A stretch of 64,000 nucleotides of DNA from a virus (IMGVR_UViG_3300031555_001696), one strand, 5' to 3'. Positions 1 through 64,000 are shown, counted from the stretch's first letter. Program-made: numbers and translations. The notes: generated by a model from the letters alone, not told the origin.

Positions 1-1
1 T

Positions 2-154
2 ACAGTATATAGAGCCGTATTTATTGAAAAGAGCCGCTCGTCAGGTTCGGTCAGCTCAGATACTGGAATTGGTTATATTTTCTCATTCCAAGGACAGTGG
101 GGATTATGGTCTGATGCAGCGAAAGCGAAATTTGCACACGGATTTATTCAGTAA
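2..154 (+). CDS. C-terminal fragment of probable replicative DnaB-like helicase (gene starts before window)
   Basis: Open frame TVYRAVFIEKSRSSGSVSSDTGIGYIFSFQGQWGLW...FIQ* ending TAA 152-154; FIEKSR resembles the last helicase motif; lies before primase as in SPbeta-like replisomes. Confidence 0.55.
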   Translation, partial: TVYRAVFIEKSRSSGSVSSDTGIGYIFSFQGQWGLWSDAAKAKFAHGFIQ

Positions 155-160
155 TTACGC

Positions 161-207
161 TTGACAAATTAAAATGTTTATGATAATATTAACAACACGA
201 AATTAAT
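161..207 (+). promoter_or_regulatory. sigmaA-type promoter plus ACGAAATTAAT variant of the phage-wide motif
   Basis: TTGACA at 161, TGATAATAT -10-like, motif ending 207, GGAGG before GTG 215. Confidence 0.6.
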
Positions 208-214
208 GTAGGAG

Positions 215-1231
215 GTGAAAGATGTGCTCAATAAAATCAAAGAACAGCTTATAGAACAACCAGAGAAATTAGTTGACTTGTTGTCAAATTTTGGCTTTGA
301 GCACATTAATCACCGAGGAAGTGAGATCCGCTTTGCTAGAGATTGGCAAGGCGGCTCCAATATATCTATTAGATTAAAAAACAACCCATATTGCTGTGTT
401 TCTGACTGGTCAAGAGGTATAAGCACTGATATTATAAGCTACATAATACAGGAAAAAAGTGTTCATTTCCGTGAGGTTTTACAGGCTGCAAAGAAAATTT
501 TAAACCTTGCGGATGATTGGAGACCACAACAGAGACGTGAACTTTTTGGTGGCATTTATAGTGGATTGTTATGCCAGAATAGAGAGGTCAAACTAAAAAC
601 TTATGATGAATCAATACTAAACAAATATGAAAGATGTGGAAATTTAAGATTTTTGCGAGATGGAATTAGTTTAGATGCGCAAAAATTTTTTAATATAAGA
701 TTTTCTGTCGAAGACAATGCCATCATTTTGCCACTGCACAATGAATTTGGAGATTTAGTAGGCGTTAAGGCAAGAATCAATGGAGAACCTCAAGAAGGCG
801 AAAGCAAATATTATTATCCTGTGCCAACACAAGTAAGCCAAACATTATATGGATATGATGCAAATTATCAATATTTATATGGCAATGATATTATTGTGGC
901 AGAATCTGAAAAAGCAGTTGCTCAAGCGTATACTTTTGGCGTAAGGAATATCGTAGGAATTGGGTCAAGTGCTGTTAGTGAAAAACAGAGTAAGCTATTA
1001 TTGCAATTACAACCAAAGAGAATTATTTTGGCATTTGATGAAGGTCTGGCATTTGAGCAAATACAAAGGAATGCAGATATAATTAAAAGTCATTGCGGTA
1101 TATTCGAGGTTGAAATTTGGTACTGGGATGCTGATCAAGATTTAGATATCCCAAGTAAGTCAAGCATGACGGATTTAGGGCGAGAAAAGTTTGATGAAAT
1201 TATGGGCGAACAATTGGTAAGAATATATTAA
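215..1231 (+). CDS. DNA primase (TOPRIM)
   Basis: IIVAESEK and IILAFDEG TOPRIM motifs, LVGVKARIN, LYGYD; between helicase and RecJ. Confidence 0.8.
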   Translation: MKDVLNKIKEQLIEQPEKLVDLLSNFGFEHINHRGSEIRFARDWQGGSNISIRLKNNPYCCVSDWSRGISTDIISYIIQEKSVHFREVLQAAKKILNLADDWRPQQRRELFGGIYSGLLCQNREVKLKTYDESILNKYERCGNLRFLRDGISLDAQKFFNIRFSVEDNAIILPLHNEFGDLVGVKARINGEPQEGESKYYYPVPTQVSQTLYGYDANYQYLYGNDIIVAESEKAVAQAYTFGVRNIVGIGSSAVSEKQSKLLLQLQPKRIILAFDEGLAFEQIQRNADIIKSHCGIFEVEIWYWDADQDLDIPSKSSMTDLGREKFDEIMGEQLVRIY

Positions 1232-1243
1232 TGAGGTGATTTA

Positions 1244-2896
1244 GTGGAAAAGAAATGGAATATACGGCACGATTGTCGTGGAATGGAAACAAATGAAATT
1301 ATAGATGTTATTTTAGCAGACAGAGGTGTAGAAGATTCAATGGCGCTGCTGTATCCGAATGATGATTGTCTTGTGCCGTTTGAAAAAATGAAGAATATAG
1401 ATAGAGCGGCTAAAATTATTACTAAAAATATTGAAAATGATGGTAGTTTTTTTGTGCATTTTGACTGTGACGTTGACGGAATTTCTGCAGGATCTGTTGC
1501 AGTACGTTGGTTAAGAAACCATACAGATAGAGTGTTATATGGAATTAATCAAGGCAAAGAGCACGGAATTGCAAACCTAGATCTTGAGTTGTTAAAAGAT
1601 GTGGATGTTTTGTGGATTGTAGATTCTATTGAAACAAAAATGTTTCCTTATGAAAGAATTCTAAAGGATTGGAATGGTCAAATTATCATAACAGATCACC
1701 ACCTGTTATCTACTGGTATGCAAAAGCAAATGGAAAGAACAGGTCAAATTACTCTAGTAAGTTCCGCAGTAGATTATCCGAATCCTGCCCTTAGTGGAAG
1801 CGCAACAACATGGAAGTTATGTGCGTATATGGATTGGCTAGAATTAGATGATTATAGCGATGATCTTGTAGATTTAGCCTGCGCTGGTTTAGTTGCGGAT
1901 ATGTGCGATGTGGGTGTAGAATCTCCAGAAAACAGATATATTTGTTACAAAGGGTTTTCCAATCAAGTAAATCCTGCGCTTAAGAAAATTAATGGATCTT
2001 ATGAATTTAATTCTGGTGCGGTTAGCTTCGGTGTTGCACCTCTTATTAATGCAGCCAACAGACTCTCAGAAAATGAAAAGGCAATGAATCTTTTCTTGTC
2101 TGAAAATTCTAAAGAAATTACAAAGTTAGTTAATGACTTAAAGTATTGCAAGGAGTATCAAAACATAGAAATCGCAGATGTTATGCCAGATCTAGAATCG
2201 CAGGCGGAATCTCAAATGGATAAGAAGGTTATGTTTTTCTTTACTGAAACAAATGCTGAGGTAAAAGGTTTAATCGGAAACAAGTTGCTTGAGAAGTATC
2301 AGCGTCCAGTTATTGTTCTCAGCAGCAGAATTACGGTAAATGAAGAGACTGGCGAAATTGAAAAACATGAATATTTCGGATCGGCTCGTGCAGTTGGCGT
2401 AAAGAACTTCAAAGAATATATGGATAACACCGGGATGTGCGGAACTGGTGGGCACGAGAACGCGTGTGGCGTGTGGCTAGACGCAGAAGTTCTACAAGAT
2501 TTTCAAAATTCTCTTGAAGACGCTCTGAAAGATGTAGCGTTCGTACAAGAAACGACGGTAGACATCCAGATTGACCAAGAGCAAATTACTGACGATTTAA
2601 TTAGGCAATTAAAGATGCTAAATAGAATCTCTGGACAAGGCTGGCCGCAGATTTCTGTTATGGTAAGTGGAATTACGGACTATCAGGTTGGTGCAATGAG
2701 TAATATGAAACATTTGAAACTTATTGCCGACAAAGGCAAACTTTTGTACATAAAATGGAATTTTTCCGGGGATTGGGACCAGTTTGATGGACCAGTTAGT
2801 GCTATTGGAACGCTTGATAATGGTTTTTTTGGTCGGACTTACTATCGGCAGTTAATCATGTCAGATTTTAAGGTTGACAATTTGGAAGATTTATGA
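1244..2896 (+). CDS. recJ: RecJ-like ssDNA exonuclease (DHH/DHHA1)
   Basis: DCDVDG, ITDHH, GLVADM, APLINAANRL, GSAR, GGHENACG motifs. Confidence 0.9.
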   Translation: MEKKWNIRHDCRGMETNEIIDVILADRGVEDSMALLYPNDDCLVPFEKMKNIDRAAKIITKNIENDGSFFVHFDCDVDGISAGSVAVRWLRNHTDRVLYGINQGKEHGIANLDLELLKDVDVLWIVDSIETKMFPYERILKDWNGQIIITDHHLLSTGMQKQMERTGQITLVSSAVDYPNPALSGSATTWKLCAYMDWLELDDYSDDLVDLACAGLVADMCDVGVESPENRYICYKGFSNQVNPALKKINGSYEFNSGAVSFGVAPLINAANRLSENEKAMNLFLSENSKEITKLVNDLKYCKEYQNIEIADVMPDLESQAESQMDKKVMFFFTETNAEVKGLIGNKLLEKYQRPVIVLSSRITVNEETGEIEKHEYFGSARAVGVKNFKEYMDNTGMCGTGGHENACGVWLDAEVLQDFQNSLEDALKDVAFVQETTVDIQIDQEQITDDLIRQLKMLNRISGQGWPQISVMVSGITDYQVGAMSNMKHLKLIADKGKLLYIKWNFSGDWDQFDGPVSAIGTLDNGFFGRTYYRQLIMSDFKVDNLEDL

Positions 2897-2928
2897 TATA
2901 ACAATACAAAATTAATGGAGGTGAGCTG

Positions 2929-5900
2929 ATGCAAAATTATCATCGTCATACATCTTATAGCGAAGGTGATAGTGCAGCAATGCCAGAAGATTATGCAAAA
3001 AGAGCCGTAGAACTTGGGCATAAAGTTATCAGTAGTGTAGAACATGGATGGCAAGGCTATTATCATGCAGCCTTTGAACTTGCTAAAAAATACGATCTTA
3101 AATTTGTGTTCGGAACAGAGGCATACTGGGTGAAAGATCGTCAAAAAGAATATGAAGAACGAGACAAGATCACTGGAGAGATTAAACTAACAAAAGACGG
3201 CACTCCTAGAATGGCAAAGGATAGAAGCAATAACCACATAATTATTCTTGCTAAAAACGAAACGGGTAGAAGAGCCATCAATCGTATTCTGTCAGATGCC
3301 AATGAAACTGGATATTATTACAAACCTAGATTGGATCTAGATTTGATTTTTTCTTTACCTCCTAATGATGTGTTTATTACAACTGCCTGCGTTGGCTTTT
3401 GGTCATATGAGGATTCCGACGATATTGTGGTAAGATTACATAATCACTTCAAAAACAACTTCATGTTGGAAATTCAAAATCACAATACAGATAAACAAAA
3501 ACAGTTAAATCAACATATTAAAGAATTGGCGGAGAAGTATAATATTGAAATGATCGTTGGGCTTGATAGTCATTATATTTATCCTGAACAATCCGTAGAA
3601 AGAGACGACATTTTGGCAGGTAGAAATATTAAGTTTGATGATAACGAAATTGGATGGTATATGGACTATCCAGATGATGAAACTGTTCGTCATCGGTTTA
3701 GAGAACAAGGTGTTTTTGATGACGCTACCGTTCAAAAAGCAATGGACAATACGGACATTTTATTGACGTTTGATGATTATGATAATGTACCTGTTTTTAC
3801 TACAGATATCAAATTACCTACGCTTTATCCAGACAAAACTCAAGCAGAACGCAATAAAATCTATAGTACACTTATTAGTAAACTCTTTAAGGAATATATG
3901 AAAGATGTTCCAAAAGAACAGTATAAAGAGTATTTTGAGGGCGTTAAACAAGAAGTATCTGTTTACAAAGAAACAGGAATGGTTGACTATCCACTCATTG
4001 ACTATGCAATTATCAAAAGAGGCGTAGAAAAAGGCGGTCTGATTACCACAACAGGAAGAGGATCTGCGGTTGGTTATTTTACCAACACTCTATGTGGTTT
4101 TAGTAAGGTAGATAGATTTATTTCTCCAATTAAGCTATATCCAGAAAGATTTATTAGTAAAACTAGAATTCTTGAGACTAAATCGTTACCGGACTTGGAC
4201 ATGAACCTTGGCACGGTGGAGATTTTTGCAGAGGCACAGGAAGAAATTCTAGGCAAAGACCATGCTTATCCAATGATTGCTTTTGGTACTCTAAAAAAGA
4301 AATCTGCATTTAAGCTCTATGCTCGTGCCAACAATCTTGATTTTGAAATTGCCAATGCTATTTCTAGACAAATTGAAAAATACGATGAAGCGGTAAAATA
4401 TGCGGACGATGATGAAAAAGACGATATTGATATTTATGATTATGTAGATGAAGAATATCGTGAATACATAGAAAATAGTGAAAAATATTGGGGTGTTATT
4501 GATCATAAAAATAAAGCTCCATGCGCTTATCTTCTGTATCAAGGCAGCATTCGAGAAGAAATCGGTTTAATTAAATGTAAGAGTGAAAGTACGAAGAAAG
4601 AATATATTACGACTGTAATTGATGGTGCTATTGCTGAAAAGTATAAATTCCTCAAGAACGACCTATTAAAGGTAGATGTGGTAATGCTAATTGATATGAT
4701 CTATAAAAGAATTGGCATTCCAGTGCATTCAGCTACTGAAATCAGCAAACTCGTTGAAAACAATCAAAAAGTTTGGGATATTTATGCAAATGGTTATACA
4801 ATTGGTGTCAACCAATGCGAAAAAGAATCAGCAATGAAAAAACTTAGAAAATATCAACCTAAGAATATTTCTGAGCTATGTGCGTGGATTGCGGCAATTC
4901 GTCCAGCGTTTAAGTCTATGTATTCTAAGTTTGAATCTAGGGAATCATTTGAGTATGGAATTAATGCGTTTGATAAAATTCTGCAAACACCACAGTTCCC
5001 ATATTCGTACATTCTATATCAAGAGCAGACCATGAACACTTTGAACTATGCGGGATTTCCTCTGGACGAGTGTTATGGTATCATTAAAGCTATTGCGAAG
5101 AAACATCCAGAAAAAGTTAAGCCGTTAAAAGATCGCTTTATTGAAGGATTTAAGAACAGAATTATTCAAGACGATAATGTAGACCCAGATAAAGCACAGG
5201 AGATGAGTGAAAAAGTATGGCAAATCATTGATGATTCATGTGGATACGGATTTAATTCAGCACATGCTTATTGTATGGCTCTCGATAGCTTATATTGTGC
5301 ATGGCTAAAAGCAAATTATCCATACGAGTTTTATGAAGTATTGATGCAAGTTTATTCTGACAAGGGTAAAAAAGATAAAGTTCAGGCACTAAAACAAGAA
5401 ATGAGAGTAGCTTTTGGCATTGAAGAAGGCGAGTATAAATTTGGTGCAGATAATAGGCATTTTGTAGCAGATAAAGAAAAACATTGTATTTATCCATCTC
5501 TATTGTCAATTAAGGGGCTTAGTCAAGGATGTGCTAATGATCTTTATGAACTATCTCAGAATAATAAGTTTGATAACTTCTATGATTTATGGAAAGCCAT
5601 AAACTCAGTTAAAACTCTTAATTCTGCTAAAATTGCAACTCTGATTAAAATGGATTATTTTAAAGATTTTGGTGGTATTGAAAAAATAGAAGAATTTATG
5701 AAAGCAATTGAAAATCTGCATGGAAAGAGCCAGTTTAAAAAAGACAAACTTCCAGATCAGTATGCCGATATAATTAAAAAGTATACAGAAGAGACAGATA
5801 AGACATATCGTAAATTTGATTATGATGCTGCCTTGTATGAAATTTTAAATAACATTCCAGATAAAGAAACCAGTGTTAAGAAACTTATTCAATATCAAAA

Positions 5901-6201
5901 TGATTTGTTTGGATACGTAACATATAAAAACCCGAAATTAAAAAATATTGGTTTGGTAACTTCCATTGACGTAAGATATAGTCCAAGGGTTAATATTTAT
6001 ATGCTTGATACTGGAGAGGAAATCAGCGTTAAAGTTCCAAAACAATCCTATCAGAAGCAACCTTTCGATTCTGGCTCTATCTTAAAATTTTACACCGAAG
6101 ACCGGCCTCGTAATATCAAGGTTAACGGAGAATGGCAAAAGGATTATAGTACTATGGAGAAATGGATCACCTCATACATCATCAAACACGCAGATTTATA
6201 A
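2929..6201 (+). CDS. dnaE: DNA polymerase III alpha subunit (DnaE-type, PHP domain)
   Basis: HRHTSYS PHP start, GRGSAVG, PDLDMN, KNDLL, YGFNSAHAYCM; no obvious intein. Confidence 0.95.
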   Translation: MQNYHRHTSYSEGDSAAMPEDYAKRAVELGHKVISSVEHGWQGYYHAAFELAKKYDLKFVFGTEAYWVKDRQKEYEERDKITGEIKLTKDGTPRMAKDRSNNHIIILAKNETGRRAINRILSDANETGYYYKPRLDLDLIFSLPPNDVFITTACVGFWSYEDSDDIVVRLHNHFKNNFMLEIQNHNTDKQKQLNQHIKELAEKYNIEMIVGLDSHYIYPEQSVERDDILAGRNIKFDDNEIGWYMDYPDDETVRHRFREQGVFDDATVQKAMDNTDILLTFDDYDNVPVFTTDIKLPTLYPDKTQAERNKIYSTLISKLFKEYMKDVPKEQYKEYFEGVKQEVSVYKETGMVDYPLIDYAIIKRGVEKGGLITTTGRGSAVGYFTNTLCGFSKVDRFISPIKLYPERFISKTRILETKSLPDLDMNLGTVEIFAEAQEEILGKDHAYPMIAFGTLKKKSAFKLYARANNLDFEIANAISRQIEKYDEAVKYADDDEKDDIDIYDYVDEEYREYIENSEKYWGVIDHKNKAPCAYLLYQGSIREEIGLIKCKSESTKKEYITTVIDGAIAEKYKFLKNDLLKVDVVMLIDMIYKRIGIPVHSATEISKLVENNQKVWDIYANGYTIGVNQCEKESAMKKLRKYQPKNISELCAWIAAIRPAFKSMYSKFESRESFEYGINAFDKILQTPQFPYSYILYQEQTMNTLNYAGFPLDECYGIIKAIAKKHPEKVKPLKDRFIEGFKNRIIQDDNVDPDKAQEMSEKVWQIIDDSCGYGFNSAHAYCMALDSLYCAWLKANYPYEFYEVLMQVYSDKGKKDKVQALKQEMRVAFGIEEGEYKFGADNRHFVADKEKHCIYPSLLSIKGLSQGCANDLYELSQNNKFDNFYDLWKAINSVKTLNSAKIATLIKMDYFKDFGGIEKIEEFMKAIENLHGKSQFKKDKLPDQYADIIKKYTEETDKTYRKFDYDAALYEILNNIPDKETSVKKLIQYQNDLFGYVTYKNPKLKNIGLVTSIDVRYSPRVNIYMLDTGEEISVKVPKQSYQKQPFDSGSILKFYTEDRPRNIKVNGEWQKDYSTMEKWITSYIIKHADL

Positions 6202-6209
6202 AAAATAAC

Positions 6210-6254
6210 CAATTAGGCAGAGTGAAATTTAGTAACTTTGCCTAATTGACTTTT
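6210..6254 (+). terminator. Intrinsic terminator after dnaE, overlapping next promoter
   Basis: CAATTAGGCAGAGT / ACTTTGCCTAATTG stem followed by ACTTTT. Confidence 0.7.
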
Positions 6255-6314
6255 GGAAAATTTTTGTTATAATAACAGTACAAAATTAATAACCAAGATG
6301 TTGTGGAATAAGAG

Positions 6315-6764
6315 GTGATTATAATGATTATCGTTCCTTTTCGGTATCGCCCCAGGACTTATAGAAAACAAATTCATAAAACATCAGAAATAGTTGGAGT
6401 TACTTGCAAAGTTATAATAATTATATCTTTTTTGGAAAAATGGATTCCATGTGTAAAAGAATGCATGATAGACGGCGAACCCACTATTCGTTTTGATTCT
6501 CAATACAAAAAAGGAGAACAATATGGGTTTGAAGTAAAAGTTAGGTTAAGTAAAAAAGAATATGAAAATAATCAACTAAACCTAAAAGATTACGTTTGTG
6601 AAAAAGTGAAGGAACAGAGTGACTATCAAAATATTCTTAATGATTGCATAGAAAAATATGCAGATGGCAGAGAGTATACGGTGGAAACATTTATGCCTGA
6701 TGATCCAGACGCTATTGATATTAAATGGGTTCATCATGAATGCGAAGAATATGTTCCTATTTAA
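6315..6764 (+). CDS. Hypothetical protein
   Basis: ORF track; downstream of promoter 6246-6290; start uncertain. Confidence 0.55.
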   Translation: MIIMIIVPFRYRPRTYRKQIHKTSEIVGVTCKVIIIISFLEKWIPCVKECMIDGEPTIRFDSQYKKGEQYGFEVKVRLSKKEYENNQLNLKDYVCEKVKEQSDYQNILNDCIEKYADGREYTVETFMPDDPDAIDIKWVHHECEEYVPI

Positions 6765-6798
6765 GTCTTACAATACAAAATTTAAGAGGTGATAATTG

Positions 6799-6945
6799 AT
6801 GAGATGGATTATTGATTATATTCGTTCTTGTTTTTGCAAGCACGAAATGGAACTTCTATGGGAGTATAATAAGCCGAGCAGTTGCTATTATTGGGCTGTT
6901 TTTAGATGCAAAAAGTGTGGCTATATTCAAAAGATTAGCCATTAA
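6799..6945 (+). CDS. Small Cys/His zinc-finger-like protein (48 aa)
   Basis: GAGGT RBS; MRWIIDYIRSCFCKHEM...FRCKKCGYIQKISH*; not in ORF track. Confidence 0.7.
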   Translation: MRWIIDYIRSCFCKHEMELLWEYNKPSSCYYWAVFRCKKCGYIQKISH

Positions 6946-6970
6946 AAATAAAATTTTAAGAGGTAAAATT

Positions 6971-7336
6971 ATGGATAGATTTACATGGAAAGCACCTGAC
7001 GAAACATACCAAATTGATGATTACAAAGTAGTTCATACAGTAACTTGTTTTGACGAAGATTTTAAGAACGTATTTACCATTTATGAAGGAGTTGCAATTG
7101 ACAAGCTTGGCCAGTATGAAGATTTAGAAGAGCAAGATAGATTATTAGTTTTGCCGTGTAAAATTGGAACAAAGGTGTATAGAATTGTTCCAGACCGTTC
7201 AGTTGTTTGGCCTGACCAAACAGAATACAAAGTAATATGGGATAGTTTTAAATTAAATGATATTTATGAATTTGGCAAAACCGTATTTCTTGATGAAGAA
7301 GAAGCAAAAATTGCATCAAAGAACAAATCAAAATGA
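6971..7336 (+). CDS. Hypothetical phage protein
   Basis: GAGGT RBS before ATG 6971; LLVLPCKIG...FGKTVFLDEEEA motif common in clostridial phage proteins. Confidence 0.7.
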   Translation: MDRFTWKAPDETYQIDDYKVVHTVTCFDEDFKNVFTIYEGVAIDKLGQYEDLEEQDRLLVLPCKIGTKVYRIVPDRSVVWPDQTEYKVIWDSFKLNDIYEFGKTVFLDEEEAKIASKNKSK

Positions 7337-7357
7337 AGTTTTAAGTGGTGAGAATAT

Positions 7358-7594
7358 ATGTTATTTTTATATAGAATTTTTTGTGGTTTAATCTCTGGCG
7401 TTCTAGTAGATACATCATGGGAAAATGCTAGGGATAGAGTAAGAGAATATTATAAAGATGACAAACAGTATTTGGAATATTGGGAAAAAGAAAAGAGATT
7501 GTGTGGAGATGATAATGTCCCGCTGATTGAAATCTATGACCTGTCTGAACGATTTGAAGAGGACATTAATTATATCTTTCCACTTGTACTATAA
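7358..7594 (+). CDS. Hypothetical protein
   Basis: ORF with RBS, bounded by repeat sites. Confidence 0.65.
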   Translation: MLFLYRIFCGLISGVLVDTSWENARDRVREYYKDDKQYLEYWEKEKRLCGDDNVPLIEIYDLSERFEEDINYIFPLVL

Positions 7595-7620
7595 AAATAT
7601 ACTTTAAGGAGTGATTATAA

Positions 7621-7839
7621 ATGAGTATACAACTTAATCCCCTCGAACGCAACGAGTTAGAGAAAGCCATGCTTGGTCGAGGTGTAGACTACGAAACCGC
7701 ACAGCTGATTCTCAAAGACTTTGATGCGAGAGTAAAGAACTTAGATGCGGCGTATTCTGATCACGCACGAAGAGTGGCGCTCTTGGAGAGCATGAGACCG
7801 AAGGAGCCGATTCCTCTTAGGACAATTATTAGACCGTAA
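7621..7839 (+). CDS. Hypothetical protein
   Basis: AAGGAG RBS, 72 aa. Confidence 0.65.
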   Translation: MSIQLNPLERNELEKAMLGRGVDYETAQLILKDFDARVKNLDAAYSDHARRVALLESMRPKEPIPLRTIIRP

Positions 7840-7847
7840 GGGTAGAG

Positions 7848-8159
7848 GTGAGACTTATGTATTTTATCACAGTTTTTGAAAAAATTGAACCCAGTGAAAT
7901 GTATCTCGCAGAGTTTGGAGATCAAAGAACCTGGGGCTATTATCCAGAGTATGAATATGCGGCAGAAGTTTTGCATGAAAACGTAACCGATATGCACGAA
8001 GGTTGTTATGAATACGCTCTTATTGAAAATATTGACTATGGTATCTGCGCTATTGCGGATGAACGCCAGTGGTTTAAGTGGGATGCAGAAAAGCGTGGAT
8101 ATTTTGAGATTGAAGAGCCTGAATGCGTAAAGCAGATTTGCAATTTTGCAATTGGGTAA
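7848..8159 (+). CDS. Hypothetical protein
   Basis: ORF track, acidic 103 aa. Confidence 0.7.
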   Translation: MRLMYFITVFEKIEPSEMYLAEFGDQRTWGYYPEYEYAAEVLHENVTDMHEGCYEYALIENIDYGICAIADERQWFKWDAEKRGYFEIEEPECVKQICNFAIG

Positions 8160-8186
8160 TAAAAGTAAAGTTTAAGAGGTGTGTTT

Positions 8187-8399
8187 ATGAAAGAGATGAG
8201 ATGTAAGGTTTGCAATCATAAGTTTGAAAGATTTACATACTTCGTTGTTGGACATGAAGATGATGGTGAAGAAATTTATATGTGCGAAAACTGTTTCTTT
8301 GAACTGGCATTAAATAAGTTGAATTGCAAATCGGTTAAAATGGATTATAATTGTGAAAATTATTATGACCCAGTTCTTGATTTTGAAGATGATTTTTAA
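8187..8399 (+). CDS. Small CxxC zinc-ribbon protein
   Basis: CKVC...CENC; GAGGT RBS. Confidence 0.65.
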   Translation: MKEMRCKVCNHKFERFTYFVVGHEDDGEEIYMCENCFFELALNKLNCKSVKMDYNCENYYDPVLDFEDDF

Positions 8400-8434
8400 C
8401 ACATAAAAGAAGATTTTTAAGTGGAGGATTATAA

Positions 8435-8947
8435 ATGATTTGGATTATTATTGGTGGCATTGTATGTATAGCGGTAATTATCAATATCTGTTGCGACACA
8501 TGGAATGATTTGTGCTATAAGTTTTTCTATTCACTTATTACGATTATGCTTTCTTTCTGCATTACTGGATTTGTTCTGTTTGGTGCTAGTGGTATAACGA
8601 GTTGTATCGCAGAGATTGAATATGATGCTGTTTCGGATACAAAGATTATTGCATTAAAGGACAATCAAAATGTGAACGGAAGTTTCTATATTTTGGGTGG
8701 TTATGTAGACGAAGACCTATATTACTACTACGCTACTGAAACAGAGTTTGGTTACAAGACGGAAAAAATGAAAGCTGACAACGCATATATTAAGTATACC
8801 GATAATGAACCGCATATTGAAAGATATGTCGGAGATTTTGCAAATGAAGGTGCTTACTTCTGGGGTTTCCCGATGTGCGATGACAGATACATTATCTATG
8901 TACCCGAAGGTACTGTAACGAATGAGTTCAATGTTGACTTGGAATAA
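8435..8947 (+). CDS. Membrane protein (two N-terminal TM helices)
   Basis: Hydrophobic N-terminus, GGAGG RBS. Confidence 0.75.
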   Translation: MIWIIIGGIVCIAVIINICCDTWNDLCYKFFYSLITIMLSFCITGFVLFGASGITSCIAEIEYDAVSDTKIIALKDNQNVNGSFYILGGYVDEDLYYYYATETEFGYKTEKMKADNAYIKYTDNEPHIERYVGDFANEGAYFWGFPMCDDRYIIYVPEGTVTNEFNVDLE

Positions 8948-8972
8948 AATTCTTGTTTTAAGAGGTAAGGTT

Positions 8973-9170
8973 ATGGGAACTGAAATATTTACATGGGCAT
9001 TTGATGAATTCAAGGAACGAGAAGTGCGTGTTATTGAATCACCAGAACTTCCCATGTTAGTAGCTGAAAGCGACAATGCGTACAAGCGTGGAAATCGTAG
9101 CAAGATTACTGTTGTAAAACGCTTTCCAATTTTGTATCGGTTTGTCGAATATGAGCAGGAGAACAAATAA
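8973..9170 (+). CDS. Hypothetical protein
   Basis: GAGGTAAGGTT-ATG start; bounded by repeat sites. Confidence 0.6.
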   Translation: MGTEIFTWAFDEFKEREVRVIESPELPMLVAESDNAYKRGNRSKITVVKRFPILYRFVEYEQENK

Positions 9171-9202
9171 TAAAATTCTCATTTTAAAATAGGTGTAAGA
9201 TT

Positions 9203-9355
9203 ATGGACAAAAATTGTGTGGAAGATATTTGCAGAGTATTAAATGATATTGTTTTTGCGTTTGAAATTCTAAACTATAAAAACAACTCTTATATTAATAG
9301 CATTGTAAAAGAATTAAAATCAGATATTGAAGAGATAGAAAATAAATATACATAA
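9203..9355 (+). CDS. Hypothetical protein (50 aa)
   Basis: AGGTG RBS; MDKNCVEDIC...ENKYT*; bounded by repeat sites. Confidence 0.55.
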   Translation: MDKNCVEDICRVLNDIVFAFEILNYKNNSYINSIVKELKSDIEEIENKYT

Positions 9356-9381
9356 AATAGGATTTTTATGAGGTAATACAT

Positions 9382-9627
9382 ATGATTGATTATAAAAATA
9401 CAATTAAGCAATTGGAATCTTGCGTTTTTACTTGCATTAATCCAAAGCTTGCAAAGGAAGCGGCAACAACTATTCGGTTTTTGGCAGAACAATTAGATAA
9501 GGCAGAACAATGTATTTACGCCATCGAAGACGCACTTGACAGAGGAAACGATAACGATTGGGCAAGAGAAGCAATTGCAGAATATGAAAACGGACAATTA
9601 AAACAATATAATGGGTGGAAAATATGA
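9382..9627 (+). CDS. Hypothetical protein
   Basis: GAGGT RBS. Confidence 0.65.
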   Translation: MIDYKNTIKQLESCVFTCINPKLAKEAATTIRFLAEQLDKAEQCIYAIEDALDRGNDNDWAREAIAEYENGQLKQYNGWKI

Positions 9628-9803
9628 CTAACGAAGAACGGGTGAGAAAAGAAATTCTTACAACAAAAGCTCTTGCAAGATACTTGGTCGTCTACAATGA
9701 TGATTGGGGAATGTATTATACAAGTGATGGCAACGGATTCTATTGGAAAGAAGATGCGATTAACTATGAAATAAAGTGGTTGAAAAGTGAAATTGACACA
9801 TAA
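9624..9803 (+). CDS. Hypothetical protein
   Basis: ATGA overlap with upstream stop; MTNEERVR...WLKSE. Confidence 0.6.
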   Translation: MTNEERVRKEILTTKALARYLVVYNDDWGMYYTSDGNGFYWKEDAINYEIKWLKSEIDT

Positions 9804-9834
9804 AAGAAGACTGTTAAGAGAGGCGGAATAACTT

Positions 9835-10062
9835 ATGCTAGACAGTTATAACAGTATCTTTGGATATAATATTATCGGAGTACCATATATGGCAGATCTC
9901 GTACGAGCCCGTACACATAAGAAAAAGCGTATTAATAAAAAGTGGCGCAAGCGTTATGGCGTTAGGGAAGTGCCGTGGAATAAATTTTATATCGAGGGGA
10001 GCAGGATTTATTGCCATCCGAAGATGATTGAAACAATTAAAGCTGAAATTTATATGAGGTAG
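9835..10062 (+). CDS. Basic hypothetical protein
   Basis: RTHKKKRINKKWRKRYG motif typical of small phage proteins. Confidence 0.7.
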   Translation: MLDSYNSIFGYNIIGVPYMADLVRARTHKKKRINKKWRKRYGVREVPWNKFYIEGSRIYCHPKMIETIKAEIYMR

Positions 10063-10068
10063 TTTTAT

Positions 10069-10269
10069 ATGATTAAAAGGAATTGGACCCAAAAGCTATT
10101 TGGTTATTGTCCTTGCTGTGGCAAATGGTTTCGCAGAGTAAGAACAGAAAGAAGATTAACTAGATATATAGACGATGCAGCTAATTGGTTGATTGCATGT
10201 AAAACATGCCAAGATCATGATGATGAATATTGGTCCGCTATGTGGGAAGATTATTATGGGAGTATTTAG
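10069..10269 (+). CDS. Small Cys-rich protein
   Basis: CPCC...CKTC; GAGGT RBS. Confidence 0.65.
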   Translation: MIKRNWTQKLFGYCPCCGKWFRRVRTERRLTRYIDDAANWLIACKTCQDHDDEYWSAMWEDYYGSI

Positions 10270-10280
10270 AGGAGGAATGA

Positions 10281-17281: not shown

Positions 17282-17935
17282 ATGACTACTGAAAAGATGA
17301 CTGTACATCGCGCCCTGTCTGAACTCAAGGTAATTGATGATCGTATCTCTAAGGCGATCCGTGAAACCACCTATGTTTTAGCAGTTAAGCACTCTGCCGA
17401 AAAGATCAACGGCAAGACTGTTCAGAACTTCAAGGAAGATATGCGTAGCGGCTACCAGAAGGTTACCGATCTAATTGCTCGTCGTGATGCAATGAAGAGA
17501 GCGGTTGTGCTTTCCAACGCAACTACCAAGGTTACCATCGGTGGTAAGGAAATGACTGTGGCTGAAGCCATTGAACAACATAACCACGGAATGGAATTCA
17601 AGGCAGCTCTACTGCGCCAGATGAACTCTGCTTATGTTTCTGCTCAGAACGAACTGAACCGTAATGGTGGTGAGGCTCTGGAAAAGAAGGCAGAACAGTA
17701 TGTGCTAGCAGTGATTGCCGCACAACCCAAGGAATCTAAGATGTCTGTTGACAGCGATGTAATGAAGGCACTTCGCAAGACTTACATCGAGAACAATACT
17801 TATGATCTTGTAGATCCTATGGATATTGCAAAGGTCATTGAGGCTCTGGATGTTGAAATCAATGAGTTCAATGCAGAAGTTGACGCTGCACTAAGCTGCT
17901 CAAATGCACTAACTGTTATTGAGTTCGAGTATTAA
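17282..17935 (+). CDS. Helical/coiled-coil protein, DIP1984/septicolysin-like by recall
   Basis: MTVHRALSELK...SNATTKVTIGGKEMTVAEAIE...DAALSCSNALTVIEFEY; GGAGG RBS before ATG 17282. Confidence 0.6.
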   Translation: MTTEKMTVHRALSELKVIDDRISKAIRETTYVLAVKHSAEKINGKTVQNFKEDMRSGYQKVTDLIARRDAMKRAVVLSNATTKVTIGGKEMTVAEAIEQHNHGMEFKAALLRQMNSAYVSAQNELNRNGGEALEKKAEQYVLAVIAAQPKESKMSVDSDVMKALRKTYIENNTYDLVDPMDIAKVIEALDVEINEFNAEVDAALSCSNALTVIEFEY

Positions 17936-17942
17936 GTAAACT

Positions 17943-18371
17943 AACTTGCTGCTTAACGAAAACTTTAAACGACTGCTTATCTCTTCTTTTTTAATCATTT
18001 AGAGTGATATTAATAAGGTAAAGAAAATGATTACTAATAGCCTTCAAGGCACAAGCCTGCTAAGCTTACTAAAAACAATGATCTTTTATGATGAGAAGAT
18101 TATTATTACAATACATAATATTATTGGATATGTATATTAATAATGAAATTGACTGTAAAGATTAACGTTAAAAGCTCAAGGTTTAAGGCTCAAGACTCAA
18201 GGTTTATTTTTAGTCAAAGGTCGTTCATTAAAGATATAAAGAGGGCTAAGAAATTTCGAATATTATTGTAATACGAATCGAGCCCACAAAGTTTTGCAAA
18301 ATCCACGATTATAGGTTTGGGTTAGTAGTCTAGGCCCTAAAGTTGACCTCGTGGCTGTTAAGTAGCAAGTT
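17943..18371 (+). ncRNA. ~430-nt structured ncRNA with internal heptamer tandem repeat
   Basis: 15-bp closing stem AACTTGCTGCTTAAC/GTTAAGTAGCAAGTT; GACTGCT/AGTAGTC and CCACGA/TCGTGG helices; 7 heptads at 18157-18205. Confidence 0.6.
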
Positions 18372-18400
18372 CGAAATAATCCAAAGGAGGATATTTGCTT

Positions 18401-18448
18401 ATGATTGTATTCGCTAAATCCAACTTGGAGGAAAATCCGCCCAACTAA
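18401..18448 (+). CDS. 15-aa micro-peptide copy 2 (MIVFAKSNLEENPPN)
   Basis: GGAGG RBS; homologous to 15830-15877. Confidence 0.55.
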   Translation: MIVFAKSNLEENPPN

Positions 18449-18485
18449 GCGGCGTCCTGGGCATGACGTTACAACTGCCCAATAT

Positions 18486-18562
18486 TGCGGAGTGGAGCAG
18501 TTGGTAGCTCGTTAGCCTCATAAGCTAAAGGTCGTTGGTTCAAGTCCAACCTCTCGCAACCA
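18486..18562 (+). tRNA. tRNA-Met (CAT), fMet-like scaffold
   Basis: TGCGGAGTGGAGCAGTTGGTAGCTCG, TTAGC-CT CAT AA-GCTAA, CGCAACCA; one bulged nt in acceptor; lacks the three G-C anticodon pairs. Confidence 0.8.
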
Positions 18563-18565
18563 AAT

Positions 18566-18658
18566 GCCGGGGTATTCGAACTGGAACAGAAAACAGACTT
18601 AAAATCTGTCGGTGCGATCACATCAAGCTTGCGGGTCCGAATCCCGTCCCCGGTACCA
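18566..18658 (+). tRNA. tRNA-Leu (TAA)
   Basis: GCCGGGG/CCCCGGT, ACAGA-CT TAA AA-TCTGT, long variable arm, ACCA. Confidence 0.85.
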
Positions 18659-18661
18659 TAT

Positions 18662-18745
18662 ACAGGTGTGCGTGGAATTGGTAGACAGGACGGTCTCAAA
18701 ATCCGTTGTTTATACGTGTGGGTTCAAGTCCCACCACCTGTACCA
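18662..18745 (+). tRNA. tRNA-Leu (CAA)
   Basis: ACAGGTG/CACCTGT, CT CAA AA loop, GTGGG-TTCAAGT-CCCAC, ACCA. Confidence 0.85.
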
Positions 18746-18829
18746 CCTGAACAAATGGCATAGTGTTATGTGTGGCTGACCAACCTTAAGGTCATTAACA
18801 TTAACTTTTTAAAGGAGAAATTAAACAAA

Positions 18830-19105
18830 ATGGAATGGTTTAAGCACAAGAAGCCGGTTGATTTTATCGAATCTAAGATGTCTAAGCTACATGCTCTACA
18901 GGACGAATCTAATGACGCAATTGATCTTGTTAGTCGTACAATTAAGCGACTCGAACTTGCCAATCAGGAAACATTAAACACTATTAGCGAGATTGATGAT
19001 TATTGTTCAAGCCTACAAGATGTACGTGACAGTTTGAATAAAAATTATACTCACAATTCCGCTGTTATCTCTAATTTTTCTAAGCTCATTGAAGTAGAAA
19101 ATTAA
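18830..19105 (+). CDS. Coiled-coil hypothetical protein
   Basis: AAGGAG RBS before MEWFKHKK. Confidence 0.65.
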   Translation: MEWFKHKKPVDFIESKMSKLHALQDESNDAIDLVSRTIKRLELANQETLNTISEIDDYCSSLQDVRDSLNKNYTHNSAVISNFSKLIEVEN

Positions 19106-19142
19106 ATTAAATATAGGGGTGTTAACTACGCCCCTAATCTAT

Positions 19143-19217
19143 GCTGGTATAGCTCAGCGGCAGAGCGACGGATTTGTAATCCGTAGGTCGGGATCTCGGA
19201 ATTCCCTACCAGCTCCA
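19143..19217 (+). tRNA. tRNA-Thr (TGT), atypical T-loop
   Basis: GCTGGTA/TACCAGC, ACGGA-TT TGT AA-TCCGT, TCCA. Confidence 0.85.
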
Positions 19218-19244
19218 TCATTAAATAAAAGGCAGGTAACAAAA

Positions 19245-19451
19245 ATGCATAACGAACAGATAGCAATTGAACGACAGAGCATGCAAGATGAAATTCTAAG
19301 ACTTAAAACTATGTTGCAGGACATGGAGACAGACTGGGCGGAATGTGCCAGAACAGGAAAATCTCAGTGTTTCTTCTGTGCTTATGACGACACTTGCGAT
19401 GGGCGAGATTGCAATTTTGTTTGGTTGCCAACACAACTAAGGAGGAAGTAA
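19245..19451 (+). CDS. Hypothetical Cys-containing protein
   Basis: Start re-assigned to ATG 19245 downstream of tRNA-Thr. Confidence 0.55.
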   Translation: MHNEQIAIERQSMQDEILRLKTMLQDMETDWAECARTGKSQCFFCAYDDTCDGRDCNFVWLPTQLRRK

Positions 19452-19452
19452 T

Positions 19453-19578
19453 ATGACTACTATCGAAGCACTAAAAGTACGCATTAACATTCTACAGAAT
19501 AGAGATCCTGTAACTAATGAAAAAATCATTCGGAAGCTGCGCAGACGAGTTCGTGCATTGGAGAAGACCAATGCGTGA
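19453..19578 (+). CDS. Small basic protein (41 aa)
   Basis: GGAGG RBS; MTTIEALKVRINILQNRDPVTNEKIIRKLRRRVRALEKTNA. Confidence 0.65.
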   Translation: MTTIEALKVRINILQNRDPVTNEKIIRKLRRRVRALEKTNA

Positions 19579-19765
19579 TCTAGAACATCCAGAGATTACA
19601 TGTGCTCTTCAGACGGGCTACCCATCATGGGCTCAACCCAAAGAATATAACTGTGAAAACTGCGGATGCGATTTATATCTTGATGAAATTTATGACGACT
19701 TACACCACGATTATTTGTGTGAAGAATGTCTATTGCAACTTCATCGTAAACGCCTGTGGGAGTAA
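19571..19765 (+). CDS. Small zinc-finger protein
   Basis: GGAG RBS; CENC...CEEC. Confidence 0.65.
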   Translation: MRDLEHPEITCALQTGYPSWAQPKEYNCENCGCDLYLDEIYDDLHHDYLCEECLLQLHRKRLWE

Positions 19766-19848
19766 TCCTGCAGGCTATTTTTATACTTGACAAATTCAAA
19801 ATATATGCTATAATAACAATACAAAATTAATGTAAGGAGGTAATTCAA

Positions 19849-20334
19849 ATACAAACTTTATATCATTATATATATTTAGGACTAATTAAGGTAATTGACA
19901 ACATAGTTACTACGGAGAAATCCCTGTTAACGCACCAAAACAAAGCGCTCGCTGCATCAATTCTAGTGGCAGTTTCGCAGTTTCTCTTCTACGTTCTTAT
20001 CAAAGAGGTTGTAGCAGATAGTAATCTAATTTCTATGATAGTGGTATCAGTTGCGTCTGGCATTGGTAGTTATATTGCATTTGGTATCAACAACAAATTC
20101 TCAAAGGAAACCGTGTACATTAACATCGTTACATCTAACGATAAAAATCAGATGAAGAGTTTTGCTGATCATATGAGAGCGGAGGGCATTAAGGTGGTTA
20201 CAGTGCCTACTTATGGCGACGATATTGAAAGAACACTAACTGCTCTTATTTTTGCTAATACACGGTATCAGTCAAAAATGATTGACAAATATGTTGAAAA
20301 TCATGCAGAGCTTTTTAGGGAGGTAATAAATTAA
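19849..20334 (+). CDS. DUF2179/DUF5698-like membrane protein, probable non-AUG start
   Basis: Frame open and family-like from ATA 19849, 8 nt after AAGGAGG. Confidence 0.6.
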   Translation: MQTLYHYIYLGLIKVIDNIVTTEKSLLTHQNKALAASILVAVSQFLFYVLIKEVVADSNLISMIVVSVASGIGSYIAFGINNKFSKETVYINIVTSNDKNQMKSFADHMRAEGIKVVTVPTYGDDIERTLTALIFANTRYQSKMIDKYVENHAELFREVIN

Positions 20335-21426
20335 ATGGGAATTTATATGGATCACGCCGCTACAACGCCAATTTGCGAGGCAGCGAAAAGGGTAATAATG
20401 ACTTATATGAATGACTTCGGTAATCCGTCTAGTCAACACGAGCTTGGTAGACAGGCTAGAGTTCTAATTGAAGATGCCAGAGAAAGAATTGCTAAGTGTA
20501 TTAACGCCGAACCAAACGAAATATACTTCACGAGTGGAGGCTCTGAAGCCAATTCATTGGTTGTAAATAATTATATTACTTTGTCTTCAAATTTTGAGCA
20601 TCATTCTTTAAATGCGCATTGTAAAAATGCATACATTGATAAAAATGGTTTTGTTGATACACAATTTTTCAGCACTATTTGTCATCCAAATGCATCATAT
20701 TTTGAATTAGAATCTTGTATGATGGTTAATAACGAAATTGGAACAATACAACCTATTAAAAATATTACAAACATTGCACATGGAAAACATATGCTATTCC
20801 ACACTGATGCAGTACAAGCAGTAGGACACATTCCCATTGACATTAAAGACATAAACTGTGATTTTCTCTCTGCCTCAGCCCACAAATTTGGTGGGCCAAA
20901 AGGTATTGGATTTATTTATATAAAAAATGGTGTAAAAATTGAACCTATTATTCATGGTGGTAGGCAAGAATCTGGATTAAGAGGCGGAACAGAAAATGTT
21001 CTTGGTATTATTGCCATGGCTGCAGCACTTGAAGATGCAGTAGAACATATGGAAGAACGCAATGCATACATAAAAGACTTAAGAGACAGATTGTTAGATA
21101 TGCTTCTACAAATCCCTGGTTCACATCTTAACGGTTCGCTTGAAAATCGTGTTCCTGGCAATATAAACATCCGTTTTTCAGGGGTTTCTGGAGCGAGATT
21201 GGTAACACTGTGTAGTTTGTATGGTATTTACATTTCCTCTGGATCGGCCTGCAATGAGGGGATTTCTGAGCCTAGTCATGTTCTTAAAGCAATCGGCTTG
21301 AACGACGAAGAAGCTCTGAGCAGTATCCGCATCACTCTTGGACATACAAATACAGAAGAAGAAATTAATACAGCAGCAAACATTCTTACATCATTAGTTG
21401 AAAGGATTAGAGATGAAAACACATAA
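20335..21426 (+). CDS. iscS: Cysteine desulfurase (IscS/NifS)
   Basis: YMDHAATTP, GNPSS, FTSGGSEAN, HTDAVQA, SAHKFGGPKG, SSGSAC. Confidence 0.95.
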   Translation: MGIYMDHAATTPICEAAKRVIMTYMNDFGNPSSQHELGRQARVLIEDARERIAKCINAEPNEIYFTSGGSEANSLVVNNYITLSSNFEHHSLNAHCKNAYIDKNGFVDTQFFSTICHPNASYFELESCMMVNNEIGTIQPIKNITNIAHGKHMLFHTDAVQAVGHIPIDIKDINCDFLSASAHKFGGPKGIGFIYIKNGVKIEPIIHGGRQESGLRGGTENVLGIIAMAAALEDAVEHMEERNAYIKDLRDRLLDMLLQIPGSHLNGSLENRVPGNINIRFSGVSGARLVTLCSLYGIYISSGSACNEGISEPSHVLKAIGLNDEEALSSIRITLGHTNTEEEINTAANILTSLVERIRDENT

Positions 21427-22114
21427 CGTACTTTGGAGCATTATTATAGTAATCTGTATTGTCATTCCTTTAATGGCTTCAATCTATTGGGAAAAACAAT
21501 GTCACATTATTGAAGCACAGCTGGTGGAGTCTCACAACACTCATATCTCTGAACTTCATAAGTTAGATCAAAAATGTGATGGTCTGCTAGATGATATCAA
21601 GATTTTGGACGAACAGCTTATTGCTAAGAGCAACCTACTAAATGAAGTCCAAGAAAAGCTTGAACAGGCTAATATACTTATCGATGCATATAAATCGGAA
21701 AAATACTTCGTGTCTTATATAGTAACAGAACAAGAAATTGAAATGATTGCACAGACAATATGGGGCGAGGCTAGAGGGCTTAATACATATGAACAATCCT
21801 TGGTGATCTGGTGCATTTTAAATCGTGTAGATGATGGAACATGGGGTAATACAGTTGCAGAGGTCGTCACGGCAAAGTCTCAGTTTCACGGGTATAGTAA
21901 TAGCCATCCGATTACAGATGAACATAAAGCTCTAGCTCGGGACGTTGTAACACGGTGGCAGATGGAAAAATATTGCCAGGGCAATGTTGGAAGAACGCTT
22001 CCGCAAGAATACCTTTATTTCCATTCTGAACATGGACATAATGTCTTTACAAGCAACTATCGTCGTCCGTACAACACTTATGATTACAGCTCTGGTTTTA
22101 ATCCTTACTCTTGA
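21413..22114 (+). CDS. Cell wall hydrolase (SleB/Hydrolase_2) with N-terminal TM and coiled coil
   Basis: IAQTIWGEARG...VIWCILNRV...VVTAKSQFHGY. Confidence 0.8.
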   Translation: MKTHNVLWSIIIVICIVIPLMASIYWEKQCHIIEAQLVESHNTHISELHKLDQKCDGLLDDIKILDEQLIAKSNLLNEVQEKLEQANILIDAYKSEKYFVSYIVTEQEIEMIAQTIWGEARGLNTYEQSLVIWCILNRVDDGTWGNTVAEVVTAKSQFHGYSNSHPITDEHKALARDVVTRWQMEKYCQGNVGRTLPQEYLYFHSEHGHNVFTSNYRRPYNTYDYSSGFNPYS

Positions 22115-22208
22115 CAATACGAAATTAATGTGATATAATATAAACACAAAAGACCACAGGGGCCAATATAGGAGAAATCTTATATTGGCCTTTTTTAAGG
22201 AGATTATT

Positions 22209-22352
22209 ATGGTAGATAAGAACAAGAAGAAGGAAGAAGCGAAGAGTCAGCGTAACTTGTGGACTATGAATCCTGTTACACGCATTGTTGAAAGCAGAAA
22301 GAAGTATAAACGCAGTAAGGATCGCAAAGATAGGAAGTTATATGAGGATTAA
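22209..22352 (+). CDS. Small basic protein (47 aa)
   Basis: AAGGAG RBS, own promoter 22111-22139; RNLWTMNPVTRIVESRKKYKRSK. Confidence 0.65.
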   Translation: MVDKNKKKEEAKSQRNLWTMNPVTRIVESRKKYKRSKDRKDRKLYED

Positions 22353-22354
22353 TC

Positions 22355-22771
22355 ATGAAGCTTACAAAATCACATAGGGCTTATTTTAAGGCTGCAAAAA
22401 GCATGAGCGAATTGTCAGACTTTAAACAGCATCACATCGGAGCCGTCGCCGTATCTGGGCATAAAATTATTTCATCTGGATATAATTCTTATAAAACTAA
22501 TCCAACACAGAAGCGTCTTAATGTTCATAGATTTAATGCAGATACTCCGGCTACGCTTCATGCTGAACTAAGTTGTCTTTTGCCGTTAATTAATCGTCGA
22601 GACATAGACTTTAGTGATGTGTCGATCTATGTTTATCGAGAATATAAAAATGGAGATCTGGCACTTGCAAAACCGTGTGCGTCGTGCATGGCACTATTGA
22701 GAAGCCTGAAAATTAGACACATATATTATACCGGAGACGGTAGCTATATTAACGAAGAAATTATTTATTAA
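22355..22771 (+). CDS. Zinc-dependent cytidine/dCMP deaminase-like protein
   Basis: HIGAV...SSGYN...LHAE...KPCASC. Confidence 0.85.
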   Translation: MKLTKSHRAYFKAAKSMSELSDFKQHHIGAVAVSGHKIISSGYNSYKTNPTQKRLNVHRFNADTPATLHAELSCLLPLINRRDIDFSDVSIYVYREYKNGDLALAKPCASCMALLRSLKIRHIYYTGDGSYINEEIIY

Positions 22772-22785
22772 AGGAGAATAAAAAA

Positions 22786-22947
22786 ATGAGCCAGCAAGAT
22801 TATTTTGAAGACATGTGCAAACGTTGTTTTATTCGTAACACAAATCTCACTAAGAAAGAGATCAAAAAGATTGTTTTGAGCGAAGAGCGTTATCGGTGTA
22901 GTTGTTGCGGGAAAACAGATTTTATCGTTGAATATGTGGAGGAATGA
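22786..22947 (+). CDS. Small Cys-rich protein (53 aa)
   Basis: AAGGAG RBS; CKRC...CSCCG. Confidence 0.6.
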   Translation: MSQQDYFEDMCKRCFIRNTNLTKKEIKKIVLSEERYRCSCCGKTDFIVEYVEE

Positions 22948-22950
22948 GTA

Positions 22951-23361
22951 ATGGCAGAAATTCTAGGACAGGGTACACTATATAAAGCATTTAAGGAACT
23001 TGGCATTGAGGCAACCAGAACATATAAGGGTAGCGAAAAGCCTTATTATCAGGTATGGGAGCTATCAAAGGAAGATTGTAAGAGACTTGAGTACGAATCT
23101 GAGTGGAATGACGAATGGGGTTGGTTTTGTTACTCTAACGGCGAGCACCGCGGCACAGCTTACGATTTCCTAACTATTAATGGTGTTGATGTTATTGCGT
23201 GGCAGGAGGATTGCAAGAAAGATACTTTTGAATGCCTTACTGATTATTTTAAGGATTGCCTTGGCGTTACCGACGGTAGACAGATGGCTTCGTATTCTGT
23301 GTATTTGGCAAAGACGAACGGTTGGTCATTAAGCGATTTATGGAAGAAGCTAGAAAGTTAA
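22951..23361 (+). CDS. Hypothetical protein
   Basis: GGAGG RBS. Confidence 0.7.
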   Translation: MAEILGQGTLYKAFKELGIEATRTYKGSEKPYYQVWELSKEDCKRLEYESEWNDEWGWFCYSNGEHRGTAYDFLTINGVDVIAWQEDCKKDTFECLTDYFKDCLGVTDGRQMASYSVYLAKTNGWSLSDLWKKLES

Positions 23362-23376
23362 AGGAGTTATTATATT

Positions 23377-23832
23377 ATGACTACAGCAGAATGTAAGTTA
23401 GAAACAATTAAGCATATTGAAAATGTTAGAAAATATATTAGAATTTTCACAGATTCACTTACAAATCGTGGCATTAAGCATGATGCGTCTAAGTTGGAGA
23501 ACCCTGAGGTAGAAGCGTTTACTAAATGCACTCCAAAGCTCGCTAAGTTAACTTATGGTACGCCCGAATACAATGAATCATTAAATGAATTAGATACTGC
23601 ACTTCAGCATCATTACGCATGTAATCGCCATCATCCAGAACATTTCAGTAAGGGCATTGATGATATGACTTTAATCGACATTGTAGAGATGTTATGCGAC
23701 TGGAAGGCTGCAAGTATTAGACAGCATGATGGTAACTTATTGAAATCCATTGAGATTAATGCACAAAGATTTGGTTATGACGATCAACTAAAACGGATTT
23801 TTATTAACACGGCTAAAATTTTGGATGAATAA
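23377..23832 (+). CDS. HD-like DUF5662-family protein
   Basis: KHI...KHDASKL...HHYACNRHHPEH...EMLCDWKAA. Confidence 0.75.
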   Translation: MTTAECKLETIKHIENVRKYIRIFTDSLTNRGIKHDASKLENPEVEAFTKCTPKLAKLTYGTPEYNESLNELDTALQHHYACNRHHPEHFSKGIDDMTLIDIVEMLCDWKAASIRQHDGNLLKSIEINAQRFGYDDQLKRIFINTAKILDE

Positions 23833-23846
23833 AACAGTTAAATGGA

Positions 23847-24416
23847 GTGATAATTATGGGAAAGCAGTTTTATATTGCTGATTGGCATTATGGGCACGCA
23901 AATTGTATTGCATTTGACAATAGGCCGTTCAAGAATGTTCAAGAAATGAACGAAGAACTCATTGAGCGTTGGAATAAGGCTGTTACTGATTATGACACTG
24001 TCTATATTCTTGGTGATATGTTTTGGTGCAATTGGAAGGATGCACTACCTGTTTTGGACCAGTTACACGGTAGAAAGATCCTAATTAAGGGCAATCACGA
24101 CAGATGTAACGAAAGCCAGTTTGTAAAAAAGTTTAGTAAGATTGTGGATTATTTGGAGATTAAGGATAATGATCGCAATGTCGTTCTTTGTCATTATCCA
24201 ATTCCTTGTTTTAAGAATCACTTTTACGGCTGGTTTCATGCATATGGGCATGTACATAATTCTTTTGAAGCAAATATGATGGAACACAATAAATATCTAA
24301 TGGAAGAACTTTATGGCAAGCAGTGTCAAATGTTTAATGTCGGCGCAATGATGCCATATATGGACTATACGCCTCGAACTTTGGACGAGATTTTATCGGC
24401 ACAGGAGGATAAATAA
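23847..24416 (+). CDS. Metallophosphoesterase
   Basis: ADWHYGH, LGD, GNHD, CHYP, GHVH. Confidence 0.9.
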   Translation: MIIMGKQFYIADWHYGHANCIAFDNRPFKNVQEMNEELIERWNKAVTDYDTVYILGDMFWCNWKDALPVLDQLHGRKILIKGNHDRCNESQFVKKFSKIVDYLEIKDNDRNVVLCHYPIPCFKNHFYGWFHAYGHVHNSFEANMMEHNKYLMEELYGKQCQMFNVGAMMPYMDYTPRTLDEILSAQEDK

Positions 24417-24739
24417 TGTTGAATGTATATGATAGAATAAAAGAAATTGTTTTTGACAACGGAATAAATATTATTTGTGGACAGTGGCCTGTTGAAATTA
24501 AGGATTATGAAGATTATTTCATTATTGAAACACAGGCAGAAATTGGGGATATTTCTCGTGGATGGCTTGGTAATGTTAAGTTTATATTGACGGGTAATAG
24601 TTTTGATGAAACTTCTTGTATGTCAGAAAAAAGCGTTAGCAAAAAGGTTGAGTACAAAGATGTATTATGCGTTCGTTGTACTTTTGATTTGATATCCGAT
24701 TGTGTAGTATCGTGGCAATATACTTTTAATAAATATTGA
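24416..24739 (+). CDS. Hypothetical protein
   Basis: GGAGG RBS, TAATG coupling. Confidence 0.6.
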   Translation: MLNVYDRIKEIVFDNGINIICGQWPVEIKDYEDYFIIETQAEIGDISRGWLGNVKFILTGNSFDETSCMSEKSVSKKVEYKDVLCVRCTFDLISDCVVSWQYTFNKY

Positions 24740-24834
24740 CTAAAATTCACAAATGGCCAGGAGAAATCTTGGATATTTTGCCAACTTGATTTTTGGAAAA
24801 TATGTGGTATTATAACAGTACAAAATGAATTGAG

Positions 24835-25308
24835 GTGATTGATGTGGGTACCAATTTCTATATGATTACTAAGAATAAAAAAATGGCAGAAAAATATGCA
24901 CCATATTCTTATGAGCTGACAGACAGACCATATTTTGGTTATGAAATTCACGTAGCTAAGACTTCATGTGGTTGGCTTCCTCTTTTTCAAGGGCACAGGG
25001 ATGGCATCAATTCTGTGCGTGAATATAAGACGGCGTACAAAACGGGCGAATTTGAAATCGTAGATGAATATGGCAACATTTATACATGGGAAGAATTTGA
25101 TAAACGGGTGTTGCAGTTTAACGGCGGTATTCGAGGAGTTGCACCTATAATTACAATAGAAGTAGATAAAAATTCTAGATGGTATGATCCAAGAATGCCA
25201 GATTGCACTCCAGTAAGTCATTTTGAATATAAATATGGTTATTATTCTGCAAACGATTACTTTACAGACGAAGATGGATATGAATTTGACAGAAGGGAAT
25301 TTTCATAA
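24835..25308 (+). CDS. Hypothetical phage protein
   Basis: GTNFY...IHVAKTSCGW...IVDEYG...EFS. Confidence 0.7.
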   Translation: MIDVGTNFYMITKNKKMAEKYAPYSYELTDRPYFGYEIHVAKTSCGWLPLFQGHRDGINSVREYKTAYKTGEFEIVDEYGNIYTWEEFDKRVLQFNGGIRGVAPIITIEVDKNSRWYDPRMPDCTPVSHFEYKYGYYSANDYFTDEDGYEFDRREFS

Positions 25309-26420
25309 TGTACAAGCTTGAATTAAGAGACTTTATTCTGTCTCACGATAATTGGGAAGAACTTTTAACTGCAGAACCATATTATCTTAAGATTTCTCGT
25401 GATGACGGGTATATCATGTTTAAATATAATCAGGTGTTTTCTGATTTTAATATTCCTCTAGTTCGTGAATCACGAGGAATTATTTTCAGAGAAAGCGATT
25501 GGAAGTGTGTGTCTTATCCGTTTCGAAAATTCGGAAATTATGGTGAGTCTTATTGCCCCGAAATCAACTGGGAAACTGCATCTGTTCAAGAAAAAGTCGA
25601 TGGGTCATTAATTAAATTTTGGTATGATAACGGATGGCATATTTCCACTAACGGCACAATTGATGCGTTTAAGGCTAATCTAAACGATGTTAAGTATGAA
25701 AACTTTGGACAACTTGTTGCTACTGCAATTCATAAAGTATTTGAAGATGAGCACGATTTTTTCAACATGCTTGACCCAAAATGTACATATATGTTTGAAC
25801 TAGTTTCTCCATACAACCGCATAGTTATCCCGTATGAGGAAGTTAAGCTATATTTCTTAGGAATTAGAGATATGAACGATGGAGAGGAATGGAATCCAGA
25901 AGAGTCTGACCTGTCTATGTTTTTCTCTATCCCTAAGCGTTATCCTCTACATTCTCTGGAAGGTGTACAAAAAGCAGCAAATGCGCTTTCTTGGGACGAG
26001 GAGGGTTATGTAGTTTGCGATGCAGATTTTAATAGAGTTAAAATTAAAAGCCCATCTTACGTAATGGCTCATTACGTGCGTAATAACAACACTATTAATA
26101 CTGAGCGGTTAGTACATATTGTTCTTGATGGAGAGCAAGAAGAATTTCTAATTTATGCTTCTGACTATGCTGATGAGCTTCGTAACGTCGAGGATATTAT
26201 GCATAATATTGCAAGCAAGTCAGTTGAAAGTATGAAGATAATATTCGGCGCATCTTATGAATTTGCTAATCGTGGAGAATATGCACGAGAGGTAATGAAA
26301 TATCCTGCATATATGAAAGACTTCCTATTCCGTTGTTTTGATGATAAGATTTTCTGGGATTATGCAAAGAGTTGGAGTATAGATAGATGGGTTAAAGCTA
26401 TTAATGAATTTAAGGGATAA
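25308..26420 (+). CDS. RNA ligase 1 (T4 Rnl1-like)
   Basis: RESRGIIF, PFRKFGN, motif I EKVDGS, TYMFELVSPYNRIV, EEGYVV, RVKIKS. Confidence 0.9.
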   Translation: MYKLELRDFILSHDNWEELLTAEPYYLKISRDDGYIMFKYNQVFSDFNIPLVRESRGIIFRESDWKCVSYPFRKFGNYGESYCPEINWETASVQEKVDGSLIKFWYDNGWHISTNGTIDAFKANLNDVKYENFGQLVATAIHKVFEDEHDFFNMLDPKCTYMFELVSPYNRIVIPYEEVKLYFLGIRDMNDGEEWNPEESDLSMFFSIPKRYPLHSLEGVQKAANALSWDEEGYVVCDADFNRVKIKSPSYVMAHYVRNNNTINTERLVHIVLDGEQEEFLIYASDYADELRNVEDIMHNIASKSVESMKIIFGASYEFANRGEYAREVMKYPAYMKDFLFRCFDDKIFWDYAKSWSIDRWVKAINEFKG

Positions 26421-26427
26421 AAAGAAA

Positions 26428-26703
26428 ATGAAACATAATGTTGTTAAATCTATGATTGGAGGAATTATTACTATGATTATAGCAATTTTGATAATTATTT
26501 GCGCACCCGCTTTTTATTATTTTGGCGGCTGGATTACAGGCCATCTGCTTAGCTGGTTTATCGGTGACATTGTTGTAGATGGTATGAACTATCTGTTTAA
26601 TACTACAAGATTTACAGTTGATATGTTGCCTACTATTTGTGGTACTCTTGGTGTAATTGGGTCTTTCTTTAAGAGTACAACTACGACAAGTTCTAAGAAG
26701 TAA
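26428..26703 (+). CDS. Small membrane protein
   Basis: Hydrophobic helices. Confidence 0.65.
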   Translation: MKHNVVKSMIGGIITMIIAILIIICAPAFYYFGGWITGHLLSWFIGDIVVDGMNYLFNTTRFTVDMLPTICGTLGVIGSFFKSTTTTSSKK

Positions 26704-26712
26704 GGTGATAAG

Positions 26713-27615
26713 ATGTATATCCCGAAGTTTATAATGATGGTAGGTTTGGTTGCGAGCGGCAAGTCTCATATGGCTCAAAAACTCGCTATCGAACACAATG
26801 CTACAATTTTTAGTTCGGATGAACTTCGAGAAGAAATGTTCAATAATGTCAACAACCAAGATCATAACCAAGAACTATTTGTAGAACTTCATAGGCGCAT
26901 CAAGGACTGTCTTCGTAGTGGTAAAAGTGCCATTATGGATTCTACAAACATTAACTACAAGCGTCGTATGGCATTCCTAGCTGAGCTTAAGAGCATTCCT
27001 TGTGAAAAGATTTGTGTGTTAATGGGAACTCCATATGAAGAATGTTTGAAGCGTAATGCTGAGCGTGAACGCAAAGTTCCAGAACATGTAATTTTAAGAA
27101 TGTATAGCAATTTTAACATTCCTTATTGGTATGAAGGTTGGGACGACATTAAAGTTGAATATGGTGTGTTTAAAGGTTATTATGGCAAACTAGCAAGTTG
27201 GTATAACAATTATAAAGATTATAATCAATACAATTCTCACCATACATTAACACTTGGAGAACATTGTTATAGGGCTGCATTAGAGTTAATTGGTAGCAAT
27301 TCTGTCACGTTAGTACGTGCAGCATGGATGCATGATAATGCGAAGCCAGAAACGGCAACATTTATCAACTCCAGGGGTGAGGTAACTACCGAATGTCATT
27401 ATTACAACCACCAATATGTTTCTGGATACAAGGCACTCCTATTTGATTATAGCAATCTATTGGATGTTGCGATTATTGTAATGTGGCATATGCAACCTTA
27501 TTTCTGGGAGAAAGATAATAATGAAAAGTTGCATAGTAAGTATCGTAAGTTATGGGGAGATAATTTGTATCAAGATATTATGCAACTCCATGCGGCGGAT
27601 AAATTGTGGCATTGA
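26713..27615 (+). CDS. Polynucleotide kinase (AAA_33) fused to HD phosphoesterase (Pnkp-like)
   Basis: GLVASGKS P-loop, SSDELR, DSTN; C-terminal HH...EH...MHDNAKP...H...HM...D HD domain. Confidence 0.85.
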   Translation: MYIPKFIMMVGLVASGKSHMAQKLAIEHNATIFSSDELREEMFNNVNNQDHNQELFVELHRRIKDCLRSGKSAIMDSTNINYKRRMAFLAELKSIPCEKICVLMGTPYEECLKRNAERERKVPEHVILRMYSNFNIPYWYEGWDDIKVEYGVFKGYYGKLASWYNNYKDYNQYNSHHTLTLGEHCYRAALELIGSNSVTLVRAAWMHDNAKPETATFINSRGEVTTECHYYNHQYVSGYKALLFDYSNLLDVAIIVMWHMQPYFWEKDNNEKLHSKYRKLWGDNLYQDIMQLHAADKLWH

Positions 27616-27635
27616 AAAAAAAATTAAAATACCTC

Positions 27636-27697
27636 TTGACAAATTAAAAATTTGTGATATAATACACTCACAACAAGACAAACAATACAAAATTAAT
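27636..27697 (+). promoter_or_regulatory. Promoter of NAD operon plus ACAAAATTAAT motif
   Basis: TTGACA-16-TATAAT; motif 27687-27697. Confidence 0.8.
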
Positions 27698-27714
27698 TAA
27701 GGAGATGCAACAAA

Positions 27715-28227
27715 ATGAAAACGCTAATTGTAGTAGACATGCAAAATGATTTTATTGATGCCGCACTTGGCACACCTGAGGCGCAGGCAATAGTACCTAA
27801 CGTTAAAAAGAAGATTGCAGAATATGACGCTCGTGAAGACGCAATTGTTTTTACACGAGACACCCATTTTGAAGATTATCTTGAAACGAATGAAGGCAAG
27901 AACCTTCCTGTTAAGCATTGTATTATGGGAACTCATGGTTGGCAGATTGCAGATGACCTAGAAGTACCTTGTGCTAGATATCTAAATAAGCCTACTTTTG
28001 GTTGGCTTGGTTGGAAGTCATTTGATTTTGAAGACGATGATGAAATTGAACTAGTTGGTCTTTGTACTGATATCTGCGTGGTGTCTAATGCACTAATTCT
28101 AAAGGCAATGTTCCCTGAAGTTAAGATTACAGTGGACGCAAGTTGCTGTGCAGGCGTTACTCCTGAAAGTCATAAGGCGGCACTGCAGACTATGAAGATG
28201 TGCCAGATTAATGTTATTGGAGAGTAA
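27715..28227 (+). CDS. pncA: Nicotinamidase (isochorismatase family)
   Basis: VVDMQNDF, TRDTH, HC..GTHGW, KPTFG, GLCTDICV; NAD operon context. Confidence 0.9.
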   Translation: MKTLIVVDMQNDFIDAALGTPEAQAIVPNVKKKIAEYDAREDAIVFTRDTHFEDYLETNEGKNLPVKHCIMGTHGWQIADDLEVPCARYLNKPTFGWLGWKSFDFEDDDEIELVGLCTDICVVSNALILKAMFPEVKITVDASCCAGVTPESHKAALQTMKMCQINVIGE

Positions 28228-28230
28228 ATT

Positions 28231-29037
28231 ATGATTAAGTTAGATGGTAAAATAGTGCACCAAGAGCATTTTCCAGACAATTCGCTGAGAATTGAACCAA
28301 TCAATGACAATAGTTTCGATCTATCTTTTATGGGAATGACATCAATTCCTAAAAGAATTACTTGGCACTATGAAAGCGATGCTGAATTGTTCACTGTAAT
28401 TTGTCTAAGAAAGCATTTTGCAAATAAGGAAATGATTTTGGAAATGCCTTATTGTCCGCACGCTCGCATGGATCGAGTAAAGAACAACAATGAATTCTTT
28501 ACACTAAAGCATTTTGCAGACGTCATTAATAGTCTTGACTTCTCTGAGGTAAAAATTTATGATCCTCACAGCAATGTATGTACTGCGCTAATTAATAATG
28601 TAAAAGTAATACCTACATATAATGAGGTTCAAAAAGCTCTTAAGACAATTGGCTCAACCAATTTAGTTGCATTTTATCCTGATGAAGGGGCCATGAAGCG
28701 TGGCACTAGCTATTTGACTGGAGCATATGCGTTTGGTATTAAAAATCGTGATTGGCAGACCGGTAAGATTTTAGGACTAGAGCTAATAAATAAGGAAGTT
28801 GTAAATGCGAGAGATGTTTTGATTATTGATGATATCTGTTCTCGTGGAGGTACATTCCTACATTCTGCTAAGGCACTCAAAGAAGCCGGTGCCAGAAAAA
28901 TTTACCTGTACGTAACTCACTGCGAAAATACAATCCTGGATGGTGAGCTACTTACCAGCGGCCTAATTGAAAAGGTATACACAACAAATAGTATTTTTAC
29001 CAAAGGACATGAAATGATTGAGGTATTCGAACTATGA
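28231..29037 (+). CDS. PRPP-synthetase-like enzyme (Prs / ADPR-PP synthase Adps-like)
   Basis: FPDN, MPYCPHARMDR, DPHS, PDEGAMKR, IIDDICSRGGTF, YVTH. Confidence 0.85.
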   Translation: MIKLDGKIVHQEHFPDNSLRIEPINDNSFDLSFMGMTSIPKRITWHYESDAELFTVICLRKHFANKEMILEMPYCPHARMDRVKNNNEFFTLKHFADVINSLDFSEVKIYDPHSNVCTALINNVKVIPTYNEVQKALKTIGSTNLVAFYPDEGAMKRGTSYLTGAYAFGIKNRDWQTGKILGLELINKEVVNARDVLIIDDICSRGGTFLHSAKALKEAGARKIYLYVTHCENTILDGELLTSGLIEKVYTTNSIFTKGHEMIEVFEL

Positions 29038-30518
29038 CAATTAATATTATGATGATGCTTTTTTCGGATACATATAAGCACACTCATCCTCGTATGTATC
29101 CTCGTAAAGAACCATTTAAAATGAAGAAGCTAGTTTCTTATTTAACAGCACGTAAGAATATGTCCCCTGCATTTCCTACAATGGTATTTGTTGGTATGCA
29201 GCCATTTCTAATGAATTATCTTATTGATGGTTTCAACAATCAATTCTTTGATCGGCCTTTGTGTGATGTAGAAGCAGAATATAAGCATTACATGGACATC
29301 CAGGTTGGTGTTGCTAATGTTGAGTGGGATGAAATTGCAGCACTACACGAACTTGGCTATTTGCCTCTTGAGATTCGTGCTTTACCTGAGGGCTCTGTGG
29401 TAAACATGGGTATTCCTGTGGTTGAAATGACTAATACTCATCCCGATTTCGCATGGGTTGTTCAGTGGGTTGAATGTATTTTGCAGGCTGAACTGTGGGC
29501 TCCCTGTGCATACGCAACTATCGGCAAGGCGTATCATGAGCTAGCTGATAAGTACTATAAGGATACCACAGATGGCGCTGACCCCTTCATGGCCATGGCA
29601 GACTTCGGTATGCGTGGCATGTCTTGTATCGAGGATTCTATTCGAGCATCTGCATCGTGGCTGCTAAGTTTCAACAAAACTTCCACTATTCCCGCTCTGC
29701 CGTATATTGATAAATATTATCATGCTGATTGTGCAAAAAATGGTATTGGACGTGGCGCTGTCTCTACGGAACATTCTGTCATGGGTGCCAACTTCGCTAT
29801 CGATGGCGATGAGATCACTTTCGTCAAGAGACTACTAACCGAACTCTATCCTAATACATCTTTCTCTATGGTATCCGATACATACGACTACTGGAATATG
29901 GTCAACAATATTATTCCTGCTTGTAAGGATGAAATCATGGCACATAATGGTAAACTGTTAATTAGACCCGACTCTGGTGATATGCTCACTATTTCTATTC
30001 GTACCATTGAGAAGCTGTGGGAAGTATTTGGAGGCAGTATTAATGCTAAAGGCTATAAGGAACTTGATCCTCATATTGGCCTGATTTATGGTGACGGTTG
30101 TACATTGAACCGTGTAGCTGATATTTATCGAACTCTTAAGGAACGTGGCTTTGCAGCGAATAATGTCGTGTTTGGCGTTGGAGCCTTCTGTTTCCATGCC
30201 ATGTTTGATGTTGGCGGCAAAATGACCGTTATTACACGTGATACTTTTGGTATGGCGATGAAGGCTACATACGGTGAATTTGGTGACAAGAAGTTGTTTA
30301 TCTATAAGGATCCAAAGACCGACGAAGGTAATCTAAAGAAAAGTCATAAGGGATGTTGTATGGTTAGAATGGACAACAAAAACGGTAGATATTTGTGTAT
30401 GGACAAATTCGAAGGTTGGGTTCCTGATCATATGACAGCCCTGGAGACGGTCTTTAAGGATGGTAAGATGATTAAGAGCTATGACTTTATGGACATTCGG
30501 AGGAGAATGTATGGTTAA
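29034..30518 (+). CDS. NAMPT-fold phosphoribosyltransferase (Namat/NadV-like), probably nicotinate-specific
   Basis: DTYK, DFGMRG, STEHSVM, VSDTYD, IRPDSGD, IYGDG, KDPKTD...KKSHKG; KTST at the position of NAMPT GTDT. Confidence 0.85.
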   Translation: MTINIMMMLFSDTYKHTHPRMYPRKEPFKMKKLVSYLTARKNMSPAFPTMVFVGMQPFLMNYLIDGFNNQFFDRPLCDVEAEYKHYMDIQVGVANVEWDEIAALHELGYLPLEIRALPEGSVVNMGIPVVEMTNTHPDFAWVVQWVECILQAELWAPCAYATIGKAYHELADKYYKDTTDGADPFMAMADFGMRGMSCIEDSIRASASWLLSFNKTSTIPALPYIDKYYHADCAKNGIGRGAVSTEHSVMGANFAIDGDEITFVKRLLTELYPNTSFSMVSDTYDYWNMVNNIIPACKDEIMAHNGKLLIRPDSGDMLTISIRTIEKLWEVFGGSINAKGYKELDPHIGLIYGDGCTLNRVADIYRTLKERGFAANNVVFGVGAFCFHAMFDVGGKMTVITRDTFGMAMKATYGEFGDKKLFIYKDPKTDEGNLKKSHKGCCMVRMDNKNGRYLCMDKFEGWVPDHMTALETVFKDGKMIKSYDFMDIRRRMYG

Positions 30519-30972
30519 GATTATTGACGGCAATGTATTTGACTCGACAGCAAATATCATTTGCCACCAGTGCAATTGCCAAGGTGTTATGGGCTCTGGA
30601 GTTGCCGCAGAAGTTAAGAAGAGATACCCGCATGTCTTTCAGAAGTATAGACAAGATTATCTTGATGGCAAACTAGAACTTGGATATGTATGCTTCGCAA
30701 CAGCAAAACAAGATCAGGTAATTGCTAATATGTGCGGACAGGATCTGTTTGGCTACAACGGTTCTATGTATACAAATTATGACAAGCTCCAGGATTGTCT
30801 TAATAGGGTCAAGGAGTACGCAATGTTTGATTATGATGTAAAACCTGTTATTGCACTACCGTACATGATGTCGTGCTGCAGAGGCGGAGGCGACTGGAAT
30901 GTGGTATACAAGATGATCGAAGATACATTCGAGGATTTTGACGTTGAAATTTGGAGGTTTGACAATGGATAA
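30511..30972 (+). CDS. Macro domain protein (ADP-ribose / Appr-1''-p processing)
   Basis: IIDGNVFD...ICHQCNCQGVMGSGVA...ALPYMMSCCRGGGDW. Confidence 0.9.
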   Translation: MVKIIDGNVFDSTANIICHQCNCQGVMGSGVAAEVKKRYPHVFQKYRQDYLDGKLELGYVCFATAKQDQVIANMCGQDLFGYNGSMYTNYDKLQDCLNRVKEYAMFDYDVKPVIALPYMMSCCRGGGDWNVVYKMIEDTFEDFDVEIWRFDNG

Positions 30973-31714
30973 TTTTGATGCAATTAAAGTAAAAAACGAT
31001 ATTATTAAATGGATTTCAGATTGGTTCTCTATTAATGGTCCAGACTGTAATGTGGTATGTGGAATCAGTGGCGGAAAGGATAGTTCTGTTGTAGCGGCGT
31101 TATGTGTAGAGGCGCTTGGCAAAGATAGAGTAATCGGAGTTCTGATGCCGCAGAACACTCAGTCTGACATTGATGATAGCTATGCAGTAGTTAAACACTT
31201 AGGCATTAAGCATAAAGTAATTAATATTGGACCAGTTGTTGATATGATGCTACTTCAATTGTCTATGTTTGGCGAAATGGAAATCTCCGAACAGACAAAG
31301 ATTAACCTACCTCCTAGAATCCGTATGACAACACTCTATGCAGTGTCTCAGAGTGTGAACGGCAGAGTCGCCAATACTTGCAACCTGTCCGAAGATTATA
31401 TTGGTTACAGCACTCGTTGGGGAGATAGTGTTGGAGATTTCGCACCTTTGGCAAATCTAACAAGCGAAGAAGTTGTTGCAATTGGAGACGCTTGTGGATT
31501 ACCTTATGAACTCACTCACAAAACTCCTTCTGATGGTCTGTGCGGGAAAACCGATGAAGACAACTTCGGTTTTACATATGAAGCACTAAATAAGTATATT
31601 CGCACTGGGATTTGCGAAGATGAAGAGGTAAAGGCAAAGATTGATGCTATGCATGAAAAGAACATATTCAAGTTGATGCCAATTCCGACCTTTAGCTACG
31701 AGGTGCATAAATGA
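30965..31714 (+). CDS. nadE: NH3-dependent NAD+ synthetase
   Basis: GISGGKDSS, NLPPRIRM, NLSEDYIGYSTRWGD, TPSDGL..TDE. Confidence 0.95.
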   Translation: MDNFDAIKVKNDIIKWISDWFSINGPDCNVVCGISGGKDSSVVAALCVEALGKDRVIGVLMPQNTQSDIDDSYAVVKHLGIKHKVINIGPVVDMMLLQLSMFGEMEISEQTKINLPPRIRMTTLYAVSQSVNGRVANTCNLSEDYIGYSTRWGDSVGDFAPLANLTSEEVVAIGDACGLPYELTHKTPSDGLCGKTDEDNFGFTYEALNKYIRTGICEDEEVKAKIDAMHEKNIFKLMPIPTFSYEVHK

Positions 31715-31995
31715 CAACTAAAAGCTTTATCATTAAAACCGTAACGAAAATTATCATATACGCGATCATCTCAACAATTGCACTAAGTATTCTAGAAAGT
31801 CCCATTATCACCAATGAAATTGCTATGGGCCAGATGGAAAACAGCAATGAGCTATATATGTTAATGGAAGCTTATAACAGGCTTCGCCACTTTATTTCAA
31901 TCATTTATGGTTGTATCACCGCACTATTTGCAGGAACAATCATTGGTGATACATACAAATTTCTTAAAACAAAAATCAACAAAGGAGAAAATTAA
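31711..31995 (+). CDS. Small membrane protein
   Basis: Two hydrophobic segments; precedes SPFH gene. Confidence 0.7.
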   Translation: MTTKSFIIKTVTKIIIYAIISTIALSILESPIITNEIAMGQMENSNELYMLMEAYNRLRHFISIIYGCITALFAGTIIGDTYKFLKTKINKGEN

Positions 31996-31997
31996 TT

Positions 31998-32939
31998 ATG
32001 AAGAAGATTATCGCACTCGTACTAATGCTTGCTCTGACCTGCTGCCTGTTTACCGGCTGTCGCAGACCTTATGACAAGCCCGAATTCGTCACCATTGAAG
32101 CATCTCAGACCGCATTCCTAGTGCCTCTAGTTGGTGATAGCTCCAATCAGTCTGCATTTGAATCCGAAGAAATGCTATTAGAAGCAAAAGTCGCCACCAA
32201 GGAAATCCAGATCCCTCACCGCTGGGTACAGACTGGTCGTCGCCACTGGATGGGCCATTGGCGTGCAAGCGCAACTCTAATTGTTGTTGAGCGTAAGCCC
32301 GTATCTCGTTCCTGGGAATCCGGTAGTTCTTCCGCCGATTCCGCCAACCGCGCAATCTTTGGCGGCAGCTCTGACAATATTGGCATCTATGTTGGTATGA
32401 ACTGCACCGCTATGATCGAGGAAAAGGACGCCGCAAAGTTCCTATATCGTTATAACAACACTCCCCTGGAAACTATCATTGACACCGACATTAAGAAACT
32501 GGTTGAAGATCGCTTTAATGTAGAGACTGCTAAGTATACTTCTACTGAGCTGGGTGCTAAGAAGGGCGAGATTATGGAGGCCGTAAAGGCTTATGTGGTT
32601 CCTTACTTCAAGGAATATGGCATCACCATTACTGTTCTGGGTCTGAAGGAAGACATTTCTTATGAGAATCCTGAGATTCAAAAGGCCATTGATGCTAAGT
32701 TTGCATCTGAACAGGAACTAGTGATTCAGCAGAATAAGAACGAAGCAAGCATTGCTAAGGCAGAAGCTGAAGCAAAGTCTATGATTATGCTTGCTCAAGC
32801 GCAGGCTGAGGCGAACGAACTGCTAGCAAATTCTATCACCGATAAAATTCTTGCTAAGATGTATTACGAAAAGTGGAATGGCGTGCTGCCCCAGTTCTAT
32901 GGTGCAGAAGACGCTCTAATTGAGATTCCCGCAGCGTAA
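31998..32939 (+). CDS. SPFH/band 7 (prohibitin-like) lipoprotein
   Basis: Lipobox LFTGC; GITIT...IQKAIDAK...AQAQAEANELLANSIT...EKWNGVLP. Confidence 0.85.
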   Translation: MKKIIALVLMLALTCCLFTGCRRPYDKPEFVTIEASQTAFLVPLVGDSSNQSAFESEEMLLEAKVATKEIQIPHRWVQTGRRHWMGHWRASATLIVVERKPVSRSWESGSSSADSANRAIFGGSSDNIGIYVGMNCTAMIEEKDAAKFLYRYNNTPLETIIDTDIKKLVEDRFNVETAKYTSTELGAKKGEIMEAVKAYVVPYFKEYGITITVLGLKEDISYENPEIQKAIDAKFASEQELVIQQNKNEASIAKAEAEAKSMIMLAQAQAEANELLANSITDKILAKMYYEKWNGVLPQFYGAEDALIEIPAA

Positions 32940-32948
32940 AAAAATATA

Positions 32949-32979
32949 CGGGCCACGGCAAAACTGTGGCCCGCTTTTT
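32949..32979 (+). terminator. Intrinsic terminator
   Basis: CGGGCCACGG-CAAAA-CTGTGGCCCG then CTTTTT. Confidence 0.85.
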
Positions 32980-33058
32980 GTTAATATTGCACAATTGACA
33001 AATGAAGATTAGTATGATAATATAACGATACAAAATTAATAAAAGGAAGAAACAACAT

Positions 33059-33484
33059 ATGACTATTACTATTGAAAAGAAGGATCTATTTACTGTGCCA
33101 CAGGGCTACTATCTCGCCCATTGCGTATCGTCCGACTTTGCCCTTGGAGCTGGAATCGCAAAGGTTTTTGATGAGGTGTACAATATGCGGTCTAAGCTCT
33201 TTAAGAATTATCCAAACTATGTATACAGTGGCGGTGACGCTCTGCTGGTTGATAATGTTTTTAACCTTGTAACCAAACAGAAGTATTATCACAAACCCAC
33301 TTACGAATCTCTGAGAGAGGCTCTTGAGACGATGAGAGAGCATCTAGAGCTCCTTGATGTGACGAAACTGGCAATGCCGAAGATTGCATCGGGCCTTGAT
33401 CGTCTTAATTGGAATCTGGTATATGATATTATTTGCGAAACTTTTGAAGAAACCGACATTGATATTGTGATTTGCGAACTTTAA
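33059..33484 (+). CDS. Macro domain ADP-ribosylhydrolase (TARG1/DarG-like)
   Basis: DLF...LAHCVSSDFALGAGIAKVF...NLVTK...LAMPKIASGLDRLNW. Confidence 0.9.
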   Translation: MTITIEKKDLFTVPQGYYLAHCVSSDFALGAGIAKVFDEVYNMRSKLFKNYPNYVYSGGDALLVDNVFNLVTKQKYYHKPTYESLREALETMREHLELLDVTKLAMPKIASGLDRLNWNLVYDIICETFEETDIDIVICEL

Positions 33485-33499
33485 TTGGAGGCTATAACA

Positions 33500-34717
33500 A
33501 TGGAAGTACGGCCCACATATTTGATTATGACTACAGCAGCAAATAACAACAAATATTATAACATTTTTCCAGAGGGCGACAGACTTAGAGTGGAGTACGG
33601 AAGGATTGATGCAACCAAGACAACCACATATTATCCAATTTCTAAATTTGAAACACAGGTGAAATCAAAGATCAAGAAAGGCTACGTTGACGTAACCGAT
33701 TTGAAGAAAGACCTTGTGCAAGAAATCTCCACTGCAAACCCTGAAAGTCCTTACAAAGAAATTGAGAACGCAGCAATTAAAGCAATTGTTGACAAGCTGC
33801 ATGCTATGGCCCGTGAAACAATTCAGAAAAACTACACCGTTAAGGCTTCTGCGGTTACTCATGACATGGTTGATGCTGCACAGAAAATTATTGATGACCT
33901 AGCCAACAGCAGCTCAACCGTAGAAGAATTTAATGCGAATCTACTAAAGCTGTTCACTGTAATTCCTAGAAAAATGGGCAACGTAAGAGACTATCTTTCT
34001 AACAAGGCGGAAGACTTTGCTCGCATTATTTCTAAGGAGCAGGATCTACTGGACGTTATGCGTGGCCAGATTTATGTTAAGCCCGACAACGAACCCGTTG
34101 AGGCTGTGGAGAAGAAGCAGCAGACTATTCTTGAAGAACTTGGTCTTGTCATGGAAGAGACTACTGAAGATGATGTTGCTATGATTAAGAGTTTGATGAA
34201 CGAGTCTGCTGGAAAGTTTAGAAAGGCTTGGAGAGTTACTAATCTGAAGACCCAGGAGCGCTTTGATAAGTTTGTTCAGGAGAATGATATTAAGGACACG
34301 AGACTATTCTTCCATGGTAGTAGAAGTGAAAATTTCTGGTCAATTATCAAAATGGGTCTTGTATTAAGACCTACAAACGCCGTAATTACAGGAAAAATGT
34401 TTGGATTTGGTTCGTATTTTTCGAACAAGTGCGCAAAGAGTATTGGTTATACTTCACTGTCTGGTTCTTATTGGGCACATGGCGGAAACAACATCGCGTA
34501 TATGGCATTGTTTGATGTAGCCTATGGTACTCCTTATGATGTCTACAATTTTGACAGCAAGTATTACAACCTTGATTATAATAAGCTTCAGCAGTTTAAG
34601 CCTGGGGCTAACTGTCTGCACGCACATGCTGATAGAGGAATGTTGAGAAACGATGAGATTGTTGTTTACAAGGAAGAGCAGATGACTATTAAGTATCTAA
34701 TTGAGATTGGTAATTGA
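33500..34717 (+). CDS. Poly(ADP-ribose) polymerase (WGR + regulatory + catalytic domains)
   Basis: NNKYY...EYGR (WGR), LFTVIPR (regulatory), FHGSR / GKMFGFGSYF / KSIGY / NDEIVVY H-Y-E triad. Confidence 0.9.
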   Translation: MEVRPTYLIMTTAANNNKYYNIFPEGDRLRVEYGRIDATKTTTYYPISKFETQVKSKIKKGYVDVTDLKKDLVQEISTANPESPYKEIENAAIKAIVDKLHAMARETIQKNYTVKASAVTHDMVDAAQKIIDDLANSSSTVEEFNANLLKLFTVIPRKMGNVRDYLSNKAEDFARIISKEQDLLDVMRGQIYVKPDNEPVEAVEKKQQTILEELGLVMEETTEDDVAMIKSLMNESAGKFRKAWRVTNLKTQERFDKFVQENDIKDTRLFFHGSRSENFWSIIKMGLVLRPTNAVITGKMFGFGSYFSNKCAKSIGYTSLSGSYWAHGGNNIAYMALFDVAYGTPYDVYNFDSKYYNLDYNKLQQFKPGANCLHAHADRGMLRNDEIVVYKEEQMTIKYLIEIGN

Positions 34718-34729
34718 GGAGTGTTTTGA

Positions 34730-36685
34730 GTGAATAAAATTGACAGAATTAAAGAACTTGTAGAACTATTAAATCATTACAGAAATGAGTATTATAATAA
34801 TTCTAGGAGTGAGATCTCAGACTTTGAATACGACAAGCTATTTGATGAGTTAACATCGCTAGAATATGAAACAGGATTTATTATGGCTGTGTCGCCTACA
34901 CAGACAGTTGGCTACGAGGTTAAGTCAGAGTTAAAAAAAGTAAAGCATAATCACCCCATGCTGTCACTAGACAAAACTAAAAGCGTAGACGATGTAATTA
35001 AATTTTTAAATGGTAAAGACGGCGTTATTATGGCAAAAGCAGATGGCTTAACATGCTCGCTTAGATATGTTAATGGTCATTTAATTTCTGCAGAGACCAG
35101 AGGTAATGGCGAAGTTGGCGAAGACATTTTGCACTGTGCCAAAACTATTAAAAACCTTCCGATAGAAATCAATTGTCTAGATGAAGTTATTGTTGATGGC
35201 GAAGTAATTATTACATATGATGATTTTGAAAAAATCAATGAGGCGTTACCAGAGGGTCAAAAGTATAAGCATCCTAGAAATCTAGCGTCTGGATCTATCA
35301 GACAGCTTGACAGCAGTATTGCCGCACAGCGCAGCATGCAGTTTATCGCGTGGAAATTAGTTAAAGGCGGTATATATGATTCGTTTTGTTTGAATATTTT
35401 TCATATGTATTATCTTGGCTTTGATGTCATTGACTATGCGCCTATATCACATCGGATTAGACCAAAAGACATTAACATCTATATTTCTTGCATTAAAGAT
35501 CATGCAAAGAACGCGGGAATCCCAATCGATGGATGTGTGTTTGGCTATGATGATATAGCTTATGGTGAATCTCTTGGAGCAACCGGGCACCACCTGCGGA
35601 GTCAGCTCGCTTTCAAATTTTATGACGAACTGTATCCAACTAAATTACAATATATTGACTGGACTGTTGGCAAGTCTTCCCAGTTAACTCCAACTGCTGT
35701 ATTTGAGACAGTAGAAATTGATGGAACTGATGTGTCAAAGGCATCGCTGCATAATATTAGTATTATTAAAAATCTTGGACTTACAAATGGATGTACTGTG
35801 AATGTGTTCAAAGCAAATCAGATTATTCCACAAATTGATTCCTGTGAAAATGACGGTAATGGGGACATTGAAATTCCTACAACATGTCCTATTTGCGGTG
35901 GTTTGACGGCCATTAAAAAAGATAACGAGTCAGAAGTGTTAGTCTGCACAAATTCTGAATGCGCTGGAAAAAAGCTTGCACAATTTACCCACTTCGTTTC
36001 CAAGAAGGGCATGGATATTAAAAACCTGTCTGAAGCAACGCTAGAAGTACTAATCTCGCATGGTTTTATACGAAAATTCGATGATATTTATTATCTTTCC
36101 AACCACTATGGTGACCTTGTTCATCTTGACGGGTTTGGCAAAAAATCTATCGATAATCTACTAAAATCCATAGATGATTCAAAAAACGTTAAGCTTGAGA
36201 ATTTCATTGCCGCATTGGGTATTACTAATATTGGATTATCTGCGGCAAAGACTATTTCTAAGGCATGCGATGGTGACTGGAATAAATTATGGGACATGTG
36301 GAATTATGAATATGATTTTACCAAGTTGGATGACTTTGGAGAAGTAATGGCAAATAATTTTGTAAAATATTTTGACACATATATTAACGACATTTCCGCT
36401 CTTGCCGACAGAATGAATTTTATTGTTGAAGAAAATAAGCCTGCTAGTAACAGCGTATTCACAGGAAAAACAATTTGCGTTACCGGAAAGCTGAATCATT
36501 TCACCAGAGATTCTATCAACGAAAAGATTACTTCCCTTGGCGCAAAAACAGCAGGCTCTGTCTCCAAGAAAACTGATTACTTGGTAACAAATGAGACTAG
36601 TGGATCTTCTAAATATAAGAAGGCTGTTGAGCTTAATATCCCAATTATTACAGAGGACGAGTTTATTAAAATGTTGGAGGATTAA
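34730..36685 (+). CDS. ligA: NAD+-dependent DNA ligase
   Basis: YYN..SEISDFEYD, HPMLSL, KADG, TRGNG, Zn finger, BRCT. Confidence 0.97.
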   Translation: MNKIDRIKELVELLNHYRNEYYNNSRSEISDFEYDKLFDELTSLEYETGFIMAVSPTQTVGYEVKSELKKVKHNHPMLSLDKTKSVDDVIKFLNGKDGVIMAKADGLTCSLRYVNGHLISAETRGNGEVGEDILHCAKTIKNLPIEINCLDEVIVDGEVIITYDDFEKINEALPEGQKYKHPRNLASGSIRQLDSSIAAQRSMQFIAWKLVKGGIYDSFCLNIFHMYYLGFDVIDYAPISHRIRPKDINIYISCIKDHAKNAGIPIDGCVFGYDDIAYGESLGATGHHLRSQLAFKFYDELYPTKLQYIDWTVGKSSQLTPTAVFETVEIDGTDVSKASLHNISIIKNLGLTNGCTVNVFKANQIIPQIDSCENDGNGDIEIPTTCPICGGLTAIKKDNESEVLVCTNSECAGKKLAQFTHFVSKKGMDIKNLSEATLEVLISHGFIRKFDDIYYLSNHYGDLVHLDGFGKKSIDNLLKSIDDSKNVKLENFIAALGITNIGLSAAKTISKACDGDWNKLWDMWNYEYDFTKLDDFGEVMANNFVKYFDTYINDISALADRMNFIVEENKPASNSVFTGKTICVTGKLNHFTRDSINEKITSLGAKTAGSVSKKTDYLVTNETSGSSKYKKAVELNIPIITEDEFIKMLED

Positions 36686-36687
36686 TT

Positions 36688-36939
36688 ATGAATGAACTAT
36701 ATTTTATGGGCTTAGATGTGGCCGCAGAAACTAAAACACTAGTTAACTTCACCACATCTACGTGTACAGAAGGTATGACGGAATCTGAACTCAAGGCATA
36801 CAACCTTGGTGTCAAGAATACTCTTGCAGCACTAAAGTCCGCGCTGGAAGATGAGGCTATTGTTGTTAATATTGATGGAATGGAAATTCCAACCGAGATG
36901 AACTTTGAAGATCTGAAAGATTATTTTTGTGAGGATTAA
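36688..36939 (+). CDS. Hypothetical protein
   Basis: GGAGG RBS. Confidence 0.65.
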   Translation: MNELYFMGLDVAAETKTLVNFTTSTCTEGMTESELKAYNLGVKNTLAALKSALEDEAIVVNIDGMEIPTEMNFEDLKDYFCED

Positions 36940-36941
36940 TT

Positions 36942-37427
36942 ATGGGAAATAATAATATCGTAAATAACTACTGTAGCACATTTACCCAAATTCTGAACGA
37001 CGTGGTTAAGAAGTATGAAACCAATGTAAGCGTCATTAAGCAAACCGAAGAAACACTTACCGATGTCGAACACGAAATTGAACTTGGGAAAAATCAAGAT
37101 ATGTATCATGGTTATTTGTTATATAAGCAAATCAAAGACCTTCGGATGAAGCGCAGACAGGCAAAAGATGAAAATGCTCTACTACAAGACATGTACGAAT
37201 ATATTAAAAGTCAACAAGGGCAGGCATTTAAAAGCAAGGTTCAGTCTATTCAAGGAAATTCCGCAAAGGTATATGAAGCCCAGGCTCGTAGAACATATAC
37301 GCCTCGACAACTAAACAATTTAACAATTACAGACAAAACGTGTGAAGTGAACCGCCCATTCGAAGATCTTTTGCGAGATTTTAAAAAGGAAAAGGTGACC
37401 ATGCAGGGAGGCAAGCTCCGCAAGTGA
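36942..37427 (+). CDS. Hypothetical coiled-coil protein
   Basis: DVEHEIE...RRQAKDE...RTYTPR. Confidence 0.7.
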   Translation: MGNNNIVNNYCSTFTQILNDVVKKYETNVSVIKQTEETLTDVEHEIELGKNQDMYHGYLLYKQIKDLRMKRRQAKDENALLQDMYEYIKSQQGQAFKSKVQSIQGNSAKVYEAQARRTYTPRQLNNLTITDKTCEVNRPFEDLLRDFKKEKVTMQGGKLRK

Positions 37428-37493
37428 CCACTTGACAAAACAAAATTAATGTGTTATAATAACCACGATCAAAAATTGAAAGGAGCGATCCAT

Positions 37494-37808
37494 ATGGAAG
37501 AAGAAAACAAGAATGTAGAATTAGAAGAAGCTGTAGAACCTCAGACTACTGCAGATGACGAACTAAAGGGTGCAATTGAGGATACGCTGTCAAAACTGCG
37601 TAGACAGTCAATGTTGCTAGGATTTCAAGTTGCATGTCAGACGGTTTTAGACAAGATTACTGCGTTTGAAAGAAAGCCTGGAAGTAAGTCTAATAATGAT
37701 CACAAGCGACTAATCAAAGAGATCAAGCAGTTTGCTGAGCAGGGTCTTTCCAGAAAAGTTAACACCGATGGTGAGACTGAGCCTATTGAACAAACAGCAC
37801 AAAATTAA
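37494..37808 (+). CDS. Hypothetical protein
   Basis: AGGAG RBS before MEEENK; promoter 37432-37460. Confidence 0.7.
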   Translation: MEEENKNVELEEAVEPQTTADDELKGAIEDTLSKLRRQSMLLGFQVACQTVLDKITAFERKPGSKSNNDHKRLIKEIKQFAEQGLSRKVNTDGETEPIEQTAQN

Positions 37809-37820
37809 TGAGGTGATAGA

Positions 37821-38426
37821 ATGAGAGTAGAAATCAAATGGCATGATGATATGTGGCAGGAGATTAAGGATAGTGCAATGTTTACAATCCACAAGTATAA
37901 TGGTGGCAAATATCCTGATTCTAAGTGGAAAAGTGACCTTTTACTATCTGAGCATTCACCTATTAGGGTTGGGCATCTAATTATTAATTGTTATGATGTA
38001 CCAACATTTGTTATCAATCATCTTGTTAGACATAATCAAGGATTTACTCCATTTGTATCTTCCTTGAGAGATGATAGAACAGAGTATGAAGACGGCAAAG
38101 TGCCGGATAGAAATACACCGAATGGCGTTCGTTTCGATGGCAATTTTCAGAGCTTTATCAACATCACAAGACGTAGAGAATGTACTTCTGCCTCTAAAGA
38201 AACAAGAGAATTCTGGAATGAAGTTCTTCTTGCTATTAAGGAATTTGAGCCGGAACTGTACAGTAGATGTGTTAGAGAATGTATTTATAGAGGTGGATGC
38301 CCAGAATACCCGACAACTTGTGGTTGGTGGGATGGGTTTTGCAAAAAACATCAGGACTGCAATCTGCTAAATATCCACGAAAGATACGACGTCTACAATA
38401 GGGATAGGGGTGGTTCCCATGAATGA
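37821..38426 (+). CDS. thyX: FAD-dependent thymidylate synthase (ThyX-like)
   Basis: SEHSPIR, HLVRH, SSLRDDR, RRREC, CIYRGGCPE. Confidence 0.75.
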   Translation: MRVEIKWHDDMWQEIKDSAMFTIHKYNGGKYPDSKWKSDLLLSEHSPIRVGHLIINCYDVPTFVINHLVRHNQGFTPFVSSLRDDRTEYEDGKVPDRNTPNGVRFDGNFQSFINITRRRECTSASKETREFWNEVLLAIKEFEPELYSRCVRECIYRGGCPEYPTTCGWWDGFCKKHQDCNLLNIHERYDVYNRDRGGSHE

Positions 38427-39000
38427 TCCACTATATCTGTTCGTTGGTAGGTCGTCATGCGGAAAGACCACTGTCGCCAACGTGTTAGAAGATAAATTTG
38501 GATACAAGCAGGTATATTCATATTGCACACGTCAACCTCGTTTTGAAGGAGAGCCAGGACATATCTTCGTGAGCGAAGAGGAATTTAATAATCTGGGAGA
38601 ACTAGCGGCATACACTTTTTATAACGGTAATCATTACGGCACGACCTTAGAGCAGTTAAATAAATGTAATATTTACGTAGTGGATATTCCCGGAGTAGAA
38701 TCGCTTCTAAAAAAGCTAGTCAATGACACACGTCCAATTTGCATCTTTTACTTTGACGCATCTGTATATAATCGCATTCTTCGTATGGTCGAAAGAGGCG
38801 ATAGCGATGGTATGATTCTGGCTAGACTGCTTGAAGACGAGAAATTTGACTGGTTTAAGAGACTAGATTCTTTGATATGGCACTATAACAATATTGTAGG
38901 GAAAAACATTGAACTATATAGTATTAATGCTAACAGTAGCCAGAAAGCTGTAACTGAGCTAGTGCTATATTATATGCGCAAACATGAAGGGTGGGTTTAA
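38419..39000 (+). CDS. gmk: Guanylate kinase-like protein
   Basis: GRSSCGKTT, SYCTRQPRFEGE.GHIFVS, GNHYGT. Confidence 0.85.
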   Translation: MNDPLYLFVGRSSCGKTTVANVLEDKFGYKQVYSYCTRQPRFEGEPGHIFVSEEEFNNLGELAAYTFYNGNHYGTTLEQLNKCNIYVVDIPGVESLLKKLVNDTRPICIFYFDASVYNRILRMVERGDSDGMILARLLEDEKFDWFKRLDSLIWHYNNIVGKNIELYSINANSSQKAVTELVLYYMRKHEGWV

Positions 39001-39002
39001 GC

Positions 39003-39554
39003 ATGGCTGTTATATTAGTAGATATGGATAATGTCCTCTGTAATCTGCAGGAAGTTGTAGTTAAACTATTTAACAAGAGGTATGGAACGCACTATACACT
39101 AGAAGACTTCACAGATTATGATGTGGCCCAGAATTTGCCTAAAAATGAGGCTATTTTGATGAAAACTATGTATAGTGAGGACGATTTATATAGCTATGTT
39201 AAACCTCTTCCAGGTGCTCAAAAAACGGTAGAAAAACTGATAAATGCGGGTCATCAGGTATATGTAGTCAGTGACGTTATTCCCAAGACTTATGCCGAAA
39301 AGGTTGAGTGGTTGAAGTTTTATTTTCCGCAGATTGATGAATCGCATATCGTGGCAATGAAACATAAACATCTTTTTAAATGCGATGTTATGATAGAGGA
39401 CAATCTGCAGAACCTATTGGCAAAGCCTTATTATGAGCGTATTTGTTTTGACTATGCGTGGAATCGCAATGTAAGTGATTATGCTTATGGCATCCACAGA
39501 GTTTCTCACTGGAATGAAGTATTGGATGTTATAAATAAATTAGATTTGGAGTGA
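39003..39554 (+). CDS. 5'(3')-deoxyribonucleotidase (NT5C, HAD)
   Basis: VDMDNVL, PLPGA, EKVEWL, MIEDN, YAWN. Confidence 0.85.
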   Translation: MAVILVDMDNVLCNLQEVVVKLFNKRYGTHYTLEDFTDYDVAQNLPKNEAILMKTMYSEDDLYSYVKPLPGAQKTVEKLINAGHQVYVVSDVIPKTYAEKVEWLKFYFPQIDESHIVAMKHKHLFKCDVMIEDNLQNLLAKPYYERICFDYAWNRNVSDYAYGIHRVSHWNEVLDVINKLDLE

Positions 39555-39560
39555 TGAAGA

Positions 39561-41810
39561 TTGGAAGTTAAAGAATGGCTAGGAGAAGACAATCAACTTG
39601 GAATTGATATTTGGGAGAAAAAGTATCGATATGAAAATGAAAATTTCGAAGAGTGGTTAGACAGAGTTAGCGGTGGCAATCAAACAATTAGAACATTAAT
39701 CAAAGAGAAGAAATTTTTATTTGGTGGTAGAATTCTTGCAAATAGAAACATTCCCGGAAACAAAACATATAGTAATTGTTATGTAATTGCACAGCCAGAG
39801 GATAATCTTGAAAGTATTTTTGATGCCGCAAAGAAGCTAGCAAGAACTTTCTCTTATGGTGGTGGATGTGGTATTGATATTGGTAAGCTGTGCCCCAAGG
39901 ACGCCAAAGTAAATAACACAGCAAAGAAATCTTCTGGTGCAGTAAGTTTCATGGATTTGTATAATCTGACAACGGCGCTGATCGGTCAGAACGGACGTAG
40001 AGGTGCGCTAATGCTCTCAATGCCTGTTAATCACCCTGATATCGAAAATTTTATTTGCATTAAGTCTGATTTAAGTAAGATCACTAATGCCAATATTTCT
40101 GTTCGCGTCGATGACAAGTTTATGAATGCAGTTAAGAGCAATGAAAATTATGAACTAACCTTCACTCGTCCAGAAAGTGGCGAAGTAATTTCAAAAACTG
40201 TTAATGCCAAAGAACTATTTCACAAAATCTGCGAAATGAACTGGAACTACGCAGAGCCAGGAGTCTTATTTTGGGATAGAATCACTAATCATAACCTGCT
40301 TGTTAATGATGATAGATTTGAGTATGCAGGTACTAATCCATGTGCGGAAGAACCATTGCCTGCTGGTGGTAGCTGCTTGTTAGGTGCGCTCAACCTTGCT
40401 GCGTTCGTTAACAATCCATTTACGTCTGATGCATATTTTGCAATTAACGACTTTTCAGAAGCCGTAGTTGATGCAGTATACGCATTGAATGAAGTTCTAG
40501 ATGAAGGTCTTGAGCTACATCCTCTAGAAGAGCAAAGAAACTCTGTCAGAGATTGGAGACAAATTGGTCTTGGTATGATGGGCTTGGCTGATTGCCTAAT
40601 TAAGCTTGGACTTGTCTACGGCTCAAAGCAAGCAAATGAACTATGCGATCAGATTGCAAAAACTCTATTTGAAATGTCTATTAGAGCATCTGAAGACAGA
40701 AGCCATAACCATGGTAATTATCCAATGTTTGATACAGACGTTGTTAATTCTTCTCCTATGATGCAAGCAATTGATTATCAAGTTAATGGCCTAAACAATT
40801 CTCAGTTGCTTACCATTGCACCAACTGGCAGCATCTCAACAATGCTTGGTATTAGCGGAGGTATTGAGCCTATCTTTGCAAATTCTTACACTCGTAAGAC
40901 TCAGTCTCTACATGGAGAAGATGTATTCTATAAGGTGTATACACCAATTGTTAAGGCATACATGGATGCACATGGACTAAAAGACGAGTCTAAGCTGCCT
41001 AAGGAATTTGTTGTAGCATCTGACATTTCTCCTGAAAATAGAATTAGATGTCAAGCTGCGTGGCAAAATTGGATTGATGCTAGTATTTCTTCTACTATCA
41101 ATCTACCAAATGATGCAACTATTGAAGATGTCGAGAAAATCTATATGCTTGCATGGGAATGTGGACTAAAGGGCGTTACTGTTTATCGTGCAGGATGTGC
41201 TAGAGAAGGCATCCTAGTTACTGATGAAACAAAAAATGCTAATCAAAAATCTGGTAGCGTAGGCAAATCAGTTAATGATCTGCCAAGAGGTTATGTCATC
41301 GATACGAGTGATGATTTAATTGGATACAAACGTAAACTAAATACTGGATGCGGTTCTGTACACATGGAAGTGTATTTTGACGAAATGTCTGGAGATCCGC
41401 AGGAAACATTTATTAATATTGGCAGTGGCGGTGGATGTGAAAGAAATTACCAGTTTATCTCTAGATTAATTTCTCTTGCTCTACGTGCAGGTGTTACTAT
41501 TGAAGATATTATCGATCAGGCAAACAGCATTAGACCATGCACCGCATATGTCAACAGAACAAAGTCAAAGCGTGATACATCTCCTGGTACGTCATGCCCG
41601 TCTGCAATCGGCAAGGCACTACAAGATTTATGCGAAAAGATGAGAGACAGGTGCTTTGATTGCAATGAAGAATACGATGCCAATACAGAAAATGTAAATC
41701 GTAATCTTAAATTAGACAACAAGTCTTTATGTCCAGATTGTGGTACAAAGCTGCACCAAGAGGGTGGATGCAATATCTGTAAAAATTGCGGATGGACCAA
41801 ATGTGAATAG
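39561..41810 (+). CDS. nrdJ: Class II (B12-dependent) ribonucleotide reductase with TSCPD domain
   Basis: SNCYV, GRRGA, TNPCAEEPL, TIAPTGSIS, KGVTVYR, TSCPSAIG, CPDC..CKNCGWTKC; no small subunit nearby. Confidence 0.92.
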   Translation: MEVKEWLGEDNQLGIDIWEKKYRYENENFEEWLDRVSGGNQTIRTLIKEKKFLFGGRILANRNIPGNKTYSNCYVIAQPEDNLESIFDAAKKLARTFSYGGGCGIDIGKLCPKDAKVNNTAKKSSGAVSFMDLYNLTTALIGQNGRRGALMLSMPVNHPDIENFICIKSDLSKITNANISVRVDDKFMNAVKSNENYELTFTRPESGEVISKTVNAKELFHKICEMNWNYAEPGVLFWDRITNHNLLVNDDRFEYAGTNPCAEEPLPAGGSCLLGALNLAAFVNNPFTSDAYFAINDFSEAVVDAVYALNEVLDEGLELHPLEEQRNSVRDWRQIGLGMMGLADCLIKLGLVYGSKQANELCDQIAKTLFEMSIRASEDRSHNHGNYPMFDTDVVNSSPMMQAIDYQVNGLNNSQLLTIAPTGSISTMLGISGGIEPIFANSYTRKTQSLHGEDVFYKVYTPIVKAYMDAHGLKDESKLPKEFVVASDISPENRIRCQAAWQNWIDASISSTINLPNDATIEDVEKIYMLAWECGLKGVTVYRAGCAREGILVTDETKNANQKSGSVGKSVNDLPRGYVIDTSDDLIGYKRKLNTGCGSVHMEVYFDEMSGDPQETFINIGSGGGCERNYQFISRLISLALRAGVTIEDIIDQANSIRPCTAYVNRTKSKRDTSPGTSCPSAIGKALQDLCEKMRDRCFDCNEEYDANTENVNRNLKLDNKSLCPDCGTKLHQEGGCNICKNCGWTKCE

Positions 41811-41841
41811 TAACAATACAAAATTAATAGGAGGACGAATT

Positions 41842-42138
41842 ATGGAAGAAAAGATTTATCAATGTGGCTTCTGTGGAAGCACATTTAACGAAATTCACGA
41901 AAGAATGAATTGCGAAGCGGCATGTCATAAAAAGCACGCAGAAGAAATTAAGGCCGCAGAAGAAGCAAAGAAGATTGAGGAAAAGAAGGCACGTAAAGCA
42001 GAAGTCGATGAAGCATTTGAAAATCTACATAGACTAGTTACCGCATACGTTAAGGATTATGGTCACTATGAATATAGCGATGGTGGTGAAGATACTAATT
42101 TTCACTGGCCCAGTCGACTATGGCATAGTTTTTGGTAA
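41842..42138 (+). CDS. Hypothetical Zn-binding/coiled-coil protein
   Basis: GGAGG RBS before MEEKIYQCGFC. Confidence 0.65.
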   Translation: MEEKIYQCGFCGSTFNEIHERMNCEAACHKKHAEEIKAAEEAKKIEEKKARKAEVDEAFENLHRLVTAYVKDYGHYEYSDGGEDTNFHWPSRLWHSFW

Positions 42139-42149
42139 GGAGAAATAAT

Positions 42150-42695
42150 ATGGTAAATATTAAGTTTGCAAAAGTTAGATCTGACGCAATCATTCCTAGT
42201 AAGCGTGACGAAGATATGGGTTATGATATCTACGCTTGTTTTGACGAAGATTACATTGTAATTGAACCGCATGAAACAAAGCTAATTCCGACTGGTATTG
42301 CAAGTGCTTGCGATCCTGGATATGGATTTCTTCTATTCGAAAGAGGGAGCACTGGATCTAAGGGCATTGCAAGAAGATGTGGGGTTATTGATTCTGGTTA
42401 TCGCAATGAGTGGTTTGTCGGTTTAACTAATACAACCAATAGTAAACTATTTATTTCCAAGCTTAATTCTAAGGAGTTAGTAGAGGAGCTAGTTATTGAT
42501 AAGGAAAATCCTATTGATTGGCATCTTGCAGAAAATGAAGTGCTTAATAGCATTGTTTATCCTTATTCAAAGGCTATTGTACAGGCCATTGTAACGCCTG
42601 TACTAGAAACCGATGAGCATGAACTATCTTATGAGGATCTAAAAGCTATTCCGTCTGAGCGAGGCATGGGGGCTCTTGGTAGTTCAAATAAGTAA
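42150..42695 (+). CDS. dut: Trimeric dUTPase
   Basis: MGYD, IPTGI, ERGSTG, GVIDSGYRNEW, RGMGALGSS. Confidence 0.92.
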   Translation: MVNIKFAKVRSDAIIPSKRDEDMGYDIYACFDEDYIVIEPHETKLIPTGIASACDPGYGFLLFERGSTGSKGIARRCGVIDSGYRNEWFVGLTNTTNSKLFISKLNSKELVEELVIDKENPIDWHLAENEVLNSIVYPYSKAIVQAIVTPVLETDEHELSYEDLKAIPSERGMGALGSSNK

Positions 42696-42709
42696 CAACT
42701 AAATAAAAA

Positions 42710-42758
42710 TTACGGAGTACTGAAATGAATCAAAAACCAGTGCTCCGTAAAATTTTTG
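42710..42758 (+). terminator. Intrinsic terminator
   Basis: TTACGGAGTACTG / CAGTGCTCCGTAA stem then ATTTTT. Confidence 0.75.
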
Positions 42759-42841
42759 TGTGAAGATATACGGCGAGGTATATCAATATTAAGTATGCTC
42801 ACATATATCTAAAATATACATTAATTAAATTGGAGATTTAT

Positions 42842-43003
42842 ATGAAAGATGTAATTATAAGATATTTACCATACGGAACAACTCAAGAAGAATTAAAACA
42901 AATAAGGCATGAATTTAAGGATGAAAACACAACTCTTATTTTGATAATTTCAGGTCAAGATAAACTATTGGATAACTTGCAATCTCTTGTGAATATTGAC
43001 TAA
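42842..43003 (+). CDS. Small protein (53 aa) upstream of integrase
   Basis: GGAG RBS; MKDVIIRYLPYG...VNID*. Confidence 0.55.
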   Translation: MKDVIIRYLPYGTTQEELKQIRHEFKDENTTLILIISGQDKLLDNLQSLVNID

Positions 43004-43058
43004 TTTTGCATTTCGAGTTACAATAAGGTATATAGAAAGTAACAATGAGGTGAATGCT

Positions 43059-45044
43059 ATGAACAAGAAAAAAGTAGAAATATTAATACAACAAGAACTG
43101 ATCGAGGCTGTTGGTTATTTGCGTTTATCTAAAGATGATGGAGATGACGAAAGTACATCAATAACAAATCAAAGGGCTATTATAGCAGATTGGGCGGCAC
43201 AAAATGGATTTATAATTACTGACTGGTATGTTGACGACGGATATAGCGGATACAAAATGAACAGACCAGATTTTAATAGACTTAAAAATGATTTGAATGC
43301 AGGTAAGGTTAAAGTTGTTATAGCAAAACACTTATCACGTATCGGTAGAAGAGGATCTGAAGTAAATTTATTTTTAGAAAACATGCAAGAAGATGGTAAT
43401 AGAGTAATTACCATAAGTGATGGATATGATACATTTGATGAACGTACACATGATACTGTTGGAATTAACACTTGGGTAAATGAAAAATATGTTAGAGATA
43501 CAAGTAAGAATGTAAGAGCGGCAATAGAAAGGATGCAAAAAGAAGGAAGATTTATTTGTCAAGTACCGTATGGATATGAATTAGATCCGTTTATTAAAGG
43601 AAAATATTATATAGATAAAACCTGCGCGATTCATGTACAAGAAATATTTGATATGTATTTAAACGGTTACGGAAGTAAAGCAATAGCAAAAATATTAACA
43701 GAACGTAAAATACCTACTTATTGGCAAAATGTTAAGACAAGGATGGAAAGACGTGGACAAATTTATCGTGGAAGAGATTTTGAAGGAATATGGACACCAA
43801 ATACGATACTGAAAATACTAAGAAACGATTTTTATATCGGTGTATTAACACTTGGTAAAAGTAAAAGAAGAACAATCAATGGGAAAAAAGTTATGCAAAA
43901 AGATGAAGACTTAATAAGATTTGAAGATGCTCATGAACCATTAATCGACAAACAAACATTTAAACTTGCGCAAGAAATTATGGCGGAAAGAACACATTCT
44001 AATTACAGAAGTTCAGAAAAGGGACCAACCATCTTCTCTGGAAAATTATACTGTGCTGACTGTGGAACCAGATTGACTCCAAGCACAAGTGCTAAAACAC
44101 AAAGATATGTATGTCGTAAATATCACCTAGCAGGAACCGATTATTGCACTAGTCACTCAACAAACGACAGAAACCTAACGGCTGCATTAATATACTTCCT
44201 TGAACATTGTAGGGATAATTTAGCAGAAGCGATATCTGACTTAAAAATAGAATCCAGAAATAAAATGAAAGATTACCAAAAAGATAGTTTTGCAGTTTTA
44301 CAAAAAGATAAAGAAAGAATAGAAAAAGAAATTGAAGTTCTGATAGAACAAAAAATGCGTGAAACTATTGCTAATCCAACAATGAAAGAATTCATAGATA
44401 AAACTTATGCTAATATGATTAATACAAAATATTCAGAATTACAATCAGCAACTGCAAGAATTGATGAAATAGAAGAAGAGACATCTCAAAATGTAGATAT
44501 GAAAAAAGAACTGACATCTGTATTAGATATATTTGACGATATTATTTCAAGCAAAACATTAAGCCGTCGTCAAATTGAAACCATAGTTGAAAAAATTCTA
44601 GTTCATGAAGACGGTGGCATGGATATATTCCTTAAAGGAGATTTGCATGAATTGTGTACGAATTATATCCAATTTAAAAGTTCAAGCAAAGAAGCTATTG
44701 TTGAAAATATGATTAAATATATGGAAATGCACGCAGACGAACCAATCATTAAAAAGAAATGTGAAAAATATGTTAGAGCGCAAGGAGTAAGATTCGACAC
44801 AAATATCTTTTCTAAACTATATCACAATATGATAGATTGTGGATACCTTGAGCCTATATCTCCCGTTAAGGGAAGTCGCAAAGGGAGCCGTGTAGTAGAT
44901 GTTGACAAATTAAAACAAGCACTGAAAGATGACACCGTTATGGCATACTCCCCAAGGTGTGAGAGAAGAAGTGTCACTATTCAATTCTTACATAAAGTAT
45001 ATAAATGGTATATTGGCACAAAGCCAAAATATAAAAAGTATTAA
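43059..45044 (+). CDS. Large serine recombinase (integrase)
   Basis: YLRLSKDD...SITNQ, DDGYSG..MNRPDF, LSRIGR, recombinase domain PYGY, Zn ribbon YCADCG, coiled coil; GAGGT RBS before ATG 43059. Confidence 0.92.
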   Translation: MNKKKVEILIQQELIEAVGYLRLSKDDGDDESTSITNQRAIIADWAAQNGFIITDWYVDDGYSGYKMNRPDFNRLKNDLNAGKVKVVIAKHLSRIGRRGSEVNLFLENMQEDGNRVITISDGYDTFDERTHDTVGINTWVNEKYVRDTSKNVRAAIERMQKEGRFICQVPYGYELDPFIKGKYYIDKTCAIHVQEIFDMYLNGYGSKAIAKILTERKIPTYWQNVKTRMERRGQIYRGRDFEGIWTPNTILKILRNDFYIGVLTLGKSKRRTINGKKVMQKDEDLIRFEDAHEPLIDKQTFKLAQEIMAERTHSNYRSSEKGPTIFSGKLYCADCGTRLTPSTSAKTQRYVCRKYHLAGTDYCTSHSTNDRNLTAALIYFLEHCRDNLAEAISDLKIESRNKMKDYQKDSFAVLQKDKERIEKEIEVLIEQKMRETIANPTMKEFIDKTYANMINTKYSELQSATARIDEIEEETSQNVDMKKELTSVLDIFDDIISSKTLSRRQIETIVEKILVHEDGGMDIFLKGDLHELCTNYIQFKSSSKEAIVENMIKYMEMHADEPIIKKKCEKYVRAQGVRFDTNIFSKLYHNMIDCGYLEPISPVKGSRKGSRVVDVDKLKQALKDDTVMAYSPRCERRSVTIQFLHKVYKWYIGTKPKYKKY

Positions 45045-45149
45045 CACTCCCCTATCAAATTTTGCATTGCATTGTAGTAAAACGCTCAAATTATGACTTC
45101 AAGTATATTGCAAAGCGTGGTATAATATCCACGAAGGAGTGTGGATAAA

Positions 45150-45305
45150 ATGAAAGAAAGCAAGATAAATTTTACTCTTAGAATTGATCCAAGTCTTAAG
45201 TTTCAACTAGAGCGCATAGCTCGCAATGAAGATCGAACACTTACAAATTTAATCAATATGGCTTTAAAAAGATATGTAGATGTCTATAATGGGGCAAAAA
45301 AATAA
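45150..45305 (+). CDS. Arc/CopG-like ribbon-helix-helix DNA-binding protein (51 aa)
   Basis: NFTLRIDPSLKFQLERIARNEDRTLTNLI; AAGGAG RBS inside TATCCAC/GTGGATA inverted repeat. Confidence 0.8.
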   Translation: MKESKINFTLRIDPSLKFQLERIARNEDRTLTNLINMALKRYVDVYNGAKK

Positions 45306-45332
45306 GGACGCGGAAATTAATCCACGTCCTTA
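45303..45332. terminator. Hairpin between convergent transcription units
   Basis: TAAGGACGCGGA-AATTAA-TCCACGTCCTTA. Confidence 0.7.
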
Positions 45333-45339
45333 AATATTA

Positions 45340-48300
45340 TTAAGCAGTTCTTTCATATGCTTTTATACCAGCTAAACCAGTATCTGTTTTTTCTTCCCAC
45401 GTACCTCCGAATAGGGCTCCGGGGTCATAAGAATTGGTACTGCACATATATATACTGCCTACTGGATATATAGCATCAACCAATAATGGAACTTCTGATG
45501 AAAAATTAATACTGAAAACTCTAGTAATATCTCGTCCCCACATGTTTGTTCCAGAAACTCTTACTAGATTATCTGGATCTCTTAAATTAACAGTTAATTC
45601 TATATCAGATTCTTGTTTCATGCTCCAATTGTCCCATGATATGACATTTTGACCAGATGCCTCTTGTAAGGCTTGCATACCATCAAGATAAGTGACCTCT
45701 CCATCTGAATCAAAATCATACTTTTGCCATTCGTCATTTGGGAGAATTTCTAGCCCAACGGAGTGCCTCAACGCTTTCAACGCTTCTTCTTTTCCTGGTT
45801 TGATAAAAGCTTTTCCTGTTAATGTTACTTTGCCGGAAATATCTAAATTTTTAGTACTAATTTTGATATTGTCTGGTTGCATATTTATTGCAGAAACAAC
45901 ATCGTCTGCGCTGACTTTTAACGCAATATTATCAGCATTCTGAATAATAGATGATTCATTTTTGGCAACTCTGTCATCTAAAGAAGCAACACTAGTTTTA
46001 ATTTCATCAGTAGTCAATGTAAACTCAGCAGCAGCTTTATCAATCGCATCGTCTAATTCATCACTAGCAAGATATCCATCAATTTTGGACGCTCGCATTG
46101 TAACATGACCATTTTGGTCTACTTCAAAAGCATACTGTTTATTACCTTCCGCATCAGTAAATTCACCAATTTGAATTACGCCGCCTTTGATAATAGAGCC
46201 TTCAATATAACCAGATAGTACCATCTCAGCAATCAGACCATAGTAATTTTGGCCATCTATTGTAACTTGACCTAATGCGCTCCTGCTTGTCTTAAATCCA
46301 TCGTCAGACATTAATATCATATTGTTTGTGAGCCATGTTTGATGGGGATCAATCTCTCCGGTTTCTGTATTTATTTTTTGAAGCTTAATTCCATACTTGT
46401 CGATTACTAGTCCTTGCGTCCCATCCATTGCTTTGATTTGTGTAGTAGCATCCAATAGACCTTGCTGTATCTTTAGATCAGTTGCAGTGGCAACGTCAGA
46501 ACCTCTAGTCCAATAACTAGAATTTGTTGCAACAGATTTACCAGCCGTTATTGCTTTTGAAAGCAAATCTGCATGAATATCAGACTGTGTTCTTAGATCT
46601 GTTAGTTCGCCAAACTCACATGTAAAATCAGAGAAATCATCAAAATTAATATCAACTTGTAGTAATCTAGATTGTTTAATATAATCAGGTCTCAGAGCAA
46701 CTCTAATTACTCTGCCAAGTTGGAATTGATGAATAATTGGTTCAAACTCCGGCAATGCATATATATTAGCCATCGTCATAGAAAACTGTAATTGTGGCTG
46801 ACAGATTTTCTGCAATTCTATCCTGCCACTTTCCATTGCGTCTTGTTTAATCTTTAATGATTTAGATAAACTATCAATCTCAGTTTCAACAATGTCATCA
46901 ATATGTAGTTTATCTTCACGTAAAAACGCACTCAGTCTAATAAGCTGATTATCTGTAAAATTATTTTTCATCAACAGATCTTGACTAATTTCTGAATTTT
47001 TATTAACGAATACAGATTTTTGATTCTCGTATTCCTGAATTTTCCTATCTCGCTGCGCTATTGCATCATCAATTGAAGCAATAAATAATATTACAGGATA
47101 ATAATAGCCATAATTATCGTTATCTGGTTTTGACCATCCAGCTTTAATATTTTCTTCTTGCACCTGTTTATACGAAGCAAGATACAATGATTTTAATGGA
47201 GTACGACCAATTTCAGCCCACACCTCATTTAAAAATGACTTTATAACATCATCTCTATCTTCGCTTGTTTTTGCATTTCTTAATCCATTTACCAGATCAG
47301 AAATTGTGTAGTGCTCCATAAATTTGAAACCATCGGACAGTTCGGTTAATGCGGTATAAGCTTCTTCAATTTTTGTAGCATTTCCAATAAAATAGGCGTA
47401 AAAATAATCTTTTAGAGCAGCATATAACTGATCAATTTTTTCTTCATTAACATTTGTAGTAACGTTAGAATAATAGTCTGTATTAACATTATACTCTGCT
47501 GGTAGCACAGCCTCAGAATAATAATAACTTCCATCTGCGTTTTTCTTACGTACATAATATGTACCAACGGTAGAACTATTGACTATCGCTAAAGAATATT
47601 CCAACGCAAGTCTGTTTTCCTCATAACTAATATGGTCATTCCACACGGAAATTTGTTCCGCATTATGCGTATATTGAGCCTGTACCTGATTGTTTTTCTG
47701 TAAATATTTTGTATAGGCATTATATAAATCTTGGCCCATCCAATCAACAGTATAATAATATGAGAGATCTGTTAAATACGGCAGACCAAGATTTACTTCT
47801 CTAATATCTAGATCGTCCCCATATGTTACAGTCAGCTTTGTTTTTATTGAATCGCTATCATAACTAATATTGATCTCTTGTGATAAGTTTTCAAAGCTTA
47901 CAAAAACATCAGTCTCCCATTCGGTTAGTGCCCCATCAACGATTTCAATGTGCTGTCCGTCCTCTGGAACATCTCCTAACACTAAGTATCCAGTCGCTGC
48001 ATTATATTCCCACTTTGTTGTCTTATAGCCGTCAATAGACACAGCTCCTATTTGAGCAAACGGCGGAGAAATAGTAAAAACACTTGTGTGTCCATCTCCA
48101 ATAAATTTAGCAGTTAAAGATTCAGCATATACGTTAATTATATTATTGATAGTATCAAAAATAATATAACAATTAAACTTCTCGCATACTTCATTCATTA
48201 AGAAGTCATAAACAGACTCTCTATCAACTTCAAATTGACGACTTAGCGTCTGCAACGATGGATCAACATACCCAATCTTCCATCCATACACTTCTTCCAG

Positions 48301-48783
48301 AACAAGGTGCAATAGACTTAGGTGCGGGCTTGATGGATTATATAAAGTTATTGGCCTAATATTATCTGCGGAAGATGCGTTGAGCACTTCTTTTGACTCC
48401 ACTGTGCCCATGTTGATATAAAAATTATCTAAATATTTTTGCGCCAAAGTGTATTCCAAACTATATGCTGTACATATTTTCTTTTCTTCAATACCGTTAC
48501 TAGTCAGCTCTGGTCCTTGCAACTCAAAATATCCAAACCCTTCAAGATATACAAGCCTGACAGCTTCAATTTTATTATAAAAAGGATTTACAAATGTTCC
48601 ACCATTTATCGTATTATTATAAACACGAGGCGTCTCAAACGATAATTCAGAATATGAATTAAACTTAAAAGAACCTTTTAGGCCGAACACCTCAAGTTGT
48701 GTAATTTTTGTTTTATCTGTCTCACATAAAAACAACTTTGGTGCCTTGTATGTGTTTGACATTAAATCTTTTGGGAGCTTCAA
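45340..48783 (-). CDS. Minor tail / baseplate hub (Tal-like) protein
   Basis: Follows TMP and Dit; coiled coils, GDxDxDG dockerin-like repeat and C-terminal IYPVGSIY...GGTWE phage tail motif. Confidence 0.75.
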   Translation of the reverse strand: MKLPKDLMSNTYKAPKLFLCETDKTKITQLEVFGLKGSFKFNSYSELSFETPRVYNNTINGGTFVNPFYNKIEAVRLVYLEGFGYFELQGPELTSNGIEEKKICTAYSLEYTLAQKYLDNFYINMGTVESKEVLNASSADNIRPITLYNPSSPHLSLLHLVLEEVYGWKIGYVDPSLQTLSRQFEVDRESVYDFLMNEVCEKFNCYIIFDTINNIINVYAESLTAKFIGDGHTSVFTISPPFAQIGAVSIDGYKTTKWEYNAATGYLVLGDVPEDGQHIEIVDGALTEWETDVFVSFENLSQEINISYDSDSIKTKLTVTYGDDLDIREVNLGLPYLTDLSYYYTVDWMGQDLYNAYTKYLQKNNQVQAQYTHNAEQISVWNDHISYEENRLALEYSLAIVNSSTVGTYYVRKKNADGSYYYSEAVLPAEYNVNTDYYSNVTTNVNEEKIDQLYAALKDYFYAYFIGNATKIEEAYTALTELSDGFKFMEHYTISDLVNGLRNAKTSEDRDDVIKSFLNEVWAEIGRTPLKSLYLASYKQVQEENIKAGWSKPDNDNYGYYYPVILFIASIDDAIAQRDRKIQEYENQKSVFVNKNSEISQDLLMKNNFTDNQLIRLSAFLREDKLHIDDIVETEIDSLSKSLKIKQDAMESGRIELQKICQPQLQFSMTMANIYALPEFEPIIHQFQLGRVIRVALRPDYIKQSRLLQVDINFDDFSDFTCEFGELTDLRTQSDIHADLLSKAITAGKSVATNSSYWTRGSDVATATDLKIQQGLLDATTQIKAMDGTQGLVIDKYGIKLQKINTETGEIDPHQTWLTNNMILMSDDGFKTSRSALGQVTIDGQNYYGLIAEMVLSGYIEGSIIKGGVIQIGEFTDAEGNKQYAFEVDQNGHVTMRASKIDGYLASDELDDAIDKAAAEFTLTTDEIKTSVASLDDRVAKNESSIIQNADNIALKVSADDVVSAINMQPDNIKISTKNLDISGKVTLTGKAFIKPGKEEALKALRHSVGLEILPNDEWQKYDFDSDGEVTYLDGMQALQEASGQNVISWDNWSMKQESDIELTVNLRDPDNLVRVSGTNMWGRDITRVFSINFSSEVPLLVDAIYPVGSIYMCSTNSYDPGALFGGTWEEKTDTGLAGIKAYERTA

Positions 48784-48810
48784 ACATCTCCCTCCCTTCT
48801 TAAACTACTA

Positions 48811-49857
48811 TCACGATAATATTTTGTTGAGCATCGCATAAAGCTCTGCTTCGTTGACATAACATGAGTCAGTATTGCCGCCACCGCAATCGCAATTACC
48901 ATTTTCGATTGCCTCATTAACATCTATAGCACAATCACCAATCTTAATCGGATAACGATAACTGAACCTTAGGTCTCCGCTTCCGGATCCGTTGATCACA
49001 AAATCATTAATACCTGGTTTAAGTCTTGGCCAAACAAAATTAAAACTATTTCCAAAAACTTTATCTGTAAAACTAGATGTAATAAATTGCATAGAACTTA
49101 GCTTTATTGTTTCATTTAGGCCCATGCCATAAATAACTGTTTCTTCGTTCAAAGTAGTATTTTTAATAGACAAATAATCGCTGTTGTAATTATCAAATAC
49201 GGTATCTATATAGATGTATGCATATAAATCATCTGTTTTATTATCAATTTGCAATGCAACCGAGTTATCAATACCTACTATGCCGCTATCTGTAATATCT
49301 AGTACATCGGCTGTATTATATAAAACACCATTTTCATCTATATTCAATGACGTTGTATCGTTAATTGGCTGAAGTATGCCGTCTGAGTCAATTGATAATA
49401 ATTGCCCAAACGTACACGTAAAGGTTTGAATAGGCGAATATGCCCACGGGCTAATTGACTCAAAATATATAATCAATCCAACTGTTCTTGCGTCTAGTTT
49501 ATATGGCTTAACATCTTGAACCGTTCCTAAAAATTCGTATTGAACTGTGTCCCCTATATACAATTGCAGCCAATTAGCAGTTGGATTGCCAGTAAGCCAT
49601 CTGTACGCATCACGACACTCTACAACTGAAAAATCATTACCATTGCATTTAACAACTGTAATTTTAATAGTTGCCACAGTATCGTATTTGGTACCATATA
49701 AAAGCCTTTTTGTGCCCCTATATGAGTCCGTATAAATTTGTTCTTGCGATAAATAAGAATCCATTTCACCATTGTCTGGGTCAAAACTAGCGATAATCCA
49801 TCCTTTATCTTTTGAGTCTTGATTTAAATATTTAAATCCGCTATGATATGAACTCAC
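48811..49857 (-). CDS. Distal tail protein (Dit-like)
   Basis: Immediately downstream of TMP; SPWAYS...WPRLKPGIN. Confidence 0.7.
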   Translation of the reverse strand: MSSYHSGFKYLNQDSKDKGWIIASFDPDNGEMDSYLSQEQIYTDSYRGTKRLLYGTKYDTVATIKITVVKCNGNDFSVVECRDAYRWLTGNPTANWLQLYIGDTVQYEFLGTVQDVKPYKLDARTVGLIIYFESISPWAYSPIQTFTCTFGQLLSIDSDGILQPINDTTSLNIDENGVLYNTADVLDITDSGIVGIDNSVALQIDNKTDDLYAYIYIDTVFDNYNSDYLSIKNTTLNEETVIYGMGLNETIKLSSMQFITSSFTDKVFGNSFNFVWPRLKPGINDFVINGSGSGDLRFSYRYPIKIGDCAIDVNEAIENGNCDCGGGNTDSCYVNEAELYAMLNKILS

Positions 49858-49927
49858 ACTGGTTCACCTCCTATAAGATGTATTTAACATAATAGAGGAG
49901 AAGATTTCTCCTCTCCTCTATTTGCAA

Positions 49928-52900
49928 TTAGCCTCTCGTATAACGTTTAAGGCTATTGTTAAGATTTTGCATATGTTTGTCAAATGCCTTGTTGACCATC
50001 TTTTCAAGATCAGGCAAAGTATTTTGATCGCAATGCTCGATATTAACAAGTGTACCGACGCTACAATCTATCTTAGTCTCGGCGTTTACGACACTATTGC
50101 TCGGCGTAATTGCAGGTCTGTTTCTGTCTAACATATCTTGAGGATTTAATTCGCTCCAAGACATAAGATTGGCAGTTGCATCCGCAGGAATAATTCCAGT
50201 GCCTTTTTTAACATATTCTAGGCGACCATTCTTGCCTGGAACTAACTGTAACTCATCGCCAAGTTCATCAATAATCGCCCATTGATCTTTGCTTACGCCA
50301 GAAGAACCCTTAGCAAACTTATTAATATGGTACGGTGCGAGGTCTTTAATTCCGTGATACTTGCCTCTCCATGCGCTAGAGTGAACATAACCATCTCTGC
50401 CCATTTGATTAACAATTTGTTGAACTTTATTTGCATCAAAACCTTTTGCCGTTAAATTCTTAACTCTTGTGCTGCCATCGCCCCAACCATAACCACCGTT
50501 CCAAATAGCTAATGCAACACCATAATACTCTTGTTCTGTTCTGCCCTTAGGCGTCTGGTTCTGTTGCTCTTTAGATGTATCATCTTCTTTAGGTTTTTCT
50601 TGTGGTTTCTTATCCTTTGAATCCTGATAGTCTTTCATGGCCTGATTTACTTGGTCAACAGTCGCCTTGCTCTCGGCATTAATGCTGTCGAGTATTGTCT
50701 GGTACTCTTTTTCAAGAGCCTTTAACGCATCCACGGTTGCACTCATCGACAGGCCAAACGGGCTCATCATTTCCTGATACGTCATACCAAGTTTATTAGC
50801 CAATCCTTCGGTGCTAAGTCCAAATTTATTAGCAAGCTCTTCTACTGTAAGTCCCATGCTACCTGCAAATTGAGTCATTGTCATATCCAAATTACCGGCT
50901 AAACCAACGGTAATTGTACCTAGTTGTTCTGCTAATAACGGAAGTGTAATACCCATATTTGCAGCGAGCTGCTGGATTGTCATATCCATCATGCCGCTAA
51001 GATCGGTTACAGTTAGTCCAAGTCTTGCAGCCATTTCTTCGTTAGTAAGACCAAGAGTTTCCGCCAATTGAGCCACAGTGATGTTCAGATTGCTAACCAT
51101 CATTTCTGTGGTTATACCTAGTTTGTTTGCAAATTCGTCTACCGTTAGTCCGAACATAGCAGCCATCTCTGTTAGAGACATACCTAATTTCACGCCGTAG
51201 TTTTGAATTGCATATTCACCAGCTTGCCAAGGAGCGAGTAGTGAATTAGTTATATTTAGACTGTATTCAGCCTGCATGTTGGTTAGAGTTTGCAACACGG
51301 CGTTTGTATTCTCTTGAACCATTGCAAGACTATCTGCCACAACACGCTCAATACTTTCTAGATATTTATCAAGCTCTTCCATTTCCTTGTTTTTTTCGTC
51401 TTGGAAGTGCTCAAGTTCTTTATCTAGTGCATTTTGTTGATTCTCAATAGAGCGGTCATAATATGTTTCTTCTAGCTCTGCTTTTGCCTCATACAATTCG
51501 GCTTCTAACTTTGCACGTTGTGCTCTTGCTGATGCGGAATTATCACCAGATAGAGCAGCAAGTTTGCGCTCGATGTCGGCAATATTCTTACTTTGATCCA
51601 TGACGGTCTTTTGGAAGTCATGCAGGTCTTTTTCGGCGGAAAGAGCCTCTTTCTTTTTGTCAATTAACTCAGAATAAGCATCAATTTCTTCTTCTATACC
51701 TTTTTTAATCGCATCAACACGAGCTTTATTGAGGTCTACAATAGCGTCTTTTGCATCGTGATAAGATTTAATTGCATCGTACTGACCTGACTTGAGTTCT
51801 TCAAGTTTATCGGTGTATTCTTCTAGAGTATACTCGCCTTCCTTGTATCCCTTTTCTAGTCTTTCAAATGCAACTTTATACTTTTCAACTTCTTTTTCGG
51901 CAACTTCCATTTGTTGTGCCAACAACCCAAGAGATGTTATGCCTTCATCTGTCCAATTGCCAAGTTCATCAACCGCATCTTTTGTCGCAAGAATATCAAG
52001 TAGATTTTCCGCTTCGTCAGAAACTGCAGCAAATTGCTTCATTAGAAGGTCGAATTGGCCCCAATGCATTTCATTGATGCTGTCTTGTAGGTCTTCAATT
52101 TCGGTATTTAGATTAACGATTTCAGTATCAACTTCAGCAATAGCATTAACAGCCTCATACCAAGCATCAGTGCCTTCTTTGATCTTACCGCTGTCTAACT
52201 CTGCCTGCATTGCTGCCGCTTGTTGTTTTAGAAGTTCGACTTTAGCTTCGTTTTCGTCAATCATTGCCTGATAAATATCTTCTGCGCCAAAACCTTTATC
52301 AGTTTCTAGTAGACCATTTTCAGACTCAAGACGACCTAATTTGCTGTCGTTGAGAGAAAGTTGATTTTCGAATTCGTTGACAATATTGTCAAAAGCTTGC
52401 TTGGCTAGGGATTGAATCTCTGTTAATACCTCTTCAGCTTGCTGTGTTGTATCTGCGCCTTTTTGTACCCAGTCACGATACTCTTGGATTGCTTCAAGAG
52501 TTTTTTCGTCAACTTCACCTACAAATTCTTCGATAGCTATTGTTCCATCTTGGGCCGCTACTTGATACTCTGCCGGAACTTTAGCCAGTAAGGTCTTAGC
52601 GTATGAGTAGTATTCGTTTGCACCAGCGAGTAGATTATCACGAAGTTCTTCATTGATCTTAATCATCTCGTTGATGATGTTGTTTTGTGAAGAAGAACCG
52701 ACGGCGTTTTCAAGCTGAGCACCTTTGAGACTTAATTTTTCATTGATTTCTTCTAAGCGAACTTCTATCCAGTCAAAAACTTCACGGAATTCATCTGCCG
52801 CATCAGATAAAGAATCGGCTGCGTCTTTTTGGCTATCAGCAGCATCATCTAGTGCCTCTATAGGATCCCAAGTTGGATCGTCTGGCCCACTGTATCCAGT

Positions 52901-55900
52901 TCCTTCCCATTGTGTTTGAGAACTTTGATTTGGCCAAATGGTTAAATGTGCATTACCTTCAGCATATGCTTTGCCACGAGAAGTTACATAACCATTTTTC
53001 AAAAGTCCTTCGGTTTGCTTGTGGTTAAAAATAATTGCTCCCTTAGGAAGATCTACCATTTCAGCGCCATTGTCACCAACGGTATAATATCTACCAGTCG
53101 AAGGATCCACAACCATTTCTGGACCAAGCTCACCAACAAGAGAGTTGTGTTCATTTTGTGGTAAACCCCAATCTCCAGATTTATGAGCCGTGCCACGCAC
53201 ATGAGCAGTTCCATTTACATTTTGTGCGCCAGAAGATCCCGGGTTGTATTTTCCACCTGATTTACCAGCCTTATATCCTGCGGTTAAATTCGACCAAATA
53301 GTTGCCGCTTTTTCTGCAATCCACGTAGTAATACTATCCCATAACCCATTAATAGCATTAGGAATTGTTACAGTAAAGAAAGTTGTAACACCTTCTTTAA
53401 TTGTTTCAAGTGCAGTTGGTATAGTCTCTGTGATGAACGTCCCTACGCCATCCCAGAATTCGTTCCATTTTTCAGGAATTGCAACAGTAAAGAAATCTGT
53501 GAGCTTAGTTTTTAAGATTTTTGCCTGTTCTTTTAGTTCTTCTAATTTAACCCCTACCTCATCCCAAAAAGCATTCCATTTTTCTGGAATAGTAGATGTG
53601 AAGAAAGTTACAACTTTATCCTTTAATACCTTAGCGTCTGCTTTTAACTCTTCTAAATGAGTTCCAACAGCATCCCAGAATGAGTTCCATTTCTCGGGAA
53701 TAGTAACGGTGAAGAAAGTTATAACCTTTTCTTTCAATATCTCAGCATTTGCTTTAACTTCGTCAAATTTTGTCCTGACAGCATTCCAAAACTCATCCCA
53801 TTTTTGTGGAACAGTTTCAGTGAAGAAGCGACTTATCGCACCTGCGCTATAAGATATAGTGTAAGGTATTGTTTCAAATAAGAACTTATCCACTTCTGAC
53901 CAGAATTCATCCCATTTTTTAGGGAGCGTCTCGGTAAAGAAAGTATTAACTTGTTCTTTCAGCTCACCGGCAAATTTTTTAATTTCGGTTACCTTTTCTC
54001 CAACATTATCCCAAAATTCTTCCCATTTTTCTGGCACTGTTGTTGTAAAGAAATCAGTAACTTTTTCTTTTAAAATATTTGCCTTTTCTTTAATCTCATC
54101 AAATTTCTTTCCAACATTCTCCCAGAATTCATTCCACTTATCAGGGATTATTTCAGTAAAGAATGCATCAATAGTGCCCCACAATTCTTTTGCTTCCTCG
54201 GGAAGTGTAGTTGTAAAGAACTCTTTAAATCCATTTGTGTCAACACTCTCTGTTGCTCCGTCGGCATCATTTGTTGTGTTTGCGTCGGCAGGATCTCTAC
54301 CACTCATTTTATCATATATATTTTGAAGTATATCTTCGATGCTTTGTAACTGATCCTCATAGGTAACTACTTCATCGCCTAATGCTCCTTCAAAATTATA
54401 CTTTGCATTAAGATCTTCTAGATACCCCTCTAGTTCCTTCTTTTCACTTTCATCTAATGCAATGCCGGCCTTAACATCATAATCAAATTCGCCACTCTCT
54501 GCATCTTGAACAATTTCGACCTTTGCAAGCAAAGTATCATTATCTTTTTCAAAGGCATCTATCTCTGCCTGTGCATGATCAAGAGCAACCTGTAAAACAA
54601 CCGGGTCCATAGTTTCCAACTCAGACAATTTTTCAACCGTCTTAGTTAAATCCTGTTTTGCTGCCTCTAATTCGTCGGTTTTTAATTTAATTTCCGCTTC
54701 GCTTGCTCCTTGCTCATACATAGTATCAAGTTCATCTGCAAGTGTCTGAACTTTATTTTTTGCCTCATCAACATCTTTGCTTGTTTCAATCCACGCGGTA
54801 GCATTTTCTCTTGCCTTTTGCGCATTTTCTTGCGAAGCTTTACTTAGTTCATTCCATTGACTGGTGTACTCTTCTGCTGTAATCTCACCGTTGGCTAACT
54901 GTACCGCAAGATCGGCCAAAGCAGATGTATTTTCATAAATATCATTTGCTAAATTATCAGGAAGGAGATCCTCAAACATGCTAGAATAATCACCATTCAA
55001 CCACTCAATATCGTGGTCTTCCATAGATTCAATGAATGCGAATGCAACCTCTTCTGTAACACCCATTGCGTCCTTGAACTTTTCTAAACTGTCTATGTCT
55101 TCAGATAAATCAAAGTGCTTCCAATCAGAGCCAATAAATGTACCATTAGCCAAACCGTCTTCGATAAATTTACGCAAATTACCGAGCTTCATTTCTGCGC
55201 TTTCAATATTACCGTCTTCATCAAATGAGAGATCAAAATATTGAGCTATTTTACCAGTTTTAAAATAGTCGTAAATTGCGGCCATCTTTTCGTCAACAGT
55301 ATCTAGGTCTTCATATACACTTTCTGGAACCAAGCCAGCAATTGCAACTTGTGCAGCTTCCGTTCCGAGTTCAGCAGTATTAAACGCCTCACCAAGGGCA
55401 GTAATCCATGTTTCAACAGAACTGATATAATCGGTTGCGCTGTCACTTTCTTGGGCTTTTTCGAATTCATTATAGGCGTTATTTGTATCAAGCAACTGCG
55501 CCTCAAGACGAGCGTATTTTGCTATTGTTTTCTCAAGAGCGTTCATTTCCTGGTATAGCGCAAGAATTTCTTGTTTCTTTCCTGCAATTACTACGCCTTC
55601 GGCTTTAATACAATTACGCATCTTTTGGAATAACTCATAATACTGTAGTCTTGCTTGAGCTTTTGCGAGACTTGCATTTGCAGCCACGTTTTTCTTTGTT
55701 GCTTTAACTAAATTATTAAGACCTTTTGCATCTTTTACGATTAATTTATTATTTTTGTCAAAATATTTATTAACTTCCGCTTCGCTGCCGACCAATGCAA
55801 TGAGACTGTCTTTATAGTCTTCGGTTACCTTTGTATTGTCAACCACAATTTCTGAGGTTTCCAATAGTATTGCTTTATAAGTTTCTGCATCTTCTAATAA

Positions 55901-58368
55901 ATCAGAATATGCTTTAACAGGAGTTACGTCGTCAACAGAAATGTTACTTGCAGCATCGCCAATCTGAGTAAAATAATCTTTGACGTTCTCTGCGCTTAAA
56001 CCGACATACGTAAGAATATTACTTAATTCTTGAGAACCATTAATTGCAGAATTAAAGTCGAATTCTTTGCCTGCGCTAACAGCATCTAAAATTTGTTGCT
56101 TGATCGATTGAATTTCGTCGCTTGCATTTTCACCAAAAATACGGTCAAGTGCAGTTACCTCAGCACCAGAGGCACCCTCGCTAATAGAGAACTTATCTAG
56201 GAAATTATACCATCTATCTAGCTCGGCATTAAGTTCTTCGTCATCTCCATATTCGAGACTGCTGTAATACTGTTGCATTTGTGACAAATGATCATACATT
56301 TCAGTTTCGATTTCGGTTGTTCTTTGTTGTGCTTCTTGCCATTTGTCGAGTTTGTCAATATTACTTGAATCTTTTTGATATTTTTTAAGAGCTTTTTGTT
56401 CGTCTTCTCTTGCGGCGTCTAGAGCTTTGGTGTAAGTTTCATACCAAGAATCATATGATCCATCGTTGGCAGCAATACCAGATCCGGCTAATTCGCCAAT
56501 CTTATTTCCGGCTAAACCACCTGCGGCACCGAGAGCTACCCCTAACTTTAATGCTCCTGCGGCTCCTGCGGCTGCTGCACCACCGGCTGCTGCAGCACCT
56601 CCTGCGGCTCCTGCAGCTCCTGCACCCACAACTGGGGCGGCCGCACCACCAGTCAGTACTATTGCCGCAGCTCCTGCAATACCAAGTAATATACCGCCAA
56701 TCGTACCCCATGTTTTTGCAGTTTGTTGTGTTTCTTCGGCACCCTGAGAAGCGGCTTTGGTATATGCTTTCATAGATGCGACAGCTTGTTTATTACTAGC
56801 GTCTTGTTGAAGCTCTAACAATTGTTGCTGTATCTTTAAAGAATGTTCTAATTCTTCTCTTTGCGCTTTAAGCTTTTCTAGTTCTTTATCATCAGCAAAT
56901 GACGGTAGTTTTTTATCGTTTAATTCATCTATTCTACCTTGCAGAGTAGCAAGTTCACTCTCTAATTCTTGGATTGTAGACTTAGTAGAGTCTAAAACAT
57001 TTTGTATTTCGTCAAACGCTTCTTTTGCTGCTTCCGCTGCCTCATGTGCTGTGGTTGTAAAAGCGTCTAAGGCCCATGCCGCTGCAGCAATACCTGCTGC
57101 AACAAGATACATTGGGTTCTTCAGCAAAATTCTACCTAATGCTTGAAGTGCTGTTTTTAATCCCATTGCAGACATTGCTGCAAGATACTGTGACGCTGTA
57201 AGTTGATCAGTCACATATTTCTCGGTTAGTGTTGCTGCGGTTGCTTTAACCTGTTCTGCAGTCAATGCGGTTTTAACGCCTTTTAATCCAGCCTCTGCTA
57301 TGATTTGTTCTTTCAAGCTACTAGTTAAACCTTTTGACGCCAGAGCTCTTGCAACATCGGCCTTTGTCGCAACTCCAGTTGCGGCTGTCATTTGTTGGAT
57401 AGACGTTAATGTTTGCTGTATAGTAGTCGTTATACAACTAAACATCTCAGAAAATGTTTTTTCATCTTTGAATTTTTTATAGATCAGCAATGCGCCGACA
57501 ATTGCAATGATTTTGCCATGTATTGTATCTAATTGTTTCACTAAAAATGTTCCAATATCAACAACGCCCTTAACAGTCTCAGAATCTATTAAATTCATCC
57601 ACATAGTTTGGATGGTGTTATTAAAGATGTCAACGCGGCCCTGGATTGAGTCTAGGTATGTATTTAACTCACTCATTGCAGAGCCTGAAGCGCCAACAGC
57701 AGAATCATAAGCATCTTCAAGCACATCGCCGTTCTGGAATAGTGCAGCAACGACGCTACCACGCGTCTTGCCAGCTACAAGTTCTAAAAGTGCGGCTTGT
57801 GAAACGTCATCCATTTCTTTCCAAACTTTTGAAATGGCAAGCAAAATATCATACGTCGACTTAAAATCTCCAGACTCCGTTAAAATATTGACACCGCCTT
57901 TGCCGTCAATATTAGTAAGAGCCATAATTTTTTCTTGTAATTTGGAGGTGTTCTCCGCCATTCCTTCGGTTTCTAAACCGGCCTCTTCCAATTCCGTTTT
58001 AACACCACGAATACGCATTGAGACAGTTTTCAACGCATTACCAACAGACTCAGGATCCTGAATCGTTGTGTTTGCAGCAGCAGTCATTGCAATGGACTGC
58101 TCAAGTGAGTTGTTTGCGGCAACAAGAGCGGCTGAAGAACGTGTTAAACTATCTGCGAGATCACTAGTACTGATTGCGTAGTTGTTACCAACTTCGTTGT
58201 ATTTGTCGATAATTTGCATACTGAAAGTACCGACATCTTGGCCTTCTTTTTTGAAAGCCTGTAGTGATGAAATTAATGTATCCGTTGCTTTGTTAACGTC
58301 ATCAAACTCAGATACATTCATTAAAATTGAAGTATTTTTTGCAAGCTCGCCAGCTTCTTGCATACTAT
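49928..58368 (-). CDS. Tape measure protein, exon 2
   Basis: TP901-type core (NEVGNNYAIST...GNALKTVSMRIRG), Trp/Phe 11-aa repeats, GELGPE, CW_7-like motif; joined to exon 1 by splicing. Confidence 0.92.

Positions 58369-64000: not shown

Follow-up and report, generated by a model that had tools for sequence, protein, structure and literature searches.

Depletion of NAD+ is among the commonest strategies by which bacteria resist phages. How phages restore NAD+ is under active study, and the phage systems NARP1, NARP2, NARP1-AP and NARP3 were all described between 2024 and 2026. NARP1, known from phages SPbetaL1, Bas63 and ICP1, combines Adps with the transferase Namat and yields NAD+ from ADPR-PP and nicotinamide (Osterman et al., bioRxiv 10.1101/2024.02.11.579819; structures in PMC12774641 and PMC13586617). 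NARP1-AP of Vibrio phage Gary has the composition Adps-Adpp-Namat, and the function of Adpp has been published (bioRxiv 10.64898/2026.01.28.702374). NARP2 consists of Nampt and Nmnat, and NARP3 of PnuC and NadR (PMC13464706). The Preiss-Handler pathway, finally, uses PncA, PncB, NadD and NadE.

We compared these systems with five co-directional ORFs at positions 27715-31714 (plus strand) of a 64-kb stretch of DNA from an uncultured gut phage, here called the window, after naming their families through Pfam, PHROG and NCBIfam (Table 1). As in NARP1, a PRS-like Adps homologue adjoins a Namat-type transferase with an intact His/Arg/Asp core, and the logic is presumably the same, a dinucleotide being made from ADPR without an adenylyltransferase. 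The locus departs from NARP1 in having Ser in place of both nicotinamide-binding Asp215 and Ala242, in a remodelled clamp helix, in PncA and NadE as near-constant partners of this type of transferase, and in its predicted product, which would be NaAD instead of NAD+. With NARP1-AP it shares a Poa1p-like macro-domain gene inside the operon, whose product probably converts ADPR-1''-phosphate to ADPR and would thereby counter aRES-type defence; here, however, that gene lies downstream of the transferase, and the base branch differs. Deamidation of nicotinamide at the start and amidation at the end, by ordinary PncA and NadE, recall the Preiss-Handler pathway, but the window has neither a PncB-type NAPRTase nor NadD and carries a NAMPT/Namat-fold enzyme with Adps instead. 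Phage-encoded restoration of NAD+ is the likeness to NARP2 and NARP3; unlike them, the window yielded no NadM/NadD-like adenylyltransferase, including the Nmnat partner of NARP2, and the entry metabolites are other ones. The label of a third route, which the original prediction had attached to this locus, is unsupported, since NARP3 (PnuC and NadR) already exists.

Table 1. Features of the operon and its surroundings, in window coordinates.
Feature	Position	Strand	Details
Promoter-like site	27636..27663	+	TTGACA-16-TATAAT with TG extended -10; 12/12 sigma-70 consensus match, function predicted
Ribosome-binding site AAGGAG	~27700	+	Precedes PncA start
PncA-like nicotinamidase, 170 aa	27715..28227	+	Isochorismatase PF00857, 4e-27
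Adps-like PRS homologue, 268 aa, presumed ADP-ribose pyrophosphokinase	28231..29037	+	phrog_619, 1e-66
Namat-like transferase, 494 aa, candidate nicotinate ADP-ribose transferase	29034..30518	+	NAPRTase/NAMPT_N; phrog_448, 6e-150
Ser217 codon	29682..29684	+	Aligns with SPbetaL1 Namat Asp215 and human NAMPT Asp219
Ser244 codon	29763..29765	+	Position of Namat Ala242, nicotinamide pocket
Remodelled selectivity-clamp helix region	30174..30242	+	Residues 381-403: GAF..., ~10 inserted residues, TRD
Macro-domain protein, predicted Adpp/Poa1p-like ADPR-1''-phosphate phosphatase	30511..30972	+	PF01661; phrog_335 'phosphatase', 2.5e-39; ORF opens 30481
NH3-dependent NAD synthetase NadE	30965..31714	+	PF02540, 1.5e-49; TIGR00552, 168 bits (cut-off 63.65); ORF opens 30938
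Two extra co-transcribed genes	31711..32939	+	94-aa ORF without family; SPFH/Band-7 protein, 313 aa
Terminator-like hairpin, unit end	32949..32973	+	10 bp stem, 8 GC pairs, T-rich tail

The locus had been predicted to hold five tightly packed genes behind one promoter. The packing and the promoter stood: neighbouring genes of the operon abut or share 4-8 nt, when translation is taken to begin at the likely ATG codons 30511 (macro) and 30965 (NadE), both of which are preceded by GGAGG, and the full sigma-70 match is unique within positions 26500-33500. The size of the unit did not stand. The 94-aa ORF overlaps NadE by 4 nt, no terminator lies upstream of 32949, and the next promoter-like site (32995-33023) follows the hairpin. 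Since this hairpin is the first strong terminator, the unit comprises seven genes. The added pair is retained in the nearest relative (locus L002) alone and is therefore not part of the core. A megablast search with the operon gave no match among GenBank phages; the closest records are uncultured gut phages with protein identities of at most 49%.

We propose, with a probability of roughly 0.6, that the operon encodes a nicotinate-routed variant of NARP1 with an Adpp add-on, by which NAD+ would be rebuilt from ADPR via nicotinate and NaAD. PncA, to judge from its conserved catalytic residues, would turn nicotinamide into nicotinate; the nicotinamide would come from defences that cleave NAD+ or from NAD+-using enzymes of the phage itself. 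The macro protein, by homology to the published Adpp, would convert ADPR-1''-phosphate to ADPR; the earlier suggestion that a macro domain may supply free ADPR fits the role of Adpp in NARP1-AP. The Adps-like enzyme, a homologue of ICP1 Adps, would make ADPR-PP from ADPR. The Namat-like transferase, in which Ser217 and Ser244 replace the nicotinamide-binding Asp and a neighbouring Ala, would then join nicotinate and ADPR-PP directly into NaAD. We found no description in the literature of this nicotinate ADP-ribose transferase reaction or of the nicotinate/NaAD route. NadE would complete the route by the standard reaction of its family, NaAD to NAD+ with ATP and ammonia, and an adenylyltransferase would be unnecessary. 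The detour costs one extra ATP. We can only speculate about its rationale: a nicotinate-specific enzyme together with PncA might accept both pyridines, and the route might still work where host PncA quickly removes nicotinamide. Storage of the pool as NADase-resistant NaAD is likewise speculation.

The transferase matched the solved Namat 9w5x at 5.5e-99 (335 bits), compared with about 1e-53 (183 bits) for human NAMPT, and scored 24 bits against the PncB-type NAPRTase model TIGR01513, whose cut-off is 297. Its catalytic core (H247, R311, D313, F191, R194, D12 and Y14) is intact, the Namat counterparts being His245, Arg306, Asp308, Phe189, Arg192, Asp13 and Tyr15. The Namat structure names seven residues of the nicotinamide pocket, of which two are altered here, D215 to S217 and A242 to S244. 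Alignment of the window's LLSFNKTSTIP with LLSFTGTDTIP of SPbetaL1 Namat confirmed the Ser that had been predicted at about 29682 for the position of human Asp219, and KTSTIP occurs in 81/81 members of the clade. In human NAMPT, the D219S mutation switches substrate preference (Khan 2006, as tabulated in PMC4919578). In Namat, D215A reduces activity about 8-fold. The clamp has changed as well. The canonical Namat motif GSxTYQYxTRD is absent, and GAFCFHA, about ten extra residues and TRD are found in its place, with Phe at motif position 3 and Ala at position 7; R40 has become Met43, S391 has become Ala384, and the Tyr396 position is lost. This remodelling of the ADPR-PP adenine clamp means that use of PRPP is possible in the window's lineage, whereas basal Ala-type lineages retain the canonical motif.

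Among the 150 nearest representatives of 50%-identity clusters that made up the tree sample, 49 lack the Asp, and these form a single monophyletic Ala/Ser clade. The Ala242 position holds Ser in 98% of the representatives of this clade and Ala in 99% of the Asp-type ones, and the two pocket changes covaried perfectly across 192 loci (90/90 and 102/102). We counted partner genes at loci flanked by 3 kb or more, 84 of the Ala/Ser type and 76 Asp-type NARP1 loci. PncA was present at 83/84 of the former and 0/76 of the latter, NadE at 81/84 and 0/76, and Adps at 84/84 and 69/76; an Adpp-like macro gene accompanied about two thirds (55/84) of the Ala/Ser-type loci. Counted by 70% clusters, PncA (14/15) and NadE (13/15) remained confined to the Ala/Ser type (0/15 for the Asp type); single-linkage clustering at 50% identity was discarded, as it merged the two types. 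Four further lineages agree with the linkage to PncA and NadE. Scans of IMG/VR with single proteins of distant representatives gave few loci, one of them partial. Gene order differs among the Ala/Ser-type loci, which argues for selection rather than mere inheritance. Because the Ala/Ser state arose once, the association represents one long-kept evolutionary event and not many independent ones.

NadE is uncommon in phages (49 of 50,697 records), and its best matches adjoin Ala-type transferases. One protein, P0225, is a natural transferase-NadE fusion, seen in two assemblies with PncA and Adps alongside; a search for longer fused forms brought up no second NadE fusion, all of its matches being proteins with inteins or inserts. 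This fusion, together with the one deep Asp-to-Ser/Ala clade and its linkage to PncA and NadE, favours the central claim of the original prediction, a deamidated NARP1 variant composed of PncA, an Adps-like enzyme, a nicotinate-taking Namat-like transferase and NadE. A cellular counterpart was found in Clostridium tunisiense, whose cluster reads NrtR-Adps-PncA-transferase-NadE. This bacterium encodes, separately, a PncB-like NAPRTase, NadD and a second NadE of 636 aa, so the cluster must be something other than its ordinary Preiss-Handler path. NrtR also regulates ordinary salvage genes, and we rejected the NrtR linkage as proof of ADPR use because it is non-specific.

The top solved match of PncA is the Pyrococcus pyrazinamidase/nicotinamidase 1ilw, and 74 operon-linked homologues all share its catalytic D8/K92/C121 and its metal ligands D49/H51/H68. 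The macro protein matched BT1257 and yeast Poa1p among solved structures, and its homologues adjoin Adps in NARP1 operons of Vibrio phages. The best solved match of NadE is Pyrococcus 2e18 (2.6e-38), and its SGGxDS loop is invariant. The Adps-like protein is 31-35% identical to the structurally characterised ICP1 Adps, for which the GenBank sequence served as reference; solved Adps structures were not among the matches of a PDB sequence search. It retains F18, R87, H121, D161, K185, D212 and D213 of ICP1 Adps. Because these residues are also common to PRPS, and F92 and D216 are not kept, single residues do not separate Adps from PRPS here. Overall similarity does differ: the median score is 99 bits against Adps found beside Asp-type Namat, and scores against NARP1 Adps are 99-161 bits, versus 27-57 bits against canonical PRPS.

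The absence of an NMN/NaMN adenylyltransferase from the window, as originally claimed, was borne out: six-frame translation of the 64 kb revealed no NadM- or NadD-like enzyme, and there was no match to the NadM/NadR type. The profile used for NadD contained sequences of a conserved neighbour as well, and a control recovered both. The search covered the 64 kb and related records, and in three complete or near-complete genomes of related phages (CheckV 98-100%) PF01467 had no match. Of the 84 Ala/Ser-type loci with sufficient flank (3 kb or more), six carried NMNAT and 78 did not. In L002, a NadM-like NMNAT is inserted between Adps and the transferase, and one lies near the operon in six other loci.

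If the PRS-like enzyme made PRPP and the transferase NaMN, then host NadD could supply NaAD and phage NadE would finish a boosted Preiss-Handler pathway. The remodelled clamp is compatible with this, since Namat still uses PRPP in vitro and mutation of the clamp abolishes the ADPR-PP reaction only, and so are the NCBIfam label 'nicotinate phosphoribosyltransferase' (433 bits) and the residues that Adps-like protein and PRPS have in common. But NadD never occurs in the cluster, while jumbo phages with true Preiss-Handler clusters carry pncB-nadD-nadE, and the transferase-NadE fusion bypasses the supposed middle step. Where bacteria carry the cluster, they have PncB, NadD and another NadE in any case. 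The bit scores of the PRS-like protein favour NARP1 Adps over PRPS, and an ADPR-yielding macro protein is encoded at 55 of the 84 loci. We therefore regard a boosted Preiss-Handler pathway as unlikely, if worth keeping in mind. A Francisella-like scheme would also be compatible with the fusion: NaMN from the transferase would be converted to NMN by the NadE homologue, acting as NMN synthetase, and then to NAD+ by a NadM-type NMNAT of phage or host. Such a scheme could draw on the NMNAT genes in and near the operons, and Francisella 3fiu is the second-best solved match of NadE (1.7e-31). However, neither the window nor 78/84 loci nor the three relatives contain the NMNAT; the best NadE match belongs to the archaeal type, and the M. 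jannaschii enzyme of that type is an NAD synthetase with robust activity on NaAD; and deamidation followed by re-amidation at the mononucleotide level offers no evident gain over NARP2. This scheme seems to us very improbable.

It is also conceivable that the operon is an ordinary nicotinamide-using NARP1-AP, and that PncA and NadE are unrelated accessories that might, for example, remove nicotinamide or boost host salvage. The catalytic core is, after all, intact, Namat D215A loses activity about 8-fold yet keeps part of it, and the phage encodes NAD+ users (PARP) that nicotinamide could inhibit. Such a reading leaves unexplained why PncA and NadE are nearly always present in the Ala/Ser clade and at none of the 76 Asp-type loci, as well as the second coordinated pocket change and the NadE fusion; moreover, a Namat that uses nicotinamide would be deprived of its substrate by a phage PncA. 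We consider it improbable.

On balance, we lean towards the nicotinate route as a general property of the clade. Ala/Ser-type Namat homologues would be nicotinate ADP-ribose transferases (nicotinate + ADPR-PP to NaAD + PPi) which, with PncA, Adps and NadE, would constitute a fourth route of NAD+ reconstitution, one that needs no adenylyltransferase, widespread in gut phages and present in Clostridia as an NrtR-regulated housekeeping operon for ADPR recycling. If so, NAD metabolism would gain a new enzymatic reaction, and the nicotinate-routed version would explain the hundreds of gut-phage 'NAMPT' genes that adjoin PncA and NadE. Ser or Ala at the Asp215 position plus Ser at the Ala242 position would serve as annotation markers, and a prediction would follow of the defences and host backgrounds in which the route is favoured, hosts with high PncA activity being one example. 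The NrtR-linked bacterial copies suggest that recycling of ADPR through NaAD may be part of normal cellular salvage too.

The five genes run in one direction and were named by Pfam, PHROGs and NCBIfam. They lie behind a predicted sigma-70 promoter with a TG extension (consensus 12/12). AAGGAG precedes the PncA start, and GGAGG lies upstream of the likely starts of both the macro and NadE genes, each of which overlaps the prior stop by 8 nt. The original prediction placed five genes behind one promoter; the genes and a promoter-like site are there, but since the next strong terminator lies downstream of a 94-aa ORF and an SPFH gene, the transcription unit probably comprises seven genes. These two apparently co-transcribed genes are common only to the window and its nearest relative, L002, whose transferase is 82% identical. 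The phage neighbourhood also holds an RNA ligase, a polynucleotide-kinase-like protein and, behind a separate promoter-like site, a PARP-like protein, so the phage brings its own NAD+ consumers beside its NAD+ operon.

Positions of the operon genes, flanking features and related loci
Feature	Position	Length	Details
RNA ligase and kinase genes	window 25308-27615		upstream of the PARP region
Predicted promoter	window 27636-27663		
Operon	window 27715-31714 (+)		five genes
PncA	first gene of operon	170 aa	isochorismatase fold
PRS-like protein	starts 28231	268 aa	phrog_619 (1e-66); Pfam PRPS matches weak
NAMPT-fold transferase	ends 30518	494 aa	
Region matched by phrog_12872	window 28231-30518		547-position profile
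Macro domain protein	likely start ATG 30511		phrog_335 'phosphatase'
NadE	likely start ATG 30965		single-domain
ORF and SPFH/Band-7 protein	window 31711-32939		ORF (94 aa) without family
Terminator	window 32949-32973		
Promoter-like site, ORF, PARP catalytic domain protein	window 32995-34717	ORF 141 aa	PF00644, 6e-23
NadM/archaeal-type NMNAT	L002:7380-7958	192 aa	IMGVR_UViG_3300029305_001452
P0225 fusion	L189:7115-9712	865 aa	
Clostridium tunisiense TJ cluster	L110:7698-12220		NZ_AMQH01000011.1
Phass-1 NadE	L082:9995-10918		OQ749652.1

In alignments the transferase scores 335 bits (5.5e-99) against 9w5x, the solved Namat of a phage, and ~183 bits against human NAMPT, and is thus much nearer to the former; its catalytic core is intact (H247, R311, D313, F191, R194, D12 and Y14). 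The predicted serine at the human Asp219 position was borne out: Ser217 aligns with Namat Asp215, which hydrogen-bonds nicotinamide in the crystal structure and whose mutation to alanine (D215A) lowers activity ~8-fold. In human NAMPT, D219S is listed as a switch of substrate affinity and D219A as inactivating (PMC4919578). Scanning clade-specific positions revealed an equally sharp change at Ala242, one of seven nicotinamide-pocket residues, which is Ser244 in the window. Lys215 occupies the human Gly217 position; a positive charge close to a carboxylate would be appealing at this site, but some clade members lack the lysine, so this is just an idea. The window lineage has a remodelled adenine 'selectivity clamp' (Arg40 to Met43, Ser391 to Ala384), with the motif GSxTYQYxTRD replaced by GAFCFHA, about ten inserted residues and TRD; basal Ala-type lineages, including phage Phass-1, retain the canonical ADPR-PP clamp motif. 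Namat homologues often reach 800-1100 aa through large insertions within or ahead of the enzyme (P0122, P0140, P0148, P0156, P0160, P0279 and others), including HNH/AP2 in P0148 and a LAGLIDADG family domain in P0279; the gene seems often to carry inteins or inserted homing endonucleases.

A full HMMER search covered 1.84 billion cluster representatives, from which the 150 nearest relatives were taken. The Asp215 position was Asp in 99, Ala/Ser/Val in 49 (30/18/1), Glu in 1 and uncovered in 2. A tree was built from the 126 sequences that were covered well enough; its non-Asp members fall into a single clade, the window's among them. We then compared loci from IMG/VR, GenBank phages, GTDB genomes and metagenome contigs by scanning six-frame translations with profiles from the operon proteins. 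The two pocket residues change together at every locus, Asp going with Ala at 90/90 and Ala/Ser with Ser at 102/102, and PncA and NadE were found near only one of the two types.

Genes near the transferase, at loci flanked by 3 kb or more on each side
Gene	Ala/Ser-type	Asp-type
PncA	83/84	0/76
Adps	84/84	69/76
NadE	81/84	0/76
Macro	55/84	11/76
NMNAT	6/84	0/76

After clustering at 70% identity, PncA accompanied 14/15 and NadE 13/15 of the Ala/Ser-type clusters, against 0/15 for the Asp-type, and four further deep lineages, the most basal included, had NadE in 4/4 and PncA in 3/4. The exceptions were short contigs, L084, where the cluster is dispersed, and a pair of bacterial genomes that encode a NadE of the same type elsewhere. 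Since the Ala/Ser state arose once, the PncA/NadE association is one event kept through deep divergence, not many independent correlations. Gene order varies by lineage, with PncA downstream of NadE in MT835544 and Adps downstream of NadE in L098. Few other phages encode NadE, which occurs in 49 of 50,697 records, against 2,020 that have a Namat/Nampt homologue. In one protein found in two assemblies, P0225, a Ser-type transferase domain is fused to an NAD synthase domain; its gene adjoins PncA, two RNA ligases and a 510-aa Adps-like gene on a phage-like contig.

We consider a five-step nicotinate route the most likely mechanism, with a probability of roughly 0.6. PncA would convert nicotinamide to nicotinate; the window protein retains the triad D8/K92/C121 and metal ligands D49/H51/H68, invariant across 74 distinct operon-linked homologues. 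The macro protein would release ADPR from ADPR-1''-phosphate. It matches BT1257 and yeast Poa1p, its homologues directly adjoin Adps in Vibrio phages, and this fits the role of Adpp in NARP1-AP, which performs this reaction and defeats aRES (bioRxiv 10.64898/2026.01.28.702374). The Adps-like enzyme would then make ADPR-PP from ADPR, the transferase would join nicotinate to ADPR-PP in a new reaction giving NaAD, and NadE, which exceeds the threshold of TIGR00552 and contains the SGGxDS loop, would convert NaAD to NAD+.

If the PRS-like enzyme instead made PRPP, the operon could boost a Preiss-Handler pathway dependent on host NadD, which we regard as unlikely, or convert NaMN to NMN by a Francisella-like route, which we consider very improbable. 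ICP1 Adps, a published ADPR-PP synthetase of known structure, shares 31-35% identity with the PRS-like protein, which scores higher against Adps genes adjoining ordinary Namat genes (median 99 bits, up to 161) than against canonical PRPS (27-57 bits). The PRS-like protein retains F18, R87, H121, D161, K185, D212 and D213, but these also occur in PRPS, and F92 and D216 are not retained, so that sequence alone favours Adps without proving it. The first part of phrog_12872 matches this protein and its last part the transferase, which points to Adps-Namat fusions or chimeras in phages. As originally predicted, no NadM- or NadD-like gene was found in the 64-kb window, nor did PF01467 match in three genomes of related phages, all of them complete or nearly so (CheckV 98-100%). 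However, L002 encodes an NMNAT between Adps and the transferase, and an NMNAT gene also lies close by at six other loci. In L005/L006 and L074/L077/L080 such genes are a few kb away from the operon. The PRPP-based rivals therefore stay alive for the window lineage, and some members may run a PRPP/mononucleotide branch in parallel. Given the PncA and NadE counts, we also think a plain NARP1-AP with unrelated accessories improbable.

Full-text searches outside subscription journals found no paper linking Namat or NARP1 to NadE, PncA, nicotinic acid or NaAD. The described NARP3 consists of PnuC and NadR (PMC13464706), and the paper on Phass-1 lists nicotinamidase as the sole such gene. In the record of this code-15 gut phage, whose transferase is Ala-type, the operon NadE is annotated 'hypothetical protein'.

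Our best guess at what the nicotinate detour gains is that both pyridines become usable and that the route works where host PncA removes nicotinamide. The pool of NADase-resistant NaAD that was originally proposed is speculative. The cultured Clostridium tunisiense TJ carries a cluster of NrtR (Nudix and winged helix), Adps-like, PncA, transferase (Ala) and NadE genes in a non-phage, chromosomal neighbourhood. Since a 636-aa NadE, a PncB-like NAPRTase and NadD are encoded elsewhere in this genome, the cluster is an extra pathway and not the cell's Preiss-Handler route, and the strain offers a tractable organism for the pathway and its possible ADPR regulation.
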